Below are positions 1 through 64,000 of a stretch of DNA of 64,000 nucleotides, in pieces; the first letter of the stretch is position 1; each line of letters opens with the position of its first letter. The translations under genes were made by a program, and so were the position numbers. The stretch lies in assembly GCF_006345805.1 (NCBI RefSeq), contig NC_043016.1, positions 11,532,001 to 11,596,000 of the forward strand. The letters run 5' to 3'. The DNA is from Octopus sinensis. Its lineage: Eukaryota. The notes under the pieces were generated by a model, which did not search any database, was not told where the DNA came from, and saw nothing but the letters and a program-made list of their open reading frames with translations.

Positions 1-171
1 ACAATTCTTAACCCTTTCGCTACCATAACAAAACCCTTTAACAAACTCTAAGCCAGTGTTTCCCCTTACATTGGGGTTTGTACAAATTGCCAGTGTTTAG
101 TAAAATTATTGTATTTTCTAGTATACAATTCAACATAGTATATAGTGTAAACATTAAAACATTGCCACATA

Positions 172-319
172 GGCGCAGGAGTGGCTGTGTGGTAAGTAAC
201 ATGCTTACCAACCACATGGTTCCGGGTTCAATCTTGGGCAAGTGTCTTCTGCTATAGCCCCGGGACGACCAATGCCTTGTGAGTGGATTTGGTAGACGGA
301 AACTGAAAGAAGCATGTTG

Positions 320-366
<47 letters not shown>

Positions 367-578
367 ATACGTTTGTGTGTCTGTTTGTCCCCCTGGCATT
401 GCTTGACAACCAATGCTGGTGTGTTTACGTCCCCGTTACTTAGCGGTTCAGCAAAAGAGACTGATACAATAAGTACTGGGCTTACAAAGAATAAGTTCCG
501 GGGTCGAGTTGCTCGACTAAAGGCAGTGCTCCAGCATGGCCGCAGTCAAATGACTGAAACAAGTAAAAGAGTAAAGAG
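172..578 (+). mobile_element. tRNA-derived SINE, family A, near full length
   Basis: Head GGCGCAGGAGTGGCTGTGTGGTAAG...GGTTC with A/B-box-like motifs, CORE-like CTTGGGCAAGTGTCTTCT, internal (TA)n(TG)n, 3' end GACTGAAACAAGTAAAAGAG; about 20 homologous copies in the window. Confidence 0.9.
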
Positions 579-699
579 TATATGGATGACAAAATCTATT
601 TCGTTTTTCTCCTTAATAAAATGGGAGTGGGAGGGGAAGAAACATTTTTCACAGTTAATTTCAGTGGGGAGTGGTTTAAGAACTCTTCTTGCAACTGTT

Positions 700-960
700 G
701 CTGCTTACCATTTTCTCAACCATAAACACAGACACACTCTCAAACCAACCAGTTTTCAATCTTGTTCTCCACAGAACATCAAATACCCCATCCATCCCGC
801 TGGAACATGAAATTCCATCTTCCACCCACATTTGTATACCCAGCTTCTTTTTTCTTCCTTTGCATCCACTGAGTTACAGATGTTTCAAGTGACTATCAGT
901 GTCACCCATCTCATAAGTCACCCCCATCTCCCTGTGTGAAGTACATGGCCATGGCCACCA
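700..960 (-). mobile_element. Possible highly decayed RTE LINE C-terminal coding remnant
   Basis: Minus-strand fragments such as GHVLH, MRWVT and DVLWRTRLK weakly resemble the RTE post-RT region; many disablements. Confidence 0.3.
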
Positions 961-1108
961 CTCCTTCCTTCATGACTAACCCTGAAATAAAGTGTTTACC
1001 AGTCTATCATTTAAAATACAGGCAGAAGCATTTCTGCTCTAATTATCATATATTGAATACACACACACACACACATGTATGTGTGTATGTATATATATAT
1101 ATATATAT

Positions 1109-1482
1109 GCGTAGGAGTGGCTGTGTGGTAAGTAGCTTGTTTACCAACCACATGTTTCCGGGTTCAGTCCCACTGCGTGGCACCTTGGGCAAGTGTCTTC
1201 TACTATAGCCTCGGGCCGACCAAAGCCTTGTGAGTGGATTTGGTAGACGTATATATGTATATATATATGTGCGTGTGTGTGTCTGTGTTTTACCCCCCAA
1301 CATCTCTTGACAACCGATGCTGGTGTGTTTACGTCTCCGTAACTTAGCGGCTCAGCAAAAAGTGACCGATAGAATAAGTACAAGGCTTACAAAGAATAAG
1401 ACCTGGGGTTGATTTGCTCGACTAAAAAAAAAAGGCGGTGCTCCAGCATGGCCGCAGTCAAATGACTGAAACAAAAAGAATA
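1109..1482 (+). mobile_element. SINE family A
   Basis: Same head, body and tail as 172-578, with a short internal deletion. Confidence 0.9.
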
Positions 1483-1611
1483 AAAAAATATGTATATATA
1501 TGTGTGTGTGTGTGTGTGTGTATTTTTTATATATATAATGGAATAATACTACTATGAAGCATTGTGTAGGATATACTGTCAATTTTACTGTTTGTGTATA
1601 TATATATATAC

Positions 1612-2040
1612 ATATAAAAACACCATCCGAGCGTGGCCGTTCGCCAGCCGTCGTCTGGCACCTGTGTCGGTGGCACATAAAAAACACCATCCGAGCGTGG
1701 CCGTCTGCCAGCCTCGTCTGGCACCTGTGTCGGTGGCACATAAAAAACACCATCCGAGCGTGGCCGTCTGCCAGCCTCGTCTGGCACCTGTGTCGGTGGC
1801 ACATAAAAAACACCATCCGAGCGTGGCCGTTTGTCAGCCTCGTCTGGCACTGTGTCGGTGGCACATAAAATCACCCACTACACTCTCGGAGTGGTTGGCG
1901 TTAGGAAGGGCATCCAGCTGTAGAAACACTGCCAGATCTGACTGGCCTGGTGCAGCCTTCGGGCTCCCCAGACCCCAGTTGAACCGTCCCACCCATGCTA
2001 GCATGGAAAGCGGACGTTATATGATGATGATGAAGATGAT
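1612..2040 (+). mobile_element. RTE LINE 3' end (family C) with four tandem 62-63-bp units
   Basis: GGCACATAAAAAACACC recurs at 1672, 1735, 1798, 1860; followed by GGCGTTAGGAAGGGCATCCAGCTG...GGACGTTA and a (GAT)n tail. Confidence 0.85.
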
Positions 2041-3172
2041 ATAGATATATATATATATATATCATCATCATCATCATTTAGCATGTTTTCTATGCTGGCA
2101 TGGGTTTTATGTATTTTATGTACAGACACACATTATATATATTATTATGTGGTTAGCTTCTTTTTATCTTTCTTTTTTTTTTAACCAGACATAAATGTAA
2201 AAAAAAAATTATTTTACCAACCCACTACACTCTTTCTTCCTCAAACTGAATGCCACCATTCCCACATGGACAACGTACTAGCTCTACAATATGCTAACTA
2301 ACATGTGGATTATATATTGAGATCTATTATCAGCCGAGGTAATTGTCTCCTGTCATTTGTGATGCCTTAGCATTGTTGATAAAGAATATTGTAATTTGCT
2401 GTTGTCTTGCACCAGGTCAGGTCTGAAACAAGGGAAGGATCTGTGTTTGAAGAATTTCCAGCTATAACTGTCTAATCTTTTCCAGTCATCCAAATGCATG
2501 TGTGTGTGTACATATCATCATCATTATGACATATAAATAGATATATATATATAGGAGATGTACTCGCATAGCAAGTGATTTGATCTGAGATCGTGTGCTG
2601 GAATGAAAACAATTGCAGCGTGGAAGGTGTTTGTAAGCCATTTAAGAAACACACAAAAGCCGTTCGATTCACTTCAACATTTAAGTTTAATTTGTCAAAA
2701 TATTTTGTCGCTAAAATCTGCGACCTGTTCACTGACAAAAATTCATGCTGCATCTGCATATATATATTATAATATATATATATATATAATATATATATAC
2801 ACACACACACACACACAGGTATGTATGTATATGTAGTAAAGGTAAAGGAAGGAAAACAGAAAGCTTCTAACAATGTAGAAAGTATTGCAAAAATCTTAGT
2901 ATTTCAGTGCAAAGGCCCATCCTCAGAAGGAATTAGTTCAAGAAATATGTGTGTCTAATAAATGTAAGTATGTATGTATGTATGTATCTATGTCTGTCTG
3001 TAAAGGTGCGAAAATGAATATTACCAATTGGTTGATAAATAATGAAAAATTACAGACTTCCTGCTTGTCTCCCATCCATTTTTACATTCGGTATATGTTA
3101 CATCGTTTGTTTATACATTTTTTTTCATTTATCAAGTAATGGAATGCAACACACTCTGAATTTTTATTATAT

Positions 3173-3530
3173 ATATCATCATCGTCGTTTAACATCCGTT
3201 TTCCATGCTGCTGCAGGTTGGACGGTTTGACTGGAGGCCACACCAGGCTCCCTTCCAATCTGGCAATGTTTTCTACAGCTGGATGCCCTTCCTAACGCCT
3301 ACCACTCTGAGAGCATAGTGGGTGCTTTTTACGTGCCACCGGCACAGGAGCCAGTCAGGCAGCACTGGCATTGGCTACATTTGGATGGTGCTTTTTACAT
3401 GCTACTGGCACAGGAGCCAATCGGGTCGGGGTGACTGGCATCAACTACATTTGGATGGTGCTTTTTCGTCCCACTGGCACGGGGAGCCAGTCAAGCGGCA
3501 CTGATAACAACCCATGCATAAATGGTGCTT
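3173..3530 (-). mobile_element. RTE LINE 3' end (family C)
   Basis: Reverse complement of the 1612-2040 type, (CAT)n at the left end, several diverged repeat units. Confidence 0.85.
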
Positions 3531-3534
3531 ATTG

Positions 3535-3865
3535 CATGCAAGGCGAGGAGCCTCCATTGAGCCGATCTTAAATTCCTCTGTTATGAGCCTGGACGATGAT
3601 GATGGTAAATAGGAGAGGCTGAAAAACAAGCCTTGGTGAATACCTACCTGTACACTAAATCCACCACTGTACTCATGACTAACACTTACCTTACCTACGG
3701 CACCCATCTACATGGCCTGTTCTGCTTTCACAAGCCACTCATTTATCCCTAGCTTCCTCAGAGACCACCAGAACACAGAGCATTGTATGCTGTCGAAGCC
3801 TTTCTCCAGATAAACAAATGTCAAGTACAACAGCATATTTTTAGCTAAATACTTCTCTTGAAGTG
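3535..3865 (-). pseudogene. RTE-clade reverse transcriptase remnant
   Basis: Minus strand reads LQEKYLAK..LYLTFVYLEKGFD..WWSLRKLGINEWLVK..EYSGGFSVQVGIHQG, matching RTE RT motifs (FVDLEKAFD, VGVHQG); stops and frameshifts present. Confidence 0.85.
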
Positions 3866-4281
3866 TTCAAAATATTGTGATTTATCCAGAATATAGTATA
3901 ATGGGTGAGGTTTACAGTTCAAGATAGTTTCCCATCAGTATATCTAAAGTATTCTAACATAACTGGAATATATCCTGTTTAAGAATACACACACATCTAT
4001 TACAAAGCAATACAAACATTTCCTAGCATATTTACCTTATGATCCTTCCTTAAGAATATATGTATTTAAGAATGATGAAGTGAAAATGGTAAATTAGTTA
4101 AGCACTCTAAGAATACATTGTGATGGTGCCAAAGACAACAAAATAGCTAGGATACATAAATTATTATCCAACAGTAACACAACAACTGCTTTCAAACATC
4201 AAGGGTGTTTCCTTTTGTGTGTATGTGTTATATATATATTTATATTTATGTGTATGTTTTATATATTAATATACATATTAG

Positions 4282-4327
<46 letters not shown>

Positions 4328-4519
4328 ATCATAAGTATATACACAGCTGGGATAGCCATTAAAGTGCCTGTCTGTCTATTAGTTGAATGGCGGTACATCT
4401 TCACCACTTAGTTATGGTGTGTTTGGGAGAGAGTCACTCAACTTTTATCCGCTCAGTACATAATACAGCTTTAAATAGATACAATAAGGATGAATAGTTC
4501 ACTGCCACAATAAAGGTCG

Positions 4520-4696
4520 CTTGACCTGCTAGAAATAGCAACCAAATGTATTTCAATTTACATCATGCTATCTTGAAAGGAAGAAAGAAAGATCTACGTG
4601 TATTCAGGATAATGATATTGTAGTCATGGATTCATATATTACACCTTAAACAGAATTTCGATGATCATTTTTGGAATGTCTTTGAGAGTAGGTCTG
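4520..4696. repeat. Interspersed repeat family F fragment
   Basis: GACCTGCTAGAAATAGCAACCAAAT...GGAATGTCTTTGAGAGTAGGTCTG resembles 50405-50600. Confidence 0.5.
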
Positions 4697-4894
4697 TTGA
4701 CCCATTAGTGTTTGAACCAGCCATATCCGGCTCAAATATTCCAGCTGTTTTATGTTCAAACTAGCAAGATTCAGCCCTTTACACCTACCCTACAACATCA
4801 TTCTAAAATTAAATAAACACACCATTAAAATTTGAAAGCTACAATAGAAATAGATATTACATTCAACAGAGTAATCTGAATGCTAAAGAATTGA
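4697..4894. mobile_element. piggyBac-type TTAA MITE, family 2 (decayed)
   Basis: Degenerate TTAACCCTTTAGCA...TGCTAAAGGGTTAA ends; homologous to 8339, 53113 and 56614 copies. Confidence 0.75.
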
Positions 4895-5180
4895 ACCTTG
4901 GCGCTTTAGTGGATGGCATTGCGAATAGATTTGGTAGACAGTAAGCAAAGCAAGCTTATTGTGTAGGGGAGACGTCTCTGACATCACCATCATACAAGTG
5001 GAGTTCATTATTTCCTGTCTACCTTGAAATTATATCTGACATGGGGATATATTACCTTGATTGGAAAGAGGTAAGGGTTGGCAACCGGAACAATGCAGTC
5101 AGCCATAGAAAAATCTTTCTCAGGTAAACTCTCCTTGACCCAGACAAGCACGGTAAAAAGTGAATGTTAAAACAACCACC
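4895..5180 (+). mobile_element. Old SINE remnant (family A head with RTE-like tail variant)
   Basis: GGGGATATATTACCTTG..GGTTGGCAACCGGAAC..AGCCATAGAAAAATCT..GTGAATGTTAAAAC matches tails at 11340, 18250 and 39200. Confidence 0.6.
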
Positions 5181-5235
5181 ACAGTGACAAGCAAGATACA
5201 CCTTTTCTATTTCCAATATTTCCTTATTTGAAAGA

Positions 5236-6125
5236 CAGTGAGCTGACTAAATTGTTAGCACATTGGTCGAAATGCTTAGCGGCATTTCATCTGTCTGCAT
5301 GTTCTGAGCTCGAACTCTGCCAAAGTCAACTTTGTCTTTTAGCCTTTCAGAGTCGATAACATAGGTGCCAGTACTTTTTTATATGCCACAACTTTCTCCT
5401 TTAAATTGAATCATACTATTCTTTCTATTTTGATTTCTACTACTTCTTAATTAATCTATTCTATGATGAAATAAAAATAAATATAATTTTATAAATCAAA
5501 AAAATAATGTAATCAATGTGATCAACTTAACCCCTCTTCTGAAATTGTTGGCCTTGTGTGAAGTTTGAAACCCATTAGCATACTGTACAAAATATTTAGC
5601 AACATTTCTTCTGGCCTTACATTCTGTATTCCAATGCTGCTGTGATTGACTTTACCTTTCATCTTTTCAGGGTTGCTAAAATAAGTACTGATTGAATATT
5701 GGGGCTGATGTAATCATCTTACCCACTTCCTTGAAAATAGGACCCAATATTTCCTTACCTAATTTATGCTGACTCTGACCATTATCGTGAAGATTATTGA
5801 TTCAAGATACTATCTTTCTTTATCTCCACTGATAGACATACATTGGCATCGGCAATTTGGCTGAGTTATTAGAACATCAGAACAGAATGCCTGTCACTGC
5901 ATTTGTACCAACATTCTGTTCTCTGAGTTCAAATCTTGTTGAGGTCAACTTTACTTGTCATATTTTCAGGTTCTTTAAAAAAAAAATATCATTCTAAGGC
6001 TTTGGAGCAGTAAACACCATAAAAACAGAACCTTGATGCCTCGTAGTGTTTGTTCCAGCTGTTTGAGTTCTGAGTTGAAATCCCATCAAGGTCCACCTGG
6101 TTGGTAAACTTCCTAATTTAACACC
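5236..6125 (+). mobile_element. Cluster of old family B SINE fragments
   Basis: Four repeats of TTCTGAGTTCAAAT..GTCAACTTT..CTTTCATC.TTTCAGGG at about 5300, 5630, 5920 and 6070. Confidence 0.7.
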
Positions 6126-6429
6126 ACCATCATCACCAGCCACTTTCGGTGCCTTTAGCAGATTCCACTCTGTTGCAAACATTTTGCCTAGTCTTTAGTT
6201 TCCTTCCAGTCTCAGAGACCTTGTAAAAAAAATCGTAGGCACTATCTTATAAATTTTTGAGATAACATGAAATAATTCTTTATTGGAACAGTGGGGCTCA
6301 AAGCAGATAAAGCTATAAATAACAGCATGTAAATATTACAGTGGAAAAGAAATTATTCCACATTCTTGAAAGTTTAAAAATTCCTGTGACTTCAACAACA
6401 TACAATTCTTGCTGGTAAGAAACAAATTT

Positions 6430-6752
6430 GGTACTGGTGCCATGTAAAAAGCATTGGTGATGGTACCACACAAAAAGCACTGGTGTCAATGCTACATAAA
6501 AAGGACTGGTGATGGTGCCACATAAAAAGCACCAGTGCTGGCATCATGGAAAAAGCACTGATGATGGTGCCACATAAAAAGCACTCTGTAAACTCTGTAT
6601 TCTCTGTAAACTGGTTGACATTAGGAAGGGCAACTGTAGAAAGAATACCAAAACTTACAATGGAACCCAGTGTGACTCCTGGTCTTGCTAGCTCCTGTCA
6701 AACCATTCAACCCATGCCATCATGGAAAAATGGTCATTAAATGATGATGATG
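6430..6752 (+). mobile_element. RTE-type 3' end (family C variant) with six short approximately 26-bp units
   Basis: Tandem GGTGCCACATAAAAAGCACT-like units, then GTTGACATTAGGAAGGGC and a (GAT)n tail. Confidence 0.75.
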
Positions 6753-6959
6753 AAATATGACTGATGCATGTGTTATTTTGATTGGTTCATCTATTTACAT
6801 CAGTAGTTTAGGATTTCAGTGTGTCGTGAGCTCTAGGACCCGTAAAGCCGGAACTTAACCCAGTTTTCAATGCATGTGACTGCAATTAAAACATCCACCT
6901 ACCCACTCCCCCACCTAGTGGGATAATGGTCTGTTGCACCAACAATTTCCCAGCAATTT

Positions 6960-7100
6960 CAGGAACCCAATTTACAACTGAACGGACTGGAGCAACATGA
7001 AGTGTTTTGCTCAAGAACACAATGCACCACCCAATCCAGGAATTGAAACCACCGTCTTATGATCATGAGTGCAACACCATAACCATTAAGCCATGTGACT
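6960..7100 (-). mobile_element. tRNA-derived SINE, family D-like
   Basis: Reverse complement has GGCTTAATGGTT..GGTTTCAATTCCTGG..GTGTTCTTGAGCAAAACAC..TTGCTCCAGTCCGTTCAG, related to 34797. Confidence 0.7.
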
Positions 7101-7577
7101 TCACACATTAGCGAACAGTACAGAAAATCTACGATAAAGTAGAATGGATTTGCAAATGAAAATGGCACTTGTAAAAAATAAAAGAACCCCAGGCATCATT
7201 TAACATTATTAATAATGGTTTCACCAAAGTGTGTTGCTAGTTGTCATATATTCTCTCTTGAAGGCAATAGACAGAATATAATGACCAATTATATATGCCA
7301 CAGAACCTCACAAAACTAAACACCTATATCTAAGTCTTGTCCAAGCCTAATTAGGTTTCCTTTGAGGAAACCAATGCCAATGTTAGCGATTCCTACAACC
7401 CATGAATACACAAACACTTTCCACTCTACAAGAATGAAGGACAACCTAGGATAATGAGACTAAGATATAAAAAATTCATAATCAAGCATAACTTTTGTGT
7501 AGTCCCATCAACAGCTGCCCACACTGGTATCACTCTGGTTTTGACGCCTCTTTAACTCACATATCTTACTCACCTGA

Positions 7578-7945
7578 GCCCTTTTGATACCAACCTGTCC
7601 AAGACCACTCCAGTTCTACAATACAAACTTCCTGTTTTAAAGTGATCAAAGCAAAAATCTTCCATCAAAATTTCATATAAATTTGTTTCAAACACCATTT
7701 TAATAATCTCTTCCACTATTGGCACAAAACCTGAAATTTGATGGGGAGGTGGGGGATAACCAATACATCAACCTCAGTGCTCTACTGGTGCTTATTTCAT
7801 TGACCCCCCACCCCAAAGGATAAAAGACAGTCAACCTTGGTGAAACACCAATTTAATAATGGCAAAATTATTGTACTAAATTCTTTATTTTCAAAATTAA
7901 TTGAAACGAAAGTAGTAGATTTCAACAGAAATATAAAAAAAGTTA
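7578..7945. mobile_element. TTAA MITE family 1 variant interrupted by a SINE fragment (about 7715-7845)
   Basis: CCCTTTTGATACCAACC start; ACTAAATTCTTT..AAAATTAATTGAAA..TTTCAACAGAAATAT end, as in the array units. Confidence 0.65.
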
Positions 7946-8249
7946 AATACTCATACACACAGGATTATAGTTGCAACTTTTCAATAAAGAAGCATTTTTG
8001 CATAAACATTTGAATTCATGCTCCTGAGTATATCGAGTGAGAACAAAGCTTTAATTACTGCTAATTATTAAATCACTTATGATTTGGAGTGCACATGAAC
8101 TAAAAGATGACTTTAAAAAAATTTTTTTTTACTCTTTTAAATGATGTTAGTTTTTTTAAAAATGCAAAATTAACCTAATTCCTTTCTTGATATTATCATT
8201 AATACCACAAAACAATATGAAAGACTTTGTTTAAAGCATCTTTTACTTT

Positions 8250-8835
8250 CTATATTTCATGTGTCTTGGTCATTGGACTGCAGCCATTCTTAGGCACCAC
8301 CTTGAAAGGTTCCCAGTCAACCCCAGTACTTTTTTTTTTTAACCATTTAGCATTCAGATTATTGCAACAAATGTAAAGCTCATTAATTTACATTGTTTTT
8401 AATTAATCATGCATTATTTAGTAACTTAGAGATTTCAGTGATGTGACTATTTCCTTTTAGAATGGCATTGTAGGGTTGGTGTAAGAGGTAGTATCTGGCC
8501 GGTTTGAAACTAATACAGGTAGAATAGCTTGGATGGATACGGCCAGTTCAAATACTAAAGGGTTAAATCCTGGTACTTAATCTATTAGTCTCTTTTTGCT
8601 GAACCACTAAGTTACAGGGGTCATAAACACACCAGCACCAGTTATCAAGCAGTGCTGGGAAAGAAACACACACATACGCACATATATACGAAGGGCTTCT
8701 TTCAGTTTCTGTCTACCAAATCTACTCACAAGGCTTTGGTCAGTCCAAGACTATGGTAGAAGACACTTGCCCAATGTGCCACATGGTGGGATTGAACCTG
8801 GGACCATGTGGTTGGGAAGCAAGCTTCTCACCACC
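8250..8835 (-). mobile_element. SINE family A split by a TTAA MITE
   Basis: 3' part at 8250-8338 and 5' part at 8567-8835 are collinear once the MITE is removed. Confidence 0.8.
8339..8566. mobile_element. piggyBac-type TTAA MITE, family 2
   Basis: TTAACCATTTAGCATT...ATACTAAAGGGTTAA; TTAA at both ends. Confidence 0.85.
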
Positions 8836-9566
8836 TGTAGCCATCATCTGTTACTTGCTTTCAGTCATTAGCTACTTTAAAATGTTGAATCATTTGTGTG
8901 TAACCATATACACCTCTCATACCTGACATCTTATGGCTTATATACTCATGAAGTGTTTTCAATGTTTGATGACCTTCTGGATTCCAGCTGCACAGGCACT
9001 CTGCGTTGCACTTCTCTATATTGAATTACTGTGTGGTCTGATAGATGAGTCTGTAAGAGGAGCTTTCTGTGATAGTCACACAATTCTCAGAATCCATATT
9101 TATACTACAAATTACACATATATGTATGGCAACAGGAATTTCTGTCAAAGAGACATTGTTAAACAAGGTCGTACATCATCCCCTCTTTCTCTCACACATC
9201 CACTCTTTCTCTCTCTCTTATTATTATTCCTACTGTCACCATCAACACTACTACTTTATATAAAACATCATCAATCCTCCCTAAATTTCTTTGCCTCTCT
9301 TTCTTTCCCTCTCTTTTCTTTCTCTCTGTCTTCACCACCACCCTCACTGTCTCTGTGCCTAGTATTACTCTCACCCCATCATGAGTAATAGTAGAAGTGT
9401 CATTGAATAGTGGGAGAGAGAGGTCTACGTGTAACACACTGACACACAGAAATTAGTTTTCGCATTTATTATGTTGCTTAGGAGTGCACTGTGTGTTATA
9501 GCAGAAACAGCTGTAACCCAATGGAAGTTCATTGCATATTTTCCTGTTCCTTTGTCACTTATTTAC

Positions 9567-9599
<33 letters not shown>

Positions 9600-9601
<2 letters not shown>

Positions 9602-9817
9602 CTTCTACTTGTTTCAATCATCATTAGATTGCAGCCATGCTAGGGTGCTCCCTTGAAGAATGTGAGTCAAGCAAATTGTCCTAGTACTTATTTTTTTATG
9701 AAGGCCTAATACTCATTTTATCAGTGTGTTTGGCTTAAACGCTAGCTGACAGGGATGTAAACATACACCACCAAATGTCAAGTGGTGATGACAGACAATC
9801 ACACACTCACACACACA

Positions 9818-9862
<45 letters not shown>

Positions 9863-9887
9863 GCACACACATGTGCATATATATATA

Positions 9888-9925
<38 letters not shown>

Positions 9926-10395
9926 GTAAGAGAACCATCCGAACGTGGCCATTGCCAGTACCGCCCCGACTGGTCTCCGTGCCAGTGGCACATAAAAAGC
10001 ACCATCCGTTCGTGGCCGTTTGCCAGCTCTGTCTGGCACCTGTGCGGGTGGCACGTAAAAAGCACCCACTACACTCACGGAGTGGTTGGCGTTAGGAAGG
10101 GCATCCAGCCGTAGAAACATTGCCAGATAAGACTGGGCCTGGTGCAGCCTTCTGGCTTCCCAGACCCCAGTTGAACTGTCCAACCCATGCTAGCATGGAA
10201 AGCGGACGTTAAACAATGATGATGATGATGATATATAACAGGCTTCTTTCAGTTTCCATCGACTAAACTCGCTCACAAGGTTTTTGTTGACCCAGGGCTA
10301 TGGTAGAAGACACTTGTCCAAGGTGACATGCAGTGGGACTGTACCCAGAACCCTGTGGTTGTGAAGCAAGCTACTTACCACGCAGCCATGCCTAC
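9600..10395 (-). mobile_element. SINE family A with a family C insertion in its internal microsatellite
   Basis: 3' half at 9600-9800, microsatellite at 9800-9925, 5' half at 10235-10395. Confidence 0.8.
9930..10232 (+). mobile_element. RTE LINE 3' end (family C)
   Basis: Two diverged repeat units with GGCAC(A/G)TAAAAAGCACC, conserved 3' UTR, (GAT)n tail. Confidence 0.9.
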
Positions 10396-10921
10396 GTCTA
10401 TATACACACAGATTGAAAGAGAGAGAGAGAGAGAGATGGATTGATATAAAGTTATGCATGCACACACACACACACACCCATACACATACACACATGTGCA
10501 TACATTTTTGAGGATTGTATATACTGAGAAAGACGGAATATATAAGAATCTATGCAAGAGTACCATGTTGTGACAACATCTGTTCATGCAGCTGTTTATT
10601 AAATTGTGGGAAAATACTTGTTATTTAATGGGAAAATGATTAGGAGGGGGAGGCCTAAATTTTTATTATCTCATGTTCCTTTATATTTGCTTGTCTTTTT
10701 TTTGTTTTCTCTCCTTTACAATTTTTTTTTGCTGTTGTTAATTTTCAACTCATTTATTATGTTCGTAACTCATGAGGTAAAGCAAAAAATTTTTTTTGTT
10801 TTGCTTAATTTTTTTTTTACCCATTTACTGTGTTCGCAATGCTCATGTTAAAGTGGTGAGGGAGTAGTGCAGAGGGTAGTGGCGTGCATTTTTTTCTTTT
10901 TTATTTCTTTTCTTTTTTTTT

Positions 10922-10955
<34 letters not shown>

Positions 10956-11036
10956 TAACTTCAACAGTTAGGATTGTGTCAGAAACAATTATTAAACATG
11001 AATTTCTTATCAATATTCAAATTTCTTTAACAGGCA

Positions 11037-11400
11037 TAGACATGGCTGTGTAATTAAGAAACTTGCTATTTGCAAGTGGTTTTGGGGTCAATCCCATTGC
11101 ATGACACCTTGGGCAAGAGCCTTCCGCAATAGACCTGGACTGACCAATGCCTTAGTAACAGATTCAGTTGATGGAAACTAAAAGAAGCCTGTTTTGTGTG
11201 TGTATGTGTGTGTGTGCGTGCCCTTGTTTAGATATCACACGATTGTTGTAAACAAGCATAATTGTCATACAACTGACGTTGTTCATTTCCAGTCTTCGAT
11301 GGAAAACAAGTCTGGCCAAGGAGAAATATTAACTTACTTAGAAATGGTTCAGCGTTGGCAACAGGAAGAGCATCCAGTGTTAGAAAATCTGCCTGGTAGG
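11037..11400 (+). mobile_element. SINE with family A head and RTE-like tail
   Basis: CATGGCTGTGTAATTAAGAA..CCTTGGGCAAG..GGAAATATTAACTT..GGCAACAGGAAGAGCATCCAG. Confidence 0.75.
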
Positions 11401-11747
11401 TGGGTGAGTAGGTGTGTCACGGAGTCCTCAGGCATGACTGCATGGTTAGGAAGTCTGCTTTATAACCACACGGGTTTTAGGTTCTGTCCCACTACACAGC
11501 TCCTTGGGCAAATATTTTTTCTTGCCTTGGGTCAGCCAAAGCTTTTTATAATGACATCAGTAGATGTAAACTGCATGGAAACCCATGGATAGGAATGAGC
11601 TGCATGTAGGCACATGCAATTGCAAGTTGTCATTTTTGCTTCTCCCAAGAGATCATCTGACCAAATATTGATACAGTGCTTATATTCATGATGAACATTA
11701 CAGCCCATTGTGCTGCTGTCTCAAAGTAATGGAATAAATTCTCCTAA

Positions 11748-11945
11748 ACTTATTTCGTTTTTGGATTTGGTTTGCAAGATTCTTTATGTGAGTTCGTGTG
11801 TTGAAGCATATTCTGTTGTGTCTGGGGAGAGTCATTCTCTTTTTGTGCCTTATAATGTAAGACTATTGAAAAGGTTGCAAGATGCAACGAAAATTTTAGG
11901 AAAATAAAAAAATAAGTGGAAATTCTCCCAAACTTGTAAACAGGA
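11748..11945. mobile_element. Partial copy of the long-inverted-repeat element at 23078-23357
   Basis: ATATTCTGTTGTGTCTGGGGAGAGTCATT..GAAAAGGTTGCAAGATGCAACGAAAATTTTAGG nearly identical to 23097-23230. Confidence 0.8.
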
Positions 11946-12611
11946 AAAGATTTGTAACAAGAAGAGCATCCGTCCATATATCAATCCATACATACATACG
12001 TGTGTGTGTGTGTGTGAACTTTTAAAAAATCGTTGTTTGTTCAATCATTGTCTGCAGAAAGATCAGGAACAATTATTCACACATTTATTCTTAACATGTC
12101 CAGGTGGATTCAGATGCAAAATATGCTGGTCACTGTTGTATGTGTCACAGGAGAATAATTTCCTAATTTTACAATATGACAGTGGGGTCCATATTCTTGT
12201 CTCATTGGCACACAGCATTCTGGGACTCTGGTGTTTAGTCATATTGTATCTTGTCAGCCAGAAGCTGCTAGAACGTTGGGACTAACCAAAGTGGCTGGTT
12301 TTCTTTGTTATCCATAAACAAAATGTTTGCTGATCTGTGCTTATATTTGCCAACCGATAAAAAAAAAAAAAATTGTTTGCACCATCTACAGTGATACTCT
12401 ATTTGTGGGTTAACAATGCTACTAGTGGTTTCATGTGGAAATAATTTCCACAATCTTCATGTAATCTAATATTAAGTATTCTCATCTGTAGTAGAGGCAA
12501 TTAGCAGCATTTTCAAGTGGCTAATCCACAAATAAAGGTTCTTTATTCACTAAATGTAGTGTTGAGCACTCACTCTTACTGTTCAATAACCAACATGTGT
12601 GTGTGTGTGTG

Positions 12612-12810
12612 TCATCATCTAACATCTGTTTTCCATGCTGGCATGGGTTGGATGGTTTGACTGAAAACTGGTAAGCCGGGGAGCTGTACCAGGTTCCAGT
12701 CTGATTTGACATGGTTTCTACAGCTGGATGCCCTTCCTAATGCCAACCACCTCATAGTGTGCTGGGTGCTTTTTACATGACACTGCACTGGTGTTTTTAT
12801 GTGGCACCAT
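12612..12810 (-). mobile_element. RTE LINE 3' end (family C)
   Basis: CATCATCTAACATCTG..CAGCTGGATGCCCTTCCTAATGCCAACC; between (GT)n and (TA)n. Confidence 0.85.
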
Positions 12811-13261
12811 ATTTATATGTATATATGTGTGTATGTATATATATGTATGTATATATAAAAAGTTACTAGGATACGAATTAGGTATTTAAAGTTATAAACT
12901 TGGTAGTAACTTAACTATTCAATCTCTGACCGAATTTGGCACTATGAATTTCTTCTTTAAGAAGTTCTAATTAGTAATTCTTACCTGTATTCACCTAATG
13001 AAAACGTTCATTAAATTTTTTTATTGTTTGATTATGTAACACTTCTGTTCATCAATAAAAAAAAAACATACTTGAAAGAGGTGTAGGGAACCACAAACCA
13101 TCTTTACTGTTTATATATGTGTGCGTGGGTGTATGTATATATAAGTGTATATATGTATGTATATATGTGTATATATGTATATATGTATCTATGTGTATAT
13201 ATGTGAGTATGTTTGTATATATGTGAGTGTGTGTGTGTGCATGTATGTATATATAAAACCA

Positions 13262-13560
13262 TACTGGCATGGGTTAGATGGTTTGACAAGAACTGGTACG
13301 TCAGAGAGCTGCACCAGGTTCCATCCACTTTGATTTGGTTTGGTTTTTACTGCTGGATGCCCTTCCTAACACCAACCACACCATGTCTGTAGTGGGTGCC
13401 TTTTACGTATCACCAACACTGTTCTTGATTACAATTTCACACACCTTGAAATGTCTTCTCAAGCCACAGCAAATCACCAAAGGTCTCCATCACTTATCAT
13501 TGCCTCCATGAGACTCAGCATCGTAGATCATGTTTCACAACCTTGTCCTCATGCTTCAAC
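13262..13560 (-). mobile_element. RTE LINE 3' UTR contiguous with the last coding codons
   Basis: 13428-13560 minus strand is a frameshifted fragment (VVKHDLR..EAM..D.DLW.FAVA*EDI) of the RTE C-terminal type, directly upstream of the family C UTR; ties family C to RTE. Confidence 0.75.
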
Positions 13561-13562
13561 AC

Positions 13563-13601
<39 letters not shown>

Positions 13602-14076
13602 TATATTGAATGTATGTATGTATGTATGTATATGGTTGCTATTATGCCGAAGGTCCATAGCTCCAACTGTTTTTTCAGAAAATGAAAAACTAGTTTTCAC
13701 CATTCCATAGCAAACTTTGTACTACACTTTGACAATTTTTGATATCTTGGCATCTGAAGTAGCTGGAGATACGATAGTTTGACCAAAAGAACTGGCTTAT
13801 CGCAATCAAAAGTATACATTGAAAAAAACTAATAATAATTGGCCAAATTTGGACATACAACAGTTTAACATAATAACAATGTGTGTGTGTAACTACTTCA
13901 GCCATATAACCACACATGTGCTTTTCTAGAACTTTCTTCCTTCTCTCCAGAATTTCCCTCTCTCCTCTTTCTGACAAAGAACCATGCTCAAAACGTTATA
14001 CACCCACTGTTTTATCCATCTTATACTGAGTATCAGTTTAATACATTCTATGTTTGTCCTTTTGACTTTAGTTACT

Positions 14077-14488
14077 CTCTTTTACTCTTTTACTTGTTTC
14101 AGTCATTTGACTGTGGCCATGCTGGAGCACCGCCTTTAATCGAGCAACTCGACCCTGGGACTTATTCTTTTGTAAGTCCAGTACTTATTCTATCGGTCTC
14201 TTTTGCCGAACCGCTAAGTAATGGGGACATAAACGCACCAGCATCGGTTGTCAAGCAATGCTAGGGGGACAAACACAGACACACAAACACACACACACAC
14301 GCGCATATATATATATACATATATACGACGGGCTTCTTTCAGTTTCCGTGTAACAAATCCACTCACAAAGCTTTGGTCAGCCCGAGGCTATAGTAGAAGA
14401 CACTTGCCCAAGGTGCCACGCAGTGAGACTGAACCTGAAACCATGTGGTTGGTAAACAAGCTACTTACCACACAGCCACTCCTGCGCC
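14077..14488 (-). mobile_element. SINE family A, young full-length copy
   Basis: Complete head to tail, CpGs retained. Confidence 0.92.
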
Positions 14489-14535
14489 TATGTTGTTTTT
14501 TTTGTTATTTTTAACTTTTGTATATGCATATAGAG

Positions 14536-14940
14536 GTGTGGCTGTGAGGTCAGAAGCTTGTTTCCCAACCACATGGTCCTGGGCTCAGACCCACTGCATG
14601 GCACCTTGGGCAAGTGTCTTCTGCTATAGCCCTGGGTCAACCAAAGCCTTGTGAGAGGATTTGGCAGATGGAAATTGAAAGAAGTCCATCGTTTATATAT
14701 GTATGTATGTATGCGTATATCTATGTGCGTGTGTCTGTATTTGTGCCCCCTACCACATGATAACCAAATTTGGTTTGTTTACATCCCCATAACTTAACAG
14801 TTTGGCAAAAGAGACCGACAAAATAAGTACTAGGCTTAAAAAATAAGTCTTGGAGTCAATTTGTTCAACTAAAACCTTTCAAGATGGTGCTCCAGCATGG
14901 CTCCAGTCAAATGACTGAAACAAGTAAAAGAAGAAAAGAA
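14536..14940 (+). mobile_element. SINE family A, older copy head-to-head with 14077-14488
   Basis: GGTGTGGCTGTGAGG..GACTGAAACAAGTAAAAG. Confidence 0.88.
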
Positions 14941-14944
14941 TATA

Positions 14945-15240
14945 TGTTTATGCATACATACATACACAGATACATACACACATACATACACGCACATAAA
15001 TACACACATGCATTCATACACATATACATGCACACATGTATACAAAGACACACATACATAGGTGTGTGTATATATATATACACACATATATAGGTATATA
15101 TATATATATAATATATATATATATATATACATACACATACATAGACACACACACACATACATACATGCTTGTAAATACACACACACATATATATACACAT
15201 ACATACATACATACACACACAGACATATACATGCATATAT
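14945..15240. repeat. Compound (CA/TA/CATA)n microsatellite
   Basis: Directly visible; similar tracts at 12810-12860, 13110-13260, 20040-20310 and 42550-42860. Confidence 0.95.
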
Positions 15241-15871
15241 TAGATGAATGCTTTGCTTAATGCCACAGAACAATTAGATTATCCATAACGGTAGCCTGAA
15301 ATCTGCTTGGTATGATACCAGTGTCACTTAAAAGAGGGAAATGTGTTGGGACCTATTTCAAACTTTAATTGGTTCATTACAGATATCTTAGTGTAATCTA
15401 AGCAAACAGAATTAATTTAGATCAATGTTCTATTAAAATAAAAAATAAAAAGCATTTTTACTATAAACACCCATAAAATAATAATGCCCTTTGTTAATGT
15501 TGCCAAATTGGGTGATTCTACGGTATTTTGTTTATTCTACATAATTAGCCCACCATCGCAGATAAACTAATTAACAGCGTTAAACAAAAACATGCGATGT
15601 GTGACCTCGATGCATGAATTATATGCATTATATGGGTGTAGGGTGCACGCGTGCACTTGCGTATGTGTGTAATAGAATAAGGAGGTTATAAATGTTAAGG
15701 AGTGGTCAGGAATGCAGTTCTTGACTTTAGGAAAATAATGTCTTATTTCAGGTGTAAATTTAATTAATAAAAAATAAATGTCTCTTGATTCACAAAATTA
15801 TGTATGGCTCCTGCTCTCTTGCAGATAATAAGACTTCTTGATATATAAATGACAAAGCTGAAATGGCTAGT

Positions 15872-15960
15872 ACAGGGATGGGCGACTCTTCGTCAGTTGG
15901 GGGCCACATCATACCATTTCTAAGTGGAAGGGGCCGCATGATAAAACACATGCATGAAAT
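15872..15960 (+). mobile_element. Possible hAT-type non-autonomous element end
   Basis: CAGGGATGGGCGACTC..GGGGGCCACAT..GGGGCCGCA resembles CAGGG-starting hAT MITE termini; second end not found. Confidence 0.3.
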
Positions 15961-17224
15961 ATGACTTGCTGACTGAATTTTTCATGGTTCATGATTTCTT
16001 TTGTCTTAGTATGAAAGTTTACATTAAGCTGGAGTCTCTTTTATTATTTCCTGATGATGATGATAGTGATTACTATTGTAAATAAATTATAGTTTAACAT
16101 TTTGAGGTATAAAAAAAAAAAAAGAAAAAGTTCATCCATATTTTATTAAAGAACAGACTTCATTGTCTGTCTCAATGAGATTTTTTGCACATTCACCTTC
16201 TTTACCATATTTTCAATGTTAGATAGAATTTGAGATGCTGCTACTTTTAGGTTATGCTGCAAATTAGTAACCTAGAAACTCATCAAGGGCCACACAACAA
16301 CATATTGCCATCCAAAAATTTGGATCTGGAGATCTCCATTTCCAGCGACTTCAAGGGCCACCTCCCAGTGGTGTCAGGCATCAACGAAGAGCCCTCAACT
16401 ACAAGACAACTAAAGTTTTTTTTTCCCCAAGGTCTGGGGTCTCCTGCCCCTAAGTTCTAGACCATCACCTAATCACTCTTACCTGTCTTGTTGCTTAACA
16501 ACAACAACAACATATTGAGGGTTGCAGGTTGCCCACACCTGGGCTGGAACAAGCTTTAAAATATCTGGCTATCAACTATTTCACCTGCTTTCTTCTGGGT
16601 ACGTGCAGGATTACAAAGAAAGTGCTTCAAAGTCACTGTGATGGTGTATACATGAGGCTTTTCTTGTCAAAACATCTTGTGGCATGAGCAGAAAAACAAA
16701 GAGAAGATTTATGGACACATCCTACCCATCTTGACTATTACTTTTCAGTGTAGAGTAGATTCACTGGCAACTGCCTTTGTGTTGAACAGCAGGCCATACC
16801 TGTTGTTATCAAATGGAAGTTCATTCATTCATATTAGTGTTGGGTGCAACACATAACATAAGATTGGGAATCTACCAAGGCCAATACTGGACAGAGCTTT
16901 CTGGTGATTACTTAAAGAGGAACATGTGTGTGTGTGTTTGTGTATTTGTATTTGTGAGTGCATATATGTTTGTGTACATATATGTATGTTTGTATATGTG
17001 TGTGTATATATGTGTTTGTGTGTGGAAGACAGAGATAGAGGGAGAAGTTGCATAGCCTAGTGGTTAGGGTGTTGCACTCTTGATTGCGAGATTATGGTTC
17101 TTACCACACAGTCACACCTGTGTGTGTGTGTGTGTGTTAGAAATGATAGTATTTTGCATGTTCTGTCATTTATATAACTTTCATTACTGAATAATTTTGT
17201 TGTTTAAAATATAACTGGAACTTT

Positions 17225-17270
17225 GCTGTGAGTGGATTTGGTAGACGGAAACTGAAAGAAGCCCATCATA

Positions 17271-17301
<31 letters not shown>

Positions 17302-17510
17302 TTGTGTCTGTTTGCCCCCCCCCCCCAACATTGCTTGACAACCGATGCTGGTGTGTTTACGTCCCCGTAACTTAGTGATTCAACAAAAGAGACCGATAGA
17401 ATAACTACTAGGCTTACAAAGAATAAGTCCTAGGGTCGATTTGCTCAACTACAGGCGGTGCTCCAGCATGGCAGCAGTCAAACGACCGAAACAAGTAAAA
17501 GAGCAAAGAG
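17225..17510 (+). mobile_element. SINE family A, 5' truncated
   Basis: Starts at GTGAGTGGATTTGGTAGACGG, intact tail. Confidence 0.88.
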
Positions 17511-17919
17511 TATGTACAAATAAAAATGACTTATTTATTTTCAAATTTAATTTAGTGTTTAAATATTGTTTTAATTTGTCATTAATACTAATTATTGACA
17601 AATTAATAAATAACAGACCAGCAAAAGTTCTGTTCTTTAAAGGAAATGAATTAGAAAGTAAAATAAATTATTAGTTTTTGTTTTGTTTTGTTTCTTATTG
17701 TTGTCATCTTTTGTTTGTTTATTTGGCTTTTTATTTCTATGAATTTTCTGCTTCATTCTGATACAAAGACATCTGTCAGAATTGTAGATGTATACCAGAA
17801 TGTTTGCCTCAGTAATTAATCACTTCTTGTGGTGCAAGAAACAAAACCTCCAGGACAAGTTTACAATGCTTAGAATTCCAGAACAGGGGCACAGTTTTGT
17901 CATTAAAATGTTTGTTTTC

Positions 17920-18578
17920 CTAACCGCATAATTCAACGTTCAGTCCCACCTCATGGCACCTTGGGCAAGTGTCTTCCACTGTATCCTTGGGCCAACCAAA
18001 GACTTGTGAGTGGTTTTGGTAGACAGAAACTAAAAGAAACCTGTAGTGTGTGTGTGTGTTGTGCTGTGTTGTATGTGTGTTTGAGAGTCTGTGTGAGTGT
18101 GTGTGAATATTTACATCTCCTTCTCTTGACGCTGTGTGATGGCTGTAAATGAGTGTCACTGTCACACAAGCAGTGTCGTTCATTTCCAATATTCTGCAAG
18201 AACATGTCAGGCCATAGAGAAATTATTACTTCACTCGAAAACAGGTAAAGGTTGGTGACAGGAAGGGCATCCATCTGTAGAAAATCTGTAGTTGTGATAT
18301 CTGTGCCGGTGGCACGTAAAAAGCACCATCCGAACATAGCCTGCGCCAGCGCCGCCTCGACTGGCTTCCGTGCCAGTGGAACATATAAAGCACCAACCAA
18401 TCGTGGTACGTAAATAGCACCCACTACACTCACGGAGTGGTTGGCGTTAGGAAGGGCATCCAGCTGTAGAAACACTGCCAGATCAGACTGGAGCCTGGTG
18501 CGCCTCCTGGCTTCCCAAACCCCAGTCGAACCATCCAACCCATGCTAGCATGGAAAACGGATGTTAAACGATGATGAT
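17920..18578 (+). mobile_element. SINE (A head, RTE-like tail; 17920-18290) followed by a family C RTE 3' end (18300-18578)
   Basis: CACCTTGGGCAAGTGTCTT head and GGTGACAGGAAGGGCATCC tail; then GGCACGTAAAAAGCACC units and (GAT)n. Confidence 0.8.
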
Positions 18579-18907
18579 TATCACCAACTTTCTGCCTGTT
18601 CTTCTCATTCACTTCTCAATTTTCCTCTACTTTGCTGTTTTACAAAAGCCATAAAGGCCACAAATTTCTACTTCTTTCATCTGAAATACAAGATTTTTGT
18701 ACCTTGTCAATTACGAGGGAGGCAGCATTTATTTAGTTTTTTTGTGACGGCTTGTACAGCAAGAAATGAGTTTCCAAGTTCAGTGCCCTTCTAAAAGATA
18801 TACACAACCTCTTTTCCTACATATATTAAATTCATAGAAATATGTTTATATTGTAGTATGTCCAGCAAGTAATTGATGAAAAAGACTTTACTGAAATTCC
18901 ACATATA

Positions 18908-19282
18908 GGCGCAGGAGTGACTGTGTGGTAAGTAGCTTGCTTACCAACCACATGGTTCTGGGTTTAGTCCCACTGCATGGCACCTTGGGCAAGTGTCTTC
19001 TACTATAGCCTCAGGCCGACCAAAGCCTTGTGAATGGATTTGGTAGACGGAAATTGAAAGAAGGTCATTGTATATATGTATGTGTGTCTTTGTTTTTTCC
19101 CCCAACATCGCTTGACAACCAATGCTGGTGTGTTTACATCCCCATAACTTAGCGGTTCAGCAAAAGAGACCGATAGAATAAGTACTAGGCTTACAAAGAA
19201 TAAGTCCTGAGGTTGATTTGCTCGACTAAAGGCGGTGCTCCAGCATGGCCACAGTCAAATGACTGAAACAAATAAAAGAATA
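18908..19282 (+). mobile_element. SINE family A
   Basis: Full head to tail. Confidence 0.9.
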
Positions 19283-19895
19283 ATAAAATGAATATACTTA
19301 TACTCATGTTTTGAGTTCTGTTTTTCCTGTTCATATTGCCACCCCTCTATATATATAGAGAGAGAGATAGATAGATAGATAGATAGGTATTGATTTTATT
19401 TTTTTTCCTTTTGGTTGTTGTTGCTTATTTTTATTAACAACCCAAAACACTCATGGTAATTCCTTTTACAAAATTGTTGGCATAAGTTTCCAGAATCTAA
19501 TTATAGAATACAGTTGTCAAAAACCCTTTATGAGGTTTTATGTCGGGTGTTAAGTGACAAGACATGAAGTGCCACCAAATATTCGGTTACATGCAATTTT
19601 ACATTCAGCATTCAGATCTCACTCCTCAAAGTTGGCTTTCCCTTTCCCTACTATCCATCTGGATTTGATAAATATATGTACCAGTCAAATATTGGGGTCA
19701 TTTCCAGCCTAGTGCTAATGTTATGAATCATTAAAATATGCTGAAGATAAAATATGATGTTATATCTGATTTCTTATGCCCGTAACTGGTAAAGATATAC
19801 AGTTCTTTAAATGTTTAAACGTACATGTGAATTTTGTTGGTTAGCGCTTTTGGGCACGGATCATACTGACCTATATAGATTTCGGTGCTACTTAC

Positions 19896-19963
19896 AGCAG
19901 CATGTTTGGTTAGTGAACAGGATTGGCAGCAACATCTCTAACAGGCAATGGTTTCTTCGTATT
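19896..19963 (-). other. Candidate minus-strand exon (unverified)
   Basis: TTATTTCTTCAACAAG acceptor and GCT|GTAAGT donor around unique sequence; one open frame IRRNHCLLEMLLPILFTNQTCC. Confidence 0.25.
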
Positions 19964-20188
19964 CTTGTTGAAGAAATAATGTTTTTAAACAATATACATA
20001 CATCCCTGTATGCACACACACTCACACTTATAAATATATACACATAAATATACATACATACACATAGGCACGCATAAATATATATACATATATATATGTA
20101 TATATATATATATGGTGTGTGTTGCTTTCAATTAATTTAAATATAACATATTTATGTTATATATACACACACACACATATATATATAC

Positions 20189-20231
<43 letters not shown>

Positions 20232-20540
20232 TATATATATACATACATACATATACATGTGTCTACATATATAAACAAACACACACACATGCACATATAT
20301 ATATACATACACGGATAGATAGACCAGCTTCAATTAAGCAAAAGATTCAAAGGTTTTCACAGAATCTTTTAGAAATATGATACTTGCAGATGTTAAGAAA
20401 CATCAGAAAATAACTAAATGGGTTCATAATTCATTCGATCAAAATTCTTCAAGACATGGCCACAGTCTAACGACTGAAACAAGTGAAAGAAAAATGTAAA
20501 TAAATACATAAATAAACTAGGAGGTTCGTTTCATAAGCAT

Positions 20541-22287
20541 TTAACCCTTTCGTTACCAACCTGGCTGAAACCACTTCTGGCTCTGTTGTACAAATGCCTT
20601 GTTTTCATAAATTTTGAATTAAAATCTTCCACCAAACCTTAGTCACAATTTATGTTCCTAACACTAGCTTAATGATAACTAATTTATTTTACTAAATTCT
20701 TTGTTATATTGAAAATTAATTGAAAGAAACACAGAGCATCTCAGCAGAAATATGGTGACAAAAGGGTTAAAATATATAATAGAGAAACAATTCTTAACCC
20801 TTTCGTTACCAACCTGGCTGAAACTGGCTCTGACTCTGTAGTACAAATGTCTTGTTTCCATAAGTTTTGAATTAAAATCTTCCACCAAATCTTAGTCACA
20901 ATTTATGTTCCTAACACTAGCTAATGATAACTAATTTATTTTACTAAATTCTTTGTTATATTGAAAATTAATTGAAAGAAACACAGAGCATCTCAGCAGA
21001 AATATGGTGACAAAAGGGTTAAAATATATAATAGAGAAACAATTCTTAACCCTTTCGTTACCAACCTGGCTGAAACTGGCTCTGACTCTGTAGTACAAAT
21101 GTCTTGTTTCCATAAGTTTTGAATTAAAATCTTCCACCAAATCTTAGTCACAATTTATGTTCCTAACACTAGCTTAATGATAACTAATTTATTTTACTAA
21201 ATTCTTTGTTATATTGAAAATTAATTGAAAGAAACACAGAGCATCTCAGCAGAAATATGGTGACAAAAGGGTTAAAATATATAATAGAGAAACAATTCTT
21301 AACCCTTTCGTTACCAACCTGGCTGAAACTGGCTCTGACTCTGTAGTACAAATGTCTTGTTTCCATAAGTTTTGAATTAAAATCTTCCACCAAACCTTAG
21401 TCACAATTTATGTTCCTAATATTAGCTTAATGATAACTAAGTTATTTTACTAAATTCTTTGTTATATTGAAAATTAATTGAAAGAAACACAGAGCATCTC
21501 AACAGGAATATGGTAACAAAAGGGTTAAAATATATAATAGAGAAACAATTCTTAACCCTTTCGTTACCAACCTGGCTGAAACTGGCTCTGACTCTGTAGT
21601 ACAAATGTTTTGTTTTCATAAGTTTTGAATTAAAATCTTCCACCAAACCTTAGTCACAATTTATGTTCCTAATATTAGCTTAATGATAACTAAGTTGTTT
21701 TACTAAATTCTTTGTTATATTTAAAATTAATTGAAAGAAACACAGAGCATCTTAGCAGAAATATGGTGACAAAAGGGTTAAAATATATAATAGAGAAACA
21801 ATTCTTAACCCTTTCGTTACCAACCTGGCTGAAACTGGCTCTGACTCTGTAGTACAAATGTCTTGTTTCCATAAGTTTTGAATTAAAATCTTCCACCAAA
21901 CCTTAGTCACAATTTATGTTCCTAATATTAGCTTAATGATAACTAAGTTATTTTACTAAATTCTTTGTTATATTTAAAATTAATTGAAAGAAACACAGAG
22001 CATCTCAACAGGAATATGGTAACAAAAGGGTTAAAATATATAATAGAGAAACAATTCTTAACCCTTTCGTTACCAACCTGGCTGAAACTGGCTCTGACTC
22101 TGTAGTACAAATGTTTTGTTTTCATAAGTTTTGAATTAAAATCTTCCACCAAACCTTAGTCATAATTTATGTTCCTAACACTAGCTTAATGATAACTAAG
22201 TTATTTTACTAAATTCTTTGTTATATTTAAAAGTAATTGAAAGCAACACAGAGCATCTCAATAGAAATACAGTAACAAAAGGGTTAA
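20541..22287. repeat. Tandem array of seven complete piggyBac-type TTAA MITEs (family 1), period 252-253 bp
   Basis: Units start at 20541, 20794, 21046, 21299, 21552, 21805, 22058; each runs TTAACCCTTTCGTTACC...GGT(A/G)ACAAAAGGGTTAA, separated by the identical spacer AATATATAATAGAGAAACAATTC. Confidence 0.95.
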
Positions 22288-22892
22288 GTTGAAATTGTTT
22301 GTGATTTCTCTTGTTGGTAGAAGGACAAATTTGCAGGAAAGGGAATTCAACAGCATTGAACCAAGTCAGTATCTTAGATCAAGATCAATAGGATTTAAAC
22401 TAAGGAATGAATGTAAAGGAACAATATTAAGCAGTTGAGAAAACATTTGGTCCAGTTCTACCATTTTTGGATATTCTAGTGTCAAGATTGATATTTCAAA
22501 AGGAACTTGCCAAGCCTTTTTTTTCTTTTTTGAAAATTTTTTTTATCATAAGTGTGTCGCCTTTCCCCCCTGCCCCCCCCCCCGACTTGGATCTTCATAA
22601 CTTTATGAAGAATGGAAAGTTATCCAAAATTCCTTATATACAAAAACATACACCTATACACACACACATAAAGGTTTCGTTACAAATTCTGATGTAATTT
22701 GTAATCTGCACTATCTAAAAACTATTTGTAGAAAATGTCATTAAAAGAATCTATTTTTTCAGAAAGTTATGAAGAAACAAAATTGGTTGTGAGAGAAAAA
22801 CATTTGTGGGTTAACCTGCAGTTTACCGTTGTGAAAAAATGAAAGTAAATTGTCCTAAAAAAAATAAAGATAGCCACTAAATTGTGATAGAA

Positions 22893-22916
22893 ACCGGAAG
22901 TGGTGAGACTATAAAA
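22893..22916 (+). promoter_or_regulatory. ETS/GABP-type motif next to a TATA-like box
   Basis: ACCGGAAGTG at 22893-22902 and TATAAAA at 22910-22916, at the edge of a CpG-rich region. Confidence 0.35.
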
Positions 22917-23022
22917 GGACTATGGATGCTCGCCAAAAAGAAATTTCGACGACAGTGTGGGACTACTGTTGATTTATTTACATCTTCGTGAGCATGTGTG
23001 ATGAAACAAATTTAGTGAAGTA

Positions 23023-23075
23023 CAATAATTCCTCGACTATCGCGGGTGTTACATTCCAAAAACCCCTGCGATATT
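23023..23075 (+). mobile_element. Tigger/pogo-like 5' terminus
   Basis: TA|CAATAATTCCTCGACTATCGCGGGTGTTACATTCCAAAAACCCCTGCG resembles Tigger-type ends; no partner end seen. Confidence 0.45.
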
Positions 23076-23077
23076 CT

Positions 23078-23357
23078 GTTATTTATATAATCTGTATATG
23101 TTCTGTTGTGTCTGGGGAGAGTCATTTTCTTTTTGTGCCTTATAATTCAACACACCCACCGGTAAAATTTGAAAAGGTTGCAAGACGCAACGAAAATTTT
23201 AGGAAAATAAAAATAAGAAATAAGTGGAAATTTTACAGGTGAGTGTGTTGAATTATAAGGCACAAAAAGAAAACGACTCTCCCCAGACACAACAGAATAT
23301 GCTTCAACACACGAAGTCATATAAAGAATCTTGCAAACCAAATCCAAAAACGAAATA
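23078..23357. mobile_element. MITE-like element with an approximately 70-bp inverted repeat
   Basis: Arms about 23097-23170 and 23228-23300 are reverse complements; related copy at 11748. Confidence 0.75.
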
Positions 23358-23755
23358 TCTTTATATATATAAAAGTAAGGTTGTGTGCTGTCTGTCTCCT
23401 ACGATTTAGATTCCTAACTACTCCCACATTTTGCGGTGCAGTTTAACCAAAACCGGGTATCTTATAGTCATGATTCATATCGAGCCCTTCTGGGTATTAG
23501 CGCGCGTCTACGATGAGTCTACGATTTTTAAAAAAATTTACCATAATTTTTTTCTATTTTAATGCATTTTTTCGCTATTATATAAGGGAAGTAACTCTCT
23601 AAAAATGTCTGAGTCAACAATTATTAAAAAAATTAACCATAATTTTTTTCCCATTTTTAATGCATTTTTTTGCTATCTTTTGGCTATAACTCTCTAAAAA
23701 TGCTTATGTAGTTATTTCCCTTACAAACCCGAGCAACGCCGAGCGATACTGCTAG
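23358..23755 (+). mobile_element. Non-autonomous Helitron
   Basis: A|TC start, TATATATAAAAG..CTGTCTGTCT 5' end, subterminal CCCGAGCAACGCCGAG hairpin-like motif, CTAG|T end; second copy at 58585. Confidence 0.85.
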
Positions 23756-23789
23756 TTGTATATATTTATTTTATTATAAATGCAACACC

Positions 23790-23803
23790 ATGGAGGAATC
23801 GAC
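23790..23803 (+). other. Candidate ATG-containing short exon end (unverified)
   Basis: CACCATGG Kozak context followed by a GAC|GTAAGC donor; in the CpG-rich region. Confidence 0.2.
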
Positions 23804-24388
23804 GTAAGCTTAAACGATGAACCGCGAAATGGCGAAGGGATTACTGTATCCACGAATCTAATTTCGTGCATCTATGACACTTAGGTTTTCTCTCACACGC
23901 GATTGTGTTCATCTTGTATAAAATATACGGTTTTCGTGTTCTATTAAAATCCATGTACGTTCTTGCATGTTGCTTTTTTGTCACATACATTAGTTTACGT
24001 GAATTGATAGGATGTCACTGTCACCACTTCTGGTTTTCTGCTGTAATTTATTTTCACACTTTCATAAACTGTAAACTGCATGTTAACCAACTTGTAGTCG
24101 TGCCGAGTTTTAATGGCAAAATTTAAGGCTTTCTGTGAAGCATGCAGAAAGAATTATTAAGGCATCTTGTAGTAACAGGAACTCTGAACCATAATGTTTG
24201 GGGGAAGAAATGTGGATCTGAATTAAATCAGTTCGTTTGGTTATAAGCAAATATTATATAGAAAATGCAATACACATCAAGAGGACAATGAAATTCTCGA
24301 GTGTTTTCGCTTCTGATCATATCTTCAGATCATATCTTCAGATCTCAAGTTATGTCGACCGAAGATGAGTATTGTAAGGTATATGGAG

Positions 24389-24608
24389 CTGGCAGAAACG
24401 TTAGCATGCCGGGCGAAATGCTTAGCGGTATTTCGTCTGCGTTACGTTGTGAGTTCAAATTCCGCCGAGGTCGACTTTGCCTTTCATCCTTTCGGGGTCG
24501 ATAAGTTAAGTACCAGTTACGCACTGGGGTCGATGTAATCGACTTAATCCGTTTGTCTGTCCTTGTTTGTCCCTTCTGTGTTTAGCCCCTTGTGGGTAAT
24601 AAAGAAAT
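24389..24608 (+). mobile_element. tRNA-derived SINE family B (Deu/Nin-like central domain) with 12-bp TSD
   Basis: GAGTTCAAATTCC B box; GTCGACTTTGCCTTTCATCCTTTCGGGGTCGATAA core; AGGTATATGGAG at both 24377-24388 and 24609-24620. Confidence 0.9.
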
Positions 24609-24675
24609 AGGTATATGGAGTGAAATGATTAAGCTTTCGAAAACATGTGGAATGAATAACAGTTAAAGGGCAGAG

Positions 24676-24782
24676 GTAAATAATACGTACACCACCCGTT
24701 TTCGGCGTAACAAAATCCCTAACCCTAAACACCGGGTGTACGTATTCTTTACTTTCGTCCCCTTAAAGTAGTTAAGGGGTCG
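24676..24782. repeat. Two adjacent hairpins, the first with CCCTAACCCTAA in its loop
   Basis: GTAAATAATACGTACACCACCCG / CGGGTGTACGTATTCTTTAC, and CGTCCCCTTAA / TTAAGGGGTCG. Confidence 0.7.
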
Positions 24783-24944
24783 GCAACGGGAAGAATATCT
24801 CGCTGTAAAGTCCTGTGTAAATGTCCCTCGTATAACCGACCTAATCCAACCTAGTCTGCGTTAGTCTGAATAAACGGAGGTTAAACCAACGAAACTAAGA
24901 TTGGATGAAGACCTCTCTTTTTCTCTCACCTCCTCCACATAAAT

Positions 24945-25312
24945 ACATCCATGCATGGTTGTGCGGTTGAAAAGCTTACTTTCCAACTATATGGTCTTGG
25001 ATTCAGTCCTACTGCGTCACCTTGGGCAGGTATCTTCTGCTAAAGCCCTTGGGCCGATCAAAGCCTTGCGAGTGGGTTTGATAAGTAGAAAACGTATAGA
25101 AGTCAGACGAATGCGTGTGTGTGTTCATTGACAACCAGTGTTGGTTTGTTTACGACACCGTACCTTTGGGGTTTGGCATAGAAGCTAATAGACCAAGTAC
25201 CAAACTTTAAAAAAAAGGTGGGGTGCTGAGGTCGATTTGTCTGACTAAACCATTCAAGGCAATACTCAAGCATGGCCGTAGTTCAATGGCTGAAACAAAT
25301 AAAGGATATAAA
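24945..25312 (+). mobile_element. SINE family A, diverged
   Basis: Recognisable head, CORE-like segment and tail. Confidence 0.75.
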
Positions 25313-26328
25313 GATTATGTTCGTTTCATGCCGAGTATTGCAGTCCTGATGTCACGAAACCAACGATAACATTCGGACAAATGTTATATTTTGTTACAAG
25401 TAATATATCGTTTTGACGATTTAAAAAATATATTACTAATATTGATGGTACTTTAGTTGCAGACTTAAAGACGACTAAATGGTAATATATATATATATAT
25501 GTCCTCTTCTGTTTTTAATCATTTGAAGTCTCCTTCTTGTAAAGAAGGGGTTGGCTTCTAACAAAGATACAAAGCTCCAATGCTGGAATGTAGTTAACAA
25601 GAGTAAATTCAAATTTTGAACTTGAGAAAAGTCTTGCATATTTTTACTGTTCCATTTAAAGATTGCATTTGTAATGTGTGAGTCAGTCGATTGGTTTCTC
25701 TTCCTGAAAACCCCTAACTTATCCATATTGTCACTTGGACATTTATTCACAGAAACCAAGTTCAATTATTATTGATAGAAATGTGAATTTATAATCTGGA
25801 TTTAGAAGCGATTTTCGAAGAGATGTTCACATCAGCAGATCCATTGATATTCATGATGGTTCATACTATTTCTAGTCTGTCCCATATAACGATATCCGAT
25901 CTGTTATGTACGTTATCGTTAGAACTATCATCGCTACTCTCTCTATTACCTTCAATTAATTGCATCGTAGAATTAATTCGTGACTGACCGACTACTATTT
26001 TTGTTGTTTTATCTCAAAGCAGGAACTAATACGCAATATAATTCGCATATCTAACGAGAACAAGAAAATAATGTCTGTATTAAATTAATAGGAATAAATT
26101 TGATGCATTACAAGCAGTGAAAACAAAATGTACAGTGTGATTTTTATTTAGACAAAAATGTTTGAATCAATGTTACATTTTATAGTTGGTTAATAATAGA
26201 TGCTTCTGTTATAGTTTCTAAAAGTTCTTAATTCTAAATAGAGTTCAAAGACATTCAGAGAAGACAACCTAGGAAACAAACAAACAAAAAAAATGTTTTC
26301 CAAAGAAAAAGTTCGATGGAATGAAATA

Positions 26329-26720
26329 GGCGCAGGAGTGGCTGTGTGGTAAGTAGCTTGCTAACCAACTGCATGGTTGCGGGTTCAGTCCCACTGCGTG
26401 GCATCTTGGGCAAGTGTCTTCTGCTATAGCCCCGGGCCGACCAATGCCTTGTGAGTGGATTTGGTAGACGGAAACTGAAAGAAGCCCGTCGTATATATGT
26501 ATATATATATGTGCATGTTTGTGTTTGTCCCCCTAGCATTGCTTGACAACCGATGCTGGTGTGTTTACGCCCCCGTCACATAGCGGTTCGGCAAAGGAAA
26601 CCGATAGAATAAGTACTGGGCTTACAAAAGAATAAGTCCCAGGGTCGATTTGATCGACTAAAGGCGGTGCTCCAGCATGGCCGCAGTCAAATGACTGAAA
26701 CAAGTAAAAGAGTAAAGAGT
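26329..26720 (+). mobile_element. SINE family A, young full-length copy
   Basis: Complete, CpG-rich. Confidence 0.92.
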
Positions 26721-26949
26721 ATGTAAATGAGTGAATGAAATAAGAGTTGAAGGAAGCAAATTTACTGCACAGCAACAAAAGATGAGCTGCAGAGTTATTA
26801 AGAGGCTTGTAGTTTAACTATAAAGGAACAAAGCTAAATATCTGAGGTATGCCTTGAAATAAAACGGGTTGTATACGATTATTTTATGCTCCTATATATA
26901 ATCATATCAGTTTCTGTACATAGCTTTGCAATGTTTTTCTCATAATTTT

Positions 26950-27071
26950 TGCAAGGAAGCTGCAGTGGAGTGATTTTCCGTTGCTTTCTCGAGCTAGACA
27001 TGAAAACTTTCAGAAGGAAGAAGTGCAGGGTGGGGTGGGGTGAGAACTCTAACAACAACTTAATTAACGGC
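26950..27071 (+). other. Candidate upstream (5' UTR) exon (unverified; start arbitrary)
   Basis: Unique CpG-containing sequence ending in GGC|GTAAGT. Confidence 0.2.
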
Positions 27072-27184
27072 GTAAGTGAAGTGGAATTACTTGCCACAAA
27101 TGCAAATCGAAACACGCTCGCACTTATAAAAAAACCAAAAAAACAGAAAGTCGACGAGGATGTTGGATGTTTCAATGATTTATT

Positions 27185-27725
27185 CTTTTATACTTGTTTC
27201 AGTCATTTTGACTGCGGCCATGCTGGAGCACCGCCTTTTTAGTCGAAGAAATCAACCCCAGGACTTATGTAAGCACCAACATCGGTTGTCAAGGGATGGT
27301 GGGGGGATTAACACATACATATATAGATATATATATACACACACATATATACATAGGTGAAGTGGCTGTGTAGTAAGTAGCTTGCTTACAAGCCACATGG
27401 GTTCAGTCCCACTGCATGGCACCTTGGGCAAGTGTCTTAGCCTCGAGCTGACCAAAGCCTTGTGGATTCTAAGCTTACAAAGAATAAGTCCTGGGGTTTG
27501 CTCGACTAAAGGCGGTGCTCCAGTATGGTCACAGTCAAATGGCTGAAACAAGTAAAAGAGTACACAGACGATGGGCTTCGTTCAGTTTCCGTCTATCAAA
27601 TCCACTCACAAGGTTGTGGTTGGCCCGAGGCTACAGTAGAAGACACCCAAGGTGCCGCACAGTGGGGCTGAACCAGGAACCATGTGGTTGGAAAGCAAGC
27701 TTCTTACCACACAGCCACTCCTGTG
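27185..27725. mobile_element. Three interleaved SINE family A fragments (-, +, -)
   Basis: Tail on minus at 27185-27345; deleted plus copy at 27357-27560; head on minus at 27570-27725. Confidence 0.8.
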
Positions 27726-27866
27726 TGCCTTCTAATTATATATTTGGAACCCCCCTTTCTTTCTCACACACAACTAAAATGCGGCGGGAAACATTTTTCT
27801 CAAGCAGTTCTATCGTTCGCGCACCCACAGTCTGGCGAAACTTGGAGATTATGTGTGTCCCAGTTT

Positions 27867-28262
27867 ACTCTTTTACTCATTTACTTGTTTCAGTCATTTG
27901 ACTGCGGCCATGCTGGAGCACCGCCTTTAGTCGAGCAAATCGACCCCGGGACTTATTCTTTGTAAGCCCAGCACTTATTCTATCGGTCTCTTTTGCCGAA
28001 CCGCTAAGTGACGGGGACGTAAACACACCAGCATCAGTTGTCAAGCAATGCTAGGGGGACAAACACAGACACGCAAACACACATATACATACATATATAC
28101 GACGGGCTTCTTTCAGTTTCCGTCTACCAAATCCACTCACGAGACATTGGTCGGCCCGGGGCTATAGCAGAAGACATTTGCCCAAGATGCCACGCAGTGG
28201 GACTGAACCCGGAACCATGTGGTTAGTAAGCAAGCTACTTACCACACAGCCACTCCCGCGCC
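27867..28262 (-). mobile_element. SINE family A, young full-length copy
   Basis: Complete head to tail. Confidence 0.92.
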
Positions 28263-28640
28263 TTTTTGTATTTTATGTTGTTCGATTTTGTTCTGCTCAC
28301 TACATTAAATAAGTTAACATTAATTAAATTGTTGTTTTCCAAGCGAACGGCATGCCTTGAATAAATTAACTTCAGAGTGATTTATTAAATTTAAACATAC
28401 TATTTCTTTAAATACTTGCTCATGTATATGGTACATGTGATTATTGAATCTATCGTCATAATAGCTAATACAGTGAAGTCTATGGTTTTCTTCATAGATT
28501 GAAACTTGTCGCGCGGGTTAAAAATATTAGCCGTTGAGCTGGTCTTTTCTTCACCACGTCGGTATTTCTAAACAGCATTGTTTTTATTTAAATTTTTAAT
28601 GCTTATCATATTGTATATGTTTACATAAACTAGACATACT

Positions 28641-29074
28641 GGCAATCTTTCGTCTCTAGTAGACCTTTCCGTCGATTTCCGTAAAACTTTTTTTTTTTTT
28701 TTTTACATATGGGCTTGCGGGAACTTTTGAAGTAATGATAGCGAAAGAGACTAAGAGAAAGCGATTTTATGACGAGGGAAGTTCTTTTGAAGTTACCGTG
28801 CATGGCAAGCATTGATGTACATGTGTGTGTGTGTGTTTGATGGAGTGTGGGAGACAGACAGTATGTTGTGTAAGTGAAGTGCTTCTGTTAGTGTGTGTGA
28901 AGAGACAGAGAGAGAGTAATGTGTGAAAGATAGAGATAACTGAATTTTTTTACTCGGTGTATGTGTATATATGTATGTATATTACTTCAAAAGTTCCCGC
29001 AAGCCCATATAAAAAAAAAAAAAAATTTTTTTACGGAAATCGACGGAAAGGTCTACTAGAGACGAAAGATCGCC
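28641..29074. mobile_element. MITE with approximately 95-bp terminal inverted repeats
   Basis: Arms 28641-28736 and 28981-29074 are near-perfect reverse complements; superfamily not determined. Confidence 0.85.
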
Positions 29075-29439
29075 GACATAATTTTAAATTCACAAATTAC
29101 ATACAATAGGGAGTGTAACCAGTAACAAGCGCCACATACTCCTTTCTCAGTTTTTTTTCTTTTTTTTCTTTTTTTTTTTAATCCTTTCAACCGAGGTCAT
29201 TTTGGCCTTCCACCCTTCTGGGATCGTTAAATAAATTGCCAGTGGAATCACTGAACCCCTTTACTCCACTCAACACCTGATTTCTTATTTTCTCCTCACC
29301 TGTTTGAAACCATTACATTGCAAGTATTGCATCTTCATTTTGTACCGTTGCTTCACCTTTGGGAGTAAAAATTGGTCATCATAGTTGTTGTTGAAGTTGA
29401 GAGAGTCTAAAACATAGTCAGGTGGTAGATCTCTTTCTC

Positions 29440-29842
29440 TTTTTTTTTTTCTCTTTTTACTTGTTTCAGTCATTTGACTGCGGCCATGCTGGAGCACCGC
29501 CTTTGGTCGAGCAAATCGACCCCGGGACTTATTCTTTGGAAGCCCAGTACTTATTCTATCTGTCTCTTTTGCCGAACTGCTAAGTGACGGGGGCATAAAC
29601 ACACCAGCATCGGTTGTCAAGCAATACTAGGGGGACAAACACAAACACATACACACACACACATATATATATATACATATATACGACAGGTTTCTTTCAG
29701 TTTCCGTCTACAAAATCCACTCACAAGGCTTTGGTCGGCCCGGGGCCATAGCAGAAGACACTTGCCCAAGGTGCCATGCAGTGGGACTGAACCCAGAACC
29801 ATGTGGCTGGTTAGCAAACTACTTACCACACAGCCACTCCTT
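29440..29842 (-). mobile_element. SINE family A
   Basis: Complete head to tail. Confidence 0.92.
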
Positions 29843-30659
29843 TTTTTTTTCAATAAATTTTTCCTCAGCTTTCACCCGATTGTAATTGAAGTTGCTAATA
29901 AAATATCTGGATAATTTGGTGGGTTTAACCAATCAGTATATTTTTCTCTGTTAGATTCCAAGTCAATTTTCCAGCACACTAATGTATAACTTAATAATTT
30001 CAATAAAATGGGGCAAAATGAGTAATGACTAATTTCAATAAATTCTTCTCTTTATTACATGATGGGAAGAGAGCCACTCCTGCAGTTAGTGAAAAAGTTG
30101 AAGAGAATATTTCGTGTCGAGGTTTAGATTTGGTTGAGTTTTATTAATTTCATATCATGTATCATTTTTCCATGATCCTTTTTCATTTAACCTAGATATT
30201 TTAAATTTTTGTTGCAATTCTGATTTTTACTGATTTATATGAGTCTTTTCTCAAATGTAATTCTGGAGAACCGAAGTGGCAAATTTTCTTTATTTTGTCT
30301 TAGTCATTTTGCCCATCTAAATTTGTCTTTTATATACTCAAAGAGAACAGTGATAATTTTCTGGGATCTAGTTGGTTTGGCCACTAGCATTTCAAAAATT
30401 AAAGTTTATCAAAATTTTTTTAATTTGGCACACTAATATACTTTTCCAAGCTGAATTGCTGGAGTTAATTTACTTTTTCCAGAAAAATGTTTTTAAAACG
30501 TTATAAAGGTTTGAAGTTCAATCATAATGTCAGAAAACAAGATTTGGAGGCTGTCATTTTGTGTGTAACTGCACGTTGTCAACACTCTGAAAACAGCATG
30601 TGTTTTTATAAAAAAAAACTGTAAACAAATCAAATTATGCTAAACGTACAACATATTAC

Positions 30660-31020
30660 CCCTTCTTTTACTTGTTTCAGTCATTTGACTGTGGCCATGC
30701 TGGAGCACCGCCTTTAGTCGTGCAAATTGACCCAAGGCTTATTCTTTGTAAGTCTGGTACTTATTCTATCGATCTCTTTTGCCGAACCGCTAAGTTACGG
30801 TGACGTAAACATACCAGCATCGGTTGTCAAACGATGGTGTGGGGACAAACACAGACACATATACACACGCACACATATATATATATACATATATACAACG
30901 GGCTTCTTTCAGTTTCCATCTACCAAATCCACTGACAAGGCTTTGGTCAGCCTGAGGCTATAGTAGAAGACACTTTCCCGGGGTGACATAGTGGGACTGA
31001 ATCTGGAACCATGTGTTTCG
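30660..31020 (-). mobile_element. SINE family A inside an old DNA-transposon-like AT-rich repeat (about 30440-31540)
   Basis: The SINE is clear; the flanking repeat is inferred only from style (CATAACTTTTT..GATTGGCTAAAA). Confidence 0.75.
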
Positions 31021-31758
31021 TAAGCAAGCTACTTATCATCCTCATAACTTTTTTAAAATTTTGAATTTTCAGAACATTTTGGCAAATTTGTACTCTACAC
31101 ACGGGAATTCATATGATTATGCAAGTGGCAACATGTAGAATATATTTGTTAACACATGTACTTTCTTGCTGACAAAACAATTCTCATGTTTGGCTTGTTA
31201 CTATGGAAACAGGCATGAATGTGTCTATGGCTTATGATTGGCTAAAATTACCCAAAAATTTCAAACTTTATTAGCTAATAACTTTCTATTTATTGATTTA
31301 TATCGAAAATAATTCATTACACTGAATATGAAACCAATTCAGACAGAAGTTGATGCTGGCAACGAAACCAACTAGGTCCATTTTTGGAAATAGTGTTCTG
31401 AATATGAAATAGTGTTTTTTATGCATTTAGAGAAGGTCCTTTACTTAGCTGATATAGTTTTTGTAAGGTGGTGAACATTTGTTAAAAAAAATTTTTTGTC
31501 AAGGTTAAAAATGCAGTAAATCTTACACATTGTATCCCACCCCCTATATGTGTATGTGTGTAACATATTTATATATACATTGTGTGTGTGTGTGTATTTA
31601 TATATATATATATATATTAGTACAGTTCCAAAGTGGTGAATTGGTGGAATCTTTAAAGCGTGGTATAGAATAACTGTGTATTATGATCCTTTGGGTTCAA
31701 ATTCCTCTGGGGTCCTTCCAGGATCAATGGAAAACGGACGTTAACGATGATGATGATG

Positions 31759-31804
<46 letters not shown>

Positions 31805-31890
31805 TATTCGAGACAAAACCACTATTTTGCAAAACAAACAAGGAAAGACTTAATCAATACAAAAAATTTTAATAAATAGTCAAAAAACCG

Positions 31891-31933
31891 CCACTACAAT
31901 CGTTTCTTGTCTTGATCGACAATCTTCAGGTGG
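31891..31933 (-). ncRNA. Minimal type I hammerhead ribozyme motif
   Basis: Minus strand: CCAC-CTGAAGA-TTGTC(GATCAA)GACAA-GAAA-CGATTG-TA-GTGG; stem I 4 bp, stem II 5 bp, short stem III, GUA cleavage triplet. Confidence 0.75.
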
Positions 31934-31939
31934 ACTTCC

Positions 31940-33500
31940 AATCTAAAAAATCAATATTTTAAAATATAAAAATAATAATTTTTAAATAATTAAAGTATGA
32001 ATGAAAAAATATAAGTATATAATCCATATATAACCTATCTATAATCCATATATAAACAATATATAAACAATATAAACTAAAAAAACCTATCAACAATAAA
32101 TATAAAATATAAAATATAAAACAAAAAAAATAATAATAATATAATAATAAACTATATATACACCCATACGCATATACCTAATTATATATAACCATATCTA
32201 ACTACATACACTAAATCACACACCTATATATATATCCCTATACATACACATAAAAATGTCTAGGCAACTATAAATAAATAAATAGCTAAATACTTCAACA
32301 CAATACTTATTCATACTCCCACACACACACACATACAACCCACATTCACGCTCTAGAAAACGGACATCACTCAAAACTATGAACGGAGAAATGGAATAAA
32401 TGGAATTAAAAATTATATTCACTTGGTAAAACGAACACTACTTAAAAATTATGAATGAAACAATGCAATAAAACAACAGACATCGCAAATAGACACAAAT
32501 TACTAAAAATTCCTTATCAAACCTACCATGATAACCAAAACTCATAAAAACATATAATGATAAAATCTCCCTTTACTAAACTCTATAACAACCTATATAG
32601 CAATCCCCCTAACCTAAACATTCACACACAATACACACGTAAACCACACACCCACGACATATACAAATACCCACACCACTTACACATACCAATACATACA
32701 TATAAACCTCAACATATACTCCAAAAACCCACTCAACCCCACACAGACAAATAAACACAAAAATATGAATGGATTCTTTTACAAAACTACCATGATAATC
32801 TAAAACTCACAAAACAGAAATGATAAAACCTCCTTTACTAACACTAAAACATACTTATATAGCAATTCCTTTAACCTATACATTCACACACAAAACCACT
32901 CGTAAACCACACACCCATAACAAATACAAACTCCCACCCCACTCACACACACCCACAAGTACATATAAGCCTCAACATATACACCAAACAAAATTACTTT
33001 ACCAAGGAACTTAACATATATATAAAAAGTATAACCGCTCTGGAAACGAACATCTCTAAATTAATGAATGGAGAAATGGAATAAATGGAATAAAAATAAA
33101 ATTCACGTGGCAAAACGAACACCACTCAAAAATTATGAATGAAACAATATAATAAAACAACCAACTTCGAAAATAGACAAATTACTACGAATTCCCTAAA
33201 AAAAACCATGAAAACCAAAACTCTTAAAAAACATATAACGATAAAATCTCCCTATGCTAAACTCTATAACAAACCTATATAGTAATCCCCCTAACCTAAA
33301 CATTCACACACAAACACACACGTAAACCACAGACCCACGACTTATACACATACCTAAACTAACTTATAAACCTCCATATACACCAAAACCCACTCCCTCC
33401 CACACAGACAAATTAACTCATACATCCCAAAACCTAAATAACAAACCCATATACACATTCACACACAAACACACACACACGCAAAACACACACACACAAC
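31940..33500. repeat. G-depleted A/C-rich tract with about 2.5 diverged copies of an approximately 350-400-bp unit; possibly Penelope-derived
   Basis: Units at about 32350, 32770 (partial) and 33038 share GGAGAAATGGAATAAATGGAA..AAAATTATGAATGAAACAAT..CCCCCTAACCTAAACATTCACACAC; plus frame gives HALENGH, weakly Penelope-like. Confidence 0.6.
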
Positions 33501-34222
33501 AGATACATATACTCCCTCACTGTATTTTGGGTATGTCCCTAGTAGTGTGCCAGCAAAGTATGTTCACCTCTTATGGCGACTTGGCATCATCCAGAGTAAA
33601 TGTACATTTGTCACTGGCTCTACATTATGAATTCCTCAGTGCATCTTAGATATAGTAGAAATACTGGAAACTTTATTTATCACAACAATCATTTTGGCAC
33701 ATTCTGCTACCACTCCCTAGTGGGCCGGGAACAATATAACATATTCCAATGCATCCGACATTGCAGAAGTGCCCCCCACCCCGGTCCAGCAAACCCTACC
33801 TCATTCAGTAGTCATTCTTCATTCATTATTAATGTATTTAAGACGTGACTGCTACCAGCTATGAGTGGAATGTCATTTATGTTAACTTAAAACCGTGTTG
33901 TGTCACCCGAAGAGGCACCTCTGCACTGTGGGATGCATTGCAATTCATATTATTATTCCCCAGCCACTAAGGAACACTGCAGAATGTGTCAAAGTGATCA
34001 CTGTGATACAAAAAAAAGGTTCCGGTATGCTCAGTTTACCAAAAATTCATAACTTCATTCAGTCATACCGTGTCACAGGTTTGGTCGATTATACATTAAC
34101 AGGTAATTTAATTTAATTGCAGATGCAGTAGATAAATAAATTATGGATATCCTTAAGCATCATAAACATATATGAATATTAAAACAGCTTGTGCAGTCTT
34201 TTTGGCAGTGTTATGTTTTGGT

Positions 34223-34640
34223 TAAGGCAGCAAGCTGGCAGAACTGTTAGCATGTCAGGTGAAATGCTTTGCGGTATTTCATCTGCCGTTACGTTCTGAG
34301 TTCAAATCCCACTGAAGTCGACTTTGACTTTCATCCTTTCGGGGTCGATTAAATAAGTACTAGTTATGTACTGGGGTCGACGATATAATCGACTTAATCT
34401 GTGTGTTTGTCCTCTCTGTGTTTAGCCCCTTGTGGGTAGTAAAGAAATAGGTATTTCATCTGTCTTAATGTTCTGAGTTCAAATCTTGCCGAGGTTGACT
34501 TTGTCTTTCATCCTTTCCCTTTCATCCTTTCAGGATCAATAAATTAAGTAACAGTTGCATACTTGGGTAACTCAAATTGACTGTCCCACCCCCTCCACAA
34601 AAATTTCAGGCCTTGTGCCTAGAGTAGGGGGTGGAAAAGT
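34223..34640 (+). mobile_element. SINE family B followed directly by a 5'-truncated second copy
   Basis: First copy ends AAAGAAATAGGTATTTCATCTG, which overlaps the internal GGTATTTCATCTG motif that starts the second copy. Confidence 0.85.
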
Positions 34641-34796
34641 GTTATATTTCGGTCGTATTTTGATACTTGTGTGATGTCAGTATGAATGTTTAGTGATACA
34701 ATATATTTTTGAAGTTATATTTTGACTGTGTCCTTATGATTATTTAATCAATATCTGTGACATTGTTTTGTTTTTGTTTATATATAGGCGCAGGTA

Positions 34797-35132
34797 AAGG
34801 CGCATGGCTGAATGATTAGTGTCAGGCTCACAATCAAGAGGTAGTGAGTTTGATTCCTGGACTGGGCTGCGTGTTGTGTTCTTGAGCAAGACACTTTATT
34901 TCACGTTACTCCAGTTCATTCAGCTGTAGAAATGAGTTGTGACGTCACTGGTGCCAAGCTGTATCAGTCTTTGCCTTTCCCTTGGATAACACTGGTGGTG
35001 TGGCGAGGGGAGGCTGGTATGCATGGGTGACTGCTGGTCTTCCATGAAAACAACCTTGCCCAGACTTGTACTTTGGAGGGGAACTTTCTAAATGCAGTCC
35101 CATGGTCATTTATGACTGAAGAGGATCTTTAT
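34797..35132 (+). mobile_element. tRNA-derived SINE, family D
   Basis: GGCGCATGGCTGAATGATTAG..GAGTTTGATTCC head; GTGTTCTTGAGCAAGACACTTTATTTCACG body. Confidence 0.8.
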
Positions 35133-35569
35133 TCTCTATAGGTGCAGGTGTAGCCATATGGTAAGAAGCATTCCTCCCAACCACATGGTTCCAGGTTCAG
35201 TTCTACTGCATTGTTTCTTGGGCAAGTGAGTGGATTTGATTGACCGAACCTGAAAGAAGCCTGTCTTTATATATATATATATAAAGTAGTTAAGTCTCAT
35301 AGAGTGACCAATGGTTTTACATCCACAAAAGGCTTAGCCCCATGAATGTCTTGTAAGATTCTATTTACCTCTAGGAGGCAGGAATCAATTATAGTGATTT
35401 GGTCAGTAAATCACCAAAGAATAAATAATCCAGGGTCAATGAGGACAGGTTGTCTCTCTTAGACCAGCACATGTGACCCAAAAGAGGGGCAATGGGATTG
35501 TTTTCCTTAGGCTGCTTTTAAATCATAAGGATCCTTCCTAGTCTAAGCAGAGAACAGGGAATCCGATGC

Positions 35570-35800
35570 TTGAAGCAGGTAGTGTTTGAAATGAATGCAA
35601 GGGCTGTAAATTTCCTGGCAAGTGTTCAGTGATCCAGGTTTCAAGGAGTCTTTGAGTATCCTTGCTTGCTCACCTATACAAAGCTTGCAGTATTCGTTCC
35701 TGTTAATGTAGGATCCTAGCCACTCTAAAGATCTTCCATTTAATATCGTGTGAGGTCCCTTCATCTTTGAGGTTTCACACATTGCTGGCCAGAGTGGCAC
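35570..35800 (-). pseudogene. Penelope-like GIY-YIG endonuclease C-terminal remnant
   Basis: ATLASNV*NLKDEGTSHDIKWKI, a frameshift, then LEWLGSYINRNEYCKLCIGEQARIL..SLN..EIYSPCIHFKHYLL, matching the PLE pattern LSKYIW.LK....IKWKI..C.LCL.EK..I..LN.R.E....C.H..K.LL. Confidence 0.75.
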
Positions 35801-35864
35801 CTCAAATTATGTTCACCAACAAATGGTCCCTTGTGACACTTTCTGTTCAGGTGTGATTTAGCTA

Positions 35865-36020
35865 CAGGTTTGGTTTTGTGGTAAGAAGCTTGCTTCCAAC
35901 TATGTGGTCTTGAGTTCAATCCTATTATATGGCACCTCGAAGAATTTTCTTCTATTATAGCCCCAGGTCAACCAAAGATTTGTGAGTGGATTTGGTAGAT
36001 GGAAACTGAAAGAATCTTGT

Positions 36021-36052
<32 letters not shown>

Positions 36053-36300
36053 TCTTTGTGTTTATATTCAGTCCCCACCACCACCACTTGACATCTGGTG
36101 TTGGTTTATTTACATTCCATAACTTAGCAGTTCAGCAACAAAAAAAAGTAAATTAAAAAAAAAGAAGACTGCTAGAATATGTACTAAGCTTTAGAAAAAG
36201 AGTTCTGTGGTCAATTATTTTGACTAAACCCTTGAAAGTAGTGCCCTAGCCTGGCCTGCTCCAACATGGCCATGGTCCAAAAACTAAAACAACTAAAAGA
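35865..36300 (+). mobile_element. SINE family A, diverged (another head fragment at 35140-35265)
   Basis: Head, CORE-like segment, (TG)n(AG)n and tail recognisable. Confidence 0.8.
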
Positions 36301-36547
36301 AGATAAACCCCATTGTCAACATTACTTCTGTTTAATTCCATGTTGCTTTTAGGTGATTTTTTTTTTTTATTTATATATATATTTGCCCCCATCCCCTTTT
36401 TGTATATCTATTCTAAGGTTTGTTTTTCTCCCCCTGTTTGGGTGAGATGATTTGATTGCTGGAAAAAATTGTTTTTGCAGCTGGTTGTCTTTCTACTTGT
36501 TAACTATTCATCTGTGAAGTTAAGGAGTGGAACTTGTTTTAAGTAGT

Positions 36548-36670
<123 letters not shown>

Positions 36671-37231
36671 GGAACAGGAACACTTGGAGGAGCAAACAGT
36701 TTACTGAAAAGTATGTATCCCAAATGGTTGTACTAAGAGTAATATGTAAATTTAGGGCCAAGTCTAGCACCTCACACACTCTCACAGTCTATTACTAAGA
36801 ACTTTTTCCTGAATATGGCATTAGTCTATCTCTGAGCAAATATTTATCTTAGATAGTAATAAATTTATACATACATTGATCAAACTGATATTGTCATAAT
36901 TTTGTGTTTATCAAGAGGCTGAAAATATATTTAATGCTTTATTCAAGCCTACAAGAGAAAGAAGGCAATGGCTAGAATAGATTTTTGTTCTTGTTGTCAG
37001 TATGCATAGGATAATTCTGGCCATATTTCAAATTTAGTGAGAATCCTCAGCAAATGTATAGCATAACTGTAATGATTATTATTATTATTATCATTATTAT
37101 CTTTTTTTTTTCTTCTTTCAAATTTGCTTCCATTTCTTGCCAAGTGTCTTCCCGACTCCTAGGGCAAAGAAACTCATAGTATACATTGGTAGGCCATGAA
37201 ACTAAATTATTATTATTATTATTATTATTAT

Positions 37232-37648
37232 TGAGTGAGAGAGCAGTGCATGCCATCAAAGTGACACTAGGGTAAAATTTACAAAGCCCAGTATACCCAT
37301 CATGGCTACCCGTCTGATAAGGGTACCTCAGGCCCATGCAGCACAGCCTTATAACAGCACATGACCTTGCAGGTGGGGCCCAGTTAGAATTTTCTTCAGG
37401 TCATGTAGCCCATCCCGCTCAAATGGTCCTTGAATATGGATTGTTTAAGGATGTTGAATGAAACACCCATGTTTCCAGAGGTGAATTATTCAAACCCCAA
37501 AGAATTCCTTTCAAAACATGGCTATGATGCTTCCCCATTACTTCTGCTCATGATCAAAGATGCACATATTGTCAGCCACTAAGGGACATGCTCAACAACT
37601 GACAAGCAAATCTGTGGTATTGAGCAGAATATTTGCTGTAGCATATTT
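37232..37648 (-). mobile_element. LINE-like 3' end, family E, with (TAA)n tail; possibly Dong/R4-type
   Basis: Reverse complement of 57170-57452; (TTA)n on both flanks. Confidence 0.7.
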
Positions 37649-37732
37649 TATTATTATTATTATTATTATTAAGGCGGCAAGCTGGCTGAATTGTTATTAT
37701 TGTTATTATTAGTATGTTAGTGAGGAAGAGGT

Positions 37733-38150
37733 GCAGACAAGGCTGTGTGGTAAGAAGTTTACTTCCCAACCACATGGTTCCAGGTTCAGTTCTAGTGATT
37801 GGCACCTTAGCAAGTGTGTTCTACTGTAGTCAATCAAAACATTGTGAGTGAATTTGGTTGAGAGAAACTGAAAGAAAACTATTGTGTGTTTGTGTGTGTA
37901 TGTGCATGTATGTGCATATGTGTGTTTGCATGTGTGTGTTATCATCTCCTTGCCTTGACATCATGTGTTAGTTACAAGCAAGTGTCACCATTTCTATGAA
38001 AATGTGTCTAGCCATGGAGAAATATTACCTTACTTGGAAATAGGTGAATGTTGGTAACATGAAGGGTACCTGGTTGTGGAAAATCAACAAATTCCATCCA
38101 ACTCATGCAGGCATGGAAAAGTGGACATAAAAACATTGATAAGGATGAGG
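37733..38150 (+). mobile_element. SINE with A head and RTE-like tail
   Basis: GGCTGTGTGGTAAGAAG head; GGAAAAGTGGACATAAAAAC tail; a similar partial copy lies at 38860-39292. Confidence 0.75.
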
Positions 38151-38291
38151 CAAGAAGAGGAAGAATGTCGCTCATCTTTTGAGACTTGTAGGAGGAATTT
38201 ATCCTCATATCAGGCACTTCTTCTGATTACTTGTGACAGAGTGCTAAGAGCACCAAAGAGCCTGGTGGGGATTTTAAAATTGGACAACAGA

Positions 38292-38741
38292 TTAACCCTT
38301 TTGTTACCATATTTCTGTTGAGATGCTCTGTGTTTCTTTCAATTACTTTCAATTTAACAAAGAATTTAGTAAAATAACTTAGTTATCATTCAGTTAGTGT
38401 TAGGAACATAAATTGTGACTAAGGTTTGGTGGAAGATTTTAATTCAAAACTTATGAAAACAAGACATTTGTACTACAGAGCCAGAGGCAGTTGGTATCAA
38501 AAGGGTTAAGAATTGTTTATATATTTTAACCCTTTTGTGACCATATTTCTGTTGAGATGCTCTGTGTTTCTTTCAATTAATTTTAAATAAAACAAAGAAT
38601 TTAGTAAAATAACTTAGTTATCATTCAGCTAAATTGTGACTAAGGTATGGTGAAAGATTTTAATTCAAAACCTATGAAAACATGACATTTGTACTACAGA
38701 GCCAGAGGCGGTTTCAGGCTGGTTGGTAATGAAAGGGTTAA
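38292..38741. mobile_element. Tandem dimer of family 1 TTAA MITEs, inverted relative to the 20.5-kb array
   Basis: Units 38292-38509 and 38526-38741; spacer GAATTGTTTATATATT equals the reverse-complemented array spacer minus 7 nt. Confidence 0.9.
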
Positions 38742-39852
38742 TCTGCCTCTGAAGTTTACTTACTTGTACTCTTGGTGGCATTTACTCTGGGTGGGTTGAG
38801 CCAGCTCCAACTAACAAGTTCACCACATCCTCAGTCATCATTCACTATTGAAGGGTAAAGGTCATATCTGGAATTTCAATGGGAATACCAGTTCACGTGT
38901 GGTTCCTGGTCACATGCATACACACTTTAGTATAGTAATTTTTTTTTCATGTCTGGTACTTATACAGTGGGTCTCCTTTGCTAACCAAAGCTTTGTGAGT
39001 GGAACTGGTAAATGGAAACTGAAAGAAGCTCATCATATCAATGTATGTGTATATGTATATGTGTCCTTTTATCTTGCTAGATATCACATGATAGTTGTAA
39101 TAAGCATCAACATCATAGAAGCAATGTTTTTTCTTTCCAATCTCTCATGAAAAAAACGTCTGGTCGTGGGGAAATATTAATTTGCCTGGAAACTGGTGAG
39201 GGTTGATGACAGGAAGAGCATCCAGCTATAGAAAATTTTCCTTCCTCAATAAATTCCATGGAAAAGTGAGGTTAAATGATGATGATGATGATTACTCACA
39301 AGCAGTACAAAAGACTGTGATTGCTAGGTCAGCTTCTTAAGAATCTGTCAAAACATTCTCAAAATAACTTTGGGTTTATTGTAATGTCACCCCTTTTAGA
39401 TTTTCTATTATTATCTTCTACAATATTTTGTGATCTTTGTTTTTTTTGTTTTTTTCTGATGTTGTGGAAGTTAGGAGATTTTTGAATGGATTGAACAGCC
39501 AACCAAGTAGGGATTACTGTTTGCAAGGAGGAGAAAACAAATAAACCTGGACTTTTAATTCTCATTGAGGCATTCAAAGTTAAATCCTTGACTGACTTCC
39601 CACCCACAAGCTTTTTTTTTTCTTTTCTTTTCTTGCCTTTTTTTTTTTCTTTTTCATGGGTGGCAGGTTAAAAGTTATGGCTGTTCTTAGTTTTATTTGA
39701 ATTTCTTCGGTACATTGCTCATCAATAAGTCACGAACAATAACTACAATATTCTTTATAACAGCAAGTATGAACAAGAGTGTCTGAACATAAACTGGATT
39801 TGGTTGAAATATTCTGAAGGAATAATTTTTGTGTGCTTATATATGTAAAACC

Positions 39853-40130
39853 ATCATCATCATTTAACATCTGGTTTCAATGCTGGCATGGGTCGGACAG
39901 TTTGTCCAGGACTGACCAGGCAGTAGTCTACACGAGACTTCAGAGTCTGTTTTGGCATGATTTTTAATGCTGGATGCCCTTCCTAACACCAACCACTCTG
40001 CAGGGTGGACTAAGTGGTTTTTACATGGCACCATCACAGGCAAGGTCAGTTTTGGCATGGGTATTACAGCTGGATGACCTTCCAAATGCCAATCACTTTA
40101 CAGTGTGAACTGGATGCTCCTTAAGTGGCA
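39853..40130 (-). mobile_element. RTE-type 3' end (family C variant)
   Basis: (CAT)n then GCTGGATGCCCTTCCTAACACCAACC. Confidence 0.8.
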
Positions 40131-40149
40131 TCTTATATATATATATATC

Positions 40150-40373
40150 AATTCTATAATTATAAGCATATTTATAATTAGGCTTCTGTAAAAATTGCTT
40201 CACCACATACCGAAATTTAGAAATAGCAGTTAAATACTATTCCGCTACCATAAGATGCTAGTGGAATAGTATTTATCTTATGGTAGTGGAATAGTATTTA
40301 ACTGCTATTTCTAAATTTCTGTATGTCGTGAAGCAATTTTGCTGAACCCTAATTATGCTTATATTATAGAATT
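40150..40373. repeat. Approximately 225-bp near-palindrome (fold-back MITE-like)
   Basis: AATTGCTTCACCACATACCGAAATTTAGAAATAGCAGTTAAATACTATTCCGCTACCATAAGAT mirrored after a short spacer. Confidence 0.85.
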
Positions 40374-40539
40374 TTTGTATAAGGGTACCGATAATGGTTC
40401 TTTTAACATACTAAACTACTTGGTAAAAATTATAATTATTAATTGATTAATTAATTTACCCTTATTATTAGTGGTTATATAATAATATATATATATATAA
40501 TATATATATATATATATAGTCAATCAAACAAATAATCAA

Positions 40540-40700
40540 ACATTGAAAATAACAAAACAATAAGAGGACATGCACATGGAATGTATTTGATGCTCAGGAA
40601 GGGTGGAAAAAATGAGAGGGTTTTTGATATTATGAGCATAACTCTTCATCAGAAAAAAAAAAGGGGGGGAAATCCAGAGAAGGGAAACTAAACTTGTATA
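40540..40700 (-). mobile_element. Short repeat with a decayed hammerhead core; homologous to 13930-14060 (+)
   Basis: TTCTGATGAAGAGTTATGCTC here versus TTCTGACAAAGAACCATGCTCAAAACGTTA at 13969-13998; shared downstream CTGAG.ATCA..AATACATTC.ATGT. Confidence 0.55.
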
Positions 40701-40723
40701 TAGATGCACATACACATCTATTT

Positions 40724-41087
40724 ATTACCTCTGCCTTCGCTAAGGTGGGGGTATTGTTTTCAGTCATGTTTGTTTGTCCATGGAAAAGATATCTCAAGTA
40801 CTGCTGGATGGATTTGGATGAAACTTTCAGGGATGTTTGGCCTCATGACTGGCACAAACTGATTAGATTTTGGGATCAATCTGGTACCAGACAAGGATTC
40901 TGGATTATTTTTCCTACTTTTTTACTTAATTTTTCAGAGCGGTTAGGTTCATTTTTAGTATTCTCATTTGAGAGAGCAGTCAAGTTTATTTCAAATATTC
41001 TCATTTCAAAGATCATCTCTGGCTAATCATTGAGAGGACATTGGTGTTGCCTTGGTGGAGGTTTGTGCTCTGTGAGTGCTCTTGTTT
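40724..41087 (+). mobile_element. DINE-1/HINE-like (Helentron-associated) non-autonomous element
   Basis: 5' ATTACCTCTGCC, subterminal inverted GCCTTGGTGGAGG, 3' GTGCTCTGTGAGTGCTC palindrome-like motif, T-rich end. Confidence 0.6.
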
Positions 41088-41611
41088 ATATGTGCTTTAT
41101 GTGTGTCTGTTGAAGTATTAAGAATTTATAAACTTTCAAGAGAATGTGAAATAATCCTTTTTAGGAACATTGGCTCTCAAGACACATTATATGCACCTGT
41201 AAATAATAGCATGTACATATTGGTTGAAAGCCTTTTTGGGTAGAAAAAGTTGTCAGACAGCTTTTGACACTTTCTATCTCAAAGGGTTTCTCAACTCAAC
41301 ATTTATATGCTATTATTTATAGCATTTATGTAATGTGATCTGACAGCCTATATATATATATTATCAAGGGTATGAGAGGTATTGGTGTCAAGAAGACCCA
41401 AAGGTGTCAGGTAATGCTGAGTAAGTGCTATGGACAGACTATGGTTAAGCTCCAGGCTTGATAATGATACGAACAAGGAGTCCAACGTGTGTTGTGTATT
41501 AGCATGTATATATGTGTGTGTATGTGTATATATCTATATAAATAAAATTAACAGAATGAAATAAAAAAATCCAAGGCTGTGAATAGTTTTCAGAGCATTT
41601 ATAAAGGGAAG

Positions 41612-41659
41612 GTCTTACAGCTGTTTCCAGGATATTATATATATCCCTTCATCAGAGAC
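41612..41659 (-). ncRNA. Minimal type I hammerhead ribozyme motif
   Basis: Minus strand: GTCT-CTGATGA-AGGGATAT(ATATA)ATATCCTG-GAAA-CAGCTG-TA-AGAC; palindromic stem III, GUA site, imperfect base of stem II. Confidence 0.7.
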
Positions 41660-41869
41660 AGTGCGAGAAAATAGTTATTATAGAGAAGATATGAAATACA
41701 GAGTAAAGTCCACTCTAAAGCATTAGAGCAGTAATATATAGGAAGATAAAAGCTATGGTCAGACATACAGTGACTATTGGTTTTGCACTTATAAAGCGCT
41801 TAGCAGCATAGGCAACTAATCAGACTCAAATGTTTGAAGGTGTATTTACACACACACATTCTTTTATTA

Positions 41870-42220
41870 TTTCATTTGTTTCAGTCATTTGACTGCAGCC
41901 ATGCTGGAGCACTGCCTTTAGTCAATCAAATCAACCCACAGGCCTAATTCTTTGTAAGCGTAACATGCTTATTCTATCAGTCTCTTTTTGCTGAACCACT
42001 AAGTTATCAGTTGTCAAACAATGGTGTGGGGCACAAACACAGACACACAAATACACACACATATATGGCAGGTTTCTCTCAGTTTCCATCTACCAAATCC
42101 CCTCACAAGCTTTTGGTTGGCTCGAGACTATAGAAGACTCTTGCCTAAGGGCCACACAGTGAGACTGAAACCAGAACCATGTGGTTGGGAAGCAAGCTAC
42201 TTACCATACTGCCACTCCTG
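41870..42220 (-). mobile_element. SINE family A
   Basis: Head and tail recognisable. Confidence 0.85.
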
Positions 42221-42557
42221 CATGTATAGAATATTATATATATATATATATATATAATATATATATATACATATACACAATGAGGATATTTATAGTAAAC
42301 AATCTGTTATATTCTGTGTATTCCCAAAGATCCTAATCAAATCCTTCTATTGTCCTCTGCACACTCTCATGATTTTCCATACAAGGTATTTAAAATGCAA
42401 AATTATATATTTATATATGTTTTGTAGTTTTAATTTTGTTTGTGAAATGAAACAATTGTTGGTGAATATTTTGGTTAATTAAGAAATTAGTTTGTATCCA
42501 TTAGATTTCTCTGTTTTCTAACAAATAAAATGTTTGATAATTTTACAATAGATATAG

Positions 42558-42596
<39 letters not shown>

Positions 42597-42884
42597 ATAT
42601 AATATATATATATTATACCAGCCTTCCCCATTAAAATATACATGTTCTACATCTTAGTGTGCTTCTTCTCCCGATTTATGTTTTCTACAAATGATACATG
42701 TGTGTGTGTGTGTGTGTGGAGAGAGAGAGAGAAATAAATTCATATATGAATGCATATATACATGCATATAAGTATCTATCTATCTGCTCATATATATAAT
42801 ATAATATTATATATTATATATTATATATACGCACATATGTACATACACTCTCACAGATATACATGCATATGCACACACATGCAT

Positions 42885-44430
42885 AAGTTTAGTGCGATAT
42901 CTTTAAATTCTAAGTTTCGTTCCCATTCTTGGAATTTCTTCTCTAACGCTTCCTCAGGCTCTGCTACAAGAGCAAAGTTATCAGCATTTAGAAATTCTTG
43001 TGGACAGTTGGTCTTAAATTCCTCCGTTGTAGCTTCAAGCTGTGTTTTAGTTTACTGAGAATCAAGCCTTGATGAACACCAATCTGCATACTAAATTCTT
43101 CACTGAATTCATTGTGAATTCTCGTTTTGCTGACTTCATCCTTGTACATGACTTACATTATTCTAAAATTCCATTCGCCTACCCCTAATTTTGTTAATGA
43201 CCTCCAGCCTCAAAGGTCATAGTCAAATACAGGTATATCAAATACCATGAAACATGAATTGTAGATTTATAAAAATTATAAATTCCTCAAGAGAATGTCT
43301 TATAATTAACAAGTGACAATTAAGAACAGCTTCATATGACAAGGAGAGACAATCTCAAGAATCAAAACTTCTCCATGTTTGACATGCCATTAAGGAAAAG
43401 GAAAAGTACAAGCTTATTGTCTGGAGATAAGAGGACAGTCAGTGACATGTTTCTGCCTCAATAACCGTCATCAGTACAACATAAAATTAGCTATGATGCC
43501 CTGTCAAATTTATTGTTTTCTGATTCCCTTTGAGCTAAGTACACTTGTCATCACGTTTCTCTCTTAGTCATGTAATATAATTCTTTGCTACCCACTTCCT
43601 TCCAGTCTTTCTATGCATGTATTTTAGCTTTTATTGCTCTATCTATTGTGCAATTCCACTACTGTATATCTTTACAGTAGTACATTGTAACTTGGTTAGT
43701 ACATTACTCCAACCACAAAACTAGTCTACAATTTCCTGCATGTTGTGTTATAAAAGCTCCAACATGTATCCTACGTTACAGGTTCTTACCTCTTCCTCCA
43801 CATCCTCCTTTTTGTTATATATATATCATCTAGAATAACCATGAACATATATCTTGTGGACAGCTGTTTTAGTTCCTGCCTCTTCCTTCCCCGGAATGTC
43901 TTTTGTATTTCACATCATGTATCTCTTCTTCTAAAGTCACTAATCACTATGTTGGAATTAATATTCACAAACTATTCCATCTACTTTGATTCCCAGTGAG
44001 AATGGAATCCGTCTAGCTTTTATGCTCACCCAATTAGAAGACAATCAAAATGGCTTGTCGGTTTTGTGAAGTTCATGTGGCAGATGGTTACTTTATTTGC
44101 GTCACAGAAATCTAGAAGACTTGGTGCTTCCTCATTCCTACAACTCTATTCACAGTCACATTTGCTCAGGTGTAGCCATTATGATTCTTTTGTTACCTAA
44201 CATGTCCATTGATGTTACCATCACCGGTGACATCAATAATGATGTCGCTCTCATTTATTATTGAAATGGTTCACAAAAGCCCTTACGACTGTCGGTTTCA
44301 TCATGATACAATTGCAATTGTGATTCATAAAATCAGTAATAATAGTTGTCATTGCTTTATCTACAACTAACCTAAGTTTAATTATTCTGTTGCATATTCT
44401 GGCTACTTTATTCTATCTATCCATATGCCA
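42885..44430 (-). pseudogene. Decayed RTE LINE ORF from the APE endonuclease to the RT, with internal deletions
   Basis: WIDRIKVARICNRIIKLRLVV..NGHV..RNEEAPSLLDFCDANKVTICHMNFTKPTSH..IVISDFR..IDRAIKAK..KDWK..GVGEW..MYKDEVSKTRIHNEFSEEFSMQIGVHQG..FKTNCPQEFLNADN. Confidence 0.88.
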
Positions 44431-44454
44431 ATACCAGTATGCCCACCCATCTAA

Positions 44455-45132
44455 CTCTTTAGCATTCATTTTTTTCTGTTAAATGTAATTCTTGTTTGTT
44501 CTCATTGTTTTCAATTAATCATGCATTATCTTGTAGCTTTGAGGTCTTGATGATGTGACTGTTTAGTTTTAGAAAGACCTTGTCTAGCTGACCAAAACTG
44601 ACCAGATTTGGCCATTTGAACATAAGCCAGATAAAAATATTTAGGACATGGCCAGTTTAAGTGCTAAAGGGCCAACCCTATTAATATTCAGATTACTCTA
44701 TTAAATATATATATATTTCTTTACTACCCTCAAGGGGCTAAACACAGAGGGGACAAACAAGGACAGACAAAGGGATTAAGTCGATTACATCGACCCCAGT
44801 GGGTAACTGGTACTTAATTTATCGACCCCGAAAGGATGAAAGGCAAAGTCAACCTCGGCGGAATTTGAACTCGGAACGTAACGACAGACGAAATACGGCT
44901 ACGCATTTTGCCCGGCGTGCTAACGTTTCTGCCAGCTCGCCGCCTTACTCTATTAAATATAATGTTTCTTTATTCTCATTGTTTTCAATTAATCATGCAT
45001 AACCTTGGTGATTTGAGATTTCAATCATGTTATGGATTTGTAGAATGACATTGTATGATAGGGGTGAGAGACTAAATCTGATCAGTTTTAACATAAAACA
45101 GTATATTTGAGTTGGATATGGCTGGTTTAACT
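44455..45132. mobile_element. Two adjacent family 2 TTAA MITEs (44455-44675 and 44680-45132); the second is split by a SINE
   Basis: CTTTAGCATTC..TGCTAAAGGG ends; TTTTCAATTAATCATGCAT body occurs twice. Confidence 0.75.
44716..44944 (-). mobile_element. SINE family B, young, with 17-bp TSD
   Basis: TTACTCTATTAAATATA at 44693-44709 and 44945-44961. Confidence 0.93.
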
Positions 45133-45134
45133 GA

Positions 45135-45460
45135 TTGAAGCACTCCGTCGGTTACGACGATGAGGGTTCCGGTTGATCCGATCAAACGAACAGCCTGCTC
45201 GTGAATTAACGTGTAAATGGCTGAGCACTCACAGACACGTGCCCTTAACATAGTTCTCGGAGATATTCAGCGTGACACAGAGATGACAAGGCCGGCCCTT
45301 TGAAATACAGGTACAACAGAAACAGGAAGAAAGAGTGAGAGAGAAAGTTGTGGTGAAGAGTACAGCAGGGATCACCACCATCCCCTGCCGGAGCCTCGTG
45401 GAGCTTTAGGTGTTTTCGCTCAATAAACACTCACAAACGCCCCGTCTGGGAATCGAAAGG
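45135..45460 (-). mobile_element. tRNA-derived SINE of another family (head truncated)
   Basis: Reverse complement starts TTCGATTCCCAGACGGGGCG..GTGTTTATTGAGCGAAAACACCTAAAGCTCCACGAGG; CpG-rich. Confidence 0.65.
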
Positions 45461-45907
45461 CTGTTTAACTACTGAAAGGTTAAACAACATTGTTACCTAC
45501 CAGGAAGAATTTGTTACAGCAGTAAGACTGCAAGGGGTTTCACTAAGGCTCTTCTCCATCTCAACTTTTGTATATGGCATTCATCTACTTAGCTCTGCCT
45601 TAAAATTTTGGTAATCACATCATGTCTATATAAACTAATGTTGCAACTCACAGTTCCTTCTGTTAAATGAGTTGATTGCTTGAGGTCTATTCTCTGCACC
45701 TGAAACGAAATGCCCAATCACTTGATCAGGGATTTTCACTCATGGTCAGTTGTTTACACCTAACCATTCCGTTACCATGTATGGAACTAGTATGGTAAGT
45801 GCTATTCCTGTAACAGTGAAGATTTACCAATGTATTGGAATGCTTCATGAATTTAAAATTGTTGCTGATATTCCAAGAGGGAGTCGTAAATTGTCCCAAA
45901 ATATATT

Positions 45908-45939
<32 letters not shown>

Positions 45940-46159
45940 CACACAACACACATATAGTAGAATAAGAAACAGAAATAGAAAGTCCTTGGTTCAGAATTAT
46001 ATATTTGAAAATAAGGGATAGAAAAGGCTTTTCTGACAATTTTTCCACTTTAATAATTACATGTTTATAAGTTATTAGGTGTTTACACCAGCTTACGAAC
46101 ATCTAATTATAAAGTGGAAAAATTATCAGAAAAGCTATCTCTATTCATTTTTGCCTATA

Positions 46160-46227
<68 letters not shown>

Positions 46228-46230
<3 letters not shown>

Positions 46231-46505
46231 GCAGCGCCGCCCTGACTGGCCTCCATGCAGGTGGCACGTAAAAAGCACCATCCGATTGTGGCCGTTGCCA
46301 GCCTGCATTGGCTCCTGTGCCAGTGGCACGTAAAAAACACCCACTACACTCACGGAGTGGTTGGCATTAGGAAGGGCATCCAGCTGTAGAAACACTGCCA
46401 AATCAGACTGGAGCCTGGTGCAGCCTTCTGGCTTCCCAGACCCCAGTTGAACCGTCCAACCCATGCTAGCATGGAAAGCGGACATTAAACAATGATGATG
46501 ATGAT
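46228..46505 (+). mobile_element. RTE LINE 3' end (family C)
   Basis: Two repeat units, conserved UTR, (GAT)n tail; between (TA)n and (CA)n. Confidence 0.9.
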
Positions 46506-46757
46506 ACACACACACACACATACACACACATAATGTAGAGAGACAGATTGACAGACAGATATAAATGAAGGTAGTATAATGGTTTCAAATTAGTGTTGTT
46601 GCTGTGTAAAAATTTTAAACCACCTGTACAAATTCTTCCATTGACATTGTGGTACCCACTCAAGAATTAAAAGTGAAATTTTTTTTAATTTCTGTATTTT
46701 ACGTTTGTATCCTTTACTGATTCTTTTCTTTTTCTTTTTTTTTTATAACTCTTTCAG

Positions 46758-46839
46758 GTTATGGTATCCTGTTAACAGATGGAGAGTAAAAAACCTAAAG
46801 AATCACTATTGGATTGTGGGTAGTCTGCTAGGTTAAACC
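46758..46839 (+). other. 5' UTR portion of the ATG-containing exon, with two uORFs
   Basis: Long polypyrimidine tract plus CTTTCAG|G acceptor at 46757; ATGs at 46761 (MVSC*) and 46779 (MESKKPKESLLDCG*); in-frame TAA at 46834-46836. Confidence 0.7.
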
Positions 46840-47449
46840 ATGTCATCCTCATCACCTCCTCAACCACTGCCATCCTCACCTTCATCACCGTCCAATCTTC
46901 AGACCACTAATCAATTATCAGCTGTTGCCAATGATCATTGCTTCCAATTGGTGACTGAATTCCCCTCAAATATACCGCTTATGCAGGGTAACAGACACAC
47001 AACCTCACAGACTTTTCCCGACAATGCATCCAACAGTACTAGCACCAACAACAACAACATTAGCCTCACCTCAAACATCTTCCCAATTCCTTTGACCACA
47101 TCAGCTGGACTGGCTTACGCATTGACTGAAAACAATAAAATTGGGATACAACGCCTCCTTAAGCCCAAAAACCCTTCGGATAAAGATGCAAAAAACAACA
47201 ACACGAGTAACAGCAATAACAACAACAATAATAATAATAATAATAATAATGTCATTTCAGGTAGCATTAACAATGTGAATACTCAGAAACAGGATCCCCA
47301 TTCACAGGGTCACAGACTTTTGGTAGATTCTAACACAGTGGCAGCAGTGGTAGCAGCTGCTGCCAACATAAACCAAGTCCAAAATCTAAATGGATCTCAG
47401 TTTCAGAAATTCAGTTTCAGCCCCGGTCGGCTTCTGAAGGATCAGTCTC

Positions 47450-47483
<34 letters not shown>

Positions 47484-47890
47484 GATCCAAGGGGAGATAA
47501 CTATGCCACACCAGGAAGACAAATCACCCTCATCGTCGTCATCAACGTCATCGTCATCTACATTGCCCATCACATTTGCTCCCGATCAATCTCAGCAGCA
47601 GGCTAGCACGGCTTCAGTGGCTGCGTCCTCCTCAGCTAACGTCGTCACATCAGCGGCAGCAGCAGCAGTTGCCGTTCAACCTGTGAGCTCTCAAAACAGT
47701 AATTCTATTCAATCTATTCAATACCAGTCCGCTACTGCTGCTGCTGCTGCTGCTGCTAATACAAACCAAGGTGCAACAAATGACACAATGCTAAGCGCTA
47801 CCATAAACTATAATGACAATGAAATGCTGTCAGATGGCACTTTTGATGTGTCTGTGAGAAACAATCTGACTCTTGATGAAGGAATACTTG
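46840..47890 (+). CDS. First coding exon of an unidentified protein with a low-complexity (polyN, polyQ, polyS, polyA) N-terminus, probably a nuclear regulator
   Basis: 350 codons plus 1 nt open; AAACCATG start; higher GC than the flanks; ends CTTG|GTAATA donor (phase 1), followed by T-rich intron-like sequence. Confidence 0.85.
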
Positions 47891-48564
47891 GTAATATCAC
47901 AATTATATTTTATATTTTTTTCTTTTTTCTTTTGTTGTTCTTGTTGTTAATATTGTTGTTTTATCTGTTATTGTTTAGCCCCAGGTCGATCCTGACTGAA
48001 CCAGCACAACGGAAACCATCTTATCCAAGACAATCACGCTCTTCTCTCAAGCATTATGTTTCTAAGATTACATTAACTAAAATGCTCCTTCTTACTCTGA
48101 TGGGGGCAGGCTAGTGATTTGCAGGAGGGTCAGCTACTGTTTCTAACACATTCAAATACTATGCAGTGAGGCCCTTCATTGATTGTGACAGTGTTCTTGT
48201 TAAAGTTAACATTTTGTTTTTCTTTCATGAATGTTCAGCTTTATAGTTTACAGTTGGTTGATACTATTTAGCTAAAGACAGGGCTAATGAAGTATTGAAG
48301 ACCAAAATATATATTATTCTATATACATTCACACAAATTTGAAATGTAAACAACCGATGCTGGTGTGTTTACATTCCTCATTCGAGTTACCTCTATTTCC
48401 AGATCTTCGTGTTTTGAAAGTTTCTCTGTTTGTTTTAGAGAAACATTGTCATCTGTTGGTATTGATACATCGATTAGAAAGCAATTATTTCTTGGTGATA
48501 TCTGACAACTATATCTAGCCTATTGACCTTAATTTCTCTATCTTTGTGTATTGGTATATCCCTA

Positions 48565-48642
48565 TCATTATCATCATCATCATCATCGTCGTCATCATTA
48601 TCATCCTCATCATCATTACTAATATTATTGTTCATGTTAGTA

Positions 48643-48674
<32 letters not shown>

Positions 48675-48725
48675 GATGTTGTTATTATGTTATTAGTATT
48701 ATCAATGTTGTTATTCTTGTTATTA
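48565..48725. repeat. (ATC)n/(ATT)n trinucleotide tract
   Basis: Directly visible. Confidence 0.95.
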
Positions 48726-49214
48726 TGCTAAAGGAAATGGGTTGAACCCATAGTGTTATGACATTTAAGAAAAGATTAAATAGATTATTAAAGAACACCA
48801 TGTTCGGATTGGCATTATGTTATATTCCATGTTTGCTTTCTCTGTGTTTATTTTAGGCTATTTCTCATGAAATCTTTCCAACTTTACTCTGTTGGTCATT
48901 ATCATACATATATATTTTTTATTAGTCAAATGTTAAAAGGTCAGAGTTCAGTGACCACCGCTCCTCTCATCGACAGGATTTCTCGGACTGGAGTTGAATA
49001 AATGGTTGGGTCTAATAACACAAGTGTTTGGTTTGCATTGCTGTCAAGGAGACAGGAATAGTATATTATTCTGCTATTAATCACACAATCAAATGTTGCT
49101 ATAGATTGCTGGTTGCAATGCATTCTTGCATTGTTTTAGCTTTTGGATGATGCCATCTCGCTGGCAAGGTGAGCAAGCCAACATTGCACCTGATCAGAAG
49201 ATTAGTTCATCACC

Positions 49215-49345
49215 GGGTGGTTCATTTACAGCTGAGTGGACTGGAGCACCAAGAAATTAAGTATTTTACCTCAGAATGCAATGAGCTGCCCAGTCTGGGA
49301 ATCAAACCTGTGATTGGTAAATCTTGAGTGCAACACCCTAATCGC
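49215..49345 (-). mobile_element. SINE family D-like fragment
   Basis: TTTACAGCTGAGTGGACTGGAGC..GGGAATCAAACC..GAGTGCAACACCCTAA. Confidence 0.65.
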
Positions 49346-49404
49346 TAATAATAGAAAGCATTAATAGAGAAATAATAGCTCGTAATTCATAATTTGATAT
49401 CAGC

Positions 49405-49695
49405 ACAGGAATGGCTGTGTGGTAAGTAGCTTGCTTACCAACCACATGGTTCCGTGTTCAGTCCCTCTGCATGGCACCTTGGGCAAATATCTTCTACTGT
49501 AGCTTCAGGCTCACCAAAGTCTTGTAAGTGATATTTGGTAGATGGAAACTGCAAGAAGCCCATTATTGTGTGTGCGTGTGTCTACCATCGCTTGACAACC
49601 GATGTTGGTGTGTTTACATCCCCATAACTTAGCAGTTTGGAAAAAGAGACCAATAGAATAAGTACTAGACTTACAAAGAATAAGTCCTGGGGTCA
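49405..49695 (+). mobile_element. SINE family A, 3' truncated
   Basis: Head through GAATAAGTCCTGGGGTC. Confidence 0.88.
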
Positions 49696-49719
49696 AATCT
49701 TGGAGAGACTGCCTCTGTT

Positions 49720-50880
49720 AGCCTTGCCTTTAATTCAGGATGTTGGATAACCATCTTGAAGTAATTAGGATTGTTCATATCCTACCACCAGTATTATGCT
49801 GTCATCTGAGAAAGACACTTTTCAATGCCCTTGTCCACCTGGCTGTTAGGAGGTTCCACACGGTGGAATAGTTCACCATTTTAGTTACATAGTTCCCTGA
49901 GTACCTTTGTACTGGTAGAGATTTAATTTTTGAATAAGCAAATAATCAGTAAAAAAAAACCCTATAACTTCCTCAACAAGAAAAGAAAAAGAAAAGCAAG
50001 TGGCGTTAAGCAACAGAAAATTGGTGGATGGGGGTAACAGATGGCATGTTTAGCCACACCTTCATTGCAAAGGTGTGGCTGTGGAGAATGACTAGTGACA
50101 TTCGCTGCAGCAACCACCCCACCTTGCAGTGGTCGTTTCTCAGACATGCTGCAGTTACCTGGATTTTGCGGAAATAATGGGGCTTTACATAAAATCCCAA
50201 CATGTATCACAAGTTAAACTTTAGGCCTGTTTGTCCATGGAAACAGATAGCGCTTTTGTGGCACCTTGGGCAGGTGTCTTCTGCTATAGCTTCGGGCCTA
50301 CCAAAGCTTTGTGGGTGGATTTGGTAGACAGAAACTGAAAGAAGCCCATCGTATGTATGTATGTATGCTGATTTAACTTGGGTAGATATTGAGCCAACCT
50401 GGGAACTTCTATGAAGTCATAGCCTATTAGAAATAACAACCAAATCTCCTTTAAATCAATCACTGTCATCTTAATTTAGGAAAGGACATGTTGGATAACA
50501 CTGTCTTATACTCGCAAAAGGTGAGATGGTTCTATCTGGAATGCTTTTGATCATAGGTCTGTTCAACCAGGGTTGACTCAGGGCTAAACAGCTTCAACAC
50601 TGGATGCCAGTGCTATAAGACAATGATGTCTTCAGCTTATATAGATTTTTTTTTTATTGTTAATAATTCTTTTTCTCTTTCTATGAATTAGTCACAGGAG
50701 GATGGCCAGAATCCATGACCTTTCCAAAGTCTATGTGACAGGTGTCAGAGGTGGCAATGGGGATTGGGAGGGAAGATGACTTAGAGATTGGTGCAGTAGG
50801 AAGTAGAACATCAAGATTTCCAGTTATCTTAGAATGCTTGCAAAGAGGGGCTGGGATGGTAGGCTTCACTAAAGACATCC
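49720..50880 (-). pseudogene. Possible CR1/L2-like LINE fossil in two pieces (APE end 50690-50880; post-RT 49720-49900), interrupted by other repeats
   Basis: GNLDVLLPTAP..LPIPIATSD resembles APE 'LDLFLT..PLGSSDH'; YSTVWNL..ALKSV resembles 'YCS.VWSP..LE.VQ'. Confidence 0.4.
50405..50600. repeat. Interspersed repeat family F
   Basis: TAGAAATAACAACCAAATCTCC..GGAATGCTTTTGATCATAGGTCTG..GGGCTAAAC; related to 4520-4696. Confidence 0.55.
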
Positions 50881-50947
50881 AAGGGGTGGTGGCAGCAGCA
50901 ATAGTGTGGTGATGGTGGTGGTGGTGGTGGTGGTGGTGGTGGTGGTG

Positions 50948-51170
50948 GTGGCAGAAACGTTAGCACGCCGGGCGAAATGCTTAGCGGTATTTCGTCTGCG
51001 TTACGTTGTGAGTTCAAATTCCGCCGAGGTCGACTTTGCCTTTCATCCTTTTGGGGTCGATAAATTAAGTACCAGTTACGCACTGGGGTTGATGTAATCG
51101 ACTTAATACCTATGTCTGTCCTTGTTTGTCTGCTCTGTGTTTAGCCCCTTGTGGGTAGTAAAGAAATAGG
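50948..51170 (+). mobile_element. SINE family B, young, inserted into (GGT)n
   Basis: Near-identical to the 24389 and 44716 copies; (GGT)n on both flanks. Confidence 0.92.
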
Positions 51171-51659
51171 TGGTGGTGGTGACAACAGAGAGGTGGTAGT
51201 GGCAATGGTGGTGGTGATTAATGGCAATAAATCAGACAGTGAATTTAAGGTGTAACACACAAGTTAGTCCCACAGCAACATAATTATTGCATTAAATACT
51301 AAAGTGATTTATGAGGAATTTTTCTTTTGCTAGCTCAAGCAGAGAATATTTTTATGGCTCAACACCCTTCTCAATGGCTATGTGAGAATGGCACTTATTC
51401 TCTATTAGTTAAACTAAAACCCACGAGTTAACAATGCTTGGTTTTTTTACTTTTGGCTTTAACTATCCGAAAACAGGTGACTTTATCGTAATTATTCTAC
51501 ACAAAGGATTTTGCCATGTTGAAGAAATGTTAACAAAGAATCAGATATAAGTATTAAGAAATATTATCAAAGTATTTATCTTGCTACAGAATCGTTATGG
51601 ATAAAAGTATTTTTGGTGACCTGAATCTCATTGACTTTCAATTATATTTCTGGACGTTC

Positions 51660-52350
51660 TTTGTAAGCCCAGTACTTATTCTATCGGTCTCTTTTGCCGA
51701 ACCGCTAAGTAACGGGGACATAAATACACCAGCATCGGTTGTCAAGCAATGCTAGGTGGACAGACACACAAACACACACGCACACACATATATATATACA
51801 TATATACAATGGGCTTCTTTCAGTTTCCGTCTACCAAATCCACTCACAAGGCTTTGGTCGGCCCGAGGCTATAGTAGAAGACACTTGCCCAAAGTGTCAC
51901 ACAGTGGGACTGAACCCGGAACCATGTGGTTGGTAAGCAAGCTACTTACCACACAGCCACTCCTGTCGCAAATTCTGCTAAAATATTTTGAAAACATGGC
52001 TTTTAATAGTTTTTATGTACAGGCATTGCTGTGTTGGTGAGAAGTTTGCATCCTGACCACATGGTTCCGGGTTTAGTTCTCATTCTATGGCACCATGAGC
52101 AAGTGTCTTCTAATATAGCCTTGGGCCAACCAAACAAAGTCTTGTGAATGGATTTGGTTGATGGAAACTTTAACAAGCCCATCGTGTGTGTGTGTGTGTG
52201 TGTGCTTGTCCCTGCCCCCACTGCTTGACAGTTTATTTACTTCCCTGTAATTTTGCAATTCAACAAAAGAAACTGATAGAATAAGTACCAGGCTTTAAAA
52301 AAATTGAGTATTGGGGGTGATTTGTTCGATTAAAACCCTTCAAAGCAGTG
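51660..52350. mobile_element. Head-to-head SINE family A pair (51660-51965 minus; 52020-52350 plus)
   Basis: Both heads visible about 55 bp apart. Confidence 0.85.
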
Positions 52351-52500
52351 CCCCAGGAGACATCATCTCCAGCTGGCTATACGACACAATTTATGTCCTT
52401 ATATTTTCTATAACACAATTCATCGACTATATATTTTTATATTAATTTATTTTGACAGATTTAGCAATTGAATTTGAAAATAACTATTAGCATCCTCTCT

Positions 52501-52534
<34 letters not shown>

Positions 52535-52668
52535 CTCTCTCTCTCTCTTTCTCTGACCTTTTTCAAGGAAGAAGGGTTGGTGGTGGAACATGATCAAAAT
52601 ACCATTTTATTTCTTCTTCTTTCGATTCTCTTCGGTGAACTATTTCAAAATATCTTTCATTTCAATAG

Positions 52669-52725
52669 GTCAGCTTTCATTGGAATCCATCACAGGTATA
52701 GAATCTCAACTGCCTTCTTCACACA
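52669..52725 (+). CDS. Candidate second coding exon (27 nt to 52695, or 57 nt to 52725)
   Basis: ATCTTTCATTTCAATAG|G acceptor; phase 1 matches the upstream donor and gives ..DEGIL-GQLSLESIT(GIESQLPSSH); donors CAG|GTATAG and CACA|GTCAGT are both phase 1. Confidence 0.45.
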
Positions 52726-53034
52726 GTCAGTTTCTCAGGCAGTTTGCATTCTGTTTCTTTAGTAATCCTTTCTCAACTGGGCTTAGAACCAGATATATTG
52801 AAGATCACACTGTGCCAGAAGCACCTTGCTACCTTATAATGTTTCACTACATGTAAAAACCTAAGTCTAAGCCAAAGTCTTCATTCAGTCAACCCTGATA
52901 CACACACACACACAGCTTTTTTTTTTCACAGACTCATGTATCAACTGTGATGATAGAAATTTTAAATTTCACATCTAAATTCAGTTAGTACATGGATGAG
53001 TCTAGCTTCTGACCAATGTAAATTTTTTGTTATA

Positions 53035-53330
53035 TTAACCTTTTCATTACCATATTTCTGTTTTAATTAATTTTAAAACTGATGAAGAATTTAATAAAAT
53101 AACAGTCACTATTAACCCTTTAGCATTTAAACCAGTTATATCTGGCCAAAATAAATTCTACCTGTTTTATGTTCAAACTGGCCAGATCCAGTCTCTCACA
53201 CCTACCCTACAGTATCATTTTAAGAATATACAAATTTCAAAGCTATGAGATAATGCAGGATTAATTCAAAACAAGGTAAATAAATAATCTTTACATCTGA
53301 CAGAGTAATCTGAACGCTGGAAGAGTTAAG
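53035..53330. mobile_element. Family 1 MITE fragment abutting a family 2 TTAA MITE (53113-53330)
   Basis: TTAACCCTTTAGCATTTAAACCAG..GAAGAGTTAA. Confidence 0.8.
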
Positions 53331-53889
53331 CTTGTTGCTCAGAACATGAATTAAAGTATAATTTTATTTTGATTGTTTTAAAAAATGAATTTTCTATCAT
53401 AGAACCAAGGGGATTCTCAGGTAGACTGGTATTAAAAAAAAAGGTGGGGGGGTTAAACAGGATCACTAATTGACTGAGGTTCATTCAACCAACAGTGCCT
53501 CTCTTTCTCTCTCTGTCAACTCTCCGCAGAAATATTGGTTATGCATCTGAAAAAGAAATAAATTTCTGGTTTTAGCTCAAGGCCTACTGTTTTTTGGAGG
53601 GGTGAGGAGGTTAGTCAAGTACTATCAGCCCCTAGTACTTGACTAGTATTTTGTTTCATTGATCTTGAAAGAATGAAAGATATTTTTGACTTTGGTGGGA
53701 TCTGAACTTGGAATGTAGAGAGCTTAGTTAAATATCATAAGAGATTTTGTCTGAGACTCTGACAAGTCTACCAACCAACCATCCTTATAATGGTTTTGAA
53801 TTTAGGCATGAGGAAGAAATAAATATAGGTGCATGTATGGCTGTGTGGTAAGAAGTTTGTTTTCCAACTCCATGGTTCTGAGATCAGTT

Positions 53890-54140
53890 CATTCATTCAT
53901 CCATTGTTTGACCGTGGTCGAGACAATGGAATTTACTATGTTACGCCAGACTTCACAATCTATCACAGCATTACGGAGGTCCTGTTGCTGGATGCCTATA
54001 TCCCTGGAGATTACATCAGGGTAGGAGAGTGTGCGCCCTCTGGTATCATGAGTAGATGGCTTCCAGAGGAGAAGAGTAGAAATTAACTCGTTTTCAGCTC
54101 TGCAACAATGTCCAGCAAACTGGACTCTTCTACATTTCAC
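53890..54140 (-). pseudogene. 3' end of a second RTE-type LINE, inserted into a family A SINE (head 53830-53885, remainder 54190-54510)
   Basis: RRVQFAGHCCRAENELISTLLLWKP..RGRTLSYPDVISRDIG..VWRNIVNSIVSTT followed by a (TGAA)-type tail. Confidence 0.85.
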
Positions 54141-54654
54141 AAGAGATGATACAAGTGGTAATTTCCCATATATTTGTACTTTGGTTGGATGATGCTTGGT
54201 ACCTTGGGTGTCTTCTATTGCCTTGGCTCACCCACAGCCTTGTAAGTGGACTTGGTAGATGGAAACTGAATGAAGCCCATTGTATGTATGTGTGTATGTC
54301 TTTGAATCTGCATTTGTCACCCACCACTGCTTGACAATGGTGTTGGTGTGTTTATGTATCCATAAACTTAGTGGTTTAGCAAAAAATACTGATAGAATAA
54401 AATACCAGGCTTTAAAAAAAAAATTAAGTACCAGGATCGATTCATTCAAATGAAAATTCTTCAAGGTCGCAGTCAAATTCCACATGACTGAAATAAGTAA
54501 ACTATAAAAGATAAGATAGAATGAAGTGATGGAAACAAAAATAAATGAGATGCAAACATCTCAAAGTGACATCATGTAGTAGAATTCATCTTCATGATCA
54601 ATCAATCAATATGAAAAATATACTGTCGTACGAGGAAAGTCTGTTTCTTATTTA

Positions 54655-54880
54655 AACCGTTCGGCATTCAGATTACTCTTATCAAATGTTATATTCATTC
54701 ATTCACATTGTTTTGAATTAATCATGTGTCATCTTGTAGCTTTGAGATTTTGATGATGCATTTGTTTACTTTTGGAATGACATTGCAGGGTAGTTGTAAG
54801 AGGCCTGATCTGGTCTCAGTTTGAACACAAAACATGTAGAATATTTGGGCCTGGTATGGCTGGTTTGAATGCTAAAGCAT
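54655..54880. mobile_element. Family 2 TTAA MITE
   Basis: GCATTCAGATTACTCT..TTGAATGCTAAAG. Confidence 0.8.
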
Positions 54881-55029
54881 TATGTATGTCAAAATATGAT
54901 TTGTACTGTTCACCCTCTCTAATGGCTATTAAAAAAAATGAGGGAGTGTTCCACCTGAGTATTCATGTATTCAATGAGAAGTGAACCAAGATCGCATTGT
55001 TGAGCATGCCCAAACTGACTCAGCTGTCA

Positions 55030-55275
55030 TTTTAACCCGTTTTGATACCAACGAACCCAAGTCTGCCCCTGGTCCTGTAGTACAAAATCCATGTTTTAAA
55101 ATAATCAAAATATAAAGCTTTCATTAAGATTTTATGTTAATTTATGCTAATTTATGTTAGTGACAACCAGCTTAAATAGTAGTAGTGTTAGTTTACTAAA
55201 TTCTTCATTAATTTCAAAATTAATTAAATCAAAGGCAGTGCATTTCAGCAGAAATATGGTAACAAAAGGGTTAAT
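55030..55275. mobile_element. Family 1-related TTAA MITE, solo
   Basis: TTAACCCGTTTTGATACC...GGTAACAAAAGGGTTAA. Confidence 0.85.
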
Positions 55276-55364
55276 TTTGTAATTGAAAAAATTATATATT
55301 TTAAAAATCCACAGTCCGCCATCATTTGGTGCTGCAATGCACAAATTGATTACTGACCTACAGA

Positions 55365-55755
55365 GTCTCTCTCTCTCCCCCTCTCCATTCTCTCCTTTTT
55401 CTTTGTCTCCTCTCCCTATCTCTATTTTTCTCTCCTCTTTCTCCCTCTCTTTTCCTCTCCCTTCTTTCCTTCCTCTCTCCCTCTTTCTCTTTTCTCCCTT
55501 TTTCTTTCTCTTCTATTTCTCTGTCTCCTCTCTTTCTCTTCTTTCACTTTCCCCTCTCTCCCTTCTCTCCTTTTTCTTTGTCTCCTCTCCCTATCTCTTT
55601 TTTCTCTCCCTCCCTCTCTTTTTCTCTCCCTCTCTCCTCTTTTCTCTCCTTTCTCTTTCTCTTTTATTTCTCTCTCCCTCTCTTTCTCTCTTTCCATTTC
55701 CCCCCCTCTCCATCTCTTTTTCTCCTACCCACTCTCTCACCCTAACCCTCTCTTT
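55365..55755. repeat. Approximately 390-bp polypyrimidine/polypurine tract
   Basis: Almost only C and T on the plus strand. Confidence 0.95.
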
Positions 55756-56343
55756 TGTCAGGCCGATGACAATCAACTTCCCAAATTCCACATGAGCCAC
55801 TTGAAAAAACAGAAGCAGTATCAGTCTAGCTGTTCACATTATAAACTTTTATATATTACAGCACTTATGTTAATTGGTATATTGATGTCATGTTAATGGT
55901 TATGTCAACATTAAAAAAAAAAAAACAGCAAAAAAAACTTGTAAAGCCAAACAAAAATACATGAATTGGATAAGGAAAATATTAGTGTTGCTCATAGCTG
56001 CAAATTAAATGATAATAATAATGGTCTCCAAAAATGAACTTTAAACCAATATTTGTCCATTTCTGGTAGTATACCATATTCTCCAAACTAAGTAGCATTA
56101 TCCTATAGTTGAAATATGCCTCATAAATCCACCTCATACTTATATATATATATATATAGGTGTGTATGTATACAATATGTATGTGTGAGTGCATATAATG
56201 CTTGTTTTTATGTTCAATTATAATAAAAGCATATTATTATATATTTTGGGATGGTCGTTTTTTTATTTTTTTTTTCAACAAATAAACAACCCATACACTG
56301 TATAGTCATTCTCCACTTCAAATTTATTTTATTTAATGTTCTT

Positions 56344-56534
56344 ATTTTATGTCATTTGTCTGGAAATCTTTCGTCACGCGTCCTGTGACCTTTTCAGCAA
56401 CTCTCCCACATGTCTCCTCCCCTGTTTTGTTTAGAATGGACTGAACAGAACAGGAGGAGACACATGGGATGGAGAGCCATTGAAGAGGTCACAGGATGTG
56501 TGACAAAACAATTTCCAGACAAATGACATAAAAT
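56344..56534. repeat. Inverted duplication in which each arm carries a decayed hammerhead-like motif
   Basis: Left arm (minus) CTGAAAA-GGTCAC(AGGACGC)GTGAC-GAAA; right arm (plus) TTGAAGA-GGTCAC(AGGATGT)GTGAC-AAAA; both end in TTTCCAGACAAATGACATAAAAT. Confidence 0.7.
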
Positions 56535-56613
56535 ACAAACTAACAAAGCTAAAGTGAATAATGTACATGTGTTTTATAGTGCATGTTTATTTGGCAAAAA
56601 AAAATTTTTTTTT

Positions 56614-56839
56614 TAACCCTTTAGTATTTAAACCAGCCATATCTGGCCAAAATATTTCATCTGTTTTATGTTCAAACTGACCAGATCCAGGCTCTCACAC
56701 CTACCCTACAATGTTATTCTACATTAAGTAATTACAACATCAAGATCTTGAAGATATGAGACAATGCATGATTAATTAAAATCAATGGGAATCAATAAGC
56801 ATTATGTTTGATAGAATAATCTGAACACGAAAGGGTTAA
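56614..56839. mobile_element. Family 2 TTAA MITE
   Basis: TTAACCCTTTAGTATT...GAAAGGGTTAA. Confidence 0.88.
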
Positions 56840-57169
56840 AGAGCATCCCAAAACATAACAATATCTGTTTCAACACATAGTTTCACATCAGGAATCTTGC
56901 AAAAAAAAAATACATAAAAATATAATAAAAACAATTTTACATTAATCTGATGAGCTACTCAATACTTTTGTAAAGTATAAATGTATTATTCTAAAACTAG
57001 AATATTGTTGACAGTGACTTCAACAGAGACAGTATAAAGCCAAGATTAATTTCAATGCATCACAGTCCAACAACAGCTTAACTTGCTAAAATTTCAAAGT
57101 CACTCTCAATAATATTTTTGTTTAATAATAATAATAGTAATATTTGGATAATAATAATAATTTGGATAA

Positions 57170-57452
57170 TTCACCTTTGGAAACAGGTGGTTCGTTCAAC
57201 ATCCTTAAACAATCCTTATTCAGGGACCTTTTGAGCAAGATGGGCTATTTGACCAGAAGAAAATTCTAACTGGGCTCTCACCTGCAAGGTCATGTGCTGT
57301 TTATCTTGATATGAGATCACCATGTCGCACACATATGGTTGTGATGCATGTGCCTGATGTACCCTTATCAGACGGGTAGTCATGATGGGTATACTGGGCT
57401 TTGTATATTTTACCCCAGTGTCACTTTGATGGCATGCACTGCTCTCTCACTC
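57170..57452 (+). mobile_element. LINE-like 3' end, family E, with (TAA)n tail
   Basis: Ends GCACTGCTCTCTCACTCA then (TAA)n; TAA-rich 5' flank. Confidence 0.75.
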
Positions 57453-57697
57453 AAATTAATAATAATAATAATAATTAAACAGGAAAGTGGAAATTTTTTT
57501 GGAGTTATTTATTCTCCATTACACATGTTTCATTTGCTAATGGAATCAGAAAGATTTGCATGTTTGGTGGACATGTAAGGAATTTCTTATTTGAAAACTG
57601 TCAGACAGAGAAAAAATTTTATAATTCATAATCTATCTTAACTGGTCAAAATTTCAAAGTCATTGTCAATAATATTTTTAAGAATAATAATATATAT

Positions 57698-57985
57698 CAT
57701 CATCATCATCATTGTTTAACACTGTTTTACATGCTGGCATGGGTTGGACGGTTTGACTGAGGACTAGCAAGCCCAGAGGTTGCACCAGGCTCCAATCTGA
57801 TGTGGTAAGGTTTCTACAGCTGGATGCCCTTCCTAACATCAACCCCTCCGAGAGTCTAGTGAGTGTTATTTACATGCCACCAGTACAGGAACCAGTCAGG
57901 GACACTGGTATTAACCATGTTCAGATGGTGCTTTTTATGTCCCACCAGCATGGGAAACCAGTCAAGCAGAACTGGCATCGACAAG
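57698..57985 (-). mobile_element. RTE LINE 3' end (family C)
   Basis: (CAT)n, GGATGCCCTTCCTAAC, repeat units. Confidence 0.85.
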
Positions 57986-58003
57986 TTGGTCAAACAAGAA
58001 AAC

Positions 58004-58330
58004 TTTAACCCTTTTGTTACCATATTTTTGTTGAGATACACTGTATTTCAATTAATTTTGAAAATAAGAGCTTAATGAAATAATTTCATCATCATTATTA
58101 AGATGGTTTATAGTAGATAAAAATAACACAAAATTTTGATGGAAGCTTTTAATTTGGATCACCTTAACCCTTAAGTTACTATATCTCTGTTGAAAAACAC
58201 TGATTTTACTTTAATTAATTTTGAAAATAATGAATTTATTATTAATCTGGTGTTTGGAAATAAATTAACATGAAATCTTGATAGGTTTTAATTTAGATTT
58301 AGATAAAGTCTGTATGATAGAACCCCTGGT
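58004..58330. mobile_element. Two adjacent family 1-related MITE pieces (further piece at about 59070-59270)
   Basis: TTAACCCTTTTGTTACCATATTT start; second TTAACCCTT start at about 58164. Confidence 0.65.
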
Positions 58331-58584
58331 TCCATCATATATTGAGCAGGTCTCAGGTGACCTGCTCAATATAAGAGAATCCTATTTGAGGTGGTAGAAT
58401 CAGTGGAAACATCAGTATTACAGCTTTTAATTCTATTCCTCTACATTCCAATTTGGCCCCGGCTGGTGTTGTTTAGCAATCCTGATGAAAGGCATTCCAT
58501 CTGGGAACATTTCATGTTTTTCCCAAGTACAAATTATGTGTTATATTTTTTTAATTGTATTTTAGTAATTCTTTTATAATCATA

Positions 58585-59065
58585 CTAGCAGTATCGCTCG
58601 GGTTTGTAAGGGAAATAACTATATAAGCATTTTTAGAGTTGTAGCCAAAAAATAGCAAAAAAATGCATTAAAAATGGGGAAAAAATGATGGTAAATTTTT
58701 TTTAAATCGTTGACTCATCGTAGACATTTTTAGAGAGTTACTTCCCTTATCGAAAAAATGCATTAAAATGGAAAAAAATGATGGTAAATTATTTTTAAAA
58801 TCGTAGACTCATCGTAGACATTTTTAGAGAGTTACTTCCCTTATATAATAGCGAAAAAATGCATTGAAAGGGAAAAAAATGATGGTAAATTATTTTTAAA
58901 ATCGTAGACTCTCATAGACGCGCGCTAATACCCAGAAGGGCTCAATGTGAATCACGACTATAAGATACCCGGTTTTGGTTAAACTGCACCGCAAAATGTG
59001 GGAGTAGTTAGGAATCTAAGTTGTAGGAGACAGACAGCACACAACCTCACTTTTATATATAAAGA
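58585..59065 (-). mobile_element. Non-autonomous Helitron, same family as 23358
   Basis: On minus: A|TC...CTAG|T ends; internal approximately 95-bp unit repeated; 3' hairpin shortened. Confidence 0.85.
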
Positions 59066-59934
59066 TTTTTCTTCAAATACATTGCCATTGATTCAATAAA
59101 ATTTTGAAAATAATGAAGAATTTAGTAAAATAATTTTGTCATTATTAAGACGAGATTTGGAACTTAAATTAATCTGAAATTTTGAAGTAAGGTTTTAATT
59201 TAAATATTTAAAAACATGAAGTTTGTATATAGACCCAGAGGTGGTCTATGATTGGTTGGTATCAAAAATCTAAAGTGGTAGGGTTTGGCCTGATAGTGAT
59301 TGTGCCACCGTTTCTAATAGATTGGACGACTACACAAGGTTATGTCTTTTGTTTGTTCTAAGAGGGTAGGTTGAAATGATGAAGATCCTGAGTTTCTGAT
59401 AGGAAAAAAATAATAAATAAAAACAGGTTTACCCTCATGGGATCTAACTACAGATAAATGAAAGCCTGAAGGGAAATTGTCATATAATGATGGTTGGAAT
59501 CTGATACAGACAAATGATACACAGAAATATCATGCAGAACATTGCAGAGCTCAAATCTTGCCAAATATGCACCAGTTACTGTATTTAATTGACTAAAATA
59601 TAATCTTTTATGCAGAATTTGGCCTTGTTTCAAAACAATTTCTCAAGTGAGAAATCAGACTCCACAGTCATAAACAATTAGTTGAAGTATTAAATTAGTT
59701 TCTTAGCTTTGTTTACATTATCGCTACAGATGCTAAACCCCCACCAACTCTGACAGTCTCTTCTAAGAATTGCACATCCTCAACATGGCAAAGACTTCAG
59801 AACCGGAAAATACTTTTAAATCTCCTGCAACAATAACAATAATTCTTTACTAAAATTCAGATGAAACTCACAATGGCGTACTTGCTCTTACACATGGGAT
59901 AGAGTTACTACTATTTATTTATCTGAACAGCTAT

Positions 59935-60245
59935 TTACTGTCTTTCTATCTGTTTCTCTTGATATATTTGTTTGTCTGTCAACCTGTCTGTCTTTCTATT
60001 CCTCTTTGTTGATCTGTCTCTCTTTATCTTTATGTCTGTTTGTCTATCTGTCTGAGTAGCTATCTCTGTTTCTATTTGTCTATCTGTCCATCTGCCTATC
60101 TATCTGTTTGTTTATCTGTCACCCAGTATGTCTCTCAATCTGGCTATCTGTCTTTCTATTCATCTGCCTATCAGCTTGTCTGTTTGTCTGTCTGTCTGTT
60201 TCTGTTGATCTATCTGTTTAATCAGTATAACTGTTTATTTGTCTG
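59935..60245. repeat. Degenerate (TCTG/TCTA)n tract
   Basis: Directly visible. Confidence 0.9.
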
Positions 60246-60249
60246 TGTA

Positions 60250-61121
60250 CAAAGAGGCACTCAAAAGTAACCAGAAACGTTCACAGTGAGACAAGCCCAT
60301 TGTAGTTCAGGTTTCCACTGCTAGGAGCCACTTGATGCGACCCTCAGGCATCAGTCTGCCAATCAGTGGCGTCAGATAGAGTGCTTCTCCTCTGTTCATC
60401 AATTTTCGCAATAGCTGAAACGAAGGAACAGCATGCTTCCATGAAATTCTGTGTTCTGCTGGGGAAAACAGTGGCTGAAACAGTTGTCATGCTTCAAACC
60501 ACTTACAAGGACACTGCCATAAGCAAAACACAAGTTTACGAGTGGTTTCCATTCTTTAGGAATGGTCACTTGTTGCTTCAAAACCAACTTCGTTCAGGGC
60601 CACCATCAACCTCCCAAATGAATGAAAACATCCCAAAATTTCATGAACTGATTTTGGAGGACCTTCACCGAACAATTGACAAACTTGTTGATATGATTGG
60701 GGTGTTCTGGATCTCCTGTCAACAATTTTTGAGCAAGGAATTGTGAATGAAAAGAGTCTCAACAAAATTTGTGCCTCGTTTGCTCACAGAAAATCAAAAG
60801 CAATCATGACTTAATGCATGTTGTGAACTGAAAGAACAGTTGGAAGTTGATCCAAACCATTTTTCAAAGGTCATCACTGGTGACAAAAGCTGGTGCTATG
60901 GAATTTGCTGATGTAGAAGAGGTGAAGAAAAAAGCAGCAAAGACATTAAAAGACATCACTTCGCAAGAGTTCCAGAACTGCTTCAAACAGTGGAAAATGC
61001 ACCTGGACCAATGCCTTGCTTCAAATGGAGAATACTTGGAAGGCGATAAAAATGTAAACATGTAAAAGTAAGGGAATAGAATAAAATTACAAAATTCTGG
61101 TTTCTTTTGGGTACCACCTTG
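60250..61121 (+). mobile_element. Mariner transposon, internally deleted and non-functional
   Basis: TA|CAAAGAGGCACTCAAAAGTAACCAGAA matches the right TIR at 22 of 27 positions; EQHASMKFC..SKTQVYEWF..RSGPPSTS HTH, FVPRLL, VITGDKSWCY fused to FADVEEVK..NGEYLEGDK. Confidence 0.9.
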
Positions 61122-61319
61122 TGTCTCTTACTCTCTCTCTCTCTCTCTTTCTATCTATTTCTGTGTCTGTCTCCCTATCAGCAGAGAAAACATTGTCTAA
61201 TTCTCTTAAAAACTTACAACTGATGAATAATAGAACATCCTAAACTGCATTAAAAGGAAAAACAAGAGAAGCACCTAATTGAATTAGCTATGAAACCTCT
61301 TACTAACATTCTCCAGGCC

Positions 61320-61520
61320 TTGTCACCTCTTGTCTTTTCTACTACAATTACTGTTCAGTGGCCTCTGCTCCTGAAAGTTGTCTGACTTCATGCCAGCTCT
61401 TCCCTGACATTCATTGTCTACTTATCTCTCCTCTTCTTGCCAAGCCATGTTTTTTTTCCACTAGTTTCTCCCCCCTCCACACACATCACCATCTCCACTC
61501 ATGGTTATTGCACCATCCAT
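61320..61520 (-). mobile_element. Possible decayed RTE C-terminal coding remnant
   Basis: ..KTWL..NVREELA..VVEKTR on minus resembles the RTE terminus. Confidence 0.4.
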
Positions 61521-61735
61521 TTCATCTTTTAGCTTTTACTTGTTTCAGTCTTTGGACTGTGGCCATGCTGGGGCACCATGTTGAAGGGTTTAGTCAAATA
61601 AATCAACCCTAGTATATATATATATATATTTTAAGCCTTGTGTTTACTTTGTTAGTCTCTTTTGCCTAATCACTAAGTTATGTGAATGTAAACAAACTGG
61701 CACCAGTTGCCAAGCAGTGGTGGGAGATAAACACA
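61520..61735 (-). mobile_element. SINE family A 3' half
   Basis: TTTTACTTGTTTCAGTC..GGCCATGCTGG..AAGCAGTGGTGGG. Confidence 0.8.
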
Positions 61736-62299
61736 GAGTGTACTGGGCACTTTTTATGTGGCACCAGCACCGGTAGGGTTGCCAAGTAATTTGCAATACA
61801 GGAAAGAACAAGAAAAGGGGAAAAGGCTCTCTTGACTAAGTGGCGTCAGTGGTGGTGGGTAAGGGGTATTCAAGGGGGAGGGGAGGGGATTTTTTAATGC
61901 AAGGGATAAGCAGGTACCTAGTATGGTTAATATTTCTTCTGGAAATGTCCTCTTATTCAGTGGGGGAAAATCCATCAACTAAACTAATTTTTTTAAAAAG
62001 CGATACATACAATCCATGAAAGCACTTACATTTTTTTTTGTTTTCTTTTTATGTGATTTTTTTCTTTTTTTGACATTTTGGTGTAACTAGTCTAAGAATG
62101 GAGATTTGAGTATTTGTATTTCTGTTAATTGAAACAAACAATCCAGCATAGATTTATTCTAATAATAAATATGTCCTTTTTCACCTTATACACTCACACT
62201 TCATCCATCTTACATGTCCCGTCTGATGGCTATAAAAACTATCTGAGTTATATATAACCTGGAAACATGTCACACAATATCGTCATAATCCATACCACA

Positions 62300-62700
62300 G
62301 CTATCCACCACCCTTAGACACATTAGATTTATAATTCTATAATCTATTCCATTACATATATCTGTAACCTAAGCTTCAGTTATCCACTATGCCGATTTAC
62401 TATAACATATTATCTATAATCTCTCTCAATTATCCATGGAGCCTTTTCTTATGACATATCAGACCTATAACCTTCACATCAGTCTACCACTATGATCTCT
62501 CTGACACGTTATACCTAGAGTCATCTACTATAACCATCTCATACATTATTACCATCTCCTATGATACATCATATCTATTACCAACTCTTCATTCATCTAC
62601 TATGACCATCTCTATGACACCTCATATCTATAACATACATCAGTAGTCATTCCGCTATAACTCTCTCCTACGACAGATCTTATCTATAACAACATGCATA
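62300..62700. repeat. Degenerate minisatellite (TATCTATAAC / CATCTACTATGAC units)
   Basis: Recurrent motifs visible; period irregular. Confidence 0.55.
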
Positions 62701-63225
62701 ACCAATGCCATGGCACTTTGTCATTCAATTCTTTATTCCTTACCATAACATCCATTGACAACCAAGTTCAGTAGTCTCCTTTACTGTAGTGTATTACCTA
62801 ATATTACCTTTCAGCACTTATTTCGTCCATTCCTCCTTATCTACTTCAACCGATTCCATTGTTGAATCACGCAAAGTCACACTGATCAATAAAGTATAAA
62901 ATTAACCGTTTCTGGGTTCTTTCTTTCTTTCTTTCTTTCTTTTTTTTTGTGAGAAGCTAATGGTTTAAGAAAAAGAAGAAAGAAAAAAAACGAAAAAGAG
63001 AGCTAAAGGTTTCATTGTCTCCTCTGGCTGTAACACTGATTTATTCCATTGCTTAAAAGCATTTTATTCAAACAAAAATAGGTCAGAACTGCAGCCACTA
63101 CAAAGTTGGTTGGTGTGTCTTGCAAATGATTATAATCATTTTCCAAAGACTTCCCCACTTATTTGTGCATTTCTTTGCTCTTAAACACACACAAACACAC
63201 ACACATGAATATAAAAATCCATGTC

Positions 63226-63259
<34 letters not shown>

Positions 63260-63561
63260 TTCTGTGTTAGATAATAAGTGAGTTATATACCTCTTATCAT
63301 AATCACCCATTGTCATATTAATTGTGGGATTGCTTGGTATCGCATTGATGTTTTTCTGGTTTATATATTTTTTTCTGTTTGTTTTTGTATTCTTTGCTTT
63401 GCCGTACTCTACTAGGCATATATCAATGTCATATCAATATATGGCAATTTTCTTTCCTTCTTTTTCTTTCATACATGTCATAAACCGTTATAGTTCAGCG
63501 CATACATGATTGATTTTTCCACACAATTTGTAGCAACATTTATTTTGTTTCATTTTACATT

Positions 63562-63602
<41 letters not shown>

Positions 63603-63606
<4 letters not shown>

Positions 63607-63865
63607 GTCCATGCTGGTGGCACATAAAAAGCACCAACTGATTGTAGCCACTGCCAGCCTCCTCTGGCCCCTGTGCCGGTGGCATGTAAAAAGCACCCAC
63701 TATACTCAGGGAGTGGTTGGCATTAGGAAGGGCATCCAGCTGTAGAAACACTGCCAGATCAGATGGGACCCTGGTGCAGCCTCCTGGCTTTCCAGACGCC
63801 AATCGAACCGTCCAACCCATGCTAGCATGGAAAATGGACGTTAAACGAGGATGATGATGATGATG
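63603..63865 (+). mobile_element. RTE LINE 3' end (family C)
   Basis: Two repeat units, conserved UTR, (GAT)n tail; between (TA)n and (TG)n. Confidence 0.9.
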
Positions 63866-64000
63866 GTGTGTGTGTGTATGTATGTATGTGTGTATGTATG
63901 TATATATATATATATATATAGTTTCCTTTCCAATTCACTAAACTCCTTTAGTTAGTAGATTGCTGTTGCTGTCATTACCATTGGTCCCCACCCCTTTATG

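Follow-up and report, generated by a model that had tools for sequence, protein, structure and literature searches.

Seven complete TTAA-bounded MITEs are arranged head to tail in the Octopus sinensis DNA analysed here (a window of 64 kb), each joined to the next by the same spacer, and the two units at the edges of this array carry their private changes in complementary halves. The spacer also recurs, with a small deletion, inside a dimer of the same family that lies in the same window between unrelated flanks. The array probably grew by unequal exchange from a dimer of two slightly different copies, and the dimer seems to have spread as a block together with its spacer.

Anatomy of the array

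TRF reported a single array at 20541-22287, with a period of 253, 6.9 copies, 96% matches, 0% indels and a score of 3186; the repeat unit is thus composed of a MITE plus a spacer (230 + 23 bp), as an earlier sequence-only reading of this DNA had proposed. Units and spacers were delimited by splitting the array at the exact string AATATATAATAGAGAAACAATTC (Table 1), and the units are numbered u1 to u7 from left to right. The same reading had described seven units of 230 bp, six invariant spacers of 23 bp, and both TIRs together with an own TTAA at each end of every unit. The count of seven, the six identical spacers and the unit ends are all confirmed, every unit (7/7) starting with TTAACCCTTTCGTTACCA and ending in ...ACAAAAGGGTTAA; the length needs correction, because only six units measure 230 bp and u2 has 229 bp, and the units are not identical. 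Among them we found 27 variable alignment columns, of which 26 are substitutions, and pairs of units differ by 0-19 substitutions. The TIR inside the TTAA, CCCTTTYGTYACCA, is 14 nt long and imperfect, with 1-2 mismatches, and is reduced to about 12 nt in u7. The edges of the array coincide exactly with unit ends and the spacer is absent from either outer flank. In the whole window the end motif was counted 22 times, the expectation being 0.05.

The identity of the spacers within the array is statistically unremarkable: the probability of finding 0 variable columns among 23 is 0.06 on the basis of all units and 0.29 on the basis of the interior units. Constraint on the spacer, deduced from its invariance, was rejected on these values (P = 0.06-0.29). 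A hairpin is formed at the junction (ΔG -10.8 and -13.5 kcal/mol, z -3.9 and -6.5) because two TIRs face each other there, and it is therefore no evidence of function. Known RNA families and tRNAs were sought across the window and none was found in the array or elsewhere in it.

Table 1. Coordinates of the array, its units and spacers, and related copies in the 64-kb window.
Feature	Position	Strand	Remarks
Whole array	20541..22287	+	7 MITE units and 6 spacers, period 253 bp, TTAA at each outer end
u1, left edge unit	20541..20770	+	230 bp; private changes only at 32-71; ancestral C34 and G40 kept
Spacer 1	20771..20793	+	AATATATAATAGAGAAACAATTC
u2	20794..21022	+	229 bp; 1-bp deletion, otherwise equal to u3
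Spacer 2	21023..21045	+	identical to spacer 1
u3	21046..21275	+	230 bp
Spacer 3	21276..21298	+	identical to spacer 1
u4	21299..21528	+	230 bp; differs from u6 at 1 site
Spacer 4	21529..21551	+	identical to spacer 1
u5, mosaic	21552..21781	+	230 bp; 58 and 65 u7-like, middle u4/u6-like, 204 and 217 u1-like
Spacer 5	21782..21804	+	identical to spacer 1
u6	21805..22034	+	230 bp
Spacer 6	22035..22057	+	identical to spacer 1
u7, right edge unit	22058..22287	+	230 bp; private changes only at 106-214; right TIR ~12 nt
Third junction, at window edge	1..25	+	ACAATTC (3' end of spacer, 7 bp) followed by TTAACCCTTTCGCTACCA; 24/25 identical to array junction
Second locus, dimer	38292..38741	-	same family, TTAA-bounded; flanks unrelated to array flanks
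Dimer unit L2B	38292..38509	-	218 bp; 11-bp deletion near 5' end and 1-bp gap
Dimer spacer	38510..38525	-	AATATATAAACAATTC; array spacer minus 7 bp, 16/16 retained bases identical
Dimer unit L2A	38526..38741	-	216 bp; internal deletion of 14 bp
Right-end fragment of the family	53035..53111	-	meets a copy from a second MITE family at a TTAA
Solo older relative	55032..55274	+	~34% substitution divergence from array units; TTAA at both ends
Spacer-like stretch beside the solo, inverted	55275..55304	-	TTAA-AATATATAATTTTTTCAATTACAAAA-TTAA; marginal resemblance
Two old partial copies	58005..58310	-	one ends GGGTTAA, 5'-truncated copy directly after
Old 5' partial copy	59092..59267	-	array MITE family

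Classification of the unit

The unit fits a non-coding, non-autonomous DNA transposon (MITE) of piggyBac/TTAA type. About 222 bp lie between its two TTAAs, and its ORFs, of at most 69 aa, are spurious; for a junction-spanning ORF of 69 aa no homologue was found in assembly-derived protein sets. We assign the family to the piggyBac type because its TIR opens with CCCTTT, a start also found in npiggy1_Mm of lemur, a bona fide non-autonomous piggyBac element (TTAA-CCCTTTGCACTCG, with CCCTTT ends). Moreover, the 14 nt of CCCTTTYGTYACCA agree in length and terminus with the TIRs of 12-19 bp and CC[C/T]T terminus that are given for piggyBac-type MITEs by Wang et al. (PMC2872659), so that the earlier identification of the TTAA-CCC...GGG-TTAA ends as a piggyBac signature stands. 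Kolobok elements, the other TTAA superfamily that was compared, have different termini beside their TTAA, AG/AGGRR (PMC6004289), and a Kolobok (T2-type) MITE is ruled out by the CCC...GGG ends of the unit. A full TTAA is present at all independent ends of the family (outer ends of the array and of the dimer, the solo copy at 55 kb and the end at 58005), which excludes a Tc1/mariner (Stowaway-like) MITE with a TA-only duplication. Helitron and Helentron repeats have no TIRs, use AT or TT as insertion site, and carry a 3' hairpin with a CTRR end; tandem repeats associated with them were discarded as candidates, the units here having TIRs and TTAA at both ends.

Within the 64 kb there are nine full copies, one solo relative and five or more partial relatives; neither a transposase gene nor an autonomous element with these TIRs is present within the window. 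Excision of each array unit by a transposase is plausible, since the TIRs are largely intact. In a paper on the repeats of O. vulgaris, 6 piggyBac families are recorded, whose 474 recent insertions cover 3.67 Mb; their mean of about 7.7 kb is unusually large. As no structure is given there, to connect them with the array MITE would be speculation.

Other copies of the family and of the spacer

The array and the dimer have only scattered, non-collinear dispersed repeats in common in their flanks, and the flanking sequence includes what we take to be a SINE. Because the immediate flanks are unique and the outer TTAA is the exact limit of both blocks, array and dimer are not the products of a segmental duplication. 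The spacer cannot be considered local DNA either, since the same sequence minus 7 bp joins the dimer between unrelated flanks and its 3' end recurs at positions 1-7 of the window. On this evidence we reject a capture of the spacer here in the course of the satellite birth that the earlier reading had considered possible.

Past its 18-bp TIR, the element at the start of the window has a similarity to the unit equal to the shuffled mean, and it was rejected as a longer relative. The inverted spacer-like stretch beside the solo copy is matched by a hand-built gapped pattern with 0.11 occurrences expected per window, and by unbiased alignment with P = 0.06; a spacer relic in the right flank of the array or in the flank of the 55-kb solo was rejected, as unbiased local alignments reached only P = 0.06 and 0.26. 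No paralogous empty site for the array, the dimer or the solo copy was found in the window. The junction pattern had 0 matches in metagenome, prokaryote-genome and viral collections, from all of which the host is absent, and a conserved internal 35-mer had 0 matches in the metagenome and prokaryote-genome collections. For an ORF of 424 aa an exact look-up likewise gave no record.

Probable traces of unequal exchange

All five private mutational events of u1 fall at positions 32-71 of the unit and all five of u7 at 106-214. The interior units have the state of u7 at the 5' end and that of u1 at the 3' end (P = 1/252). Because the private changes of the edge units fill complementary halves, as is predicted when interior units are hybrids of the 5' part of a right-hand copy (B) and the 3' part of a left-hand copy (A), this pattern supports unequal exchange from a heterodimer as the process that left its mark on the array. 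At positions 34 and 40, u1 has the state of both dimer units and of the old solo copy, and u2-u7 share a derived state. An event in a two-unit register is indicated by the near identity of u4 and u6 together with the bases at 58 and 65, which u5 has in common with u7. Moreover, C32 is shared by u1 and L2A and G176 by u7 and L2B, with 0 discordant sites; these two sites hint at a positional orthology of u1 with L2A and of u7 with L2B.

As in arrays derived from a transposon dimer, the junctions (six here) are identical, DNA foreign to the element is enclosed, and the edge units are unlike the interior hybrids. With 7 units here and 2 at the second locus, the repeat falls short of the hundreds or more of units of a classical satellite. 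By sequence the seven units of the array form one group, from which both dimer units are 6-9% away, and this supports growth of the array in place.

Proposed origin and spread of the block

We regard as fairly probable a history in which a heterodimer captured its spacer, was spread as a block by a piggyBac-type transposase acting in trans, and then expanded in place to seven units. Two slightly different copies in the same orientation, A on the left and B on the right, would have come to occupy two TTAA sites 16-23 bp apart, giving the heterodimer A-TTAA-spacer-TTAA-B. The A-spacer-B block, including the captured spacer, would then have spread as a single piece, the likeliest route being composite transposition, in which the transposase pairs the outermost left and right ends; it would have left copies at two places at least, and probably at three, in the window, each ending exactly in TTAA. 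The dimer at 20.5 kb would subsequently have expanded where it stood. Recombination out of register, pairing one copy's B with the other copy's A, would create an interior hybrid unit (5' part of B, 3' part of A); the event could be an unequal exchange between sister chromatids or homologues, or the misaligned repair of a break. More exchanges in one-unit and two-unit registers would lead to the array of seven.

The common spacer, the unrelated flanks and the exact outer TTAA ends argue that the MITE-spacer-MITE block spread as such, in which case it would predate at least one of the spacer-bearing loci. The same internal junction between unrelated flanks, with intact outer ends and TTAA, is characteristic of a mobile composite and is compatible with ectopic conversion too; all three spacer-bearing loci fall within 39 kb, a closeness that would fit local recombination as well. 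We infer that a transposase moved the block, and likewise the direction of the spread and a possible current mobility. All copies of the young subfamily in the window (identity of 86% or more) belong to a multimer block and 0 are solo; a sister TTAA MITE family of equal size is present there in at least 7 copies, 0 of them in a head-to-tail array. We tentatively suggest, as a possibility short of probable, that the young subfamily propagates mainly as a multimer: any left end could pair with any downstream right end, and blocks of two or more units would hop to new TTAA sites and regrow there by unequal exchange.

The dimer could alternatively have been made by ectopic gene conversion, an explanation that we consider unlikely. 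A solo MITE at 38.3-38.7 kb (and one at the window start) would have broken and been repaired from the array, its ends invading adjacent units, so that a stretch composed of the 3' half of a unit, the spacer and the 5' half of a unit was copied in and the old outer ends, with their TIRs and TTAA, stayed. Such an event accounts equally well for the shared spacer, the unrelated flanks and the precise limits at the TIRs, and it would involve loci just 16-20 kb apart on one molecule. Moreover, 5/210 sites differ from the array in the inner halves of the dimer and 11/224 in its outer halves, which is the predicted direction. This difference is however not significant (P = 0.2), the two sites that link u1 with L2A and u7 with L2B fall in the outer halves, which are expected under this model to come from an unrelated solo copy, and the event would be old given the distance of the dimer units from all array units. 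Independent double insertions at each locus, with every spacer being the original local DNA between neighbouring TTAA sites, are the documented origin of P-element and hobo dimers, and MITEs inserted next to or inside one another are frequent in plants and mosquitoes; here, however, the same 16 bases would have to lie between TTAAs at two unrelated loci (chance of about 4^-16), the third locus repeats the same 7 bases ahead of the TIR, and no homology outside the blocks suggests a repeated target, so that this origin is extremely improbable.

As to the mode of amplification, the sequence-only reading had allowed for unequal exchange or a circular intermediate, and the edge-unit pattern speaks for the former. 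A rolling circle (eccDNA) of MITE plus spacer, giving a concatemer that re-integrates, would produce the strictly uniform period and the identical junctions, and has been proposed for Bari1 arrays. We nevertheless think it very unlikely: a concatemer inserted by recombination would be expected to end at arbitrary, permuted points, but both blocks have their limits exactly at TIR and TTAA; units born identical should not give edge-unit changes in complementary halves; and a 23-bp-spaced circle junction is not known as a product of piggyBac-type excision. It could finally be argued that the true locus has 1-2 units and that the assembler over-expanded the repeat, since u2 and u3 differ by a 1-bp indel only and u4 and u6 at one site, and the copy number there depends on read length. 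The substitutions shared among units are nevertheless ordered (26 columns, with a gradient u1 / u2-u3 / u4-u6 / u7 and a mosaic u5), which argues against a simple duplication in the assembly, and a dimer with the same junction stands independently at the second locus; there is accordingly little chance that the array is an artefact.

Comparison with known systems

Full-size TTAA-MITE arrays and the route from dimer to array are already known, from Acropora and Drosophila respectively, and the octopus array adds a case; our search of the literature found no description of TTAA-MITE arrays in cephalopods. In the coral report on CMITE (Wang et al. 2010, PLoS One, PMC2872659), full-size TTAA MITEs form tandem head-to-tail arrays, some with similar gaps, and CMITE-IN consists of a MITE between 23-bp repeats, each bounded by TTAA, and behaves as a mobile block. 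The earlier statement that MITEs normally occur as solo insertions is thus broadly true, with these arrays as an exception described since 2010. Both systems have full-size piggyBac/TTAA-type MITEs placed head to tail, some of the coral arrays having gaps highly similar between repeats, and an interior unit of the octopus array has the same TTAA-23bp-TTAA-MITE-TTAA-23bp-TTAA layout as CMITE-IN. The comparison, made on the published text, also reveals differences: phylum and sequence are other, and the coral units have about 100 bp against about 222 bp here. The coral authors proposed replication slippage, and they describe neither a spacer common to arrays at different loci nor a hybrid signature of the edge units.

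In Drosophila, two insertions give a head-to-tail dimer that keeps target DNA in its junction and is expanded by unequal exchange; a hobo array of 13-19 copies has one 8-nt junction motif throughout (McGurk & Barbash 2018, Genome Res, PMC5932611). The octopus array resembles it in the dimer-to-array route with one junction motif. In Drosophila, however, two insertions at one and the same site made the junction, which is their target-site duplication and occurs at one locus only, whereas here it is TTAA-23bp-TTAA, from two neighbouring sites, and recurs at other loci.

Views on the change from transposon to satellite, and on the presence of one satellite in many short arrays, still draw for the most part on a small number of cases in insects, bivalves and frogs. 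The octopus array is a clean small example from another animal lineage, in which the repeat unit is a complete TTAA MITE and the two parent copies can still be recognised, and the recurrence of its junction elsewhere suggests that the block, besides growing, also spreads. If such TTAA-bounded blocks were numerous across the genome, they would be a direct sign that cut-and-paste transposition disseminates the seeds of arrays; otherwise, ordinary local expansion would be the case. Propagation as a multimer, if true, would mean that a transposase seeds one proto-satellite at many loci.

Three further systems share single features with the octopus array. In Xenopus, Xstir arrays reportedly ride on the Xmix (T2/Kolobok) MITE, a finding that is said to go back to Hikosaka et al. 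in 2000 and 2004. As far as the available accounts of Xstir and Xmix go, the ends of a TTAA-target transposon enclose a tandem array there too and have spread it through the genome, but what is repeated is just an internal part of the MITE, with ends of Kolobok AGGRR type, in contrast to the whole MITE with both TIRs and CCC...GGG ends found here. In composite transposons and macrotransposition, the outer ends of two copies act as one element and the intervening DNA travels with them; the classical cargo consists of genes between IS copies or Ac/Ds ends, whereas here it would be a spacer of 16-23 bp, the use of the outer ends being presumed. The "MITE multimers" of plants and mosquitoes (Jiang & Wessler 2001, via PMC5172404) also have several MITEs next to each other; as summarised in that secondary source, they differ in being nested or adjacent independent insertions, usually of mixed families or orientations; a repeated spacer and a regular period are lacking.

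Structure of the array and identity of its units

The tandem array of TTAA MITEs was resolved by TRF as 6.9 copies of a 253-bp period with 96% matches and no indels. Exact-string splitting on the 23-mer AATATATAATAGAGAAACAATTC gave six identical spacers and seven units (u1 to u7, from left to right) of 230, 229, 230, 230, 230, 230 and 230 bp; the seven intact MITEs with an invariant 23-bp spacer described in the sequence-only reading are thus confirmed, with the exception of one unit of 229 bp. All seven units share the 5' start TTAACCCTTTCGTTACCA and the 3' end ...ACAAAAGGGTTAA, and inside their TTAAs lies an imperfect inverted repeat of 14 nt (CCCTTTYGTYACCA, 1-2 mismatches), which is shorter (about 12 nt) in u7. 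Both outermost boundaries of the array are exact unit ends, no resemblance to the spacer was found in either outer flank, and on its left the array is flanked by the tail of a tRNA-like SINE copy. The end motif occurs 22 times across the 64-kb window against an expectation of 0.05.

The units differ at 27 alignment columns, 26 of which are substitutions, and pairs of units are separated by 0-19 substitutions. The probability of no variable column among the 23 of the spacer is 0.06 when all units are considered and 0.29 for the interior ones, so that the invariance of the spacer is unremarkable beside the variation of the units. The junctions can fold as an imperfect 18-bp hairpin (ΔG -10.8 and -13.5 kcal/mol, z -3.9 and -6.5), an automatic consequence of two TIRs facing one another, which might, speculatively, promote replication errors. 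The array is real and tidy, yet unsurprising.

The unit is non-coding: the ORFs across it are all spurious and do not exceed 69 aa, and no homologue of the junction-spanning ORF was found in protein sets. Its family has nine full copies in the window, besides a single older solo relative and five or more partial copies, and a full TTAA is present at every independent end. Elements of piggyBac type are recognized by TTAA duplications and a TIR of 12-19 bp with terminus CC[C/T]T (PMC2872659), and a bona fide non-autonomous piggyBac element of the mouse lemur has the ends TTAA-CCCTTTGCACTCG (PMC2997546). Kolobok, another superfamily targeting TTAA, has AG/AGGRR termini (PMC6004289) and was rejected, as the unit ends differently. 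Because its TTAA ends and TIR match the criterion and the lemur element and not Kolobok, we file the unit as a probable piggyBac/TTAA-type MITE, which supports the piggyBac-type ends noticed earlier from the sequence. No transposase of the piggyBac kind was found within the 64-kb window, where the only transposase trace is a mariner-like HTH_48 fragment in a 126-aa ORF, a degraded mariner-like element. Searches of the window for Rfam families and tRNAs returned none.

Seven or more copies of a second MITE family, which matches the array unit in size (about 227 bp) and has TTAA-CCCTTT ends (TTAACCCTTTAGTATTT... / ...GAAAGGGTTAA), occur in the window; they are 70-79% identical to the copy taken as reference, and past the terminal bases the family shows no real likeness to the array unit. 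No head-to-tail array was found among these copies in the window; the tandem layout therefore seems a trait of the young subfamily (family copies at least 86% identical) and not of TTAA MITEs generally in the genome.

Coordinates of the features in the window
Feature	Position	Strand	Remark
Tandem array	20541-22287	+	seven units, six spacers
Dimer	38292-38741	-	units L2A and L2B
Older solo copy	55032-55274	+	
Spacer-like sequence	55275-55304	-	beside right end of solo copy
Spacer end and left TIR	1-25		
Second MITE family	8339-8566, 56613-56839, 53112-53329, 54652-54877, 44945-45130, 44452-44671, 4697-4836		reference: 56613-56839
Old array-family copy	58164-58310	-	ends GGGTTAA
5'-truncated array-family copy	58005-58163	-	abuts the preceding
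101-bp tandem repeat	58651-58919		2.8 copies, 87%
Mariner-like ORF, 126 aa	60366-60746	+	HTH_48 (Mos1-type mariner transposase HTH domain), E = 6e-07
424-aa ORF	46840-48114	+	
CT-rich tract	55366-55738		periodicities 57 and 150 bp
63-bp tandem repeat	1610-1870		4.1 copies, 96%
Related repeats	3321-3503, 6435-6585		GGTGCCACATAAAAAGCAC-like
Spurious ORFs (...FYVPPAQVPD...)	9713-10183, 17951-18538, 46141-46527, 63488-63820		from GGTGCCACATAAAAAGCAC-like repeats
tRNA-like SINE (examples)	170-420, 20440-20500		
Further tRNA-like SINE sites (examples)	535, 1447, 14086, 17467, 19244, 26676, 27525, 29446, 30663, 41864, 61533		

A spacer shared between loci

On the opposite strand, the dimer consists of two family copies (L2A and L2B) placed head to tail and joined by AATATATAAACAATTC, which is the array spacer less 7 bases; the remaining bases are identical (16/16) and TTAA stands on both sides. 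Moreover, the window itself begins with ACAATTC, the spacer's final 7 bases, and continues with the 18-bp left TIR TTAACCCTTTCGCTACCA; 24 of these 25 positions are identical to an array junction. Beyond this TIR the search for likeness to the array unit met unrelated sequence; a further dimer or array could be situated immediately upstream of position 1.

The array and dimer blocks both stop exactly at the outer TTAA; their immediate flanks are unique, and what the flanks have in common is limited to scattered, non-collinear dispersed repeats, which rules out segmental duplication as the source of the likeness. Double insertions made independently cannot account for 16 identical bases lying between two TTAAs at sites that are unrelated. 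MITE-spacer-MITE must have arrived as one block at one or more of the spacer-bearing loci, and the spacer is not DNA native to the locus.

The simplest mechanism offered by this anatomy would be block transposition, in which a transposase recognizing unit ends would bring a left end together with the right end of a unit further along, excise the multi-unit block and reinsert it at a TTAA. Ectopic repair is a serious competing explanation. If an earlier solo copy had broken and its two broken ends had invaded adjacent units of a nearby array for repair, the outcome would likewise be a dimer that has this spacer and keeps the outer ends of the solo copy. Dimer sites unlike any array unit are rarer in the inner halves (5/210) than in the outer ones (11/224), which is the direction expected of ectopic repair, but the difference lacks significance (P = 0.2). 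The sole two sites linking edge units to dimer units (C32, common to u1 and L2A, and G176, common to u7 and L2B) sit in the outer dimer halves and favour block transposition. We entertain, with some doubt, the idea that propagation across the genome occurs mainly in the multimer form; if true, the array would be of greater interest.

Growth of the array

The array units group together to the exclusion of L2A and L2B, the two dimer units differing by 6-9% from the array units and by 6.9% from one another; this clustering indicates that the expansion to seven occurred at the array locus itself. Each edge unit has five private mutational events: those of u1 are confined to unit positions 32-71 and those of u7 to positions 106-214, a split whose probability of being so clean is 1/252. 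Interior units carry the u7 state in their 5' part and, at the private sites of u7, the u1 state in their 3' part. Such a pattern would be expected if unequal exchange had taken place in a heterodimer A-spacer-B, A and B being its left and right parent copies: B of one chromatid would pair with A of the other, giving A-spacer-(5'B/3'A hybrid)-spacer-B, and both original units would remain as array edges. At positions 34 and 40, u1 has the state of both dimer units and of the old solo copy, u2-u7 the derived one. Furthermore, a 1-bp indel is all that separates u2 from u3, and a single site u4 from u6; u5 is mosaic, with the bases of u7 at positions 58 and 65. These relations suggest at least one duplication in a two-unit register.

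The same marks would be left by replication slippage or misaligned break repair in place of classical unequal crossing-over. A rolling-circle origin is not favoured, since under it the units should have started out identical and the array could end anywhere; in fact the edge units differ in a polarised manner and the ends are precise. Of the two amplification routes proposed earlier, unequal exchange is thus backed by the u1/u7 split, and the circular intermediate is disfavoured.

Comparison with known systems

Arrays enclosed by MITE ends and spreading by transposition reportedly exist in Xenopus (Xstir/Xmix). Full-size TTAA MITEs in tandem arrays, some with highly similar gaps, were described in Acropora corals in 2010, together with a mobile composite consisting of a MITE between 23-bp repeats that have TTAA at both of their ends (PMC2872659), the same layout as an interior unit of the Octopus array. 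The Drosophila hobo element formed a dimer by double insertion and then, by unequal exchange, an array of 13-19 copies with a single junction motif (PMC5932611). Plant "MITE multimers", being nested or adjacent independent insertions (PMC5172404), differ in kind. Given the Acropora, hobo and Xenopus precedents, the Octopus array joins an already known class, and what is noteworthy is the spacer common to loci and the readable heterodimer signature. In the literature we found no description of cephalopod arrays of such TTAA MITEs; a repeat paper on O. vulgaris counts 474 recent piggyBac insertions covering 3.67 Mb, their structure not being given.

Other repeats and ORFs

Beside the solo copy, TTAA-AATATATAATTTTTTCAATTACAAAA-TTAA (minus-strand reading) is spacer-like but inverted relative to the element. 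The likeness is marginal (0.11 expected per window for the gapped pattern, P = 0.06 by unbiased alignment); precise excision of a neighbouring element might have left such a spacer orphaned, or AT-rich sequence might have produced the likeness by chance. Just downstream of the solo copy there is a long low-complexity tract rich in CT. An old copy of the array family and a 5'-truncated one abut without spacer, a head-to-tail arrangement of another kind. A single copy split by an insertion may account for the old partial copies at 59.1-59.3 kb and 58.2-58.3 kb, and a 101-bp tandem repeat occupies part of the gap of about 780 bp between them.

The tRNA-like SINE, which has a microsatellite end, is very abundant in the window; nothing was called on it by ARAGORN or Rfam, and it presumably resembles the common octopus SINE, which would suggest an octopod host. 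A 63-bp tandem repeat contains GGTGCCACATAAAAAGCAC-like motifs; repeats of this kind recur throughout the window, some of them giving similar spurious ORFs, and probably form a dispersed family whose members are tandemly repeated internally. A 424-aa ORF rich in runs of Ser, Asn, Gln and Ala, for which neither a Pfam match nor an exact record was found, may be a genuine low-complexity coding exon; it is some 25 kb away from the array.
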